32,000 nt of DNA from Pyrobaculum aerophilum str. IM2 (GTDB lineage Archaea; Thermoproteota; Thermoprotei; Thermoproteales; Thermoproteaceae). This document shows, one piece after another, positions 1-32,000 of this stretch. Under the pieces are notes generated by a model. The model saw nothing but the letters and a program-made list of their open reading frames with translations, did not search any database and was not told the origin of the DNA. How positions within the stretch are numbered: the stretch's first letter is position 1; the number at the start of each line of letters is the position of its first letter. The stretch spans positions 1,680,001 to 1,712,000 of the forward strand of contig NC_003364.1 of assembly GCF_000007225.1 (NCBI RefSeq), read 5' to 3'. The position numbers and the translations under genes are program-made.

Positions 1-1447
1 ATAGGAAGATCCCGCCCGGCTGTTGTATTCTGCCGAGAAGCGCGAGGAGTATTCCCACGGCTCTCCACGTCTGCGGAGAATTGCTATAACGGGGGTCGTG
101 CCACCCTATTGGGGCAACCGCTCTGTATTTGGCGACTATTTCCGCCGCCTTTTTAAGGTCGTCGATATTCACATCGGCCTCTCTCGCCGCGGCCTCAAAG
201 TAGTCCTCCACGCCGTGTTTTTTAGCAAGCGCCGCGAGATTCGCGTCTACCCACTCTTTTAATATAGTCAACGCCGTTTTCACCCTCGCTACAGTCCCGT
301 CTCTAAGCTGGACTTCAAACTGGCCAAATAACGCGGCCGTCTTTGCCACGGCGTCTGGTGCCGGGGCGTTAGTTGCCAAGTCCCACACTACGTACGCAAA
401 ACCGGCGGGCTCTGCCATATTATATTTATCCCAGGCCACCTCAGAGGCCAATAGCGGCAACCCGTTCTCTTTTATTAAAAACGGCGCATTGGTAAATGTC
501 CTTAAATAGTGCTCTACGTAGTAGCCGTTGTCGAGGACGTATTTAATAAAGGCCAGGAGGACAGCTAAATCCGTGCCAGGCTTCACTGGAAGCCACACCG
601 TGGCGTAAGACGCCGTTTCGTCAAACACCGGGCTTAATACTACTAACTTAGCGCCTTTTTTCACCGCCTCCATAAACCGCCACGTGTCTGATACCACGCC
701 TGCGCCAATTACGTTTCTCCTAATTACGAGTATTGCCTCTGCCTCTTTGTAGTCAACGCATACAGTATGGGCTTGGTGTCCGTGGCCCCACGTAACCCAG
801 TGGCCGAGGTAGCGGGGATATGTGCAGTACGGGTTGTCAAAAGTTATTTGACCACAGCCGTAGGTATCTGCAAATCTGCGGATGGAAACAGCGGCGCGCA
901 TAGACGCCGTTGGGCCCCAAGCGCCGAAGAGAAACGTCATTGCGTGCCGCTCGTTATTGTCGGCTAGTTCTTTAAGCTTCTTAGCAATGATCTCAATTGC
1001 TGTTTTCCAGTCAACTTCCACCATGTCGTCATACCCCCCGCGGCTCTGCATTAACTGCCTCTTAGCCTCCTCCCAGCTTATTTTGCCCTCTACCCAGTCG
1101 ACTAGAGCCCTCCTCGCCATGGGCTTCTTAATGGCGTCTGGGTTGAGCCACGCCGTGAAAGTGCCCGAGACACCCCTAGCGCATATCCCCATGGCGCTAG
1201 TGGGGGCGTTGGTATTAGGCCTTATCCTAACGGGCTTTCCATTTACTACGTTGATATATATGGCGCACTGCGCCATACACATGCCGCATATTGAGGGAAT
1301 AGAGACGATATTTGCCGCGGGCGCCTCGGCCTTTGCGCTAGCCGCCTCAGCCGCCGCTTTTAATAAAATTCCCGACACGCCTCCCAATACGCCAATAGTA
1401 ATGCCTGTTTTCAAAACATCTCTTCTAGATATAGACGTACGCTGCAT
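1..1447 (-). CDS. Molybdopterin (DMSO-reductase family) oxidoreductase catalytic subunit, first ~482 codons; the 3' end runs off the window
   Basis: Absent from the ORF track because it stays open to the window edge. My translation from ATG 1447 gives MQRTSISRRDVLKTG (twin-arginine signal), then PSICGMCMAQC...GICARG (CX2CX3C..C FeS motif). It is clearly paralogous to the 816-aa ORF at 7942 (NAPFLIK, PGTD blocks). The + strand ORF 882..1517 is its antisense shadow. Confidence 0.85.
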   Translation of the reverse strand, partial: MQRTSISRRDVLKTGITIGVLGGVSGILLKAAAEAASAKAEAPAANIVSIPSICGMCMAQCAIYINVVNGKPVRIRPNTNAPTSAMGICARGVSGTFTAWLNPDAIKKPMARRALVDWVEGKISWEEAKRQLMQSRGGYDDMVEVDWKTAIEIIAKKLKELADNNERHAMTFLFGAWGPTASMRAAVSIRRFADTYGCGQITFDNPYCTYPRYLGHWVTWGHGHQAHTVCVDYKEAEAILVIRRNVIGAGVVSDTWRFMEAVKKGAKLVVLSPVFDETASYATVWLPVKPGTDLAVLLAFIKYVLDNGYYVEHYLRTFTNAPFLIKENGLPLLASEVAWDKYNMAEPAGFAYVVWDLATNAPAPDAVAKTAALFGQFEVQLRDGTVARVKTALTILKEWVDANLAALAKKHGVEDYFEAAAREADVNIDDLKKAAEIVAKYRAVAPIGWHDPRYSNSPQTWRAVGILLALLGRIQQPGGIFL

Positions 1448-1473
1448 TAATTCTTCAATCAATATAAACTGTG

Positions 1474-1539
1474 TTATTCACTTTGTACATCTAAAGGAAA
1501 AGAAGTATATTCAGTGAAAAATCATGTACACTGTATATA
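1474..1539. promoter_or_regulatory. Operator-like elements upstream of the oxidoreductase gene starting at 1447: TTATTCACTTTG (1474-1485) and the inverted repeat TATATTCAGTG-N12-CACTGTATATA (1506-1539)
   Basis: Read directly from the sequence. The TATA (minus-strand TTTATATT, 1461-1470) lies between these elements and the ATG. The same 11-mer and 12-mer recur at 7863-7902. Confidence 0.5.
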
Positions 1540-1541
1540 AT

Positions 1542-1979
1542 TTAATCGCAGTTTACTTTTATGAACTCCTGCCACTCCTCGCTCTTACAACCTATTCCCG
1601 CAAAGAGTCCCTTCACAGTGTCCCTTACTTGCGGATCGTTTGCGCGAAATGTGTCGGGACTAACTCTGTACACGCCCATTACCTGGGGCCCTATTCTTGC
1701 CATAATGTCAAGAAATTCTTTTGGCTTGTAATAAGCCTTGAGAAGCATTCCTGCATTAACTCCCACTTCATAACCCGCGCGGCCGATGCCTATATTCCGC
1801 GCTATTCTGCAAATGTGGATCATATCAAGTGGATCATACCCGTGATCTACTGCGTCTATTACAGCTGAGAAAACTGCAGAGATCACCTCGGAAGGCCTCC
1901 TCCCTATTTTTCTTATTTTTAAAGAAAACTCTTCAGCAATAGATCTCTCAACGGCAATTCTCGCATATTTTGAAGGCAT
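1542..1979 (-). CDS. Hypothetical protein (145 aa), paralog of the 197-aa ORF upstream
   Basis: ORF with a TATA-like ATTTTTATATG about 18 nt upstream of the ATG on the minus strand. The N-terminal RIAV..(D/S)(I/V)A.E segment and the C-terminal GC...V.C ending are shared with ORF 2014..2607. No family recognised. Confidence 0.5.
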   Translation of the reverse strand: MPSKYARIAVERSIAEEFSLKIRKIGRRPSEVISAVFSAVIDAVDHGYDPLDMIHICRIARNIGIGRAGYEVGVNAGMLLKAYYKPKEFLDIMARIGPQVMGVYRVSPDTFRANDPQVRDTVKGLFAGIGCKSEEWQEFIKVNCD

Positions 1980-2013
1980 GGATTTTATTGTACATCACAT
2001 ATAAAAATTGTAC

Positions 2014-2607
2014 CTAGCAAGTGACTTCTGCCGTCACGGTATTTCCCTCATATATTGTCTTAACGCTACAGCCGAATTGTCTTATTGCCTCCTCAGCGAA
2101 AAAGCCGAGACATTTTACAGACATCTCCCCAGTTGTAGTGAATACTATTCTCCACGTGTTTCCGCTTTTGCTAAACGACAGCCTCGCCACGGGCAACATG
2201 GAGAAGAATTGTGAGACTACTGCCATAAATTCGCTAAAACTTCTAAATTCACTTGCAACTACCTTGCCGAATTTCTCCCCAGTCTCTCTAAGAAATTTCT
2301 CAATTTCCTCGTCTTCACAAACTTTCCACTTCCTCGCCACGAGCTCTAAATACGACAACGGGACGGGCACTACGTCAAAAGCTAATACTTTTTCCATAAG
2401 CTTGAACATCTCCAAGGCCTTTGACGGAGTGATCCCCCTCCTTAAAAGCTCCACGGCGAGTTTTAAAGAGTCAGAGGCCAGTTTAACTACAGAAAAGCCC
2501 TGAGATTTGGCCATTGTAGAAACCTCTTTTGCCACGTCGCTATCAACTGGGACTGTTGTGCGGGACACAGCTATTCTCTTACCTCTCTTATAAATCTTTA
2601 AGCCCAT
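2014..2607 (-). CDS. Hypothetical protein (197 aa), paralog of the 145-aa ORF
   Basis: Long ORF with ordinary amino-acid composition. It shares N- and C-terminal motifs with 1542..1979. The + strand ORF 2021..2503 is a low-complexity antisense shadow. Confidence 0.55.
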   Translation of the reverse strand: MGLKIYKRGKRIAVSRTTVPVDSDVAKEVSTMAKSQGFSVVKLASDSLKLAVELLRRGITPSKALEMFKLMEKVLAFDVVPVPLSYLELVARKWKVCEDEEIEKFLRETGEKFGKVVASEFRSFSEFMAVVSQFFSMLPVARLSFSKSGNTWRIVFTTTGEMSVKCLGFFAEEAIRQFGCSVKTIYEGNTVTAEVTC

Positions 2608-2845
2608 AGGAACGCCTTAAGGCTGAGATTAGTCTATAGGCTTCTTCTAAATCTGTAATGGCAACTTTTTTTAGATAATTTACGAGCGGGAGGAGCGTCC
2701 GCTTTACAGTTGTACGCGTCGCGAGCTTTGCGTTACTGCCCCCAGCCCTTTCGCCCTCCTCTTCTGCAATTTTAAACCAGTATTCTAACAGCTTAGAAGA
2801 AGTCTCCTCCACCCACCTAACACGTAGATATCTGACATGAGACAT
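2588..2845 (-). CDS. Hypothetical small protein (85 aa)
   Basis: ORF on the same strand that overlaps the next gene by 20 nt, an operon-like arrangement. No recognisable family. Confidence 0.35.
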   Translation of the reverse strand: MSHVRYLRVRWVEETSSKLLEYWFKIAEEEGERAGGSNAKLATRTTVKRTLLPLVNYLKKVAITDLEEAYRLISALRRSYGLKDL

Positions 2846-3119
2846 TCAAGACGGTAGATGTAAACAAGGCGTCACATTGGATCTCCCGGTTAAAAAGCGC
2901 CAAAGCTCTGTTGTAGTGTAGCTTGGAATAACCCGCGAGTTATTTTTGATTTTAAATGATCTTGAAATACGTAGCAGTTTTTAAACTTGGCGAAGATCTT
3001 GGCTTGTAAGCGTTGTAGCGTTGTAATTGAAAACGAGCATAACAAAAGCGCCCACCAACGGCGTGTCTCATTTAGTCGGTGTTTTCGCAAAAGCTTAAAT
3101 TTTACAAGTTAAGTTACAT

Positions 3120-3695
3120 GTGGTAAACGTTGATACAATTATCAGCTCGCTTGTAGCCCAAGCTCCTTTAGTAGTTATTGCCATAATACTCCTTTACTAT
3201 AAACTCGATAGGAAAATTGACAGACTTGACCGTAAGATTGACAACATAAGAGTTGGGCTAAGCAGTCAAATTGAGAAGTTAAGCGTCCGCGTTGATGAGC
3301 TTAAGCATGAGGTTAAGTCGTTGGCAAGCGGGTTTTATAACTACCAGAATGCGTTAATCGACCTTCTCGCCGCTAAGGGGCTTGTAACGCTCCCCGAGGC
3401 CGTTTTATTACGCGGGGCTCTAAGGGCGTCTCTGCCCCACGCTATGTCGAAGTACTACACTGAGGAGGTTAGGAAGAGGTTGCAGACGCTGTTGGATAAG
3501 GAGTTGGATCAATACACTTGGGAGGACGTGGCTGAGCTTGAAAATATAGCAAAGCTGATGTACAAGGAGTATATTGCGACTGGGAGGGAGGACCTCCTAG
3601 ACTACTACCCAAAGCTTATGATGTACGCCGCAATAGTCAGAGGGCTTTTGAGGAGGAGGGAAATGGAGAAGAGGCAGGGGCAGGGCGTTGCCTAA
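3120..3695 (+). CDS. Membrane-anchored coiled-coil protein (191 aa), paralog of 6977..7530
   Basis: GTG start about 20 nt after TTAAATTTTA. It has an N-terminal hydrophobic helix (PLVVIAIILLYY), then KIDRLDRKIDN repeats. The C-terminal half aligns with the ORF at 6977..7378 (LLAAKGLVT vs FLGLKGLIT). Confidence 0.6.
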   Translation: MVNVDTIISSLVAQAPLVVIAIILLYYKLDRKIDRLDRKIDNIRVGLSSQIEKLSVRVDELKHEVKSLASGFYNYQNALIDLLAAKGLVTLPEAVLLRGALRASLPHAMSKYYTEEVRKRLQTLLDKELDQYTWEDVAELENIAKLMYKEYIATGREDLLDYYPKLMMYAAIVRGLLRRREMEKRQGQGVA

Positions 3696-3734
3696 CGCCG
3701 ATTTCATCAAAGCTCTAATAGGCCTCAGCTTTCT

Positions 3735-4046
3735 TCAGGGATCTACGACGAGCCCGAAGGCCTCCAGAGTCGCTACGCCTAAAGTTCTCGTCTTCGCCCA
3801 ACGCCGCTGGGGAGCGCCTTTCGCCGTAGCCCGGGAGTTCTATCAACGCCTCCGACACCGCCCTCTTTACCACTGTGCCGTTTGCCAGTACAAACTCCAT
3901 TTCTCCCGGCGGCTTCAGGCACAATCTTCCCACACGCCCCTCTTTAAGACTGTGTACATGACACCAGAATCCACTAGCGCTTTGACTCTTCTGCTCCGTC
4001 TCCCGTGTTTCACTATTACGTCCACGTACATTAATCCCACGTACAA
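3735..4046 (-). pseudogene. Retropepsin-like (clan AA) aspartic protease paralog, disrupted by at least two frameshifts
   Basis: Three minus-strand frames together reconstruct a homolog of ORF 6584..6940. Frame X: LYVGLMYVDVIVKHGRRSRRVKALVDSGVMYTVLKRGVWE. Frame Y (ORF 3715..3933): LCLKPPGEMEFVLANGTVVKR...GEDENF. Frame Z: GVATLEAFGLVVDP, then stop. Confidence 0.55.
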
Positions 4047-4076
4047 GGCGGCTGGCCTGGTTAAATTTACTTCTCC

Positions 4077-4298
4077 CTACAAAACCACTGGTATCTTCGC
4101 CTTTCTTAACAACTCACGAAAGTCTTCAAAATCTAATCCAGAAAGCTGTTGGGCGAGTCTCAAGTCGCCAGTTTCAATATAAAACTTTAAGGCAGCCCTG
4201 TGTCTCTCCGGCAGCGAGTTTATAAAATTCCAATCCGCTTTCTCTCTCCTCAGCCTCCTAGCCTCTTCTTCCCACTCTAACATCTCGTCTGTTGACAT
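4077..4298 (-). CDS. UPF0175-like antitoxin (73 aa), copy 2
   Basis: The C-terminal HTH-like segment YIETGDLRLAQQLSGLDFEDFRELLRKAKIPV resembles the UPF0175 family that pairs with DUF3368-type PIN toxins. It overlaps the PIN gene's 3' end by 22 nt. Confidence 0.6.
   Translation of the reverse strand: MSTDEMLEWEEEARRLRREKADWNFINSLPERHRAALKFYIETGDLRLAQQLSGLDFEDFRELLRKAKIPVVL
4215..4265. repeat. 51-nt exact direct repeat, copy A (inside UPF0175 copy 2)
   Basis: CGAGTTTATAAAATTCCAATCCGCTTTCTCTCTCCTCAGCCTCCTAGCCTC is identical to 4926..4976. Confidence 0.9.
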
Positions 4299-4807
4299 AT
4301 ATACTCCCAGTCTTTTTTCCTAAATAAATGCAATGTCTCTCTTTCGTATTTTCTAAGCTCCTCAACGACGTTATTAATATAGCCGCGGCGCCAAGCCTCA
4401 ACGATGACTTCAAACGCCCTCCAGACAACGACGTTAAGCCCCAGAATCTTGGGGGCAAAATAGGCGCCGCCGTTTTCAGTTAACACCACGTAGCCATACC
4501 TAAGCCCTACGGCGAGGCACACCGCCTCTGGAAAATCGATTCTCTTCAAGGGCCTCTCTCTGCTCATTGCCATTAACCTCCTCGCCTCTGCCTCCAGCTC
4601 CGAGGTCTCGGTGAACAGCGCCATTTTGTCAGAGGCCAAGCTTTCAGCTACCCAGTCCACCGCAGGCGGGAGCTTAATCTCTCTCAAAACCGACTCGGGG
4701 ATAAACACTGTGTCGAAAACCCTGAAGATCAGCTCTCTGTTGGAGTATCTCGCCCAGTCCACGAGAAAAGAGGTATCCGCAATGGCCTCACGTGACGCTT
4801 GGGACAC
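4277..4807 (-). CDS. PIN-domain (DUF3368-like) putative toxin nuclease (176 aa)
   Basis: N-terminal IADTSFLVDW (first acidic PIN residue), later EAEARRL, DFPEAVCLAV and VLTENGG blocks, with an antitoxin-like gene on each side. GTG start at 4807. Confidence 0.65.
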   Translation of the reverse strand: MSQASREAIADTSFLVDWARYSNRELIFRVFDTVFIPESVLREIKLPPAVDWVAESLASDKMALFTETSELEAEARRLMAMSRERPLKRIDFPEAVCLAVGLRYGYVVLTENGGAYFAPKILGLNVVVWRAFEVIVEAWRRGYINNVVEELRKYERETLHLFRKKDWEYICQQTRC

Positions 4808-5003
4808 GGGCCTTGATCCTCAATTCGTTAAACTCGTCGACAGAAAGCCCTGCTATACGCGATGCCACGTATATATCACCAGTCTCTATGTAGTAAAACA
4901 GTGCGGCTTTTAGCTTTGGCGGCAACGAGTTTATAAAATTCCAATCCGCTTTCTCTCTCCTCAGCCTCCTAGCCTCCTCCAACGCCTCAATGATTTCCTC
5001 CAC
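4788..5003 (-). CDS. UPF0175-like antitoxin (about 72 aa), copy 1
   Basis: Only the C-terminal 72 codons of track ORF 4788..5369 look real: VEEIIEALEEARRLRREKADWNFINSLPPKLKAALFYYIETGDIYVASRIAGLSVDEFNELRIKARVP. GTG at 5003. The rest of that ORF is the antisense shadow of 5068..5592. Confidence 0.55.
   Translation of the reverse strand: MEEIIEALEEARRLRREKADWNFINSLPPKLKAALFYYIETGDIYVASRIAGLSVDEFNELRIKARVPSVT
4926..4976. repeat. 51-nt exact direct repeat, copy B (inside UPF0175 copy 1)
   Basis: Identical to 4215..4265. The flanking codons of the two genes are strongly diverged. Confidence 0.9.
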
Positions 5004-5067
5004 GTAGGGATAGAGGAGGGGGGTTAAAAACTCAATAAGCCTTATATACAGGGAGGCGGAGATAGAC

Positions 5068-5592
5068 GTGGACACTGCTGAGCTAAAGCGATTGCTCCGA
5101 GAGGCGGCGAGGGGGAACCTCGCCCTACTCCGGGACATGCCCCTAGAGGCCTTGCGGGAGAAAGCGGCAAAATTGCCAAACCTCATCCTCCGCCTAAAAG
5201 TGGCCTGGCTGGCGAAGTCCCTGCTGGAGGAGGCGGCCCTTCTCAACGTAGCTATAAAAAACGACGTTGCGCAGGGGATCGACGCCGAGGTAAAACGCCT
5301 TGAGGAGAAGACCGCGTCCACAAAGGAGTCGCCGAGAGAAATAACGCGCCTAGAGAGCCGCATAGCCACTGGGGAGCAGTTTGAAGATCTGACCTCGTCT
5401 TTATGGAAGGAGGCGGCGGTGGGCTATGTCAAGGTTAGGGCCAAATGGGCGATAGGACGGCCGGAACTGATGAACAGAAAAGCCGCGCTTGCCCTTTTTA
5501 CACTGGCCGCAAATCCAGATGCGGCGGAGAGGGCAGAGGGGTTGTGGCTCGTTAAATGGGGCTGGGGGTGGGAATATTGGGCACTCCGTTAA
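5068..5592 (+). CDS. Hypothetical helical protein (174 aa), first gene of a two-gene operon with the ATPase
   Basis: GTG start about 19 nt after CCTTATATAC. Its stop codon lies 4 nt before the ATPase ATG. No family recognised. Confidence 0.5.
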   Translation: MDTAELKRLLREAARGNLALLRDMPLEALREKAAKLPNLILRLKVAWLAKSLLEEAALLNVAIKNDVAQGIDAEVKRLEEKTASTKESPREITRLESRIATGEQFEDLTSSLWKEAAVGYVKVRAKWAIGRPELMNRKAALALFTLAANPDAAERAEGLWLVKWGWGWEYWALR

Positions 5593-5596
5593 TGCC

Positions 5597-6577
5597 ATGT
5601 ACTGCGGCTTCCGCGTGAGGTTCGTGGGGCGTTACGTGTGTTTCTCAAACCGTTTAACAGAGCTGGAAGAACTTTTGGAAATGGCCAGGCGCGGCCTCTC
5701 TATGCCTCTTTTGATATACGGGCCGGAGGGCTGTGGGAAAACAGTCTTATTGAGGTATTTATACCAGAGGCTGGCAGAGGGGTATGAATACGTAATTTAC
5801 TACTCTCCTCTACACGGCGTCGACGAGGGCCTTGTATCTACTGACGACGTGAAAAAAGCCGTAATATCGCTTGCAAACGCCTTTGGCGGGACTCTGGCGG
5901 CTGTGGCGGAGGCCGTTTTGGCAGTGGGCGAGTTGTTGGCCAAAAGGCTGGGGGTGAGGAGGGCCGGCGGCATTGCAATACTACTCGACGACGTATTCCA
6001 AGCGGTTGGAAGCGTTGAGTTATACGTAAAAAAGGCACTGACGGTGGTGGAACACCCCCCAATTGAAGTAGATAAAACGTTTGTAATAATAGCGTCGTCA
6101 GAGGGAGTCGGCTTGGAGGCCGTCGGGAGACACCTATGGACAAATATAAAAACACTGTGGAATTTAGATAAAGAGGGTTTTAAAGAGCTTATAAGCCAGA
6201 TAGGGGGAGATGTGGAGCGGCTGTGGAAGCGGTCTGGGGGAAACCCCAGGGCTGTGGAGCTACTCGGCGACGAGGGGTGGTCTGTGGAAAAGGTAATTAA
6301 AAAGATGTACAGGGCTGACAACATTGACTTGAAGCTATTGGCCAGACATAAAGCAATAGTCGAGAGGGCTGTGGAGGATCCCGACGCGCTGCTCGAAGCG
6401 CCGCAGGAATTAACGCGCTATCTCCTTTCAAAAAACTTAGTGGCGAGAATAATTGACCCCATAAGGCGAATTGAAAGAGATAAAGAGCTGGGGATCGGCG
6501 AGGAGTACGCCTGGCAAACGCCGCTACACCGGAGTGCTGTGGAAATAGCACTGCGGCAATTGAAAGGGGCGCCGTAA
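5597..6577 (+). CDS. P-loop NTPase of the archaeal ATPase (Arch_ATPase/AAA-like) type
   Basis: FVGR...ELEELL, then Walker A (YGPEGCGKTVLL) and Walker B (AILLDDVFQ). I place the start at ATG 5597 rather than track start 5489, which overlaps the upstream gene. Confidence 0.7.
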   Translation: MYCGFRVRFVGRYVCFSNRLTELEELLEMARRGLSMPLLIYGPEGCGKTVLLRYLYQRLAEGYEYVIYYSPLHGVDEGLVSTDDVKKAVISLANAFGGTLAAVAEAVLAVGELLAKRLGVRRAGGIAILLDDVFQAVGSVELYVKKALTVVEHPPIEVDKTFVIIASSEGVGLEAVGRHLWTNIKTLWNLDKEGFKELISQIGGDVERLWKRSGGNPRAVELLGDEGWSVEKVIKKMYRADNIDLKLLARHKAIVERAVEDPDALLEAPQELTRYLLSKNLVARIIDPIRRIERDKELGIGEEYAWQTPLHRSAVEIALRQLKGAP

Positions 6578-6583
6578 GGCGGA

Positions 6584-6940
6584 TCAAATGAGGTACATCC
6601 CAATTTTCTCCAGACGGCCGGTTCTGGGGTCGACGACGTATCCAAGCCTTTCCAAAGCGTAGACGCCAATTAAAACGTCGAGGGGGAGCTCGTCTAATAT
6701 CTCCACAAAAGCCTCAGTCTCCTCGCCGTTGATTTTAACCACAGCCACAGCCACTCCAGTCTTGACCACTCTGCCGTCTGCCAAAACCCGCTCCCTAGTC
6801 CTAAACGGCCTCAGCCCCGCCTCCTCAGCCACCCTCCTACTGACAACCAGCTCCCCGTTAAAGCCGGTATCTACAAGCGCCCTATACCTCCTGCCCGAGA
6901 TTTCCACCTCGGCAAAAGTTATGCCCACGTGAAAAGCCAT
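6584..6940 (-). CDS. Retropepsin-like (clan AA) aspartic protease domain protein (118 aa), intact copy
   Basis: ALVDTGF catalytic-type D-T-G motif plus the C-terminal VLIGVYALERLGYVVDP block typical of small archaeal/bacterial retropepsin-like proteins. Confidence 0.65.
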   Translation of the reverse strand: MAFHVGITFAEVEISGRRYRALVDTGFNGELVVSRRVAEEAGLRPFRTRERVLADGRVVKTGVAVAVVKINGEETEAFVEILDELPLDVLIGVYALERLGYVVDPRTGRLEKIGMYLI

Positions 6941-6976
6941 TTGAGGCTTTATAATTTTAAGTTGCGAAGGCTTTGC

Positions 6977-7530
6977 CTAACGCTTCTCCTGCTGGCTGAA
7001 TAGCTTATACGCCCTCAACATCCAGACGTATAAAAACATCTTGTAGGCCAGCTCCGACCCCTCTTCATACCACCAACGTTTGACTATTTCGGCGACTTTC
7101 TCAAGCTCCTCCACTGTGATTTTATCAATATCGCCCTTTGCAAAAACTGCTCTTATGAATTCCGCCTCCTCCTTACTAATGGGATTAGACCTGATGGCTT
7201 GAGACATTCGCATAACCTCGCGGATCAGGAAGGAGGTCTCTCCTTGCGTAATCAAGCCCTTAAGGCCGAGGAATTCTATTACAGCGGAATTCATAGCCAC
7301 CACAGCAGATCTCACAGAGTCGGCAAAAGAGGCCAGTTTACGATCAAATTCATCGAACCGCCTCTCAACTGCCTCCAACCTCTTGTCTATCTCCTCAAAT
7401 CTCCTATCTATCGCTTCAAATTTTTATCAATCTCTGCGAATTTCCTCCCGAGCCAGTAGAGCGAGCTTCCGAACATTCCCACTATGGTCACGGCCAGCCC
7501 TATAATAGACAACACCACCTCCTCAGCCAC
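6977..7530 (-). CDS. Membrane-anchored coiled-coil protein, paralog of 3120..3695; the 5' 40 codons are in a different frame (needs a -1 shift near 7417-7423)
   Basis: GTG 7530, about 18 nt after TTATATAT, encodes MAEEVVLSIIGLAVTIVGMFGSSLYWLGRKFAEIDKNLKR then a stop. The -1 frame continues EAIDRRFEEIDKRLEAVERRFDEFDRKL into track ORF 6977..7378. The joined length of 184 aa matches the 191-aa paralog. Confidence 0.55.
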
Positions 7531-7862
7531 GTAATAAACGCCCCATTGATATATAAGTCTAGTCCCGTTGCCATTGCTGCTCGCCGTATGTCTGAAAACT
7601 GAGAAGTTTTACCGCCATAGGGTTTGCGGCTTAATAAGCGGTTTGGCCACGTTCAGCGAACTCCATGGAAATAGGGGGGATGCGTCACGGGCAATGACAT
7701 ATGCCGAAAGTCCCCTAGTCTAAACTACGAGTGGACGAAGAGATTTAGCCTTTTCTGGGAGTTTTATGGGTAATTCTGGCAGAGTTGCTCAAAATAACAA
7801 GAACAGATAGGGACGCCGAATAAAATCGCAACCAAAAAAGCGCACATAACGCCGTTAAGCAT

Positions 7863-7921
7863 TATATTCAGTGCACACAACTTATACTAATTATTCACTT
7901 TGAATACAAAAAATTTTATTT
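7863..7921. promoter_or_regulatory. Promoter region of the oxidoreductase ABC operon: TATATTCAGTG (7863-7873), TTATTCACTTTG (7891-7902) containing the palindrome ATTCA-N3-TGAAT (7893-7905), and TATA ATTTTATTT (7913-7921)
   Basis: Read directly from the sequence. ATG 7942 lies 20 nt after the TATA element. Confidence 0.5.
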
Positions 7922-7941
7922 GGTTGTAAAACGACAAAAAC

Positions 7942-10392
7942 ATGACAAACTTATCAAGACGCGAATTTGGAAAATTAGTCGTTACTACGGCTTTAGTGTC
8001 ATCTAGCGTGGCGGCCCTTAAACCGCTGTTTGAGGCAAAGTCTGCACAAGTGACACAGACTGGCGTAGAAGCCGTGCCTATTACGTGTGCGGCATGCGGC
8101 GCGGCCTGCGGTTTGTTTTTTGTAAGAAATGGGCAGAGGATGTACCTCTTGCCTAATCCCAAACATCCGCAACCCGGCATGTGTTTTAGGCCCGCCTCTG
8201 CGTTGCAACTTTGGAACCACCCGCTGAGGCTGAAAAAGCCTCTTAAAAGAGTGGGAGAGAGGGGAGAGGGGAAGTTTCAAGAAGTCGACTGGGAGACCGC
8301 TCTTAATGAAATCGCTCAGAGACTTAGAGAAATAGTCCAGAGATACGGCCCTGAAAGCGTGGCCTTCACGCGCCACGACCACATGTCTTGGATTTTGCCA
8401 TTTATAGCGTCTGTTATAGGCACACCTAACATAATTAGCCACGAGGGTACTTGTCACGCCGCCTCGACGGCGGTCCGTAAATTCGTACTCGGCGCCAGCG
8501 GCCCTAGCTCGGTGGATCCCGATTATGAAAACGCGAATTATATTTTGCTCATTGGGAGAAATTTAGACGCGGCGATGGGGCACATCAGAAGACTAACAGT
8601 TGCGAGAGAAAAGGGTGTGAAAGTTGTAGTGGTAGACCCAAGGGCGCCAAACCTCGCCTACTCCTCCGTGGAGTGGATACCCATAAACCCAGGTACAGAT
8701 GCCGCGTTTGTCCTGTCGCTTATATACGTCATCATCAGTGAAGGGCTATACGACGCCGCGTTTTTAAAGAAATATACAAATGCGCCGTTTTTAATAAAAC
8801 CGGATGGACAACCGCTCACGCAAAAAGACCTCGGACAAGAAGGCACTGCATACTTAGTATACGACAACGCCGCTAAAAGCCTTGCGCCACACGATAAAGC
8901 CCAAGACCCTGCGCTCGACTACGAAGGTGAAGTGCAAACCCCCGCGGGAGTTATAAAAGTCAAAACGGCTTTTAGACTACTGGCAGAGAGAGCGGCTAAA
9001 TACACTCCAGAAAACGCCGAGAAAATCACAGGCATTCCCGCTGATACTATTAGGAGAATAGCGCGGGAATTTGCAACATCTAGAGGCGTTGCAGAAGACG
9101 GGTGGTACACGGCGAAAAACGGCAACGACTTCGACGCTTATAGGGCGATATTAATTTTAAACGCCCTCGTTGGGAACATAGACAAGAGAGGCGGTTTGTG
9201 TTTCCAGGAAAGCTCAAAATTCCCCAGTGCAGTCACTGTATTCCAAGACCGCATAGAAACAATAATAGGACACGTCCTACCGCCTATAAAAGCTCAGAGG
9301 TTGGATAGGTTGAAATACCCTGAGACTCCCGCCACCTTTGACGCACTTTTAGATGCCATTATAGAGGAAAAGCCCTATCCCGTAAAAGCTCTGTTTATAG
9401 TTGCGACGTCGCCTTTCCACCGCGATGTCAATACTGAAAAACTCAAGAAGGCGTTGCAAAAATTAGAGCTGATTGTCGCTATAGACATACTCCCACAAGA
9501 TCACATCGATTGGTCTGATTACGTGTTGCCCGACTTGATGTTTTTAGAGAGAGAAGAGATTGGAAGCATTAAGTGGAGTCTCCACGCCGGGATTCGCTAC
9601 TCACATAAAGTGTTAGATCCACCTCCTGGCGTAGACGCGAGGAGCGCCTTCTGGGCGCTAATGGAGATAATTAGAAGGGCATTCCCCGAGAAGGCTAAAA
9701 TTGTTGAATACGATGAGAAATACGCCGATTACAACGCATTTGAACACTATGAGAAGAAATTCTTCGAGGCTGCGTTGAGAAAATTAGCAGAGACGTGGAA
9801 ATTAGACTTTGAGGAAATTAAAGAGGCCTTGGAGAGAGATGGCTTCTACATTTTGAAAAAGAAGACTTATGAGACAAGGCCGTACAAAACTCCGCTGGGG
9901 ACGCCCAGCGGGAAGGTTGAGATATACACGCTCAGGGCGCTCAAATATGGAATAGATCCCCTGCCAGATTGGATACCCCCGGTTTATAAAATACCACAAG
10001 CGTCTGACGAATTTTACCTCGTAAACGGCAAGGACAACTTCGTAAGCGCCCATATGGTTATGGTTAAAAACGCCAAGTGGATAGCCGACAGAACTGTTTG
10101 GATGAACCCAGCAGACGCTGAGCGTCTCGGCATTAAAGACGGAGATGTTGTAGAGCTAGAGGGCCTCGATAACGGCTTCAAGGCGATGGCTGTGGTAAAG
10201 GTGACAAATAGAGTAAAGCCGGGGGTGTTGTTTACATACGCCTTTGTCGGCGGCAGGACTAGTAAATTAATAAGCGGCGAGTACCAGTTCCTTAAAGAGG
10301 GCATCAACCCGCAGTGGTTCACCACGGGGAAAGTTGAGCCTGTTGTCGGAAGCGCGCCTACAAACAGCTCTGTACGAGTGAGGAGGCTATGA
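7942..10392 (+). CDS. Molybdopterin oxidoreductase catalytic (A) subunit, Psr/Phs/Ttr/Arr-like, Tat-exported; substrate not assignable
   Basis: 816 aa. N-terminal LSRREFGKLVV twin-arginine signal and CAACGAAC...C FeS motif. MopB-type length, with a C-terminal VWMNPADAERLGIKDGDVV molybdopterin dinucleotide-binding block. ATGA overlap with the B subunit. Confidence 0.9.
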   Translation: MTNLSRREFGKLVVTTALVSSSVAALKPLFEAKSAQVTQTGVEAVPITCAACGAACGLFFVRNGQRMYLLPNPKHPQPGMCFRPASALQLWNHPLRLKKPLKRVGERGEGKFQEVDWETALNEIAQRLREIVQRYGPESVAFTRHDHMSWILPFIASVIGTPNIISHEGTCHAASTAVRKFVLGASGPSSVDPDYENANYILLIGRNLDAAMGHIRRLTVAREKGVKVVVVDPRAPNLAYSSVEWIPINPGTDAAFVLSLIYVIISEGLYDAAFLKKYTNAPFLIKPDGQPLTQKDLGQEGTAYLVYDNAAKSLAPHDKAQDPALDYEGEVQTPAGVIKVKTAFRLLAERAAKYTPENAEKITGIPADTIRRIAREFATSRGVAEDGWYTAKNGNDFDAYRAILILNALVGNIDKRGGLCFQESSKFPSAVTVFQDRIETIIGHVLPPIKAQRLDRLKYPETPATFDALLDAIIEEKPYPVKALFIVATSPFHRDVNTEKLKKALQKLELIVAIDILPQDHIDWSDYVLPDLMFLEREEIGSIKWSLHAGIRYSHKVLDPPPGVDARSAFWALMEIIRRAFPEKAKIVEYDEKYADYNAFEHYEKKFFEAALRKLAETWKLDFEEIKEALERDGFYILKKKTYETRPYKTPLGTPSGKVEIYTLRALKYGIDPLPDWIPPVYKIPQASDEFYLVNGKDNFVSAHMVMVKNAKWIADRTVWMNPADAERLGIKDGDVVELEGLDNGFKAMAVVKVTNRVKPGVLFTYAFVGGRTSKLISGEYQFLKEGINPQWFTTGKVEPVVGSAPTNSSVRVRRL

Positions 10393-10955
10393 CTCGCCTA
10401 GCCCACCTCTGGGATCAATCCCGTTGCATAGGATGCACAGCGTGTATAGCGGCTTGCAATGTTGCAAACTACAGCTCAGATACAAAGGAAAACAAGACGT
10501 GGGGCTGGTTACGCTCTAACATTAGACGAATAGAGATATTAAGGGGACCGAGACCTATGCTTCTGCTAGTGCAGTGTCAACACTGCGACAATGCGCCATG
10601 CGTCGCGGTATGTCCTACTGGCGCGTCGTATAAAGACGTAGATGGGCTGGTGAAAATGAGGCCCGAGCTGTGCATAGGCTGTAAATACTGTATGGTCGCA
10701 TGCCCCTATGAGGCCAGATGGCTTGATGAAGATACCGGCTTACCTAGGAAGTGCATGGGAGAGGAGTGTCTAAGTCGCGTTTCACAAGGCCTACAGCCAG
10801 TGTGCGTAGAGGTGTGTCCCGCAGGTGCCAGGGCTTTTGGCGATATTGACAACCCCACATCTGAGATATCGCGCCGCCTTGCCAAAAGCCGCTACATTAG
10901 ACTATTAGAAAACAAAGGAACAGAGCCAAAGTACTTCGTAGTCGTGGGGCCATGA
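10389..10955 (+). CDS. 4Fe-4S ferredoxin-type electron-transfer (B) subunit
   Basis: 188 aa with CIGCTACIAAC, CQHCDNAPC..CP, CIGCKYCMVACP and C..VCP cluster motifs. Start/stop overlaps on both sides. Confidence 0.9.
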   Translation: MTRLAHLWDQSRCIGCTACIAACNVANYSSDTKENKTWGWLRSNIRRIEILRGPRPMLLLVQCQHCDNAPCVAVCPTGASYKDVDGLVKMRPELCIGCKYCMVACPYEARWLDEDTGLPRKCMGEECLSRVSQGLQPVCVEVCPAGARAFGDIDNPTSEISRRLAKSRYIRLLENKGTEPKYFVVVGP

Positions 10956-11824
10956 CGGCGTTTCAAGAAATCTGGGCCCCCTGGCTAATTGGCCCGTTCC
11001 TCTGGCTTGCCGGCATTGCTGGAATGGGCTTTGTCGCATACGTCTTACTCAAGTGGATAGGCGTTGAGGAGAGAAAGAGGGAGTTTAGCTGGATTTTGTT
11101 CTTATCAATTGTACTTGCTCTGGTATTTGTAATAGCTGATCTCTCCAGGCCGTGGAATATGCCCTCTGCTATTATGAGCGCGGTGTTCAGCGGCACATTC
11201 GGCTGGACGAAGAGCTGGATGGCCGTGGGAATAGTAATTCTATTACTCGGCTTAATACTGGCGCTGTTAGTGGCCGTTAGAAATAGCGGCGTGAAGGCGA
11301 TAGCGCCACTGACAGACTCAAAGTGGTTCGACATATTGTTAGCGCTTGTTGGCATCGCCATTACTATATACAGCGGTTTTCTAATTGCTGCGACACCGGG
11401 CGTGCCGTTTTGGAATACTGCTTTGCTGCCAGTGCTCTGGATTATTAGCGCTTCGGTCTGCGCCGTTGCATTAGTAAAGCTAATGATCCACAACGAAGTT
11501 GCGTCTAAGACGGCTACACGCTTCGGCGTAGCGCTTGACGTTGCAAAGCTGTTAGCAATATTCGCGTTAATAAGCCTGTCACTATACGGTGGAAGCATCG
11601 CGGCGAGACAAAGCGCCTATGCCCTTGCCTATGGCGAATTGGCGGCGCCGTTTTGGATAGGCGTAGTGGGAGTAGGAGTTGTGATACCCCTACTGCTAGG
11701 ACTCGCGCTACTTAAAAAAGAAAATAAACTCTTGGGCATAATCGCTGCAATTCTGGCGCTAATAGGAGCATTACTGCTAAGAGTACTCATACTACAAGCG
11801 GGAATATTCGAACCGCTTGTTTAA
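10952..11824 (+). CDS. NrfD/PsrC-type integral membrane anchor (C) subunit
   Basis: 290 aa, about 8 hydrophobic helices, third gene of the ABC operon. The antisense ORF 10963..11598 is a shadow. Confidence 0.8.
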   Translation: MTAFQEIWAPWLIGPFLWLAGIAGMGFVAYVLLKWIGVEERKREFSWILFLSIVLALVFVIADLSRPWNMPSAIMSAVFSGTFGWTKSWMAVGIVILLLGLILALLVAVRNSGVKAIAPLTDSKWFDILLALVGIAITIYSGFLIAATPGVPFWNTALLPVLWIISASVCAVALVKLMIHNEVASKTATRFGVALDVAKLLAIFALISLSLYGGSIAARQSAYALAYGELAAPFWIGVVGVGVVIPLLLGLALLKKENKLLGIIAAILALIGALLLRVLILQAGIFEPLV

Positions 11825-11943
11825 CACCGCCGTTCTCAGCGCAAATGTCTAAATCCCGCCTTTTCTTACCCCATTCCTAATTCCTAGAAGCGCCCTTATA
11901 CGTTCTTACACTGTAGTTTTTAAATACAGCCTCCTTTCTTCAA

Positions 11944-12420
11944 GTGTACGAATTGGCTAAGCCGTGGCATGATGTTGATAAGTATAGGAGGGATAGGCTG
12001 AAGGAGGCGTTATACGAGGCGGAGCTCGCCGAGGAATTTCTTAAAAACGGCCTGTATAAAAATGCGGCTGGCAAGGCGTTCCAAGCAGTAAAGGCATATT
12101 TAGCGGCTGTTGCTGCTGAAAAAAGAGAGGCATTGGCTCAGTATTATCCAGGCGAGAGGACTGTGCAGAAAAAGAAAGTGGCTGTAGTTGATCTCCTCAT
12201 TGCATATATGCCAACCACAAGGATGAAGGAAGTGGCGGCGAGGCTCGGCGATAGGGAGCTAGAGCTTGTAGTTGAAAAGGCCTTAGATCTCCACCAGTTT
12301 CAATACAACGGGCTTGACAGAGAGGGGGTTTTTTCAAGATACACCACATTAGAAATAGTGGAGAGAGATATAAAAGACGTGGTAGAGTTCGTAAAAAGAC
12401 GCGTTACGTCGGGAACGTAA
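11944..12420 (+). CDS. PaREP1-like (HEPN-related helical) protein, paralog of 20382..20873
   Basis: The blocks KNAAGKAFQAVKAYLAA, MPTT(R/K)MKEVA, LH(Q/E)FQYNGLD and VERDI are shared with the second copy. GTG start about 20 nt after GTTTTTAAATAC. The family name is assigned from memory. Confidence 0.55.
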   Translation: MYELAKPWHDVDKYRRDRLKEALYEAELAEEFLKNGLYKNAAGKAFQAVKAYLAAVAAEKREALAQYYPGERTVQKKKVAVVDLLIAYMPTTRMKEVAARLGDRELELVVEKALDLHQFQYNGLDREGVFSRYTTLEIVERDIKDVVEFVKRRVTSGT

Positions 12421-12447
12421 AAAGTAATTGCCGTTGGGCATTGGCGC

Positions 12448-12453
12448 TTTTTT
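12448..12453 (+). terminator. Oligo-T tract (T6) after the PaREP1-like gene
   Basis: GCGCTTTTTTGG lies 28 nt after the stop codon. Archaeal termination commonly occurs at oligo-T. Confidence 0.3.
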
Positions 12454-12489
12454 GGCATATGAGGTGTACTGATTGCAACAGAAAATATT

Positions 12490-12879
12490 TTATTTCCGCA
12501 GTCCCCCTATCCTTTTCAAGACGTCGCGGATTGAAATAACGCCGTGTAGTCCTCCCTCTTTATCTACCACTACCACGTGTCTTATGCCGTACTTCATCAT
12601 CTTCTCCGCCGCTACCTCTATAGGGTCGTCCGCATAGACGTAGATAATTGAGTGAGTAGTAGCCAGCTTTTCCACAAGGACTGTGAGAGGCGCCTTGCCC
12701 GCCAGAGATCTTACTATGTCTCTCTCAGAGAGAACTCCCACAACCCTTTTCGGATTCTCCTTATCTACTAACACCAGAATCCCAACGTCGTGATCCGCCA
12801 TTAGCTCCACAGCTTTTTCTAACGGCGTGTCGGGGGTTACGGTTATTACGGGCCTTGAGGCAATTTCCCCGCATTTCAC
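12490..12879 (-). CDS. CBS domain pair protein (129 aa)
   Basis: Two CBS repeats (VITVTPDTPLEKAVELMADHDVGILVLVD and IIYVYADDPIEVAAEKMMKYGIRHVVVVD). GTG start about 19 nt after ATTTAAATAT. Confidence 0.8.
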   Translation of the reverse strand: MKCGEIASRPVITVTPDTPLEKAVELMADHDVGILVLVDKENPKRVVGVLSERDIVRSLAGKAPLTVLVEKLATTHSIIYVYADDPIEVAAEKMMKYGIRHVVVVDKEGGLHGVISIRDVLKRIGGLRK

Positions 12880-13116
12880 GTGTCTTAATAGAAATGTATA
12901 TTTAAATTTTTAATTATAATTATTTTTATATACCTACACAAAATTGTCCAACGCAAAAAATAAAGATTTAACTGTTTTTTAATAAATATTTTCTATATAA
13001 ATTAGATAATAGTACTCTATTCTATATATTAAAAGCCTAAATGCATTAAAACGTATAATTAAAGGACGTGAGCCGTTCTTTGCCGCTTCGCCACTCTAAA
13101 AAGAGACTAAGGGGGA
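12880..13116. promoter_or_regulatory. Very AT-rich ~237-bp intergenic region; diverged duplicate of 19185..19418
   Basis: Blocks shared collinearly with the second region: ATATTTAAAT (12898-12907), AAATTAGATAATAGTACTCTA (12999-13019) and TTCTATATA (12991, 13020). Confidence 0.5.
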
Positions 13117-15072
13117 TTACTCAGAGACCTTGACCACTTTTAAACGCGATATTGCCTCTCTGATCTCCTCCACAGAGGCCTCGTCTTCTATAGTAGAGAT
13201 ATCGCCAATAGGCTCTCCAGTCCACAGGCGCTTGAGCACTCTCCTCATGATTTTCCCAGATCTAGTCTTGGGCAACATGTTGACAAACTCCAAGCCGGCG
13301 AATACAGCTATGGGGCCAAAGGTCTTTCTCACATGTTCTATCAACTCTTTTCTCAACTCCTCCGTGGGTCTCCAACTGGGTTTTAACACAACAAAAGCCG
13401 CAATGGCCTCTCCTCTTATCGGATCGGGGACTCCCACTACCGCGGCCTCCGCCACCGCGGGGTGAGTTAACAACGCCGACTCCACTTCTATAGTGCCTAT
13501 TCTATGGCCCGCTATTTTTATCACTTCGTCAGCTCTGCCGCCAAACCACACGTAGCCTTCGTCGTCTATATAAGCGGCGTCGCCGGTGTAGTACACAAGC
13601 TTCCCCTCGTAGCGCTCCCAATACTCAGCCATGTACCGCTTGTGATCTTTCCATAAAGTCGGCGTCATGCCGGGGAAGGGCCTCTTCAACACTAAAGTCC
13701 CCTTCTGCCCGGCCGAAACGGCGTTGCCCCTCTCGTCTACCACCTCCACTTCTACGCCTGGCAACGGCACTCCCGCAGAGCCCGGCTTTATTTCCATAAA
13801 CTCAAGGCCCACGGGCATGTCTTTAACAAGGGCGTAGTAATAGCCTATGGCAGGTCCGCCTAGCTCTGTCTGCCACCAGTGGTCTATCACGGGCACGTTC
13901 TTTTGAAAGGCCTCTTCATACAGCCACCTCCACACCTCTGGGTTTAACACCTCCCCCGCTGTGACTACTCTTTTGACGCTAGACAAATCGTGTCTTCTGG
14001 CATGACTAACGCCGAGTCTCATTAACATCCTAGCCGCCGTGGGGGATGTCCATATTAATGTCGGTTTGTATTTCTCAATAATTTCCCAGAAAAGATCGGG
14101 CTTGGGATAATCAATAGCGCCGTCAAATAATATTGAAGTCGTCCCCATTATCGTAGGCGCAAAGACTATATAACTCTGGCCGACTATCCAGCCAATGTCG
14201 CTAGTGTTGAAAATCACGTCGTCGCTAGATAATCCATAGACGAGGAGAGCCCCGTGGACTATCCAGACTTGATAGCCGCCGTGGACGTGTACTACTGGTT
14301 TGGGCTTTGCTGTAGTGCCAGAGGTTGGCAGTACGAAAAGGGGCTCATTTGACTCCACAAACTCCGGGGTGCAGTTGCCGTGTTTGCCCATTTCTAAAAA
14401 CTCCTCAAGCCACATGTCGCGGCCCCTTTCCATTGGAGGCTCTTTCTCCTCCCCCAACGCCCTTTTCACCACCACTGCCTGCGGCCTCCAAGTCGACAGC
14501 TTCAAAGCCTCGTCTATATTCTCTTTCAGCGCAATTCGCCTCCCCCTCCGCAGTGAGTAGTCTTGAGTGAATATTATCTTGGGCTCGACGAGTTCTATTC
14601 TATCGGCCACAGCCTTTGGCGAAAACCCGGCGAAAACTGTACTGGAAACTGCGCCTATTCTGGCGGCGGCTAAGAGAACTGCAACCGCCTCAATACTATT
14701 GGGCATATACACCAGAATTGTATCGCCCTTTTTGACGCCGAATGCCCTTAGGGCTGCGCTTATTCTACAAACCAGTTGGTACAACTCCCCGTAGGTAATA
14801 CGCCTCTCAACACTTGCCTCTGGGTTTATATAAATATAGGCAGTTTTGTCGCCAAACCTCCCCAATTTGTAATCAACGGCGCTATACCCGGCGTTGGTAT
14901 AGCCTCCAACAAACCATTTAAACGGATTTGGCGGATTCCACTCAAAGATTTTCTCAGGTTTCTTAGCCCAGTATATATACCCCGCGGTTTTTTCTATAAA
15001 CTCCTGCCAATAGCCGTCAGAATCTTGTAGCCATCTATTGTAAACTTCATATTTATTATATAGTTTTTCCAT
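13117..15072 (-). CDS. AMP-forming acyl-CoA synthetase, ACS-family paralog (651 aa); substrate uncertain
   Basis: AMP-binding core TSGTTAKPKPVVH, WWQTELGG, YYTGD, and the C-terminal PKTRSGKIMRR motif. Own TATA (TTTTTAAATTTTT) in the 32-bp spacer upstream. Confidence 0.85.
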   Translation of the reverse strand: MEKLYNKYEVYNRWLQDSDGYWQEFIEKTAGYIYWAKKPEKIFEWNPPNPFKWFVGGYTNAGYSAVDYKLGRFGDKTAYIYINPEASVERRITYGELYQLVCRISAALRAFGVKKGDTILVYMPNSIEAVAVLLAAARIGAVSSTVFAGFSPKAVADRIELVEPKIIFTQDYSLRRGRRIALKENIDEALKLSTWRPQAVVVKRALGEEKEPPMERGRDMWLEEFLEMGKHGNCTPEFVESNEPLFVLPTSGTTAKPKPVVHVHGGYQVWIVHGALLVYGLSSDDVIFNTSDIGWIVGQSYIVFAPTIMGTTSILFDGAIDYPKPDLFWEIIEKYKPTLIWTSPTAARMLMRLGVSHARRHDLSSVKRVVTAGEVLNPEVWRWLYEEAFQKNVPVIDHWWQTELGGPAIGYYYALVKDMPVGLEFMEIKPGSAGVPLPGVEVEVVDERGNAVSAGQKGTLVLKRPFPGMTPTLWKDHKRYMAEYWERYEGKLVYYTGDAAYIDDEGYVWFGGRADEVIKIAGHRIGTIEVESALLTHPAVAEAAVVGVPDPIRGEAIAAFVVLKPSWRPTEELRKELIEHVRKTFGPIAVFAGLEFVNMLPKTRSGKIMRRVLKRLWTGEPIGDISTIEDEASVEEIREAISRLKVVKVSE

Positions 15073-15104
15073 AATAATATATTGAGAAAAATTTAAAAAT
15101 TTTT

Positions 15105-15548
15105 CTATCCAATTACTTTTACAATATCTTTCACAGAGAGAACAGCCACTACCTTTCCATCCTCAATAACTGGGAGATGTCTAATATTGTGTTTAACCAT
15201 CAACTCAGCCGCCTCTCTTAAAGTAGATTGCTTTGAAACTGTAATAGGCTTAGTGTTCATATACACAGAGATGGGGGTGTTTAAGTCCACGCCTTGGGCT
15301 ACTAGCCTCATAACATCGCTTTCTGACAACACGCCTAGTAGTTTTCCGCCTTCAACCACGGGCAAGAACCCAATATTGTATTTTACCATAAGGTCGACAG
15401 CCTCTTTAAGCGTTTTCTCCGGCCCTATTGTAATTAATTCCCTGGGGGCGGCATCGTATGCCGAATAACGCAAAGCTACTTTTTTTCTAAATGCGCTTTT
15501 TAGCGCAAGCGATTCGTTTATTAAATCGCGAAGCCTCGACAATGCCAA
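15105..15548 (-). CDS. CBS domain pair protein (up to 147 aa; the start may be a later TTG near 15473)
   Basis: Two CBS repeats (LITIGPEKTLKEAVDLMVKYNIGFLPVV and PITVSKQSTLREAAELMVKHNIRHLPVI). The track start overlaps the transporter gene by 62 nt. Confidence 0.75.
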   Translation of the reverse strand: MALSRLRDLINESLALKSAFRKKVALRYSAYDAAPRELITIGPEKTLKEAVDLMVKYNIGFLPVVEGGKLLGVLSESDVMRLVAQGVDLNTPISVYMNTKPITVSKQSTLREAAELMVKHNIRHLPVIEDGKVVAVLSVKDIVKVIG

Positions 15549-23564: not shown

Positions 23565-24560
23565 CTATGTGTTTATATATTTAATGTAGGGGAGGATTAG
23601 GTGTTCGTGTACTTGTCGCGGCGGTATGTTAAGCTTAACCGAATACTGGCCAAGCGGCGTGCCGCCGAGTTTAGTCAGCTCGTACGCGGCTAGCCCGACG
23701 ACGCAACTGCCCTGTCCGCATCTAACTACGATTTTATACGGCGGAGGGGGGTATATGTGAGCTATTAACGTCCCCCGGCTGTAATAGCTCCTGACCTCCA
23801 CCGCCATTCGCCCCGCCTCTACCACTGGGATGAAAGTCCTGGGGTGGAAGTTCTTAGCCCCCACTTTGGCCGCCTCAACGGCCTCTTGTACGGACAACAG
23901 CGGCAATACATAGGCCTCTTGCACCTCCCTGGGATCGGCCGTCATTACGCCTGGGGAGTCTGTGACTAAGGACACTTTCCTAGCCCCCAGCTCTTTGCCT
24001 ATATAAGTGGCCGTATAGTCGCTGCCGCCCCTCCCCACTGTGGTGAACCTGCCCTCTTTATCCCTTCCAATAAAGCCGGTGACGACAGCCACAGCGTCTG
24101 GCCGTGACATCTCCTCCTTATGCTCCAGCGCAATTGGCTCGGCGTTTCCGTAATTGCTATCTGTGAGCATCGGCGCGATGAAGAGCTTGGCCTCAATCCC
24201 CATTTTCTCAAGAACTGCGTGTAGCATTGTTGCTGAGAGCCTCTCGCCAAATGACGCGAAGTAGTCCGCAGACCACGGCGCGTGCGGAAGCCTTAGGGCG
24301 TACTCAAGCTCTTTTAACAAGGGGGCGATCCTCTCCTCCACCCCCAGCCCTCTGGCGATAGAGATGTGCCTATGTGCCAACTCCTCGTATAGCAAATAGC
24401 TCCTAGTTTTTTCAAGTTGTAACAATAAATCCGTCACGCCCTTTACCGCGGACACCACCACCACGGGGGGTTCGCTGTAAGCGGCTACAAAGTGGGCTGC
24501 TTGCACGAAGTCCGCGGCGGAGCGTAGGAGAGAGCCGCCTATTTTTACCACTGGTTTCAT
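23565..24560 (-). CDS. Aspartate kinase, short form (331 aa)
   Basis: Amino-acid kinase fold: VVKIGGSLL, VVVSAVKGVTD, RGGSDYTA and VMTADPR. Only about 60 aa follow the kinase domain. ATGA overlap with the thrC stop codon. Confidence 0.85.
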   Translation of the reverse strand: MKPVVKIGGSLLRSAADFVQAAHFVAAYSEPPVVVVSAVKGVTDLLLQLEKTRSYLLYEELAHRHISIARGLGVEERIAPLLKELEYALRLPHAPWSADYFASFGERLSATMLHAVLEKMGIEAKLFIAPMLTDSNYGNAEPIALEHKEEMSRPDAVAVVTGFIGRDKEGRFTTVGRGGSDYTATYIGKELGARKVSLVTDSPGVMTADPREVQEAYVLPLLSVQEAVEAAKVGAKNFHPRTFIPVVEAGRMAVEVRSYYSRGTLIAHIYPPPPYKIVVRCGQGSCVVGLAAYELTKLGGTPLGQYSVKLNIPPRQVHEHLILPYIKYINT

Positions 24561-25704
24561 TTTTCCAAAAGCTCTATCAGCTCGTCTGCATTTCTCACCT
24601 CCTTCGCTGTTATTTCTATAACGTCGGGGTCTTTCAGCGCATGGCCGGTTACCACGGCCACGGCTACTCCCCCTATATTTAATTTAATCGCCGCGGCTAT
24701 TGACGCGGCGCCCGCGGGCTCCGCCCCTATGCCGTCGCGAGTTGCCAAGAGCCTCTGCGCCTTTAATATCTCCCCGTCAGACACTTTTACGAAAAAGCCT
24801 CCTGACTCCTTCACGGCCCTCAGCGCCTTGGGCCAGTTTATAGGCCTGCCGATTTTAATTGCCGTCGCCACTGTGTTAGGCTCGTCTACAAAAAGCGGCT
24901 CCTCCACGCCGCGGGCCCAGGCCTCGACAAGCGGCGCCGCGCCCTCCGCCTGGACGCCCACCATTTTCGGCAGTTTATTACAAAGCCCCAGCTCGGCGAG
25001 TTCCCTAAACCCCTTCCATATAGCCGAGATATTCCCCGCGTTTCCCACTGGCACTATTACGTAGTCCGGACACCCCAGCTCTTCGTATATCTCAAAGGCC
25101 ACGGTCTTCTGCCCCTCCAGCCTCCACGGGTTAAAGCTGTTTAGAGGATATGCGTATTTTGTCCCGTAGTTAACCACGTAGTCAAGCGCCTTATCAAATA
25201 GGCCGTTTATCATAACAAGCTCAGCGCCGTGTAACGCCGCTTGTATTAACTTCCCCCTGGCCACATTGCCCTTGGGCAAAACTACATAACACCTAAGCCC
25301 AGCCCTAGCGGCGTAAGCCGCCGCAGAGGCCGCCGTGTTGCCAGTAGACGCCACGACGACTTTATTGGCGCCGCTCTCCTTGGCCACAGTCACGCCGAGG
25401 GCCATTCCCCGGTCTTTAAAACTTCCAGTTGGGTTAGCCCCTTCAAATTTTACATACAGATTCTCCGCCAGATTGGATTTCACCAGGGGGGTCCTCCCCT
25501 CTCCCAGGGATATCCCGCTTTTAAGAGGCAACATTGTTGAATAACGCCAGATCCCGTTGCCCTTTGGGGCCCAGACTTTATTACGAACTTCCACTTCAAG
25601 CAAGCCGCCACATTTAGGACATCTATATAGCCGGTAATCTGGGGCAAACCTCTCGCCGCAAGTTATACACTTAAGGCGTACATCGTCCCCGAAATCCCCG
25701 CCAT
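24557..25704 (-). CDS. thrC: Threonine synthase with an N-terminal zinc ribbon; the body frame has no start before TTG 25603, and the only upstream ATG (25704) is in the frame 1 nt downstream
   Basis: PLP-lysine block GANPTGSFKDRG and full-length TS similarity. The Zn ribbon LKCITCGERFAPDYRLYRCPKCGG is encoded in-frame upstream of the track start. ATG 25704 lies 18 nt after ATTATATATA. Confidence 0.85.
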
Positions 25705-25722
25705 GGCCTAAAAATGTTGAGG

Positions 25723-25759
25723 TATATATAATCTTTTTGCAGAAGAAAAACTTATATAG
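25723..25759. promoter_or_regulatory. Back-to-back divergent BRE/TATA elements for thrC (minus) and the lysX-like operon (plus)
   Basis: Minus strand: GCAAAAAG-ATTATATATA, then 18 nt, then ATG 25704. Plus strand: GAAGAAAAA-CTTATATA, then 19 nt, then ATG 25778. Confidence 0.55.
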
Positions 25760-25777
25760 AGGTTAAATGAGGGTGGC

Positions 25778-26451
25778 ATGGATCTGGGGCCAGAGGGGAA
25801 AGTGGGGCGATTTACGTCGTTACAGACAGCCCCACTGTATATGACAAGGTAATAGTTGACGCCCTATCCTCTAAAGGAAAAAGGGCATCTATTCTCAATG
25901 TCTCCGAAATTCCTGTCTATAAAATACGCGGAACAGCGCTACTCCGGCTGAGCAATCCGTACGCCGCGGTGATTTACGGCCAAGTTGCCGAGGCGAGTAT
26001 AAACCCGCCTGAGGCGATATCCTCAGCCTTAAATAGACTCGCTTGGATTTCTAAATTCGGCCCCCCTCACGTGATAATCTCCACGGACTATTCTGTGGAA
26101 AAAGTGGAGCTTGAAAGGCCGTGGTTTTTAATGACTGCTTGGAGGCTCGAAATAGACGGCTCTGTCACCAGCGTAGAGGGGGCGAGGAGCGTGTTAGAAC
26201 ACAGGATGTACATGAAAAACCCGCTATCTAAAGTCTCCTTAGTCGTTCCCAAGCCTCACAGAACGATATCTGTTTTCGCCACAGTGAAAAACGCCACCGG
26301 CCTCGTGTCTGAGGTGTTGAGCCACTTGGGCCTTTTATATGCGAGAGTAGTGCTGGGGGACTACGGCGGGAGACATTTCGTAATAGACGTCGACCCGGTG
26401 CCGAGGCTTGAAAACAAAGAAGAGGCTCTGGCGGTGGCGGAGTTGTTATGA
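25778..26451 (+). CDS. Divergent LysX/ArgX-like ATP-grasp homolog; the body frame lacks a start before GTG 25969, and ATG 25778 is in the frame 1 nt downstream
   Basis: The body frame, open from 25771, reads GAIYVVTDSPTVYDKVIVDALSSKG...INPPEAISSALNRLAWISKF...HRTISVFATV...GGRHFVIDVDPVPRLEN. This is collinear with LysX/RimK-type ATP-grasp proteins but about 60 aa shorter. ATGA overlap with argC. Confidence 0.55.
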
Positions 26452-27503
26452 AAGTCTGTATTATAGGAGCGTCGGGCTTTGTGGGCGGGGAGCTTTTGAG
26501 AATACTCTTGCAACACAGCGGCGTGGAGGTGGTCTGTGCCACTTCTAGAAGATTTAAGGGGGAGTATGTATACAGAGTTCACCCCAATCTGAGGGGGTTC
26601 ACCCAGTTGAAATTCGTAGAGCCCTCAATAGACGCGGCGTTGAAAGCCGATGTGGTATTCCTCGCGTTGCCGCACGGTGAGTCTGTCAAATGGGTCCCTA
26701 AGCTCTACGAGTCTGGCGTCGCGGTTTTTGACCTCAGCGCGGACTTCAGGCTGAAAGACCCCAACGCATATGTGGAGTGGTATAAGTGGCCGCAGCCTCA
26801 CCCCTATCCTGACCTTTTACAAAAAGCTGTGTACGGCCAGCCGGAGCTACACAGAAGCGAACTAGTAGGGGCTAAGCTCGTGGCAGTGCCCGGCTGTATG
26901 GCAACGGCGTCTATATTAATGCTGGCGCCTTTAGCTAAACACGGCTTGTTGGGAGAGACGCCGCCTGTGATAGACGCCAAAATTGGATCAAGCGGGGCTG
27001 GGGCTGAGGGGTCAGTGGTAGATCTCCACAGCTTTAGGACATATGTAGTGAGGCCCTACGAGCCCGTGCACCACCGCCACATAGCCGAAATTGAGCAAGA
27101 GCTCAGCCTCCTCGCGGGGAAAAGAGTTAAAGTGGCCTTCACCCCGCACGCAGTCGATATGGTCAGGGGGATTTTCGCCACAGGCCACGTCTTTGTGGAA
27201 AAAATGCCCACTGAGGCCGACATGTGGAAAATGTATAGATCTATGTACGGAGATTCTAAATTTATACGTATTGTAAAGGACAGATTGGGGATTTCCAGGT
27301 ATCCAAATGTAAAATACGTACTGGGTTCTAATTTTGTAGATATAGGCTTTGAGTTAGACCAGAGGCTTAATAGGCTGGTGACCTTCTCGGCTATAGACAA
27401 TTTAGTGAGGGGTGCCGCCGGGCAGGCAGTACAGGCTTTTAACGTGGCAATGGGCTTTCCCGAGGACGAGGGCCTTAGGTACATACCGCTGGCGCCAGTA
27501 TGA
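26448..27503 (+). CDS. argC: N-acetyl-gamma-glutamyl-phosphate reductase family enzyme (ArgC/LysY)
   Basis: [18 protein letters not shown] Rossmann motif, active-site PGCMATA, and C-terminal [13 protein letters not shown]. Confidence 0.9.
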
Positions 27504-28285
27504 TCGTCGTAAAAATTGGAGGATCGGTAGTGTGTAAAGACGCCTCAAAAGTTATTCAAAACCTCCCTAAATACGCAGATAGGGCTGTTGTTATACACGG
27601 AGGGGGGTGTCTGGTGAATGAGTTGTTAAAAAGAATGGGAATAGAGCCGAAGTTCTTGACGCACCCAGGCGGGCTTGTGAGCAGATATACCGACTGGGAG
27701 ACTTTGAAAGTCTTTGTAATGGCTATGGGCTGGATTAATAAATACATCGTCGCCTCTTTACACGGCCTCGGAGTCCAAGCCCTTGGCCTCACGGGGGCTG
27801 ATCTCGGCGTGGTAGTGGCCAAGCGCAAGGAGAGGGTTTTAGTTATCGACGAGAGGGGGAGGCAGAGGGTTGTGGACGGGGGATACGTGGGGAAAATCGC
27901 TGAAATACGCGTTGACAAATTAACGCCGCCTCCGCTGAAAGTCCTGGCCCCAGTAGCCGTGTCAGAAAAGGGAGAGCTTTTAAACATCGACGGGGACCAA
28001 CTGGCCTTTGACGTAGCGAGGGAGGCGAAGGCGGAGAGGCTTATTCTACTCAGCGACGTGGAAGGCCTCATCCTCGGGGGAAAAGTAGTGCCGCGCCTCA
28101 CACCTGAAGAGGCGGAGAAACTCGTAAAAAGCGAAGAGGTTAGGGGCGGCATGAAGAGAAAACTCCTCATGGCCTCTGAAGCGGCCAAGTTGGGAATTGA
28201 AGTAGTTATATCAAGCGGCCTGGTTGATTCCCCAATAGATGCGGCTCTTAACGGCGCTGGAACTCACATCATTAAAAACATATAG
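27500..28285 (+). CDS. argB: Acetylglutamate kinase family enzyme (ArgB/LysZ)
   Basis: [26 protein letters not shown] and GGMKRKL motifs. ATGA overlap with argC. Confidence 0.9.
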
Positions 28286-28355
28286 TACTTTATACAAGTT
28301 TTTAAAGAATATTAATAGAGAGTAAAGTTTATATACTAGTCTAAAATTTCTCTTT

Positions 28356-28541
28356 ATGGCAACCCAAAAACTAGTGGTTCAGTGCAAGGTGTGCGGAACG
28401 GAGTTTGAACTCCCCGAGGACGTCATGGACGGGGAAATTGCCAGTTGTCCCACATGCGGAGCCCGTTATATTGTGAGACTTAAAGGCGGGTCTGTCACGT
28501 TGGAGGAGTTTAAGGGAGATGTGGAGGACTATGGAGAGTAA
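28356..28541 (+). CDS. lysW: LysW-type amino-group carrier protein (61 aa)
   Basis: Zinc ribbon CKVCG...CPTCG plus the acidic C-terminal tail EDYGE (canonical EDWGE). ATG about 19 nt after GTTTATATAC. Confidence 0.85.
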   Translation: MATQKLVVQCKVCGTEFELPEDVMDGEIASCPTCGARYIVRLKGGSVTLEEFKGDVEDYGE

Positions 28542-29735
28542 GTCGGGGCGAGCAAGATAGTACTGGCCTACTCCGGAGGCCTAGACACCACAGTTGCAGT
28601 TAAGTGGCTCTCTGAGAAATTCGGCGCCGAGGTCTACACCGTTACAGTAGACGTTGGGCAAGAAGACGACTTTTCAAAAATAGAGGAGAGAGCTTATAAA
28701 GCGGGGGCTGTTCAACATTTTTACATAGACGCTAAGAGGGAATTTGCCGAGGAGTACATAGCCAGGGCGATATTAATGAACGGCATGTACGAGGGAGTAT
28801 ACCCCCTGGGCACTGCCCTAGCCAGGCCTCTAATTGCGGCGAAAGTCGTTGAGGTTGCCCGGAGGCTGGGGGCCGACGCGGTGGCGCACGGCTCCACTAG
28901 TAAGGGCAATGACCAGGTTAGATTCGACGTTACTGTAAAGGCCCTGGCGCCCGACCTCAAGATAATCGCGCCGGCCAGGATCTGGGGAATGACGAGGGCT
29001 GAGGAAATCGAATACGCCAAACGCCACGGCTTGCCAGTGGGCGAGGAGCATAAAAAGTACAGCATAGACGACAACCTCTGGTCTAGGTCAATAGAGGGGG
29101 GACCTATCGACGACCCCCTTGCAGAGCCCCCTGAAGATGCATTCAAATGGACGGTGTCTCCCGACAAAGCGCCGCACGACCCCACTTATTTAACTATCGA
29201 ATTTGAGAAGGGGCTCCCCGTGGCAGTGAACGGAGAGAAGATGAGCCTCGCGTCCATTATTTCATTGCTCAACCACGTCGGGGGCGCTAACGGCGTGGGG
29301 AGAATCGACCACATTGAGAACAGACTAGTGGGGTTTAAAAGCCGGGAGGTATACGAGGCCCCTGCGGCTGTTATACTCTATCACGCCCATAGAGACTTGG
29401 AAAAAATGGTCTTAACGCCTAGGGAGCTTCGCTTTAAGCACTACGTCCTAGACCCCCAGTGGGCTGACTTAGTCTACCAGGGCCTCTGGGTAGAGCCCCT
29501 CCGCAACGCCCTGGAGAAAGCCGCTGAGGAAATGGAGAGGTGGGTAAGCGGGGAAGTGAGAGTGAAGTTGTACAAGGGGTCTTTGTGGGTGGTGGGAAGG
29601 GAGTCTCCTTACGGCGGGTATAGCAAAGAGTTAGCCGATTACAGCGCCGGGTGGTATCCAAGCGACGAGGAGGCCAGGGGGTTTATTGAGATGTGGAGCC
29701 TCCACTCCCTCACAGCCCTCCGCCGTAGAAAATAG
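28531..29735 (+). CDS. argG: Argininosuccinate synthase; the enzyme frame is open from 28542 but has no canonical start before 28776, and ATG 28531 is in the frame 1 nt downstream
   Basis: The in-frame N-terminus [20 protein letters not shown] (ATP pyrophosphatase motif) is encoded at 28551 onward, upstream of the track start. [12 protein letters not shown] and the rest are intact. GGAGG lies 3 nt before ATG 28531, which overlaps the lysW end. Confidence 0.85.
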
Positions 29736-29783
29736 TCTATATAATTAGAATAAGGTTTTATATTGTATGTTTTTCTAGGGGCG

Positions 29784-29939
29784 ATGGGGCAAAGAACTGT
29801 GGTGTGTCCAAATTGCAAAAAACCGGTGAAACCCGTGGAGTGTAACAGAAAAAACCAAACGAGGCGCTACGTGGTTATTACCTACTGCTGTCCTAAATGC
29901 GGAACAGAACTATTAACTGAGAGGGTTGAGGTACACTAA
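29784..29939 (+). CDS. Small basic zinc-ribbon protein (51 aa), not in the ORF track
   Basis: MGQRTVVCPNCKKPVKPVECNRKNQTRRYVVITYCCPKCGTELLTERVEVH. CPNC..CPKC knuckles. ATG 18 nt after GGTTTTATATTG. The stop TAA overlaps the argH ATG (TAATG). Confidence 0.5.
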   Translation: MGQRTVVCPNCKKPVKPVECNRKNQTRRYVVITYCCPKCGTELLTERVEVH

Positions 29940-31228
29940 TGAGTTTTTACAGATCTTGGATAGGGGGGACGGGGGATTTAGTTAAGAAGTACACTTCTAG
30001 CATTAAAGACGACGTGGAACTTGCGGAGGAGGTTGTGAGAGTTATGAAGGGCCACGTGGCCCACCTCGTGGAGATAGGGTCTATTCCAAAAGAGGCGGGG
30101 GAGAGGATAATAAAGGCATTAGAGGAGGTAGACGCCTCTGAGCTACTTAAGGAGGAGTTTGAAGACGTCCACGAGGCGTTAGAAAAGTGGCTGATAGACA
30201 AACTGGGGGAGGAGATAGGGGGCTGGGTGGGCCTCGGCAGGTCTCGTAATGATCACGTCGCCGCGGCAATTCGGCTTGCCGCGTTAAGAAAGACGGAAAG
30301 ACTGAAGGAAGAGGCGTGTAGGCTCAGATGCGCCTTGGCTAAGAGGGCCCTGGAATACGCCGATTGCCCCATGCCGAGTTTTACGCACTTCCAGCCGGCC
30401 CAGGTGATTACCTTTGGCCACTACCTCTTGGCCATAGACGAGCTCTTGGCAGAGTTTTTACACATATTACGAGGAGTAGAGGATTTGTTAAACCGCTCTC
30501 CCCTCGGAGCGGGCCCAGCCGGGGGGGTGAGGACGCCGTTAGACCGCCGCAGGCTGGCGGAGCTAGTTGGGTTTAAAGAGGTTGTTGAAAACGCCTTATA
30601 CGCCTCAGGCAGCCGCTTTTTCGCCTTAGCGCTAGCCTCGGCGGTGGTTTCTTTTCTCGCCGAGCTGTCGCGGGCGGTAGACGATTTTATTAGGTGGAAC
30701 AGCCCGGTAGTTGGGTACGTGAACTCCCCTGATAGTCACGTGTCAACTAGTAGCATAATGCCTCATAAACGCAATCTCGTGACTCTTGAAGTGTTGCGGG
30801 CTAGAATTGCCGAGGCGCTTGGCCACTTCGCCGCAATGAGCGCCTTAGTGATGAAAGTGGGAATGGGCTACAGCTTAGATCTCCAAGAGGCAACCCGCCA
30901 CCTTTGGGCTGTTTTGAACATCGCCACTGAGGGCATGGCCGTGTTTAGAGATTTCATAGAGAACATGGCGTTTAACTGCGAGAAATCCCGTAAAGACGCC
31001 GAGGCCTACTTTACAACTTCCTCAGATACGGCGGAGGACGAGGCCCTTAAAGGAGTGCCTTTTAGAAAGGCGTATTTCCAGCTGGCAAGCGCCATTAAGG
31101 CCGGGACTGCCAGACTGCTGACAATTAATGAGGCATTGAAGAGGCCCGTTTATGGGTCTGCCAACACCGAGGAGGTGAAACGCGCCGCGTCGAGGAGATT
31201 AGCCCTTTGCAGGCCCAAGCCTCTCTAA
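29939..31228 (+). CDS. argH: Argininosuccinate lyase
   Basis: GRSRNDHVAAA and SSIMPHKRN fumarate-lyase signature blocks, 429 aa. Confidence 0.9.
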   Translation: MSFYRSWIGGTGDLVKKYTSSIKDDVELAEEVVRVMKGHVAHLVEIGSIPKEAGERIIKALEEVDASELLKEEFEDVHEALEKWLIDKLGEEIGGWVGLGRSRNDHVAAAIRLAALRKTERLKEEACRLRCALAKRALEYADCPMPSFTHFQPAQVITFGHYLLAIDELLAEFLHILRGVEDLLNRSPLGAGPAGGVRTPLDRRRLAELVGFKEVVENALYASGSRFFALALASAVVSFLAELSRAVDDFIRWNSPVVGYVNSPDSHVSTSSIMPHKRNLVTLEVLRARIAEALGHFAAMSALVMKVGMGYSLDLQEATRHLWAVLNIATEGMAVFRDFIENMAFNCEKSRKDAEAYFTTSSDTAEDEALKGVPFRKAYFQLASAIKAGTARLLTINEALKRPVYGSANTEEVKRAASRRLALCRPKPL

Positions 31229-31510
31229 CAGCGCGTCTACTTCAGCCACCGCCTCCTCTTCGCCGCCGCACTCCACTAATTGCACCTTGGCATAACCGGG
31301 TTTCCCATCCACCTCCTTGACGCATAACACGACTCCTCTCCTAGTGGGGTGAGTTACCACGTCGATATACGCCCTGGCTATTCCGGCGGCTAAAGCCTCT
31401 GTCAGCAACACGGCCTTCCCGTCGTCGAAAAAGAGAATCATTCTCAAATGTCTGTGTCCAGTTGGTATAGCCGCCACTACTTTAACTAGCCTCCCGCCTT
31501 GCGACTCCAT
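31199..31510 (-). CDS. Hypothetical protein (103 aa)
   Basis: ORF with normal composition. Convergent 30-nt overlap with the argH 3' end, and it overlaps the upstream membrane gene by 29 nt. No family recognised. Confidence 0.4.
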   Translation of the reverse strand: MESQGGRLVKVVAAIPTGHRHLRMILFFDDGKAVLLTEALAAGIARAYIDVVTHPTRRGVVLCVKEVDGKPGYAKVQLVECGGEEEAVAEVDALLERLGPAKG

Positions 31511-32000
31511 ATACTACAAAGAATACGAGAATTGGATATGCCACTAGCCTCTCCAACCCCCCGATTCCCAGCGGCGTGTGGACTCTGGGTATAAATAACG
31601 CTAGAGCTGTGAGCGAAATTACGCCCGCGGCTAGCCCAAAGGCTTTGAAAAAACCTCCCATCCTAGCCCCCATCGCCATTACGGCTATTGCGCCCAAGAG
31701 AAAGGCAATTAACGCCGATATCCAGTGAGGGGCGCCGTAGTCCTCGGGGAAAACCCCCACGCCCATGGCGCCTATTGACGCAAGCGCCAGCAACACAGCG
31801 CTAATTCTTCCGATTTCCCTCCGCAGTAAATACGCCGATAGTAAGCCCAGCAACCCCAACAGAAAAACGCTTGTGTTGAAAAGCGTAGAAGTGGGGGCGT
31901 TTAGCGAGCCGAGGTCGCTGATATAATTTCGCAGCGGATCATAGCCGGGGTACAGCCGTTCTGCCGCCGCCATGGAGATTAAAAACTGCAAAGAGCCTAT
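31482..32000 (-). CDS. Integral membrane protein (DUF998-like), probably 5'-incomplete at the window edge
   Basis: ISDLG motif followed by five or more hydrophobic helices. The frame stays open upstream of track start 31991 to the window end. Confidence 0.55.
   Translation of the reverse strand: MGSLQFLISMAAAERLYPGYDPLRNYISDLGSLNAPTSTLFNTSVFLLGLLGLLSAYLLRREIGRISAVLLALASIGAMGVGVFPEDYGAPHWISALIAFLLGAIAVMAMGARMGGFFKAFGLAAGVISLTALALFIPRVHTPLGIGGLERLVAYPILVFFVVYGVARREAS

Follow-up and report, generated by a model that had tools for sequence, protein, structure and literature searches.

How are three amino acid biosynthesis enzymes of Pyrobaculum aerophilum str. IM2 made when the ATG of each gene opens a mini-ORF of only 9–24 codons and the body of the enzyme is encoded in the −1 frame? 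The question is raised by thrC, a lysX/argX-like gene and argG, which are located in a window of 32,000 nt (NC_003364.1, positions 1,680,001 to 1,712,000). The upstream part of all three body frames is devoid of ATG, GTG and TTG. The initial annotation had described this layout, and we find it at each of the three genes; a mechanical scan of the 32 kb, which required an ATG mini-ORF together with an in-phase G_GGG and a long −1 ORF that has no canonical start upstream, returned thrC, the lysX-like gene and argG exclusively. Neighbouring ORFs of 816, 670, 651 and 562 aa are intact, as had been noted. All six G4 tracts in the three leaders are phased NNG GGG, and a re-reading of the sequence agrees with this earlier assignment of phase and with the codons listed for the A site. 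The reading that we favour, and hold to be rather probable from sequence comparison, is that these leaders are amino-acid-responsive −1 frameshift sensors in which the P-site tRNA-Gly would slip on G_GGG.

The thrC leader heads an operon with ask and asd, in which the stop and start codons of successive genes overlap or are adjacent. The relevant features are as follows.

25723..25731, minus strand: TATA box of the thrC-ask-asd operon (TTATATATA), its end lying 18 nt before the leader ATG
25663..25704, minus strand: thrC leader mini-ORF in the 0 frame, M A G I S G T M Y A L S V stop
25693..25701, minus strand: Ile module GCG GGG ATT, with candidate slip site G_GGG, 0-frame A-site codon ATT (Ile) and −1 codon GAT (Asp)
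25684..25692, minus strand: Thr module TCG GGG ACG, with a 0-frame A-site codon for Thr and −1 codon GAC (Asp)
24557..25701, minus strand: threonine synthase body in the −1 frame (TIGR00260 thrC, 1.1e-79; Pfam PALP)
23565–24560, minus strand: aspartate kinase, ask (Pfam AA_kinase)
22533–23552, minus strand: aspartate-semialdehyde dehydrogenase, asd (Pfam Semialdhyde_dh)

From its ATG at 25704–25702 the leader reads ATG GCG GGG ATT TCG GGG ACG ATG TAC GCC TTA AGT GTA TAA. The TATA box lies as far from the ATG as it does at the window's ordinary leaderless genes, lysW and a Zn-ribbon gene among them, and this geometry points to a leaderless mRNA. The frame of the ThrC body (GDFGDDVRLKCITCGERF) opens at 25762 and meets its first canonical start, a TTG, at 25603. 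An ATG mini-ORF of 10–13 codons is kept in nine genomes; TCG GGG ACR occurs in all nine functional thrC leaders and the Ile module in six of them. A canonical start is present in the body frame of some thrC genes (ATG in L010, TTG in L004).

On the opposite strand, a second leader precedes the lysX-lysY-lysZ operon.

25752..25758, plus strand: TATA box (TTATATA) of the lysX-lysY-lysZ operon, ~19 nt upstream of the leader ATG
25778..25852, plus strand: lysX leader mini-ORF in the 0 frame, 24 codons plus TAA
25784..25792, plus strand: Pro module CTG GGG CCA (NNG GGG CCA in 16/17 lysX leaders)
25793..25801, plus strand: Lys module GAG GGG AAA (NNG GGG AAA in 15/17 lysX leaders)
25802..25810, plus strand: Arg module GTG GGG CGA (NNG GGG CGA in 16/17 lysX leaders)
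25786..26451, plus strand: divergent LysX/ArgX-like ligase body in the −1 frame (ArgX profile match, PDB 3vpb, E=1.5e-5)
26448–27503, plus strand: lysY/argC (TIGR01850 argC), start overlapping the preceding stop
27500–28285, plus strand: lysZ/argB ([LysW]-aminoadipate/[LysW]-glutamate kinase model), start overlapping the preceding stop

The name 'lysX-like', which came with the initial annotation, is supported at the level of the ArgX/LysX profile and finds no counterpart in Pfam or NCBIfam, where a domain search with the protein gave no match; public annotations carry the gene as a hypothetical protein of 148–230 aa. The leader begins with the ATG at 25778 and reads ATG GAT CTG GGG CCA GAG GGG AAA GTG GGG CGA ..., with its TAA at 25850–52. 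In the body frame, open from 25771 onwards, no canonical start precedes the GTG at 25969. All lysX orthologs have a AAAGNTTTATATA-like box at an equal distance from the ATG, and some carry a body-frame GTG or ATG beside the TATA box. Among 11 Pyrobaculum genomes the first 33 nt of the leader are 94.7% identical, compared with 67.9% over the next 150 nt, which indicates selection at the nucleotide level. The modules are ordered Pro-Lys-Arg in Pyrobaculum and Lys-Pro-Arg in Thermoproteus; the spacer codons differ and the three sensor codons are the same.

The third leader, that of argG, begins inside lysW.

28356..28541, plus strand: gene for the carrier protein LysW, preceded by a TATA box of its own (PF21344, NF041070; upstream sequence aaagtttatata)
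28531..28560, plus strand: argG leader mini-ORF in the 0 frame, M E S K S G R A R stop
28543..28551, plus strand: Arg module TCG GGG CGA, the sole slippery sequence in 28542–28557
28542..29735, plus strand: argininosuccinate synthase body in the −1 frame (NF001770, 6.6e-167)

The last 11 nt of lysW overlap this leader, which starts with the ATG at 28531 and reads ATG GAG AGT AAG TCG GGG CGA GCA AGA TAG; the first canonical start of the body frame is an ATG at 28776. It had been claimed that the body frame is open across the mini-ORF in all three genes. This is so for thrC and lysX, but in argG the TAA of lysW (28539–41) lies in the −1 frame; this stop and the TAG of the 0 frame would confine any shift to 16 nt, 28542–28557. 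The GGAGG noted just upstream of the argG ATG is present, but falls within the coding sequence of lysW, which has its own TATA box. A second in-frame ATG upstream of the leader, at 28519, was found in the window alone. The argG mini-ORF is kept in 15 genomes, with a length of six codons (M P S G R R) in Thermoproteus, where argG is leaderless; the layout is thus retained both in leaderless genes and downstream of lysW. The sequence CGGGGCGA is invariant in the 14 tallied argG leaders and is also present in L093, and the Ala codon of the body frame is GCG in all.

The initial annotation had asked whether this arrangement is shared by orthologs, and across Pyrobaculum and Thermoproteus we find that the mini-ORF, the −1 offset, the tract phase and the identity of the next codon are conserved. 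Without exception, the functional orthologs examined (9 thrC, 17 lysX and 15 argG) share the layout, among them those in the finished genomes of P. islandicum, P. oguniense and Pyrobaculum sp. WP30. All 76 G4 tracts tallied in 40 leaders are phased NNG GGG to the upstream ATG. The 0-frame codon after the tract is ACR (9) or ATT (6) in thrC, CGA in 14/14 argG leaders, and CCA (16), AAA (15) or CGA (16) in lysX. Ahead of GGG, ten different triplets occur, of which the final G alone is fixed, and leader lengths differ between species by multiples of three without exception. More distant relatives have plain in-frame starts; in outgroup ArgG this is an ATG or GTG located 3–6 codons ahead of the VVLAYSGG motif.

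These data also bear on whether the three genes are intact at all. Homopolymer miscalls, strain-level instability of G tracts or pseudogene formation might account for the displaced frames, and G/C mononucleotide tracts of P. aerophilum were reportedly described as unstable in its genome paper; tract-length error and DNA-level variation had accordingly been listed as alternatives. However, six independent assemblies of the species (one NCBI MAG, ENA, JGI and three Logan SRA assemblies) have identical G4 tracts wherever a contig covers that part of the locus, the tracts recur in finished genomes of several species, and none of 41 orthologous leaders carries a repaired G5 allele. Purifying selection on the enzymes is strong (orthologs of ThrC are 75–81% and those of ArgC 79–94% identical), and the sole truly decayed copy, the thrC of L001, looks quite unlike the functional leaders in that its leader ATG and modules are absent. 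By these comparisons of assemblies and orthologs, sequencing error, DNA-level tract instability and a strain-specific mutation are all excluded as the source of the layout; an origin in artefact or decay is refuted and has a negligible probability. Both comparisons, of independent assemblies and of orthologs, came out in favour of the sensor reading.

Comparable sequences elsewhere in the same genes behave differently. Twenty-seven in-phase G_GGG sites within the gene bodies served as controls. Among 301 comparisons with orthologs, such a site is retained in 28% and is retained together with its next codon in 10%; the sole in-phase G_GGG_CGA within ask is not conserved. As the initial annotation had cautioned, NNG GGG is common in ordinary genes: in the window, 90 of their 196 G4 tracts have this phase, or 90 per 8,384 codons, and some are then followed by ACG, AAA, ATT or CCA. 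This abundance suggests that the tetramer and codon alone are not very shifty, or that the cost is tolerated. A search for a conserved stimulator yielded none, with predicted downstream folds that are inconsistent and mostly no better than shuffles, and the window leaders match no Rfam leader family.

The sensor that we propose would work as follows. Translation would initiate at the leader ATG, either as the 5′-terminal codon of a leaderless mRNA (thrC and lysX) or overlapping the lysW stop (Pyrobaculum argG), and within 3–11 codons a G-preceded GGG codon would reach the P site. Peptidyl-tRNA-Gly could there shift back by one nucleotide onto another GGG with no loss of pairing, and the register would be fixed by whichever A-site codon is decoded first. 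The 0-frame candidates are codons for end products, namely Thr/Ile for thrC-ask-asd, Lys/Arg/Pro for the LysW-pathway operon and Arg for argG, a codon–pathway rule that is drawn from three transcription units. Proline would be connected with the LysW/ornithine pathway through the ornithine cyclodeaminase routes of archaea. The sequence leaves no choice of −1 codon, which would be GAC/GAT (Asp), GAA (Glu) or GCG/GCC (Ala). With abundant cognate aminoacyl-tRNA, frame 0 would be kept and the ribosome would terminate after a few codons, yielding no enzyme. When this aminoacyl-tRNA is scarce, the empty A site would let the tRNA slip by −1 and the enzyme would be made, together with the products of translationally coupled downstream genes. 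Serial modules would act as an OR gate. The anatomy of the leaders, their conservation and their codon identities are observed; from them we infer the slip, its dependence on aminoacyl-tRNA supply and its effect on the rest of the operon.

The slip might instead be obligatory and unregulated, occurring at a fixed rate that sets low expression, with the codon match being coincidental or reflecting slow codons generally. Programmed frameshifting most often serves to set a fixed ratio (PMC5009743), and CGA, which is the rarest Arg codon in a genome sample (13/524 Arg codons, 2.5%), could give a slow A site without starvation. Yet ACR, AAA, CCA and ATT are not rare in that sample, so rarity does not account for them, and the three lysX codons survive a permuted module order. 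From amino acid frequencies, the chance that the universal codon would be Arg in argG and Thr in thrC, with all three lysX codons drawn from Lys, Arg and Pro, is roughly 1e-5. We therefore regard constitutive frameshifting as unlikely.

Two further explanations dispense with ribosomal slippage. The bodies could begin at a non-canonical codon (AUA, AUU, AUC, CUG or similar), with the G tracts as SD-like sites and the mini-ORF as a mere overlapping uORF. Z_ZZN tetramers by themselves cause little shifting in E. coli, where a G_GGG signal was attributed to SD-like internal initiation at a −1-frame AUA located 7 nt downstream (PMC4066793). Start-like codons do occur here: ATT or ATC directly follows the third lysX tract, ATA, ATT, ATC or GTA lies 5–8 nt past the argG tract, and GenBank and MAG annotations place the argG start at ATC or ATA. 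The argG codon nevertheless varies by genome and can be GTA, and thrC has no conserved start-like codon from the Thr module to the first zinc-ribbon cysteine, the position between them being CTT, TTA, CTA, CTG, TTG or ATG by genome. An SD role, moreover, needs no phase with an upstream ATG, but that phase and the three-nucleotide steps in leader length are invariant, and both the fixed next codon and the lysX permutation would be left unexplained; such initiation thus seems quite improbable. Correction at the RNA level, by polymerase slippage or editing that adds one G to G4, is more doubtful still. Some bacterial and viral genes do regain their frame through transcriptional slippage (PMC5009743), and the tracts are near the transcription start. 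Against this, known slippage wants longer runs, usually of A or T (PMC5009743 and general knowledge), all 196 G4 runs in the sampled ORFs would be affected, Pyrobaculum argG is far from the 5′ end barring an internal promoter, and the conserved next codon and tract phase would have no role.

The initial annotation knew of no described example of such a sensor, and our literature search likewise found no description of leaders of this kind. Frameshifting at slow-to-decode 'hungry' A-site codons is known in E. coli, and a 2016 review knew of no natural case that yields starvation-specific trans-frame proteins (PMC5009743). In HIV-1, frameshift efficiency is modulated by how abundant the Leu-tRNA decoding the slippery-site UUA is (PMC6547452). 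As in our proposal, in hungry-codon, dnaX and HIV-1 single-tRNA slippage an empty A site lets peptidyl-tRNA re-pair and tRNA abundance matters (PMC5009743, PMC6547452), but those cases come from laboratory constructs, from errors of translation or from side routes taken by viral signals. Archaeal −1 frameshifts in haloarchaeal tail-assembly genes, Methanococcales magnesium chelatase and Sulfolobus candidates also involve overlapping ORFs (PMC5009743, PMC3711429). They use A-rich heptamers (A_AAA_AAR, G_GGA_AAC) in mid-gene, where they join two domains or give two products, whereas the window leaders have a G-only tetramer in the first 11 codons and a 0-frame product that would be a dead-end peptide. 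Mycobacterial cysteine-responsive short ORFs, as described in a preprint (bioRxiv 10.1101/834739), resemble the window leaders in being leaderless and in opening a biosynthetic operon with codons for the amino acid under regulation; they are bacterial, are presented there as attenuators and not frameshift sites, and are separate from the enzyme gene.

Closer in logic are prfB (RF2) and antizyme, in which a short 5′ ORF is left by P-site tRNA slippage and slow A-site decoding, whose rate reports product or metabolite in feedback control, sets the odds of the slip (PMC5009743), as we propose here. Their shift is +1 at a stop codon; that of the window leaders would be −1 at a sense codon, on a G_GGG site, in serial modules and in response to amino acid supply. 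For the window leaders we identified no stimulator of the SD-like, pseudoknot or nascent-peptide kind.

The nearest functional parallel is leader-peptide attenuation (thrL, trpL, hisL, pheL and others), where a very short 5′ ORF likewise contains end-product codons, several amino acids can be read in one leader, and ribosome speed at those codons reports the supply of charged tRNA, as is proposed here. Thr and Ile codons also occur together in the thr leader of E. coli, as they do in that of thrC. Attenuation is bacterial and relies on runs of sensor codons and on terminator/antiterminator hairpins in a separate leader, with transcriptional read-through as output. In contrast, the window leaders are archaeal, on mostly leaderless mRNAs, carry one sensor codon per module and no such hairpins, and overlap the structural gene, and their output would be a change of reading frame. 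If this reading is correct, three housekeeping enzymes would depend entirely on the slip, an arrangement conserved across two genera, and these leaders would be a translational analogue of leader-peptide attenuation by which the cell could sense amino acid shortage.

Three genes in the window open with an ATG mini-ORF that lies out of frame with the conserved enzyme body, which is read in the -1 frame. Direct reading and three-frame translation confirmed the description of these leaders in the initial annotation, and they are given below. Each contains one or more modules, in which NNG GGG is followed by a 0-frame codon (the sensor codon) that would occupy the A site while GGG is in the P site.

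Leaders in the window
thrC, minus strand, ATG at 25704: ATG GCG GGG ATT TCG GGG ACG ATG TAC GCC TTA AGT GTA TAA
lysX-like gene, plus strand, ATG at 25778 and TAA at 25850-52: ATG GAT CTG GGG CCA GAG GGG AAA GTG GGG CGA ... TAA
argG, plus strand, ATG at 28531: ATG GAG AGT AAG TCG GGG CGA GCA AGA TAG

The thrC body (..GDFGDDVRLKCITCGERF..) is that of threonine synthase (TIGR00260, 1.1e-79), and three-frame translation places the earliest ATG, GTG or TTG of its -1 frame at 25603, within the conserved N-terminal zinc-ribbon region. The earliest canonical start in the -1 frame is at 25969 for the lysX-like body (..GAIYVVTDSPTV..) and at 28776 for argG, which encodes argininosuccinate synthase (NF001770, 6.6e-167); the body frames of the three window genes contain no canonical start before these positions. 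The argG leader ATG overlaps the final 11 nt of lysW, the TAA of which (28539-41) bounds the argG body frame upstream. The argG shift would have to lie within 28542-28557, where G_GGG is the sole slippery sequence. By this anatomy the short 5' ORF has to be left for a full-length product to be made, presumably by a slip, and 41 leaders keep the arrangement in which the second of two overlapping ORFs is in the -1 frame and has no start of its own. Scanned mechanically over its full length, the window gave exactly three genes, thrC, the lysX-like gene and argG, that combine an ATG mini-ORF (maximum 45 codons) carrying an in-phase NNG GGG with a -1 ORF that spans 150 codons or more and is not preceded by a canonical start.

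The leaders precede genes of amino acid biosynthesis. Downstream of thrC are the genes for aspartate kinase and then aspartate-semialdehyde dehydrogenase. The lysX-like gene leads into lysY/argC and lysZ/argB, each start overlapping the preceding stop, and argG follows lysW, for which a separate TATA box is present. Neither Pfam nor NCBIfam gave a match for the LysX-like protein. A profile made from it and its relatives matched Sulfolobus ArgX (PDB 3vpb, E=1.5e-5) and RimK-type ATP-grasp proteins in a PDB profile search. TATA boxes lie 18-19 nt upstream of the thrC and lysX ATGs, the same spacing as at ordinary leaderless genes of the window, and this geometry makes it very probable that each of the two ATGs forms the 5' end of a leaderless mRNA. 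Further ATGs between the lysX TATA box and the leader ATG occur in all three frames and differ by species. These were rejected as starts because their frames differ among species and they are too near the TATA box to be transcribed. The end of lysW (28498-28530, plus strand) has the sequence TTTAAGG (TTTAAAGG in relatives) some 20-25 nt before the argG ATG. This sequence resembles the thrC TATA boxes of two related loci (L002 and L004) and is at the same time coding sequence for the conserved EEFKGD motif of LysW. Given the likeness to these TATA boxes, an internal promoter within the lysW end, yielding a leaderless argG mRNA, is conceivable.

Two other features of the neighbourhood were recorded. 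Between argG and argH lies a 51-aa zinc-ribbon ORF with four Cys residues (MGQRTVVCPNCKKPV...CCPKCGTEL..; 29784-29939, plus strand), which has its own TATA box and a stop that abuts the argH ATG; gene callers place an ORF here in P. islandicum (59 aa) and in other assemblies too. In a metagenome assembly with an identical ArgC (L082), thrC-ask-asd is not beside lysX, and PaREP1, nucleotidyltransferase and HEPN genes are found there instead, which indicates a strain-level rearrangement at the thrC/lysX divergent promoter.

The exact ArgC protein of the window is present on 22 contigs from independent projects. The six examined (an NCBI MAG, ENA, JGI and three Logan SRA assemblies) carry identical G4 tracts wherever the region is present, and no G5 allele was found among the orthologous leaders examined; the six identical assemblies, together with this lack of a G5 allele, rule out sequencing error, an unstable homopolymer, a strain mutation or a pseudogene. 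Orthologs of the leader genes are highly conserved, and the single decayed copy is also without a leader. This is thrC of the closest relative, a Pyrobaculum MAG with 94% ArgC identity to the window (L001:2950-3245, minus strand), of which about 83 residues align at 49% identity; one zinc-ribbon Cys has been lost and the leader ATG and G_GGG modules are gone, and the adjacent lysX leader is intact.

Gene callers disagree over these genes, with truncated or non-canonical starts. Calls range over 325-369 aa for thrC, 160-186 aa for lysX and 319-392 aa for argG, and public calls overall give lysX as 'hypothetical proteins' of 148-230 aa and argG as 319-400 aa, some with ATC or ATA starts. If our reading is right, this public mis-annotation is a result of the frameshift leaders. 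In P. islandicum (CP000504; L090:5995-6010 and 8786), argG is called from an ATC directly after the lysW stop, and lysX from a GTG that abuts the TATA box; other lysX orthologs (protein records P0002 and P0005) are called 'hypothetical proteins'.

To follow the leaders across species, an ArgC scan with one genome per species gave 15 Pyrobaculum and Thermoproteus loci, to which P. islandicum (by protein look-up) and one metagenome contig were added. The conserved forms are as follows.

Leaders across Pyrobaculum and Thermoproteus
thrC: leader in 9/9 functional genes; ATG, 1-4 codons, TCG GGG ACR
argG: leader in 15/15; [TA]CG GGG CGA soon after the out-of-frame ATG
lysX, Pyrobaculum: ATG GAT CTG GGG CCA GAG GGG AAA GTG GGG CGA
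lysX, Thermoproteus: ATG .. TCG GGG AAA GCG GGG CCA GCG GGG CGA

Six of the nine thrC leaders have NNG GGG ATT immediately before TCG GGG ACR. Where argG is located away from lysW, as in three Thermoproteus genomes, its leader is a six-codon leaderless ORF, ATG CCN TCG GGG CGA AGA TAA. The lysX leaders of Thermoproteus and Pyrobaculum share the three codons that follow GGG but differ in the order of these and in the spacer codons, and some lineage variants are without one or two modules (L004 has no Pro, L010 has no Lys and L015 has Pro alone). A tally of 40 leaders, 14 of them from argG, shows all 76 G4 tracts in the NNG GGG phase, each with a P-site codon that permits cognate re-pairing one base 5', and leader lengths always differ by multiples of three. 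The codon after GGG in this tally is ACA (7), ACG (2) or ATT (6) in thrC, CCA (16), CGA (16) or AAA (15) in lysX, and CGA (14) in argG, while the codon before GGG takes ten forms, including TCG, GCG, ACG, CTG, GAG and GTG. The identity of the next 0-frame codon is the only conserved feature besides the required shift site.

Distant relatives have plain starts: two Thermoproteaceae MAGs have a lysX beginning MRVAIVYD.., Thermocladium lysX has an in-frame ATG, and argG starts at TTG in Thermocladium and at ATG or GTG 3-6 codons before VVLAYSGG in five metagenome outgroups. On the strength of these ordinary in-frame starts, the leader device looks like a trait derived in the Pyrobaculum-Thermoproteus clade. 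The initial annotation had read the leaders as hungry-codon-driven -1 frameshift sensors. That idea withstood the check for a fixed G5 in independent reads, the tracts being G4 in all six assemblies wherever the region is present, and it is supported by the conservation of mini-ORF, frame offset, tracts and sensor codons among orthologs.

The same features were examined outside the leaders. Of the 196 G4 tracts counted in ordinary genes of the window, 90 have the NNG GGG phase. Within the thrC, lysX, argC, argB and argG bodies, in-phase G_GGG (27 sites) was retained in 28% of 301 ortholog comparisons and had the same next codon in 10%, as against an unchanged next codon in 41/45 comparisons for the lysX leader modules and 12/12 for the argG module. 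Between Pyrobaculum genomes, identity is 94.7% over the initial 33 nt of the lysX leader, compared with 67.9% over the next 150 nt. The only in-phase G_GGG_CGA in ordinary window genes, GCG GGG CGA in the aspartate kinase gene (23808-23815, minus strand), is conserved in 0/7 orthologs. Ordinary window genes also contain in-phase G_GGG before ACG, AAA, ATT or CCA. The slip may be an inherently uncommon event that reaches a substantial level only in long stalls, or else some context matters; candidates for the latter are closeness to the start codon, a preference for NCG before GGG, and SD-like pairing of upstream G tracts 9 nt apart.

From these sequence comparisons, we consider an obligatory and conserved -1 recoding event at the leaders very likely. 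A role as amino-acid sensors is the best explanation for the leaders, and one that we hold to be rather probable. The sensor codons match the end products of the genes that they precede, namely ACR and ATT for thrC-ask-asd, AAA, CGA and CCA for lysX-lysY-lysZ, and CGA for argG, so that each short 5' ORF carries codons for the end product or products of its own operon. The LysW pathway serves both lysine and ornithine/arginine in Sulfolobus and Thermococcus, and the Pro module may be linked to it through proline derived from ornithine. A rough, post hoc estimate of a chance match for the universal modules is ~1e-5 (Arg 6.3%, Thr 4.5%, Lys 6.1%, Pro 5.1%). CGA is the rarest Arg codon in a sample of window genes (13/524), and four of the six sensor codons (AAA, CCA, CGA, ACA, ACG and ATT) end in A; A-ending codons in archaea would depend on a single UNN isoacceptor.

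In the proposed mechanism, the ribosome would change frame by -1 after a GGG that is preceded by G, where peptidyl-tRNA-Gly could re-pair perfectly one base back. A shortage of charged tRNA would leave the A site empty, the P-site tRNA would slip by -1 and the -1 codon would be decoded. This codon would necessarily be GAC/GAT (Asp), GAA (Glu) or GCG/GCC (Ala), and its decoding would fix the enzyme frame. With ample charged tRNA, the ribosome would stay in frame 0 and terminate a few codons on. Modules in series would operate as OR logic, and overlapping stop and start codons would hand the frame decision on to downstream genes. The trans-frame junction peptides to be expected are MAGISGDDVR or MAGDFGDDVR for thrC, MESKSGASK for argG, and MDLGARGESGAIY.., MDLGPEGESGAIY.. 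or MDLGPEGKVGAIYVVTDSPTVYDK for lysX. The -1 codons are precursor codons, Asp for Thr and Ile and Glu for Lys, a consequence of the genetic code that may or may not matter.

The main rival of frameshifting is non-canonical initiation in the body frame. It is motivated by work in E. coli, where tetramers alone are barely shifty and the G_GGG signal has been ascribed to SD-like internal initiation at AUA (PMC4066793), and an ATA, ATT or ATC does occur a few codons past the tract in argG and lysX. However, thrC is without a conserved start-like codon, and initiation in the body frame leaves unexplained why the tracts are in perfect phase with the upstream ATG and why lengths change only by whole triplets, as well as the sensor-codon identities and the permutation of the lysX modules. 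Polymerase slippage on G4, which would place the change at the transcript rather than at the ribosome, accounts for neither the phase of the tracts nor the codon that follows them.

No consistent downstream hairpin or pseudoknot was found in folds predicted for the first 90 nt, which vary between orthologs and mostly have z-scores of -2 to +1, and the window has no match to known RNA families in Rfam at E<=1 and no tRNA genes. The lysX leader contains an inverted repeat, GTGGGGC..GCCCCAC (25802-25808 and 25829-25835, plus strand, 20-nt loop), that includes the third slip site and whose 3' arm coincides with codons of the conserved DSPT motif; similar pairing (GGGGCG/CGCCCC) is present in Thermoproteus L012 and is imperfect or absent in L004, L010 and L015. 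The idea of a G-quadruplex was dropped because transcription probably starts downstream of the fourth G run.

A search of the window and 25 related loci for the same architecture yielded only the thrC, lysX and argG families plus noise; hom, argH and one Thermoproteus lysK have ordinary starts. No further biosynthetic genes were found within 10 kb past each window end or, by Pfam annotation, in the flanks of the other loci. A metagenome scan with Thermoproteus ArgG as query returned a single close relative, which has the same leader. Two other frame changes were encountered. In a Thermoproteus sp. AZ2 MAG (L012:2990-3060, minus strand), an M20-peptidase gene (lysK/argE-like), which is divergent from lysX, can be read through only with a -1 shift at AGG GGG CCG, giving ..VWGRG and then AVDDKGPLA.. 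in the other frame; the site is mid-gene and is not a 5' leader, and it may reflect an assembly error or a real mutation. About 9 kb outside the window on its left side, a molybdopterin oxidoreductase is called as two genes in the NCBI MAG (695 + 369 aa; L091:11161-14357) and as one 1,062-aa gene in an ENA assembly of the same species (L092:11170-14358), a frameshift difference between assemblies.

There is perhaps an even chance that the leaders represent a new class of cis-element, a Thermoproteaceae 'frameshift attenuator'. It would consist of a leaderless mini-ORF with G_GGG_NNN modules, setting end-product aminoacyl-tRNA (frame 0) against Asp-, Glu- or Ala-tRNA (-1), and the three units seen here would belong to a regulon spread over the genome (his, trp, ilv/leu, aro and others), each unit with cognate codons of its own. 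This would be the first natural hungry-codon sensor and an archaeal counterpart of bacterial attenuation. To our knowledge, archaea are without bacterial leader-peptide attenuators and T-boxes, and little has been described of how their translation adjusts the synthesis of amino acids to need. If our reading is true, the leaders sense charged-tRNA supply directly, with no protein factor and about 10 nucleotides per amino acid, and are the first natural regulatory use of hungry-codon frameshifting. They would also show that G-only slip sites are workable at around 100 °C, and, as a compact and portable element, could serve in the design of synthetic sensors for amino acids.

Precedent for the elementary step comes from hungry-codon frameshifting in E. 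coli (PMC5009743) and from the HIV-1 frameshift site, where tRNA abundance has an effect (PMC6547452). The 2016 recoding review lists for archaea only haloviral, magnesium-chelatase and possible Sulfolobus cases, and says of starvation-specific trans-frame proteins made by hungry-codon frameshifting that 'no examples are known' (PMC5009743). A GeneTack survey of 1,106 genomes, 23 of them crenarchaeal, makes no mention of these genes (PMC3711429). No prior description of such leaders was found in the literature searched, although a report in a subscription journal could exist.

Canonical -1 programmed frameshifting uses a slippery heptamer, X_XXY_YYZ, whereas here only the tetramer G_GGG is conserved; the codon before it varies in the tally, and the codon after it is unable to pair in the -1 frame, as tandem re-pairing of the P-site and A-site tRNAs would require. 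Leader-peptide attenuation employs terminator and antiterminator structures, but the leaders have no consistent fold and no match to an Rfam leader family, and there is no spacer between leader ORF and structural gene because the mini-ORF overlaps the latter. In prfB and antizyme, a +1 shift occurs at a slow stop codon (CUU_UGA or UCC_UGA), in contrast to the -1 shift and sense A-site codons here. Lacking alternative hairpins, a +1 shift at a stop codon and a heptamer, the leaders stand outside all of these families, yet they would follow the same logic as bacterial leader-peptide attenuation and the prfB and antizyme sensors.

Follow-up and report, generated by a model that had tools for sequence, protein, structure and literature searches.

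A predicted programmed -1 ribosomal frameshift at the 5' end of the leaderless threonine synthase gene of Pyrobaculum and Thermoproteus

According to a 2021 review, a single cellular -1 programmed frameshift had by then been experimentally established in archaea, that of fucA1, a strain-limited case with an unknown purpose (PMC8211752). This gene encodes the alpha-L-fucosidase of S. solfataricus, and slippage involving only the P-site tRNA has been discussed for it (PMC1616953; PMC8211752). Among bacterial -1 sites, those of dnaX and cdd can be stimulated by an internal upstream Shine-Dalgarno (SD)-like element, and a further regime dissected on dnaX, hungry-codon one-tRNA slippage, in which an aminoacyl-tRNA is limiting, needs no stimulatory structure (PMC8211752; the term 'hungry codon' also appears in PMC5009743). 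The first description of leaderless mRNAs came from P. aerophilum (Slupska 2001, as cited in PMC6028130). Here we describe the threonine synthase gene (thrC) of this archaeon and its relatives, and we put at roughly 0.7 the probability that, throughout the sampled Pyrobaculum/Thermoproteus clade, it is expressed via a programmed -1 ribosomal frameshift occurring early in a leaderless mRNA. In the recoding literature that we searched, reviews and surveys included, we found nothing on frameshifting in Pyrobaculum, in Thermoproteus or in threonine synthase; judged from the sequences, the thrC slip seems to be a hitherto undescribed programmed frameshift in a core gene of archaea.

The locus lies on the minus strand of the window, by which we mean the whole 32,000-nt stretch of P. 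aerophilum str. IM2 DNA that was analysed (Table 1). An ATG at 25704 starts a short ORF with the codons ATG GCG GGG ATT TCG GGG ACG ATG TAC GCC TTA AGT GTA TAA, and the thrC frame, which ends at 24557, is offset by -1 relative to it, its 5' part reading ..FLGHGGDFGDDVRLKCITCGERFAPDYRLYRCPKCGGLLEVEV. The thrC frame is open back to a stop near 25765, and from that stop down to TTG 25603 it contains no ATG, GTG or TTG. A sequence-only reading of this DNA had reported the short ORF, the -1 offset and the lack of a start before TTG 25603, along with two G runs (25699-25696 and 25690-25687) whose next 0-frame codons are ATT (Ile) and ACG (Thr), and had stated that a start at TTG 25603 would remove the whole zinc ribbon; all of these sequence statements proved correct. 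Assembled across the offset, the predicted full-length ThrC begins MAGISG+DDVRLKC... and comprises 382 aa.

Table 1. Features of the thrC locus and the genes downstream of it (window positions)
Feature	Position	Strand	Remarks
Archaeal promoter	25723..25738	-	A-rich BRE-like AAAAAGA 25738-25732 and TATA box TTATATATA 25731-25723
Leaderless start codon ATG, 0 frame	25702..25704	-	invariant in 35/35 distinct sequences
Short ORF MAGISGTMYALSV*, 0 frame	25663..25704	-	13 codons and TAA 25665-25663; predicted non-shifted dead-end product
First G4 (G_GGG_AUU)	25696..25699	-	present in 24/35; specific to most Pyrobaculum
Invariant 9-mer T_TCG_GGG_AC	25685..25693	-	heptamer U_UCG_GGG 25693-25687, G run 25690-25687, then AC
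0-frame A-site codon ACG (Thr)	25684..25686	-	ACA or ACG in 35/35
-1 codon GAC (Asp)	25687-25685	-	overlaps ACG; follows automatically; always GAC
Zinc ribbon CxxC-(12 residues)-CPKC, -1 (thrC) frame	25610..25669	-	
TTG, annotated start	25601..25603	-	GenBank/RefSeq, AAL64506, 348 aa
thrC coding sequence, -1 frame	24557..25687	-	predicted post-slip Asp codon to TGA stop
Aspartate kinase (AK) gene	23565..24560	-	ATG overlaps thrC stop
Aspartate-semialdehyde dehydrogenase gene, asd	22533..23552	-	GGAGGGG box 6 nt before ATG

We compared 36 distinct thrC 5' regions from about 14 Pyrobaculum/Thermoproteus-like lineages, taken from complete genomes (P. islandicum CP000504, P. ferrireducens CP003098), MAGs and metagenomes that stem from different projects and technologies. 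In 35 of the 36 we found the same layout, consisting of the TATA register, the ATG, 1 or 3 codons, T_TCG_GGG_AC and thrC at -1. The distance from the ATG to TCG was 3 or 9 nt and that from GAC to the first ribbon cysteine (Cys1) 12 to 24 nt, always a multiple of three; hence the indels on either side of the 9-mer all preserve frame, and the frame changes across the 9-mer itself, which is the sole invariant block between the ATG side and the Cys1 side. A relative with 94% identity shares the first 21 nt exactly in seven MAG assemblies. We counted 49 occurrences of the string TTCGGGGAC in about 150 kb of related loci, every one at the thrC 5' end and in the ATG register, and a single one in the 32-kb window. 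As would be expected of a programmed -1 frameshift site, the two ORFs overlap, the downstream one lying at -1 and, in 26 of the 35 sequences, lacking a canonical start of its own ahead of Cys1, and both the shift site and the frame relation are conserved phylogenetically. The encoded short peptide is a different matter: homologues of the short ORF are 7 to 13 codons long, with neither stop position nor C-terminal peptide conserved, and the few substitutions between the ATG and the heptamer are mixed, GGA/GGC and GCC/GCT looking synonymous in the -1 frame and GAG/GAA and ATT/GTT conservative in the 0 frame.

The sharing of the offset layout by 35 of 36 related 5' ends indicates that it is not a sequencing artefact. 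A sequencing error or recent frameshift mutation in IM2, the true gene having an extra G and a plain ATG start, might be suspected: the break adjoins G4 runs, and P. aerophilum is reportedly known, since the work of Fitz-Gibbon et al. in 2002, for unstable mononucleotide runs. This explanation is already contradicted by the recurrence of the same frame relation, and of the same 20 nt, in 35 distinct sequences from various projects and technologies, and by the failure to find an in-frame, 'repaired' thrC among the 30 closest protein clusters with sequences retrieved or among the retrieved entries, although a single extra G would suffice to repair the frame; we therefore regard it as extremely improbable. 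A 454-era metagenomic contig (L090) has G5 at the second run and another extra G nearby; we judged it to be probably a 454 artefact rather than a true +1 variant, since it carries two extra G within 5 nt and its AK gene is also frame-broken.

The protein itself is recognized as a PLP-dependent threonine synthase, combining a PALP fold (PF00291, E = 1.4e-71) with an N-terminal four-Cys ribbon of the form CxxC...CPxC, and the solved threonine synthases 2zsj, 6cgq, 2d1f and 1uim (PDB) match it with E = 5e-90 to 1e-80. The ThrC zinc ribbon is reported to have been described by Kaur & Subramanian 2017 (a reference in PMC5906684). Its four cysteines are invariant in 36 archaeal ThrC, and an AlphaFold2 model has a pLDDT of 92-96 over the ribbon (residues 8-39). 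Across its 29 codons, variable sites at codon positions 1, 2 and 3 number 17, 17 and 29, and the ratio of synonymous to nonsynonymous codon differences is 6484:4572 in the -1 frame, as against 1192:9887 and 1275:9711 in the other two; the Cys1 codon itself shows synonymous TGT/TGC changes among relatives. Taken together, the third-position variation, the synonymous excess confined to the -1 frame and the Cys1 changes constitute a clear coding signature, indicating that the ribbon is translated in the -1 frame under purifying selection.

This signature bears directly on whether the ATG ORF is merely a regulatory or incidental uORF, with ThrC started independently inside the mRNA, either at TTG 25603 or GTG 25594, which would yield an enzyme lacking the ribbon, or at a non-canonical ATA 25666 or CTT 25675. 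Current annotations do use such starts. Solved bacterial ThrC lack the ribbon, and so a ribbon-less enzyme is not necessarily inactive; bacterial ThrC work in that form, and a product begun at TTG 25603 would retain the region that aligns with solved structures. Moreover, in an outgroup whose thrC has a normal ATG, that ATG is overlapped by an upstream ORF, and nine Thermoproteus-like sequences have an in-frame ATG, GTG or TTG shortly upstream of the ribbon, so that in their lineages the frameshift may not be the sole route to ThrC. Against this, selection on the ribbon, Cys1 included, implies its translation and excludes any start from ATA 25666 onwards, CTT and CTC each have two mismatches to AUG, and no SD-like box lies at a useful distance from any candidate. 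Neither TTG 25603 nor GTG 25594 is conserved; the counterpart of TTG 25603 in relatives is CTT, CTC or CTG, and this TTG is most likely an ordinary Leu codon. In 26 of 35 sequences the thrC frame has no ATG, GTG or TTG ahead of Cys1, and one sequence (L081) lacks any canonical in-frame start in the region examined, which spans the ATG and the 170 nt after it. Since an internal start would also leave the invariance of T_TCG_GGG_AC unexplained, we consider it unlikely. Reinitiation after the short-ORF stop was rejected because the position of that stop is unconserved (7 to 13 codons) and because in Pyrobaculum it lies past Cys1, which is itself under selection.

Several independent P. aerophilum assemblies contain only truncated ThrC calls of 325, 331, 345, 348 or 369 aa, and ThrC entries across the clade vary in length between 325 and 409 aa; some begin at ATA or at an internal Met, and others run too far upstream, through the promoter. 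The N-terminus is wrong in every clade database entry examined for thrC, and recombinant constructs or structure models derived from such entries would lack or mangle the zinc ribbon.

Transcription of the gene appears to begin at the start codon. The TATA box is situated at -27 to -19 from the A of the ATG, and its register (-27 to -20) is fixed among relatives. When 17 lineage representatives were aligned on the ATG, A(-31) and T(-26) were invariant, positions -25 to -21 were 100% A/T, and a pyrimidine at -1 was followed by A at 0 in 17/17 (a YR initiator). The spacer from -18 to -1 varies freely and the TATA-to-ATG distance is constant; other leaderless-looking genes in the window (12879, 20382, 15072 and 11944) show the same TATA register. 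The thrC ATG thus has the hallmarks of a leaderless mRNA, namely a BRE/TATA about 25 nt upstream, no SD and YR at the start. That ATG 25704 is a leaderless start had been claimed from its sequence, and its invariance, the fixed BRE/TATA distance, the YR initiator and the unconserved spacer all agree with that claim; we propose that the transcript begins at or beside the A of this ATG. An in-frame start further upstream was rejected, as in several lineages an in-frame stop lies between promoter and ATG, just upstream of the latter (e.g., in L116 a TAG three codons before it).

The 9-mer is identical in 35/35 distinct sequences, and the neighbouring ribbon varies at every third codon position. 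The T preceding TCG is kept while the 0-frame codon to which it belongs varies (ATT, GTT, GAT, CCT, CTT), a pattern predicted by a slippery heptamer and not by 0-frame protein coding. The AC of the Thr codon is also forced by the conserved -1 codon GAC. Compared with the canonical X_XXY_YYZ, the heptamer U_UCG_GGG is non-canonical, yet it is invariant in 35/35, the preceding U included; upon a one-base backward step Gly GGG would re-pair perfectly with GGG, and Ser UCG would keep 2/3 pairs on UUC.

Slippage had been suggested for both G runs, of which only the second (25690-25687) turned out to be universal. The first is missing in 11/35 sequences, comprising L106 (ATG GAA AAC GTT TCG GGG) and 10 sequences with a one-codon spacer (lineages L107-114, L125-130 and L134), and so the universal slip site would be the second run, within U_UCG_GGG; for the same reason, the first G4 as a universal slip site and a hop from the first GGG to the second were both rejected. 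The product is accordingly likely to read MAGISGDD.. rather than MAGDFGDD... The first G4 belongs to an insertion of 6 nt, GGGGAT, which repeats the slip core and can also be read as an SD-like GGMGGGG; this G4 may act as an auxiliary slip site or stimulator. As GGAGGGG or GGCGGGG, this SD-like element precedes the slip site at a short spacing in 24 of the 35 sequences and is absent from 11.

Ordinary genes of the window often contain an in-frame G_GGG (66 in 5340 codons), indicating that the G run alone is not strongly slippery; we assume that extra context contributes, be it UUC in front of the run, AC behind it or the proximity of the 5' end. The run could alternatively act in transcription, RNA polymerase adding one G on the C4 template 25690-25687 in some transcripts; in these, ATG..TCG GGG GAC would form a single frame, and the protein would again be MAGISGDD... 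The shift point is a homopolymer, the predicted product is identical, and L090 carries its G5 exactly there (in DNA, though, and probably as a 454 error). Transcriptional slippage is known from long tracts of A or T, at least 7 to 9 in length; a G4 is short, and its hybrid is stable. The window abounds in G4 runs, and the invariant bases that flank this one, TTC in front and AC behind, are better explained by codon-anticodon constraints than by polymerase stuttering. Slippage by the polymerase is thus, in our judgement, quite improbable. It is also conceivable that the 9-mer is a binding site or RNA signal (e.g., an operator of a regulatory protein) and that the frame is solved by another decoding event. 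Invariance at the nucleotide level with neither a canonical heptamer nor a stimulator would suit such a signal, as would the match of the first run to the local SD-like GGAGGGG in most Pyrobaculum; the 9-mer, however, sits exactly where two coding frames must join and where the indel pattern switches frame, and it comes with no Rfam match and no conserved structure, making this, too, an unlikely explanation.

RNAalifold applied to 16 lineages detected no conserved downstream hairpin or pseudoknot (-0.87 kcal/mol, 0 compensatory pairs), single-sequence folds at 90 C were weak and inconsistent (-0.1 to -9 kcal/mol), and no stimulatory structure was found at the usual 5 to 9 nt downstream; no Rfam family matches the thrC 5' region. 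Some sequences, though not others, allow a GGGG...CCCC pairing, which is owed to a stretch of Y/F-A-P codons. A BHB intron or a UUCG tetraloop within the 9-mer was rejected for want of complementarity or a closing pair, and a rare-codon pause was rejected because the codons at the slip site are common.

Downstream, the thrC stop and the AK start overlap in an ATGA (24560-24557), with the same 4-nt overlap in relatives; because of this overlap, AK translation probably depends on ribosomes that have shifted into thrC. The asd gene starts 12 nt past the AK stop with no overlap, and has an SD-like GGAGGGG and a TATA-like stretch of its own. Of the translationally coupled thrC-AK-asd string envisaged earlier, the thrC-AK part is thus borne out by the overlap, and asd is not strictly coupled.

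Based on the above, we suggest the following course of events. Transcription would start at or next to the A of ATG 25704, as set by the TATA box, and initiation would take place on the 5'-terminal AUG, the ribosome reading AUG GCG GGG AUU UCG GGG. On U_UCG_GGG the tRNAs would step back one base, tRNA-Gly re-pairing GGG to GGG and tRNA-Ser, if it slips too, retaining 2/3 of its pairs (UCG to UUC), whereupon GAC (Asp) would be read in place of ACG (Thr). Translation would then proceed through the zinc ribbon and the PLP-dependent core to 24557, producing MAGISG-DDVRLKCITCG... of 382 aa. Ribosomes that do not slip would stop at the TAA after 13 codons and make no ThrC and, given the overlap of the AK start with the thrC stop, probably little aspartate kinase. 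We infer the ribosome as the agent of the shift, as well as the exact tRNA movements and the efficiency; with less confidence, we suggest that the shift becomes more frequent when Thr-tRNA is scarce, as ACR then stays unread in the A site and tRNA-Gly remains positioned on the slippery G_GGG.

The constant presence of a Thr codon (ACR) after the slip site and of Asp (GAC) at -1 would fit a threonine-sensing switch, and we tentatively raise the possibility, which we think less probable than its opposite, that the frameshift is a metabolic sensor in addition to a required decoding step. Decoding of ACR by Thr-tRNA would lead to the dead end of 7 to 13 codons, and a slip to GAC, read by Asp-tRNA, would make ThrC and, via the ATGA overlap, aspartate kinase, such that low threonine together with available aspartate would switch on the Asp-to-Thr pathway. 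In most Pyrobaculum the duplicated core G_GGG_AUU might add isoleucine sensing, and the extreme 5' position, with an exit channel devoid of mRNA and a very short nascent chain, might take the place of a stimulatory structure. To our knowledge, attenuators and amino-acid riboswitches are largely unknown in Crenarchaeota, and the site offers a testable candidate for amino-acid-responsive translational control there; if the sensor exists, it would do on a leaderless archaeal mRNA, via recoding, what amino-acid attenuation does elsewhere. Independently of sensing, the frameshift, if true, would be family-wide and apparently obligatory in a core amino-acid biosynthesis gene, and a non-canonical heptamer at codons 3-6 with no structure bears on how early-elongating archaeal ribosomes keep frame.

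Several known systems share features with this locus. The E. coli thr leader is likewise a very short ORF ahead of threonine genes that contains Thr codons (and, as in most Pyrobaculum, Ile). The analogy, drawn already in the sequence-only reading, holds as far as the Thr codon after the slip site, found in 35/35; it does not extend to a codon run, there being one Thr and one Ile codon in the short ORF, nor to transcription attenuation, as we found no conserved terminator or antiterminator hairpins and no terminator-like site between the short ORF and thrC. Unlike the E. coli leader, the short ORF would be fused to the enzyme by recoding, with transcription not being controlled. We know of no established archaeal transcription-translation attenuation of the E. 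coli thr type.

Autoregulatory recoding is known from bacterial prfB (RF2, +1) and eukaryotic antizyme (+1), in which, as predicted for thrC, a short 0-frame ORF is a dead end unless the ribosome shifts, and in which the A-site codon reports on the gene's own product or pathway, the possible counterpart here being Thr ACR in 35/35 at the head of a threonine operon. The thrC shift would differ from both in being -1 and not +1, and in that its hypothetical sensor would be a sense codon and tRNA charging in place of a stop codon or polyamines. With E. coli dnaX and B. subtilis cdd it would share a -1 slippage site in a cellular gene. Most Pyrobaculum leaders also carry GGAGGGG, identical to the SD box of asd, shortly before the slip site; this box, however, is missing in 11/35, and the 3 to 6 nt or so between it and the slip codons fall short of the 10 to 14 nt reported as optimal for -1 stimulation by an SD-like element in E. 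coli. Moreover, dnaX needs a downstream hairpin and makes two useful products, unlike thrC.

With its G_GGG, a sense codon in the A site and no stimulatory structure, the thrC site matches the hungry-codon one-tRNA regime (PMC8211752), although in bacteria such slippage belongs to an error or laboratory regime, and we know of no report of it as a conserved route on which a housekeeping enzyme depends. Finally, like fucA1, thrC is an archaeal cellular gene split into a 0-frame and a -1-frame ORF that ribosomal -1 slippage joins, as predicted in the case of thrC. In fucA1 a canonical A_AAA_AAT lies in the middle of the gene and is accompanied by rare codons and a putative stem-loop, whereas the thrC site is U_UCG_GGG at codons 3-6 with no conserved structure; and the split of fucA1 is confined to two S. 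solfataricus strains with intact relatives, whereas that of thrC, of which no intact version was seen, is family-wide.

In the window, the long thrC frame encodes a threonine synthase (PF00291, E = 1.4e-71; solved ThrC structures, E = 5e-90 to 1e-80), and all statements that the sequence-only reading had made about the sequence itself were found to be correct: ATG 25704 opens a short ORF (ATG GCG GGG ATT TCG GGG ACG ATG TAC GCC TTA AGT GTA TAA), the thrC frame is offset from it by -1, and there is no ATG, GTG or TTG in that frame 5' of TTG 25603. The upstream part of the thrC frame reads ..HGGDFGDDVRLKCITCGERFAPDYRLYRCPKCGGLLEVEV.., and the predicted recoded product, MAGISG-DDVRLKC.., is 382 aa long. 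Public P. aerophilum thrC entries use five different starts, none of the five forms contains the whole N-terminal zinc ribbon (CxxC...CPKC), and neither of the two reconstructed frameshift products was found recorded in the protein collection. Genus-wide, called ThrC lengths run from 325 to 409 aa, a spread that gave the first hint of a general start problem. Among public Thermoproteaceae entries (P0001-P0027 and P0151-P0162) the N-termini are inconsistent, with ATA starts annotated in P0008 and P0156, starts inside the ribbon in P0002, P0005-P0007 and P0026, and over-extension through the promoter in P0001, P0003 and P0019.

Coordinates of thrC-related features and neighbouring genes in the window
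Feature	Position	Strand	Source or remark
Short 0-frame ORF, MAGISGTMYALSV and stop	ATG 25704-25702, stop 25665-25663	minus	sequence reading
thrC long ORF	ends 24557	minus	one base behind (-1) ATG 25704
First G4	25699-25696	minus	
Second G4	25690-25687	minus	
thrC entry, 348 aa	start TTG 25603	minus	AAL64506, WP_011008974
thrC entry, 345 aa	start GTG 25594	minus	public protein entry
thrC entry, 369 aa	start at ATA within first CxxC	minus	public protein entry
thrC entries, 331 aa and 325 or 326 aa		minus	public protein entries
End of aspartate kinase (AK) gene	23552-23600	minus	
160-aa ORF divergent from thrC	25969-26451	plus	no Pfam match
Genes adjoining the thr operon	26448-28285, 29939-31228	plus	argC/lysY-type reductase (AAL64508), amino-acid kinase, lyase_1 family gene

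We gathered thrC DNA around 12 protein clusters and by one metagenome scan seeded by an N-terminal alignment. The set comprises 36 distinct 5' regions and represents about 14 species-level lineages; among its sources are the genomes of P. islandicum and P. ferrireducens, both complete, and Thermoproteus-like groups just 65-75% identical to the window. This comparison with related thrC 5' ends, which the sequence-only reading had proposed, revealed one common out-of-frame layout in 35 of the 36. The promoter register of ATG-anchored sequences is fixed, with A(-31) and T(-26) invariant, only A or T from -25 to -21, a pyrimidine at -1 in every sequence and the A of the ATG at 0; the 18 bases between the TATA region and the ATG are otherwise unconserved. 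Other window genes starting directly after a TATA box share this register, and leaderless mRNAs were first described in P. aerophilum, according to a passage of PMC6028130 that cites Slupska 2001. The invariant ATG is followed in most Pyrobaculum by three codons (G[A/C]G GGG ATT; GAA AAC GTT in one relative, L106) and in one-codon leaders by GAT, CCT or CTT, after which come the invariant 9-mer T TCG GGG AC and then A or G. The thrC frame is -1 relative to the ATG in all 35, and the ATG frame closes within 7 to 13 codons. Length differences from ATG to TCG (3 vs 9 nt) and from GAC to the first Cys (12 to 24 nt) are all multiples of three, indicating that the ATG frame is kept upstream of the 9-mer and the thrC frame downstream of it. 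The string TTCGGGGAC occurs 49 times in ~150 kb of these loci, always at the thrC leader position, and once in the window.

An exception, L090 (a 454-era contig from Great Boiling Spring, JGI 2028778003; protein P0004), reads TTCGGGGGACAGGTTCC at 1508-1535: its G run is GGGGG, and another surplus G follows four bases on. With only the first of these insertions, the ATG would be in frame and the protein would begin MEGISGD.., as predicted for the shifted product. The two extra G are the only gaps in a 1463-nt alignment with the 90%-identical L116, and the contig's frame is also broken in the AK gene. Pyrosequencing carry-forward typically inserts the same base again beside a homopolymer; the two G are probably such errors. 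In an outgroup organism (L132, 1020-1210, and L133), thrC is 64% identical to the window, has other neighbouring genes and starts from a normal ATG led by an SD (GGGAGG box). A 26-codon leaderless-looking ORF there (MELAVMPLAVVPRRYNPMDGSGGAPP, ending ..MDGSGGAPP) has a stop that overlaps the thrC start (ATGA) and a tail, ATG GAC GGC TCG GGA GG, that resembles the Thermoproteaceae leader ATG GAT TCG GGG. This ORF may be the ancestral leader ORF, a hint that the leader ORF could be older than the frameshift.

The substitution pattern marks the ribbon as translated sequence. In the 29 ungapped codons that begin with Cys1, variable sites at codon positions 1/2/3 number 17/17/29, and synonymous and nonsynonymous codon differences stand at 6484:4572 in the thrC frame; the remaining frames have 1192:9887 and 1275:9711. 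The Cys1 codon switches between TGT and TGC, and none of the four ribbon cysteines varies among 36 archaeal ThrC. Modelled with AlphaFold2, the thrC-frame translation has a mean pLDDT of 93.5, with 92-96 in the ribbon and values near 70 in the first about 10 residues. A canonical start before Cys1 in the thrC frame is absent in 26 of 35 sequences, and in several (e.g. L116) an in-frame stop lies between promoter and ATG, so that the selected ribbon is reachable only from the out-of-frame ATG, by a frame change before GAC. Our confidence is about 0.9 that ATG 25704 is joined to the thrC frame by recoding of some kind, be it ribosomal slippage, transcriptional slippage or an unknown mode of decoding. 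Nine Thermoproteus-like sequences carry an in-frame ATG, GTG or TTG just 5' of the ribbon, and there internal initiation may operate alongside the frameshift. Solved bacterial ThrC lacks the ribbon, aligning from residue ~52 onward, and ThrC without it could still be active; the case for recoding draws on the selection that acts on the ribbon and does not depend on a catalytic need for it.

As for where the slip occurs, two G4 runs had been offered from the sequence. The second lies within the invariant T_TCG_GGG_AC and is universal, whereas the first is missing in 11 of 35 sequences (L106 and all ten with one-codon spacers) and was rejected as a universal slip site. At the heptamer U_UCG_GGG, tRNA-Gly would re-pair perfectly after a -1 move, and tRNA-Ser, going from UCG to UUC, would retain two of its three pairs. 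Tellingly, the T before TCG, third base of an otherwise free 0-frame codon (ATT, GTT, GAT, CCT, CTT), is invariant. We consider ribosomal slippage at this heptamer the likely mechanism. In-frame G_GGG is common in ordinary genes, and no stimulatory signal was identified: the related thrC leaders have no conserved structure downstream of the slip site, no Rfam family matches the slip region, and the slip-site codons are not rare ones. The shift must therefore depend on more than the G run, and the UUC and AC context has to play a part. We suggest that the 5' position contributes too: just 6 to 12 nt separate the slip site from the start of the presumed leaderless mRNA, and the nascent peptide is still very short there. 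Inserting 6 nt, GGGGAT, into the one-codon leader ATG GAT TCG GGG AC yields the three-codon Pyrobaculum leader. The insert repeats the slip core and at the same time generates GGAGGGG, a 7-mer identical to the SD box of asd (aspartate-semialdehyde dehydrogenase); it may serve as an additional slip site or as a stimulator.

Following the Gly codon, each of the 35 sequences has Thr (ACA/ACG) in the 0 frame and Asp (GAC) in the -1 frame; at the duplicated core the pair is Ile (AUU) and Asp (GAU). Under limiting aminoacyl-tRNA, -1 shifting takes the route of one-tRNA slippage (2021 archaeal recoding review, PMC8211752). A threonine-starved ribosome, with ACR awaiting decoding and tRNA-Gly on G_GGG, would fit this regime, and the shift would switch on ThrC and the overlapping AK. 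One extra G would suffice to repair the gene, and no in-frame thrC occurred among the 30 closest protein clusters retrieved; the AC dinucleotide is conserved as well, and the poorly modelled N-terminal tail does not obviously require it. Both points speak for a selected function rather than a tolerated lesion. Since AC after the G fixes both codons, the Thr/Asp pairing counts as a single coincidence, and a threonine sensor, as read from the codons, is a tentative and rather doubtful proposal.

The AK ATG and the thrC stop overlap as ATGA, and asd begins 12 nt past the AK stop, preceded by its own GGAGGGG box. The end of the AK gene contains TTAAATATATAAAC, then TAGGAGGGGCTACGT ATG; with a TATA-like stretch in the leaderless register and an SD-like box, asd may be expressed independently of thrC-AK. 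Proteins neighbouring thrC matched AAL64504, AAL64505 and AAL64508 exactly, by which the window was recognised as P. aerophilum str. IM2. Upstream of thrC, a 94%-identical MAG relative (L081, 299-781) has a 160-aa PaREP1 gene on the same strand as thrC, and other species have an unannotated 177-230-aa gene and an argC/lysY-like gene; the thrC promoter and leader are constant, whereas the intergenic neighbourhood differs among relatives. Next to the thr operon, the amino-acid kinase start overlaps the stop of the argC/lysY-type reductase, and this part of the window looks like a neighbourhood of amino-acid biosynthesis genes.

As far as it was covered, the full-text literature does not describe frameshifting for Pyrobaculum, Thermoproteus or threonine synthase, nor do the 2021 archaeal recoding review, a 2016 frameshifting review and the GeneTack survey. 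The analogy drawn earlier with the classical thr leader survives in the Thr and Ile codons at the two sites and fails in that the thrC leader has neither codon runs nor hairpins, and a thr-type attenuator was rejected. We class the thrC case as a probable programmed -1 frameshift, a known kind; its closest relative is the -1 frameshift of S. solfataricus fucA1, and in logic it is akin to the autoregulation of prfB and antizyme and to slippage at hungry codons.

Follow-up and report, generated by a model that had tools for sequence, protein, structure and literature searches.

Bacterial attenuation, as exemplified by trpL, thrL, hisL, and pheL, relies on a short leader ORF that contains codons for the end product of the pathway, and the speed of the ribosome on this ORF sets expression through coupled transcription and a choice between terminator and antiterminator hairpins. 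In E. coli, for instance, Thr and Ile codons are used in the thr leader. The bacterial RF2 gene (prfB) also possesses a short upstream frame, in which the P-site tRNA slips at a slowly decoded A-site codon; the abundance of the product itself decides whether the full-length protein is synthesized, and the slip rescues a main ORF that has no start. In this case, the shift is +1, takes place at CUU_U, involves a stop codon that a protein factor recognizes, and needs a Shine-Dalgarno stimulator, and the device belongs to one gene family of bacteria only. In fungi, the short upstream ORF of CPA1/arg-2 provides arginine-responsive translational control of an arginine-biosynthesis gene, which is achieved by free arginine and a nascent peptide that stalls the ribosome at termination, involves no frameshift, and belongs to a eukaryotic, scanning-dependent setting.

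Two described -1 frameshifts are comparable. In the "hungry codon" shift of E. coli (Gallant and Lindsley, 1992, cited in PMC8211752), the A site is left empty at a starved codon and the P-site tRNA re-pairs one base upstream, which is the mechanism proposed here; it is known as an error provoked by experiment in reporter genes, not as a conserved regulatory device of nature, and involves no dedicated leader or pathway-specific codon. The fucA1 gene of Saccharolobus solfataricus provides a cellular crenarchaeal -1 frameshift that joins two ORFs into one enzyme (PMC1616953; PMC8211752), and a 2021 review treats it as the experimentally shown cellular -1 case in Archaea (PMC8211752). The fucA1 shift occurs in mid-gene, far from the start, at a classical A_AAA_AAT heptamer that is followed by a putative stem-loop; no sensing role is known for it, and it does not recur as a conserved device in several pathways. 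Hyperthermophilic crenarchaea lack bacterial-type attenuation, and to our knowledge few of the regulators that match their amino-acid synthesis to demand are characterized.

The window considered here is a 32,000-nucleotide stretch of the Pyrobaculum aerophilum str. IM2 genome. In it, a lysX-like gene, argG, and thrC each lie in the -1 frame of a short leader ORF with G_GGG tracts. The architecture is conserved, no other start is found, and the codons that follow the tracts match the pathways of the genes. These features suggest that the leader probably acts as a translational sensor by way of programmed -1 ribosomal frameshifting. It is likely that expression needs a -1 frame change at the G_GGG tracts, and the balance tips slightly toward the leader sensing the cognate aminoacyl-tRNA. 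Compared with prfB, the shift would be -1, at G_GGG, and the codon concerned would be a sense codon read by an aminoacyl-tRNA. In contrast to the attenuators, the leader overlaps the gene, the gene lacks its own start, the output would be a change of reading frame, and no alternative hairpins of the bacterial kind were found here; the thrC leader pairs Thr with Ile, as does that of E. coli.

Organization of the Locus

Table 1. Features of the lysX-like, thrC, and argG region, in window coordinates.
Feature	Position	Strand	Remarks
Aspartate-kinase-like gene	23565..24560	-	ATG overlaps thrC stop (ATGA)
thrC body	24557..25699	-	-1 frame of leader; predicted 382 aa
thrC leader ORF MAGISGTMYALSV	25663..25704	-	ends at stop
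Candidate thrC slip site G_GGG_ACG (Thr)	25690-25684	-	
Candidate thrC slip site G_GGG_ATT (Ile)	25699-25693	-	
TATA box ATTATATATA	25723..25732	-	divergent thrC operon
TATA box CTTATATA	25751..25758	+	lysX-like operon; 27 nt 5' of leader ATG
lysX-like leader ORF MDLGPEGKVGRFTSLQTAPLYMTR	25778..25852	+	24 codons + stop; TAA 25850-52
Candidate slip/sensor site 1, G_GGG then CCA (Pro)	25786..25792	+	
Candidate slip/sensor site 2, G_GGG then AAA (Lys)	25795..25801	+	
Candidate slip/sensor site 3, G_GGG then CGA (Arg)	25804..25810	+	
Putative LysX/ArgX-like ATP-grasp protein	25786..26451	+	-1 frame; TGA 26449-51; predicted 224 aa
lysY/argC	26448..27503	+	ATG overlaps lysX-like stop (ATGA)
lysZ, [LysW]-aminoadipate/[LysW]-glutamate kinase	27500..28285	+	ATGA overlap with lysY
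lysW carrier protein	28356..28541	+	ordinary leaderless ATG gene; TATA 28328
argG leader	28531..28560	+	
Candidate argG slip/sensor site G_GGG_CGA (Arg)	28545-28551	+	
argG body	28545..29735	+	-1 frame of leader; predicted 401 aa

The initial annotation had described a 24-codon zero-frame ORF in which Pro, Lys, and Arg codons come after three G_GGG tracts, and had placed the enzyme in the -1 frame (the body frame). All of these elements are present in the sequence: the three tracts share one phase, NNG_GGG_XXX, and the body frame is open from 25771, with GTG 25969, at codon 66, as its first ATG, GTG, or TTG. These three make up 7.3% of the codons in the window, and at that frequency 66 codons in a row without any of them would occur with a probability of about 0.007. 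Slips at the three tracts give exactly the products that had been written out, each of 224 aa; the predicted trans-frame products begin MDLGAR.., MDLGPEGESGAIY.., and MDLGPEGKVGAIYVVTDSPTVYDK, with the frame-junction sequence MDLGPEGKVGAIY.., and the A-site codon after a -1 slip at sites 1, 2, and 3 would be GCC, GAA, and GCG, respectively. In nine Pyrobaculum species, positions +1 to +33 of the leader show almost no variation in any codon phase, and normal third-position wobble in the body frame begins at +34. The leader ATG is presumed to be the 5' end of a leaderless mRNA, a type of transcript first described in Pyrobaculum (PMC6028130).

An upstream ATG at 25767 combined with a +1 shift, a candidate prompted by database proteins that begin MRGHG.. 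or MWGHG.., was rejected since this ATG (or GTG) is only 9-16 nt from the TATA box and thus probably untranscribed; its equivalent is missing in many species and in Thermoproteus.

The LysX-Like Protein and Its Operon

In the window and in related loci, the lysX-like gene is the first of a lysX-like, lysY, lysZ, lysW cluster, and translation of lysY is probably coupled to it through the ATGA overlap. The window's lysZ matches the model of a bifunctional Lys/Arg kinase. The designation of the lysX-like body as ATP-grasp-like is borne out by the predicted fold and not by sequence profiles, as the protein has no Pfam or NCBIfam match and a PDB profile search with it returned only 5k2m, at E 1.3. 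The AF2 model (pLDDT 89) has as its top Foldseek matches 3vpb (ArgX), 3vpd (LysX), and 5k2m (LysX/ArgX), with E-values of 3e-13 to 1e-11 and TM-scores of 0.74-0.80 (E 3e-13 and TM 0.79 for the best, ArgX and LysX). A LysX/ArgX ATP-grasp fold is thus confirmed by the modeled structure only, and the protein is a putative LysW ligase. It is about 60 aa shorter than LysX; in Vulcanisaeta, a standard LysX of 298 aa adjoins a short lysX-like paralog. The first strand of the model lies at IYVVT, and the predicted trans-frame products of the three genes start 1 to 10 residues ahead of the family profile or the folded domain. Initiation at the internal GTG 25969 was rejected, as a conserved N-terminal third of the fold would be lost with it; the N-terminal 60 residues show conservation and body-frame wobble periodicity.

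The thrC and argG Leaders

On the opposite strand, the N-terminal zinc ribbon of thrC has no in-frame start, and the predicted junctions of its product, MAGISGDDVR.. or MAGDFGDDVR.., yield a protein that matches thrC profiles from position 2. The aspartate-kinase-like gene that follows is probably translationally coupled to thrC.

The argG leader ATG sits within the last codons of lysW. The argG body lacks a canonical start for 78 codons, a stretch that takes in a binding loop; the predicted product, with the junction MESKSGASK.., matches the argG profile from position 4 with 556 bits, as compared to 441 bits for the truncated ORF. The three start-less stretches of the window would together arise by chance with a probability of about 3e-7. 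In Pyrobaculum, lysW and argG are in one frame. Read-through of the lysW stop into a LysW-ArgG fusion was rejected as a general mechanism, given that argG of Thermoproteus, Caldivirga, and Vulcanisaeta has its own promoter and a similar leader.

The missing starts could be accounted for without any recoding if the body frames initiated at ATA, ATC, ATT, or CTG, or, for the lysX-like gene, at GTG 25969 to give a 160-aa protein, the short ORF then being irrelevant. NCBI does give ArgG orthologs ATC, ATA, and ATT starts and apparently, from a protein N-terminus, a Leu codon; Ile codons occur near the N-termini, and the closest database protein is called from the internal GTG. However, the annotated starts vary in kind and position among close orthologs (MGASK.., MAYSGG.., MNRVV.., MALAYS..), no near-cognate codon in a conserved position precedes the first zinc-ribbon cysteine of thrC, and leaderless mRNAs must begin with their start codon, a position that the out-of-frame ATG occupies. 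The invariance of the leader in all codon phases would also go unexplained, and initiation of this kind is accordingly considered quite improbable.

A frame change could also be made in the mRNA itself if RNA polymerase slipped on G4 and added one G, perhaps by reiterative transcription, such that some mRNAs were in frame with the ATG. The tracts are homopolymeric, those of the leaderless cases lie within 6-30 nt of the presumed transcription start, and a single inserted G would give a protein identical to the product of a -1 slip. Four bases are nevertheless very short. Known cases of polymerase slippage involve runs of about seven or more. Slippage of this type needs no phase, whereas six of six window tracts share one phase relative to the ATG; the Pyrobaculum argG site is within an operon, far from any transcription start; and no run of four identical bases occurs in the argG leaders of Caldivirga (G_GGA) or Vulcanisaeta (A_AAC). 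Since the cognate codons would also be left unexplained, polymerase slippage is regarded as improbable, if marginally less so than a near-cognate start.

Conservation Across Relatives

The leader architecture is shared by more than 50 independent loci of Pyrobaculum and Thermoproteus, with 31 distinct leader variants: a TATA box about 27 nt 5' of the ATG, then one to three NNG_GGG_XXX sites, and a -1-frame body with no nearby start. In this layout, which orthologs conserve, the zero frame ends shortly after the site and a long ORF continues in the -1 frame. The stretch of body frame from its upstream stop to the tracts is free of ATG, GTG, and TTG in almost all orthologs. The distance from the beginning of the TATA box to the leader ATG is 25-28 nt in nearly all of them, as it is in the window's ordinary leaderless genes. 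The lysX-like leader design is kept between the two genera at 43% protein identity, and a leader is present in every Pyrobaculum and Thermoproteus ortholog. Almost all of these lysX-like orthologs lack a canonical body-frame start near the N-terminus; in exceptions such as L016 and L018, a GTG or TTG occurs only inside the promoter or further 5'. An ordinary GTG start is found only in the distant Vulcanisaeta lysX-like homolog (26% identity). Single sites have been lost in variants L006 and L018. A generalized scan of the window and of the loci through L056, which covered other slippery homopolymers and further gene families, recovered only the lysX-like, argG, and thrC families, plus artefacts.

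Independent data gave only G4, and never G5, at all three lysX-like tracts, and tract lengths are identical in 10 of 10 metagenome or MAG contigs of the same species. These observations bear on the possibility of a sequencing or assembly error, or of a decaying pseudogene, in which a run of G would have gained or lost one base. Artefacts of this type are common in homopolymers, and three "broken" genes do lie within 4 kb of each other; however, more than 50 independent loci, among them complete genomes and many metagenome sequences, agree in tract length, the body is under purifying selection, and the state is common to two genera, which makes error or decay extremely improbable. Mutator-type variation of tract length was rejected as well, the G4 lengths being identical everywhere.

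The codons that follow the tracts are conserved as sets. The lysX-like leaders carry Pro, Lys, and Arg in both genera in differing order, and the thrC leaders carry Thr and Ile in both, arranged as GGG_ATT..GGG_ACR or as GGG_ACA_ATA; ACG and ACA alternate at the thrC Thr sensor codon while the body-frame residue changes. All argG leaders seen, from five genera, have an Arg codon, for which four codons are used (CGA, AGA, CGG, and CGT), next to three kinds of slip codon (GGG, GGA, and AAC); in Caldivirga and Vulcanisaeta, an Arg codon likewise follows the variant slip site. Under a null model, the cognate-codon match across leaders has a probability of about 5e-5. The pathway link that had been proposed from the Lys and Arg codons of the lysX-like leader is thus supported and extends to the Arg codon of the argG leaders and the Ile and Thr codons of the thrC leaders. 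Likewise, the suggestion that G_GGG tracts let ribosomes slip by -1 into the enzyme frame gains support from the comparison, in that the leader is kept and the bodies are start-less.

Codon Usage, Slipperiness, and RNA Structure

Among the Arg codons, CGA is the least frequent (3%), and no Pro codon is used less than CCA; AAA, ATT, and ACR are not rare. Read in the body frame, CCA and CGA become GCC and GCG, the two Ala codons in most frequent use, so that codon identity in Pyrobaculum and Thermoproteus could partly be a by-product. In variant L046, CCA replaces CGA at site 3, a change that is synonymous in the body frame.

Such observations are compatible with a -1 frameshift at G_GGG that is obligatory but constitutive, either providing fixed low expression or representing a frozen accident, with the next codon having no regulatory meaning. 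The architecture as such demands only a frame change, CCA and CGA equal preferred body-frame Ala codons, the L046 replacement leaves the body frame unchanged, and AAA, ATT, and ACR carry no mark of rarity. Against this, argG keeps Arg through four different Arg codons and three slip codons in five genera with differing body-frame residues, the {Thr, Ile} and {Pro, Lys, Arg} sets are kept, though rearranged, in two genera, the null probability of the codon match is low, and redundant multiple sites would serve little purpose for a fixed setting. A constitutive slip is therefore deemed unlikely, although it is the most probable of the alternatives to a sensing leader.

In-frame G_GGG is frequent in the window's ordinary genes (12 per 1000 codons), and the tract alone thus cannot be highly slippery; an extra feature is needed, for which our guess would be a position near the 5' end or a nascent chain that is still very short. 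At six of six window sites, GGG can re-pair with GGG after a -1 shift. The sites do not follow the X_XXY_YYZ heptamer pattern, as only the P-site tRNA can re-pair at G_GGG_CCA/AAA/CGA. No conserved stem-loop or pseudoknot of the stimulatory kind expected 5-9 nt downstream was found, RNAalifold on 15 leaders giving -2.5 kcal/mol and four pairs, and the single-sequence fold has a z-score of -0.17. Searches likewise found no terminator-like element on the sense strand and no riboswitch or known RNA family.

Two structural candidates were discarded. Thermoproteus does not conserve the 7-nt complement GTGGGGC/GCCCCAC, and a G-quadruplex as a common principle is at odds with the number of G4 tracts, as the lysX-like leader has only three, that of thrC two, and that of argG one.

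Proposed Mechanism

We infer the transcription start, the slip itself, and the dependence on amino-acid supply from the sequence. In the mechanism favored here, that of a sensing leader, transcription would start about 27 nt 3' of the TATA box, such that the mRNA begins at the leader AUG (25778), and a ribosome initiating there would, after 3 to 9 codons, hold tRNA-Gly on a GGG preceded by G. Were the CCA, AAA, or CGA codon that follows decoded promptly, the ribosome would stay in frame past all sites and stop at the leader TAA; no enzyme would be made, and the ATGA-coupled lysY and lysZ would be poorly translated. Were the matching aminoacyl-tRNA scarce, the A site would be empty and the peptidyl-tRNA-Gly could re-pair perfectly with the GGG one base upstream; the A site would then hold GCC, GAA, or GCG, Ala or Glu codons that are well supplied, and the LysX/ArgX-like enzyme would be made. 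With three sites, shortage of any one of the LysW-pathway products Lys, Arg, or Pro (via ornithine) would turn the operon on. In Thermoproteus, proline can derive from ornithine (PMC3189178), and the Pro codon would fit the LysW operon because proline is an ornithine-derived product (PMC3189178). The same device would operate in argG, with an Arg sensor, and in thrC, with Ile and Thr sensors.

Whether the Thermoproteales possess an undescribed class of "frameshift attenuators" over amino-acid biosynthesis is an evenly balanced question. In members of such a class, the leader would be very short and in most cases open a leaderless mRNA, and its slippery codon (GGG, GGA, or AAC) would precede codons for the end products of the pathway itself. 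Sensor codons in series would constitute an OR gate for branched pathways, Pro/Lys/Arg in the LysW operon and Ile/Thr in thrC, and argG would have Arg.

Significance and Public Annotations

If this reading is correct, hungry-codon frameshifting would for the first time be seen to serve as a metabolic sensor in nature, which would turn a laboratory error into a regulatory principle, and organisms without bacterial attenuation would have a functional equivalent of it. The sensor would occupy the first dozen codons of the mRNA and need no protein factor, the codon after the slip site should predict the controlling amino acid, and several more cellular -1 frameshifts would join fucA1 in Archaea. 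No description of such leaders was found by full-text literature search or in two recoding reviews, subscription-only papers being outside the scope. Public annotations of ArgG, ThrC, and the LysX-like protein are inconsistent, with truncated N-termini, non-canonical starts, or extensions through the promoter, and the misannotated genes occur in Pyrobaculum, Thermoproteus, Caldivirga, and Vulcanisaeta.

A short leader and a start-less body frame

As the initial annotation had claimed, the plus strand carries a 24-codon leader ORF at 25778, which reads exactly as described, and a -1 slip at each of its three G tracts yields the three products it had listed, each of 224 aa. The body, the enzyme ORF in the frame one base to the left of that of the leader, has GTG 25969 (codon 66) as its first ATG, GTG or TTG; with these making up 7.3% of the internal codons of the window's genes, 66 codons without a start have a probability of ~0.007. 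Across nine Pyrobaculum species, leader positions +1 to +33 hardly vary in any of the three codon phases (entropy 0.12-0.18), which points to a leader constraint stronger than coding, and from +34 an ordinary body-frame coding pattern sets in (entropy 0.99 at third and 0.28 at second positions), so that the body frame appears to be translated from directly after the tracts. The third tract (GTGGGGC, 25802-25808, plus strand) is complementary to GCCCCAC at 25829-25835 in the body's Ser-Pro-Thr codons, a pairing kept at the nucleotide level in Pyrobaculum and not in Thermoproteus; the fold energy around it is ordinary (z = -0.17).

Features of the leaders, bodies and slip sites
Feature	Position	Strand	Sequence or remark
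lysX-like leader, 24 codons	from 25778	+	MDLGPEGKVGRFTSLQTAPLYMTR and stop; ATG GAT CTG GGG CCA GAG GGG AAA GTG GGG CGA TTT ACG ... AGG TAA
Tract 1	25786-92	+	GGGGCCA; NNG_GGG_XXX relative to leader ATG
Tract 2	25795-801	+	GGGGAAA; NNG_GGG_XXX relative to leader ATG
Tract 3	25804-10	+	GGGGCGA; NNG_GGG_XXX relative to leader ATG
lysX-like body	open 25771 to TGA 26449-51		GWHGSGARGESGAIYVVTDSPTVYDK...
argG leader, 9 codons	28531-28560	+	MESKSGRAR and stop; ATG GAG AGT AAG TCG GGG CGA GCA AGA TAG; site G_GGG_CGA; starts within last codons of lysW, GGAGG 4 nt upstream
argG body	28545-29735	+	leader's -1 frame, which is the frame of lysW
thrC leader, 13 codons, leaderless	25663-25704	-	ATG GCG GGG ATT TCG GGG ACG ... 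TAA; sites G_GGG_ATT (Ile), G_GGG_ACG (Thr)
thrC body	24557-25699	-	leader's -1 frame; no start for 53 codons, zinc ribbon included
lysX-like sites, Pyrobaculum			GGG_CCA, GGG_AAA, GGG_CGA
lysX-like sites, Thermoproteus			GGG_AAA, GGG_CCA, GGG_CGA
argG leader, Pyrobaculum			ATG GCG AGT AAA TCG GGG CGA
argG leader, Thermoproteus, own promoter			ATG CCT TCG GGG CGA
thrC leader, Pyrobaculum			NNG GGG ATT TCG GGG ACR
thrC leader, two metagenomic contigs with Thermoproteus-like leaders			ATG CYT TCG GGG ACA ATA (Thr then Ile)
argG leader, Caldivirga	L059/L060, 960-1005		ATG GAT AAC CTG GGA CGA AGA ...; site G_GGA_CGA_AGA
argG leader, Vulcanisaeta	L057, L061, L062, 960-1005		GTG AAT NNN YTA AAC CGG ...; site A_AAC_CGG

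A sequencing error or a pseudogene can be excluded. The nearest database protein to the body (98% identity) is called from the internal GTG as a 160-aa fragment in many contigs, and tract lengths and the out-of-frame ATG are exactly alike in ten independent contigs that carry it (MAGs, ENA and Logan assemblies); of the few base changes ahead of GTG 25969 in these contigs, most are silent in the body frame. Adding 19 genome and 26 metagenome loci fetched from relatives to these ten brings the number of distinct promoter-plus-leader variants to 31; they come from Pyrobaculum and Thermoproteus and share one build. Variation among them includes a first tract of GGGA (L018), AAA to GAA (L006), CGA to CCA (L046) and leaders with one site (L019/L050) or two (L021); no tract-length variant was seen among the 31, and the G5 named in the initial annotation as contrary evidence is absent there and from the ten contigs.

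In the closest relatives (98% identity; L001-L010:1-2700 against window 24557-25700), a cluster of PaREP1, nucleotidyltransferase and HEPN genes replaces thrC upstream; the lysX-like promoter and leader, beginning ~60 nt before the ATG, are the same. Pyrobaculum oguniense TE7 (L022, L015) has two lysX-like copies ~8 kb apart. The second, beside thrC, aligns only from residue 41 onward; it has been called as a fragment of 148 aa and may be a decaying paralog. In Thermoproteus sp. AZ2 (L023, minus strand, ~3935), an M20-peptidase-like gene, probably lysK, is broken at a G6 run (AGG_GGG_CCG), which may be an assembly error, contig coverage being only 7x.

The same arrangement at argG and thrC

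The argG gene of the window shows up as an ORF of 319 aa from which the first 80 residues are missing. Read backwards from there, its frame has no stop as far as that of lysW and no start for 78 codons. A -1 slip in its leader gives a 401-aa product that matches the argG profile from position 4 with 556 bits, where the truncated ORF scores 441 bits; the corresponding thrC product, of 382 aa, matches its profiles from position 2. The lysX-like gene, argG and thrC are the only real genes of the window with long start-less N-termini, and when the window and the loci collected by then were scanned in a generalised way for the device (a leader plus the proposed -1 slip into a body), the same three were the only consistent matches. 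The N-termini of public ArgG and ThrC records of Thermoproteales (P0024-P0041, P0063-P0109, P0144-P0170) are mutually inconsistent, with non-canonical starts, truncation of the ATP loop or zinc ribbon, or extensions by promoter read-through.

Nearly all lysX-like and thrC loci have a TATA box (TTTATATA or similar) whose first base precedes the leader ATG by 25-28 nt (26-28 nt for thrC of the window). The same distance separates box and start codon in ordinary genes that head operons in the window, among them lysW, asd and the acetyl-CoA synthetases. Given this spacing, and since Pyrobaculum is where leaderless mRNAs were originally reported (PMC6028130), the mRNA 5' end would be expected at the leader ATG. 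The GTG or ATG starts chosen by gene callers (MWGHG.., MRGHG..) lie only 9-16 nt from the TATA box, are not conserved and were rejected. The lysX-like and thrC leaders are divergent, with back-to-back TATA boxes within a 73-nt spacer.

Proposed sensor codons and their pathways

The codon directly after the slip codon, here the putative sensor codon, specifies Pro, Lys or Arg in the lysX-like leader, and Thermoproteus keeps this set in a different order. Thermoproteus can make proline from ornithine (PMC3189178), which would make all three amino acids products of the LysW route. The Thr codon of the thrC leader is ACG in some variants and ACA in others, and the body-frame residue differs with it. 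A null model from the window's own genes gives ~5e-5 for the set of codon matches, an order of magnitude only, since the amino-acid categories were picked after the data were seen.

In Vulcanisaeta and Caldivirga, canonical start codons are missing from the argG body frame as far as the ATP-binding loop, and NCBI annotation begins ArgG (MALAYSGG..) at ATC, ATT or ATA codons. Annotation pipelines thus take non-canonical initiation for granted, but the starts they choose do not agree with one another. Each genus has a CTTATTAAT box and, 27-29 nt on from the first base of that box, the beginning of a short ORF relative to which argG is in the -1 frame; in Vulcanisaeta, the shift is located at A_AAC_CGG by downstream changes (CCC/CCA, ATC/ATT) that are synonymous in the body frame. 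Across five genera, the slip codon of argG is GGG, GGA or AAC and the next is always one of four different Arg codons, persisting while body-frame residues differ. This constancy is the strongest argument that selection preserves the amino-acid identity of the next codon. A constitutive frameshift with no sensing is possible, but would leave the Arg codons across slip-site types unexplained.

Leaders with cognate codons also precede Thermocladium argG (MDNLERR, L058:981-1004) and Vulcanisaeta thrC (METRN, just upstream; L029, minus strand); in both, the TGA stop overlaps a canonical TTG start (TTGA) in the -1 frame, and these may represent a precursor of the frameshift device or a variant of it that works by termination and reinitiation.

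Proposed mechanism and relation to known systems

For an architecture with no alternative start, all tracts in one phase and cognate codons behind them, the most economical reading is P-site slippage, in which we infer the slip, its regulation and polarity on the ATGA-coupled downstream genes. Peptidyl-tRNA-Gly would sit on GGG while the A site awaits a scarce aminoacyl-tRNA, and would re-pair with the GGG one base upstream, after which an Ala, Glu or Asp codon would be read; a sensor codon read promptly would lead to termination after 6-38 codons. Slippage by the polymerase, which would place the shift in the transcript, is disfavoured by tract length, the uniform tract phase, the operon-internal position of the argG site and the non-homopolymeric sites of Caldivirga and Vulcanisaeta. 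For ribosomal slippage context must matter, since ordinary genes also contain many in-frame G_GGG (12 per 1000 codons). All slip sites lie within leader codons 3-10, and it may be speculated that slipping is easier while the nascent chain is still very short or where the mRNA has a free 5' end; a search for a conserved stimulatory RNA structure found none. Only CGA and CCA among the sensors are rare codons.

The device has logic in common with RF2-type A-site sensing, hungry-codon leftward frameshifting and bacterial leader-peptide attenuation, but lacks the tandem-slippage heptamer and downstream structure of a canonical -1 signal and the terminator hairpins of attenuators. No Rfam family matched, and the literature searched, including reviews of archaeal recoding (PMC8211752, 2021) and frameshifting (PMC5009743, 2016), holds nothing on frameshifting in Pyrobaculum or Thermoproteus. 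The device, a proposed case of regulatory programmed frameshifting, is so far unrecognised, as public protein records show; should the sensing prove real, it would represent a new class of amino-acid sensor.

The lysX-like protein and its cluster

The lysX-like gene is the first of its cluster, followed by lysY/argC, lysZ and lysW; the two genes after it start at ATGA overlaps, and lysZ best matches a bifunctional [LysW]-aminoadipate/[LysW]-glutamate kinase model. The body has no match in Pfam or NCBIfam and only 23 homologs, all from Pyrobaculum-type sources, whose called lengths (121 to 238 aa) indicate that gene callers disagree on the start. A confident AlphaFold2 model from the 23-homolog alignment (pLDDT 89, pTM 0.85) has its first eight residues disordered and its first strand at IYVVT. 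Foldseek places this model beside ArgX of Sulfolobus tokodaii, LysX of Thermus and LysX/ArgX of Thermococcus (E 3e-13 to 1e-11, TM 0.74-0.80, ~15% identity), and the predicted structure thus identifies a shortened, divergent LysX/ArgX-type ATP-grasp protein.

Between argG and argH, a 58-aa zinc-ribbon ORF (CPNC...CPKC; 29763-29939, plus strand), without the LysW C-terminal motif, ends at the argH start. In Vulcanisaeta (L029), a standard 298-aa LysX/ArgX gene (813-1709, minus strand) adjoins a short LysX-like paralog (1807-2544, plus strand), a pair which suggests that the cluster has two different ATP-grasp members, of which the short protein is one, and that this is not the sole LysX; the Vulcanisaeta homolog has an ordinary leaderless GTG start.

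Follow-up and report, generated by a model that had tools for sequence, protein, structure and literature searches.

The argG gene of P. aerophilum has no canonical start ahead of AYSGGLDT in its own frame

We wanted to understand how argG of Pyrobaculum aerophilum can be translated when its reading frame holds no canonical start codon ahead of the AYSGGLDT motif. For this, we analysed a 32,000-nucleotide stretch of the genome carrying the gene, called the window below. A reading made earlier from the sequence alone had described the anatomy of the locus, and it was borne out on re-reading. The argG frame is the same as that of lysW and is open from 28542, directly after the lysW TAA at 28539-41. 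The first ATG, GTG or TTG in this frame is the ATG at 28776, and starting there would cost about 78 residues, including the AYSGGLDT motif. Out of this frame, the ATG at 28531-33 opens nine sense codons (MESKSGRAR*) that end with the TAG at 28558-60, in the sequence GGAGGACT ATG GAG AGT AAG TCG GGG CGA GCA AGA TAG, which we call the argG leader. Within it, a run of four G (G4) occupies 28545-28548 and is followed in the 0 frame by CGA (28549-51); a -1 slip on this run joins MESKSG to the argG frame. The parts of the locus are the following.

28356-28541, plus strand: lysW, encoding the LysW/ArgW carrier protein of 61 aa (Pfam Zn_ribbon_LysW, NCBIfam carrier_LysW_Arch)
28523-28527, plus strand: GGAGG, Shine-Dalgarno-like, within lysW and 3 nt 5' of the leader ATG (sequence reading)
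28531-28560, plus strand: argG leader, 0 frame, with the sole canonical start usable by argG (sequence reading, conserved start)
28542-29735, plus strand: argG reading frame, -1 relative to the leader, with its stop at 29733-35 (ORF, NCBIfam argG equivalogs)
28545-28551, plus strand: proposed shift site G_GGG_CGA (sequence, conservation)

The NCBIfam argG equivalogs span residues 7-398 of the trans-frame product, and in the ArgG NCBIfam profiles trans-frame residue 7-9 is aligned to model position 1-4. The leader ATG is embedded in the conserved C-terminal codons of lysW (GAC TAT GGA GAG TAA), the Tyr codon being TAT at every lysW-linked Pyrobaculum locus compared, while TAT makes up 36% of Tyr codons overall. 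The GGAGG may contribute to initiation at this ATG; coupling to the termination of lysW, whose TAA lies 8 nt after the ATG, is equally possible.

Taken together with the comparisons below, this anatomy suggests that argG expression probably requires a programmed -1 ribosomal frameshift close to the 5' end of the message, and that this shift would probably serve as an arginine sensor. Ribosomes would initiate at the ATG at 28531 and read Met-Glu-Ser-Lys-Ser-Gly, which would bring peptidyl-tRNA-Gly onto the P-site GGG at 28546-48 while CGA would occupy the A site. With charged tRNA-Arg arriving quickly, the frame would be kept and translation would end three codons further on (MESKSGRAR*), giving no ArgG. 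With Arg-tRNA scarce, the A site would stay empty and tRNA-Gly could re-pair one base back (28545-47); GCG (Ala, 28548-50), the -1-frame A-site codon, would then be read, and argG would be translated from 28548 onward into full-length ArgG. Shortage of the end-product amino acid would thus turn the enzyme on through a "hungry-codon" -1 shift, and the junction peptide expected for ArgG is ...SGASK.

The out-of-frame start and the Arg codon are conserved at argG

We compared this arrangement at 30 Thermoproteales argG loci from 4-5 genera; many of the compared sequences are related or come from MAGs, and the counts are of non-independent events. At all 30, a start codon in the frame requiring a -1 shift is followed within 4-7 codons by an X_XXY site and an Arg codon. 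This start is ATG in 26 and GTG in the four Vulcanisaeta loci. In Pyrobaculum and Thermoproteus the slip site reads NCG GGG CGA; Caldivirga has YTG GGA CGA and Vulcanisaeta YTA AAC CGG, so the 0-frame codon past it is Arg in four genera although the slippery codon varies (GGG, GGA, AAC). Re-pairing in the -1 frame is perfect for G_GGG and involves a wobble mismatch for G_GGA and A_AAC. At the site, GGG and GCG do not vary in their third positions in 12 of the 12 Pyrobaculum loci, and the Thermoproteus loci have the same motif. Nucleotide identity over the argG leader and site is 96%, against 80% downstream and 53% at third positions there. Most Thermoproteales argG loci are without any ATG, GTG or TTG in the region before AYSGGLDT, whereas almost all of about 130 argG loci outside the Thermoproteales have an in-frame ATG 15-42 nt before it. 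The sequence-only reading had suggested that tRNA-Gly slips by -1 on the G4 while an Arg codon waits, and this conservation supports it, as do two further operons of the window described below. From these patterns we infer that the ribosome truly shifts, by a P-site slip with an empty A site, at a rate that would respond to the amino-acid supply.

The simplest objection is that the true sequence has five G, or that argG is a pseudogene. Errors in homopolymer length are common and one extra G restores the frame, and such a sequencing error had been named beforehand as the case against the slip. However, G4 and the out-of-frame ATG were found at every Pyrobaculum and Thermoproteus argG locus examined, about 20 loci from complete genomes of different projects and from metagenomes, with the independently sequenced complete genomes of P. 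islandicum, P. arsenaticum, P. oguniense and Pyrobaculum sp. WP30 among them. Two other genes of the window show the same pattern, and the ArgG sequence is intact and conserved, which leaves this explanation a negligible probability.

An in-frame message could also arise if RNA polymerase inserted one G in the G4, and an mRNA with G5 would encode exactly MESKSGASKIV.... For polymerase slippage, four G make a very short run. Moreover, the arrangement persists in Caldivirga (GGGA) and Vulcanisaeta (AAAC), where there is no G4 run, the other leaders of the window contain two or three G4 runs where multiple insertions would scramble the frame, and the conservation of the next codon would go unexplained. 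We consider transcriptional slippage very improbable.

The frame that lysW and argG share at all Pyrobaculum loci with lysW upstream might instead point to read-through of the lysW stop into a LysW-ArgG fusion. This shared frame is automatic, however, with the ATG sitting inside TAT GGN, and the stop is TAA (TGA in one locus, L008) without a read-through context. LysW itself requires a free C-terminal Glu in the LysW pathway. Finally, the leader is kept where there is no lysW upstream, in P. oguniense, Thermoproteus, Caldivirga and Vulcanisaeta. Read-through therefore has hardly any probability left.

Transcripts preceded by a TATA box probably begin at the out-of-frame start

Where lysW is absent upstream of argG, a TATA box begins 25-28 nt before the out-of-frame start codon, which is the spacing expected of leaderless mRNAs. 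In P. oguniense, argG also has an in-frame ATG, and it is the out-of-frame ATG that lies at the TATA spacing. Leaderless transcription was first described in P. aerophilum (PMC6028130).

These promoters bear on the possibility that ArgG starts at a non-canonical in-frame codon (GTC or ATC after the lysW stop, ATA at 28557, or CTG at 28563), the ATG ORF then being just an overlapping upstream ORF. Database proteins for the genes studied here begin at non-canonical codons or are truncated, and the ArgX-like homologues treated below are annotated as hypothetical; for ArgG, the entries begin MGASK..., MAYSGG... or MALAYSGG..., with ATC, CTG, ATA or ATT read as Met. The leader stop also overlaps an in-frame ATA (ATAG or ATAA) at many loci. 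Against such starts, none of the near-cognate positions in the frame is constant: GTC, ATC or AAC follows the stop, the Ile position holds ATA, ATT, ATC or GTA, and the Leu codon is CTG, CTC or CTT. The ATA at 28557 had been singled out earlier as a start that would speak against the slip, and it is ATT, ATC or GTA in other species. At loci whose TATA spacing points to a leaderless mRNA, the 5' end would lie at the out-of-frame ATG, with no Shine-Dalgarno sequence for an internal start; thrC, described below, has nothing start-like from its slip site to its Zn ribbon; and the invariant G_GGG and the sensor codon would be left unexplained. We hold non-canonical initiation to be improbable.

Ribosomes might also terminate at the end of the leader and reinitiate at an in-frame codon close by, with the Arg codons modulating how many of them reach the stop. 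Stop/start overlaps that would suit this are found in Thermocladium argG (TTGA), in a gene of the same genus resembling the ArgX-like gene (ATGA) and in Thermoproteus thrC (TTGA), and a -1 ORF in P. arsenaticum ends at an ATGA with argC. In Thermocladium, these are canonical in-frame starts near the leader stop, and at the two Thermocladium genes and Thermoproteus thrC the leader could have a plain upstream ORF role. In Pyrobaculum, however, the leader stops have no canonical start nearby. At four Pyrobaculum loci (L003, L004, L005 and L086), the argG leader ORF stops only past the AYSGG codons, so that reinitiation after the stop cannot yield functional ArgG; likewise, the stop of the argX-like leader lies about 14 codons inside the conserved part of the protein. 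Ribosome stalling at the Arg codons would, in addition, cut expression in starvation, which is the wrong direction. Reinitiation is thus a very unlikely route to ArgG.

Two other operons of the window begin with the same kind of leader

The sequence-only reading had pointed out that the TCG GGG of the argG leader recurs at codons 5-6 of a thrC leader, and this is confirmed: on the minus strand, from the ATG at 25704-25702, the leader reads ATG GCG GGG ATT TCG GGG ACG ... TAA. A third leader precedes the operon in which lysW and argG lie. The features are the following.

25663-25704, minus strand: leader of the thrC operon, MAGISGTMYALSV* (sequence, conservation)
24557-25705, minus strand: thrC reading frame, -1 relative to the leader and without a start codon of its own (ORF, profiles)
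25778-25852, plus strand: leader of the argX/lysX-like-argC-argB-lysW-argG operon, MDLGPEGKVGRFTSLQTAPLYMTR* (sequence, conservation)
25807-26451, plus strand: short, divergent gene for a putative ArgX/LysX-like ATP-grasp protein, in the -1 frame of the leader (ORF, predicted structure)

The thrC leader heads the operon thrC-aspartokinase-asd, and a TATA box (ttatatata) begins 27 nt 5' of it. It carries two candidate shift sites, GCG GGG ATT (Ile; GGG at 25698-96) and TCG GGG ACG (Thr; GGG at 25689-87). The Zn-ribbon N-terminus of the protein (KCITCGERF..YRCPKCGG) precedes the first in-frame start, a TTG at 25603, and threonine synthase profiles align trans-frame residue 10-11 to model position 2-8. 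A shift at one or the other site would give the junction peptide MAGISGDDVR or MAGDFGDDVR. The leader is conserved in P. islandicum, P. arsenaticum and two MAGs, with 94% nucleotide identity against 68% downstream and 41% at third positions there. In Thermoproteus, the thrC leader retains TCG GGG ACA; going from ACG to ACA leaves the leader peptide unchanged and alters a residue in the thrC frame. The Thermoproteus gene has a canonical in-frame start (TTG, GTG or ATG) near the leader stop. In thrC of two AT-rich Thermoprotei (L173 and L176), G_GGA ACA and G_GGA ATT occur in the +1 frame; in-frame starts at promoter distance make these two loci ambiguous, and they were left uncounted.

The leader on the plus strand carries three candidate sites: CTG GGG CCA (Pro), GAG GGG AAA (Lys) and GTG GGG CGA (Arg; GGGGCGA at 25804-25810). 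A TATA box at 25752-25758 begins 26 nt 5' of it, and the gene behind it has no in-frame start ahead of the GTG at 25969. The expected junction peptides of the ArgX-like protein are MDLGAR for a shift at site 1, MDLGPEGESGAIYVV at site 2 and VGAIYVVTDSPTVYDK at site 3. The 33-nt leader is 97% identical in pairwise comparisons of nine Pyrobaculum loci, against 68% downstream and 51% at third positions there. The order of its codons is Pro-Lys-Arg in Pyrobaculum and Lys-Pro-Arg in Thermoproteus, and the codons CCA, AAA and CGA are identical in both genera, each immediately 3' of NNG GGG. P. arsenaticum has a split operon and carries the leader a second time upstream of argC, where the -1 frame is open for about 45 codons, to a TGA overlapping the argC ATG. 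The leader thus appears to be a portable module, duplicated before argC in this species.

For the product of 25807-26451, a search for RimK/LysX family membership found no match in Pfam, even at E<=1, or in NCBIfam. Its AlphaFold model has a pLDDT of 70.8, with residues 93-142 below 50. The top Foldseek matches in the PDB are ArgX (3vpb), LysX (3vpd) and LysX/ArgX (5k2m), with E from 4e-9 to 4e-7 and TM from 0.61 to 0.73, and the protein is about 60 residues shorter than these. Proline is made from ornithine, which would link the Pro codon to the operon.

What was first described for a single gene is therefore understated: it is a family of leaders, of about 4-26 codons with one to three sensor codons each. 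We think it rather likely, though less firmly than for argG itself, that Thermoproteales use a "frameshift attenuation" of amino-acid biosynthetic operons, in which one to three slip sites stand before end-product codons and any one shortage would move ribosomes into the -1 frame of the first enzyme.

Other genes of the window were looked at for the same arrangement. An ATG at 5556 (ATG GGG CTG GGG GTG GGA ATA) before an archaeal ATPase ORF has no TATA box, precedes a gene unrelated to amino acids and has an in-frame TTG upstream; it was treated as chance. Another candidate, the ATG at 6210, lies inside the archaeal ATPase gene. The hom gene (20387), a small Zn-ribbon gene and argH (29784 and 29939) have ordinary in-frame ATG starts. 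A scan of AT-rich genera for any X_XXY site was too noisy for use. Vulcanisaeta moutnovskia carA has an out-of-frame ATG upstream and no usable slip site, and was set aside.

The codons at the proposed shift sites match the end products of the operons

We then looked at the codons themselves. The sensor codon matches the pathway end product at six of the six sites in the window, for which we roughly estimate from codon usage a chance of about 1e-5. CGA is the rarest Arg codon: it accounts for 10 of the 368 Arg codons in the window (3%), and in five Pyrobaculum loci for 35 of 19,819 codons. Among the Pro codons, CCA is used least. Neither ATT nor AAA, which supplies 56% of Lys codons, is rare, so that sensing at these two codons would need tRNA charging rather than tRNA scarcity. 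In-frame NNG GGG makes up about 1% of codons, and NNG GGG CGA lies inside the first 11 codons of two separate leaders of the window and is conserved across genera, a placement that exceeds chance. Ordinary genes do not avoid G_GGG, which occurs 191 times in 19,819 codons, and 44.7% of GGG codons are preceded by a G-ending codon against 31% expected. G_GGG alone is therefore not strongly shifty.

The slip sites are of the one-tRNA type and contain no classical tandem X_XXY_YYZ heptamer. Stretches of 100 nt beginning at the three leader starts fold no better than shuffled sequences (z = +1.3, -1.8 and -0.45), an Rfam scan of 25400-28800 at E<=1 returned no family, and a look for terminator or antiterminator hairpins found no significant structure in the leaders, which the genes overlap without a spacer. 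The missing stimulatory structure fits one-tRNA "hungry" slippage, which is independent of stimulators (2021 review, PMC8211752).

A real programmed -1 frameshift could also be constitutive, setting a fixed low expression, with no sensing role for the next codon. It would leave the same frame anatomy and conservation as a sensor, and AAA and ATT are common and not obviously slow to decode. However, a constitutive shift does not account for the match to the end product at all six window sites, for the three codons being kept despite the shuffling of their order between genera, or for Arg being kept when the slippery codon changes. We regard it as unlikely, and favour a frameshift that would respond to amino-acid supply.

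Implications and comparison with known systems

To our knowledge, little is understood of amino-acid sensing at the operon level in archaea. Attenuators of the bacterial type require RNA hairpins and coupling of transcription to a leader, and we know of no obvious equivalent for the leaderless mRNAs of hyperthermophiles. A frameshift switch would work where RNA structures melt, because some seven nucleotides and the kinetics of tRNA arrival suffice. If the proposal is true, it is a translational, RNA-structure-free counterpart of bacterial attenuation at about 100 C, and Archaea would gain their first known regulatory -1 frameshift as well as their first known leader that senses amino acids. 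If confirmed, it would be a new regulatory use of recoding and a natural, tunable hungry-codon system for studies of reading-frame maintenance; in all Pyrobaculum, Thermoproteus, Caldivirga and Vulcanisaeta genomes, the gene models of argG, thrC and the ArgX-like gene would be corrected, and further members could be searched for by a simple rule: a start codon followed by NNG GGG and a sensor codon, with a long ORF in the -1 frame.

Our literature search, including recoding reviews, found no description of this leader type. The closest relative is the "hungry-codon" leftward (-1) frameshifting of E. coli (Gallant & Lindsley 1992, as cited in PMC8211752). It resembles the shift proposed here in being a one-tRNA P-site slip by one base, with an A-site codon awaiting a scarce aminoacyl-tRNA and no stimulator in the mRNA. 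In E. coli, however, it is an error seen in reporter constructs under starvation, whereas the Pyrobaculum-type sites are conserved, would be the sole route to the enzyme, and lie at codons 3-11 of a leader ORF before biosynthetic operons, leaderless where a TATA box precedes.

As in bacterial attenuation (thrL, hisL, trpL, leuL, ilvL), a very short leader ORF with end-product codons would read tRNA charging, and E. coli thrL carries Ile and Thr codons, the same pair as the thrC leader here. Unlike those systems, the leaders here show no terminator or antiterminator RNA and match no Rfam leader family; each overlaps its gene, which lies in a different frame, and the output would be a change of reading frame and not of transcription. 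With the +1 shifts of prfB (RF2) and antizyme, the proposed device shares that the speed of A-site filling, set by the regulated product, decides the frame, and that the shift is needed for the protein. These shift +1 at a stop codon, with an internal Shine-Dalgarno sequence or a pseudoknot, in the autoregulation of a single gene, while the leaders here would shift -1 at sense codons, with several sensors per leader, in at least three operons.

In Archaea, according to a 2021 review, the sole -1 programmed frameshift reported is that of Saccharolobus solfataricus fucA (PMC8211752). Like the genes studied here, fucA is an archaeal gene in two -1 overlapping frames, made by ribosomal slippage, which is here proposed. 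The sites here differ from it in being single-tRNA, beside sensor codons and at the 5' end; fucA uses an A_AAA_AAT heptamer in mid-gene, unlinked to amino-acid supply. Two eukaryotic systems share the involvement of arginine. The yeast Ty1 +1 frameshift (CUU AGG C) relies on a rare Arg codon and a low-abundance tRNA, but its direction is +1 and it does not regulate metabolism. In fungi, the arginine attenuator peptide, encoded by the arg-2/CPA1 upstream ORF, exerts arginine-responsive control through a short upstream ORF; unlike the leaders proposed here, it senses free arginine via the nascent peptide and acts by ribosome stalling, with no frameshift.

A short out-of-frame leader precedes argG

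At the lysW-argG junction of P. aerophilum, the following features were found.

28356-28541, lysW (Zn_ribbon_LysW match), ending GTG GAG GAC TAT GGA GAG TAA
28531, ATG of the argG leader, ATG GAG AGT AAG TCG GGG CGA GCA AGA TAG (MESKSGRAR, stop)
28542-29735, argG frame, same frame as lysW, starting [16 protein letters not shown]

The sequence-only reading had described a 9-codon ORF opening at an ATG that overlaps the lysW stop region out of the argG frame, and this is read directly in the window, the ATG being formed across the lysW codons TAT GGA. The argG frame does follow the lysW TAA, as had been claimed, with no ATG, GTG or TTG from 28542 until 28776. A -1 slip on the G4 at 28545-28548, with CGA as the next codon, had been proposed to give the ArgG N-terminus, which agrees with both the sequence and the argG profiles: a shift at G_GGG would fuse MESKSG with [14 protein letters not shown], and the alignment to the NCBIfam argG profiles begins at residue 7-9 of this trans-frame product and model position 1-4, so that the product would be a complete ArgG. 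Hereafter, the leader is the short 0-frame ORF, the enzyme frame is -1 relative to it, and the sensor codon is the 0-frame codon right after the slip site.

We compared 30 Thermoproteales argG loci, many of them mutually related or from MAGs, obtained by scans of species-representative genomes and metagenomes and by individual protein look-ups, and in every one of the 30 a -1 shift is needed to pass from the frame of the start codon into that of argG. Complete genomes are among the Pyrobaculum set (P. islandicum, P. arsenaticum, P. oguniense and strain WP30).

argG leader starts up to the sensor codon in Thermoproteales
Pyrobaculum (14 loci): ATG GNN AGT RAR (T/A)CG GGG CGA
P. oguniense (lysW not upstream): ATG AAA TCG GGG CGA
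Thermoproteus and relatives: ATG CCY TCG GGG CGA, or ATG GCG AGC AGC GCC TCG GGG CGA
Caldivirga: ATG GAT AAC YTG GGA CGA
Vulcanisaeta: GTG RAT NNC YTA AAC CGG

In the same scans, an in-frame ATG lies 15-42 nt 5' of AYSGGLDT in nearly all of about 130 other archaeal and bacterial argG loci. A sequencing error, such as a G5 tract misread as G4, is ruled out, since the out-of-frame start is common to all the Thermoproteales loci compared, complete genomes included, and the G4 is kept across Pyrobaculum and Thermoproteus. Deposited Thermoproteales ArgG proteins are truncated or start at ATC, CTG, ATA or ATT read as Met; gene callers evidently hit the same start problem. Genuine initiation at such a non-canonical in-frame codon has no conserved candidate among the argG loci, and for thrC (see below) no candidate at all. 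Two Bathyarchaeia MAGs (L016, L017) have ATA about 20 nt before AYS where a related MAG (L018) has ATG, and in L017 this change leaves argG without a canonical in-frame start. In another MAG, of Pyrobaculum (L008, GMQS_201907_bins_3), the ArgX-like protein is 98% identical to that of the window and ArgG only 86%, which suggests recombination or a chimeric bin.

The out-of-frame start codon and its surroundings are constrained

In argG loci without lysW upstream, a TATA box begins 25-28 nt 5' of the out-of-frame start codon. This spacing is that expected for leaderless mRNAs, first described in Pyrobaculum aerophilum (PMC6028130). In P. oguniense, a second, in-frame ATG lies 7 nt further 5', and the conserved promoter distance fits the out-of-frame ATG. 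The existence of leader loci with no lysW upstream also excludes read-through of the lysW stop as the source of ArgG. Where lysW is linked, the leader ATG requires TAT as the lysW Tyr codon, and TAT is used in all lysW-linked Pyrobaculum loci compared, versus 36% of Tyr codons. Judging from promoter spacing and codon choice, we regard the out-of-frame start codon of argG as the real start. One lysW (L171, end at ~209-215, minus strand) terminates in DYGQ rather than the usual DYGE, which is odd because in characterised LysW proteins attachment takes place at the C-terminal Glu.

Among 12 Pyrobaculum loci, the argG leader and site show 96% pairwise identity versus 80% in the next 300 nt and 53% at third positions there, and GGG and GCG at the slip site are invariant in their third position. 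This pattern indicates that the slip site is selected at the nucleotide level.

Similar leaders precede thrC and the argX-like gene

24557-25705, minus strand, thrC frame, -1 relative to its leader
25663-25704, minus strand, thrC leader, ATG GCG GGG ATT TCG GGG ACG ATG TAC GCC TTA AGT GTA TAA
25778-25852, argX-like leader, ATG GAT CTG GGG CCA GAG GGG AAA GTG GGG CGA ...
25807-26451, argX-like gene, -1 relative to its leader, first in the argC-argB-lysW-argG operon

The TCG GGG dicodon of the argG leader recurs at codons 5-6 of the thrC leader, as noted earlier, and the interpretation made for argG is supported and widened to a leader family. The thrC leader, with a TATA box 27 nt 5' of its ATG (25704), holds two G_GGG sites, the first directly before ATT (Ile), the second before ACG (Thr). 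The thrC frame has no start codon before TTG 25603, and the Zn-ribbon N-terminus included in threonine synthase profiles lies upstream of it. The leader is kept in P. islandicum, P. arsenaticum and two MAGs, and in Thermoproteus as TCG GGG ACA, a change that is synonymous in the leader frame and alters an amino acid in the thrC frame. In AT-rich Thermoprotei, thrC has G_GGA ACA (Thr) in two loci (L173 and L175, ~1990-2040) and, in a third (L176, ~2001-2080), G_GGA ACA plus G_GGA ATT (Ile) in an apparent tandem duplication, all in the +1 frame with in-frame starts also present. Elsewhere in the window, about 2 kb of unrelated ORFs (20400-22530) separate asd from hom, which has an ordinary ATG start; in P. 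islandicum (L161) the two adjoin.

The argX-like leader has a TATA box 26 nt 5' of its ATG (25778), and the gene frame shows no start before GTG 25969. Neither Pfam nor NCBIfam has a family that matches the protein, and its homologues are listed as hypothetical proteins. Its predicted structure (pLDDT 70.8, moderate confidence) best matches those of ArgX and LysX; a short and divergent LysW ligase is the probable identity. Three G_GGG sites precede CCA (Pro), AAA (Lys) and CGA (Arg), and in nine Pyrobaculum loci the leader is 97% identical versus 68% for the sequence that follows and 51% at third positions. In Thermoproteus, the leader reads ATG GAA TTT TCG GGG AAA GCG GGG CCA GCG GGG CGA or ATG GCT TCG GGG AAA ACG GGG CCA CTG ACG GGG CGA: the same three codons, each right after NNG GGG, in changed order. 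Such reordering is hard to explain by protein coding and would be expected if each unit were an independent sensor. Transcriptional slippage on G runs does not fit, as several G4 runs occur per leader, some sites lack one, and the codon after the site is conserved. In P. arsenaticum (L164, CP000660, ~7755-7905), an inserted ABC-transporter cluster splits the operon. A second Pro/Lys/Arg leader copy lies there ~150 nt before argC, its -1 frame open for ~45 codons to a TGA overlapping the argC ATG, and the leader seems to behave as a portable module.

Termination at the leader stop followed by reinitiation would be another route to the enzymes. In Pyrobaculum it fails: the leader stops have no start close to them, and four loci have an argG leader that runs on past the AYSGG codons. 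It may contribute where leader stop and canonical start overlap, as in Thermocladium (TTGA, ATGA) and in Thermoproteus thrC. In Thermocladium (L167, T. modestius, ~8100-8116 and 9975-10003) and in L090, the mini-ORFs MERQ and MDNLERR both carry G_GAA CGA, a poorer slip site, and their stops overlap the starts of the gene-X-like gene (ATGA) and argG (TTGA); they may represent the same leader in an upstream-ORF or coupling form.

An ATG with a TATA box, NNG GGG in phase with it and a long -1 ORF were required in a scan of the window and 30 related loci, which returned almost only the argG, thrC and argX-like families. The first stretch of an archaeal ATPase ORF (PF01637), at 5556-5620, carries in the +1 frame ATG GGG CTG GGG GTG GGA ATA, in which G_GGG or G_GGA is followed by codons for Leu, Val and Ile; this pattern has no TATA box and an in-frame TTG upstream, and probably arose by chance. 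In V. moutnovskia (L165), the out-of-frame ATG GAT GAT TCG GTC TAA 5' of carA (18118, minus strand) lacks a usable slip site; this carA is annotated from a GVG-internal GTG. Between argG and argH, a 51-aa zinc-ribbon ORF (29784-29939), whose stop overlaps the argH ATG (ATGA), keeps its position in P. islandicum and P. arsenaticum.

A proposed amino acid-sensing frameshift

In the proposed mechanism, peptidyl-tRNA-Gly would occupy GGG in the P site with the sensor codon in the A site. With ample sensor aminoacyl-tRNA, the 0 frame would be kept and a short peptide released; when it is scarce, the P-site tRNA would slip back by one nucleotide and pair again, from GGG onto GGG, in Caldivirga from GGA onto GGG and in Vulcanisaeta from AAC onto AAA; the codon read next, in the enzyme frame, would begin with G (GCG, GCC, GAA, GAC or GAT). 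No significant RNA structure was predicted at the leaders and no Rfam family matched them, which is consistent with the one-tRNA -1 'hungry-codon' slip known in E. coli, for which no mRNA stimulator is needed (PMC8211752).

Of the sensor codons, CGA is used least among Arg codons (3%) and CCA least among Pro codons; neither AAA nor ATT is rare. The amino acids match the pathways: argG has Arg, the shared LysW pathway has Lys and Arg, and the thrC-aspartokinase-asd operon has Ile and Thr. A Pro sensor fits the argX-like operon only if proline is made from ornithine. Because G_GGG is common within ordinary genes, the leader context must somehow raise the shift rate; candidates are the 5'-end position, the very short nascent chain and the slow sensor codon. 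Altogether, expression quite probably requires conserved -1 recoding, and, with somewhat less assurance, this step is fairly likely to sense the supply of amino acids.

Only one -1 programmed frameshift, in fucA of S. solfataricus, had been reported in Archaea according to a 2021 review (PMC8211752). A 2016 frameshifting survey does not mention Pyrobaculum, argininosuccinate synthase or threonine synthase, and a full-text literature search, to which subscription-only papers were out of reach, returned nothing on these leaders. The combination proposed here, an obligatory switch that would control biosynthetic operons, appears undescribed; its parts are known, namely hungry-codon slippage, sensor frameshifts (prfB, antizyme) and leader peptides with regulatory codons, and the thrC leader has the same pair of amino acids, Ile and Thr, as the E. 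coli thr leader.
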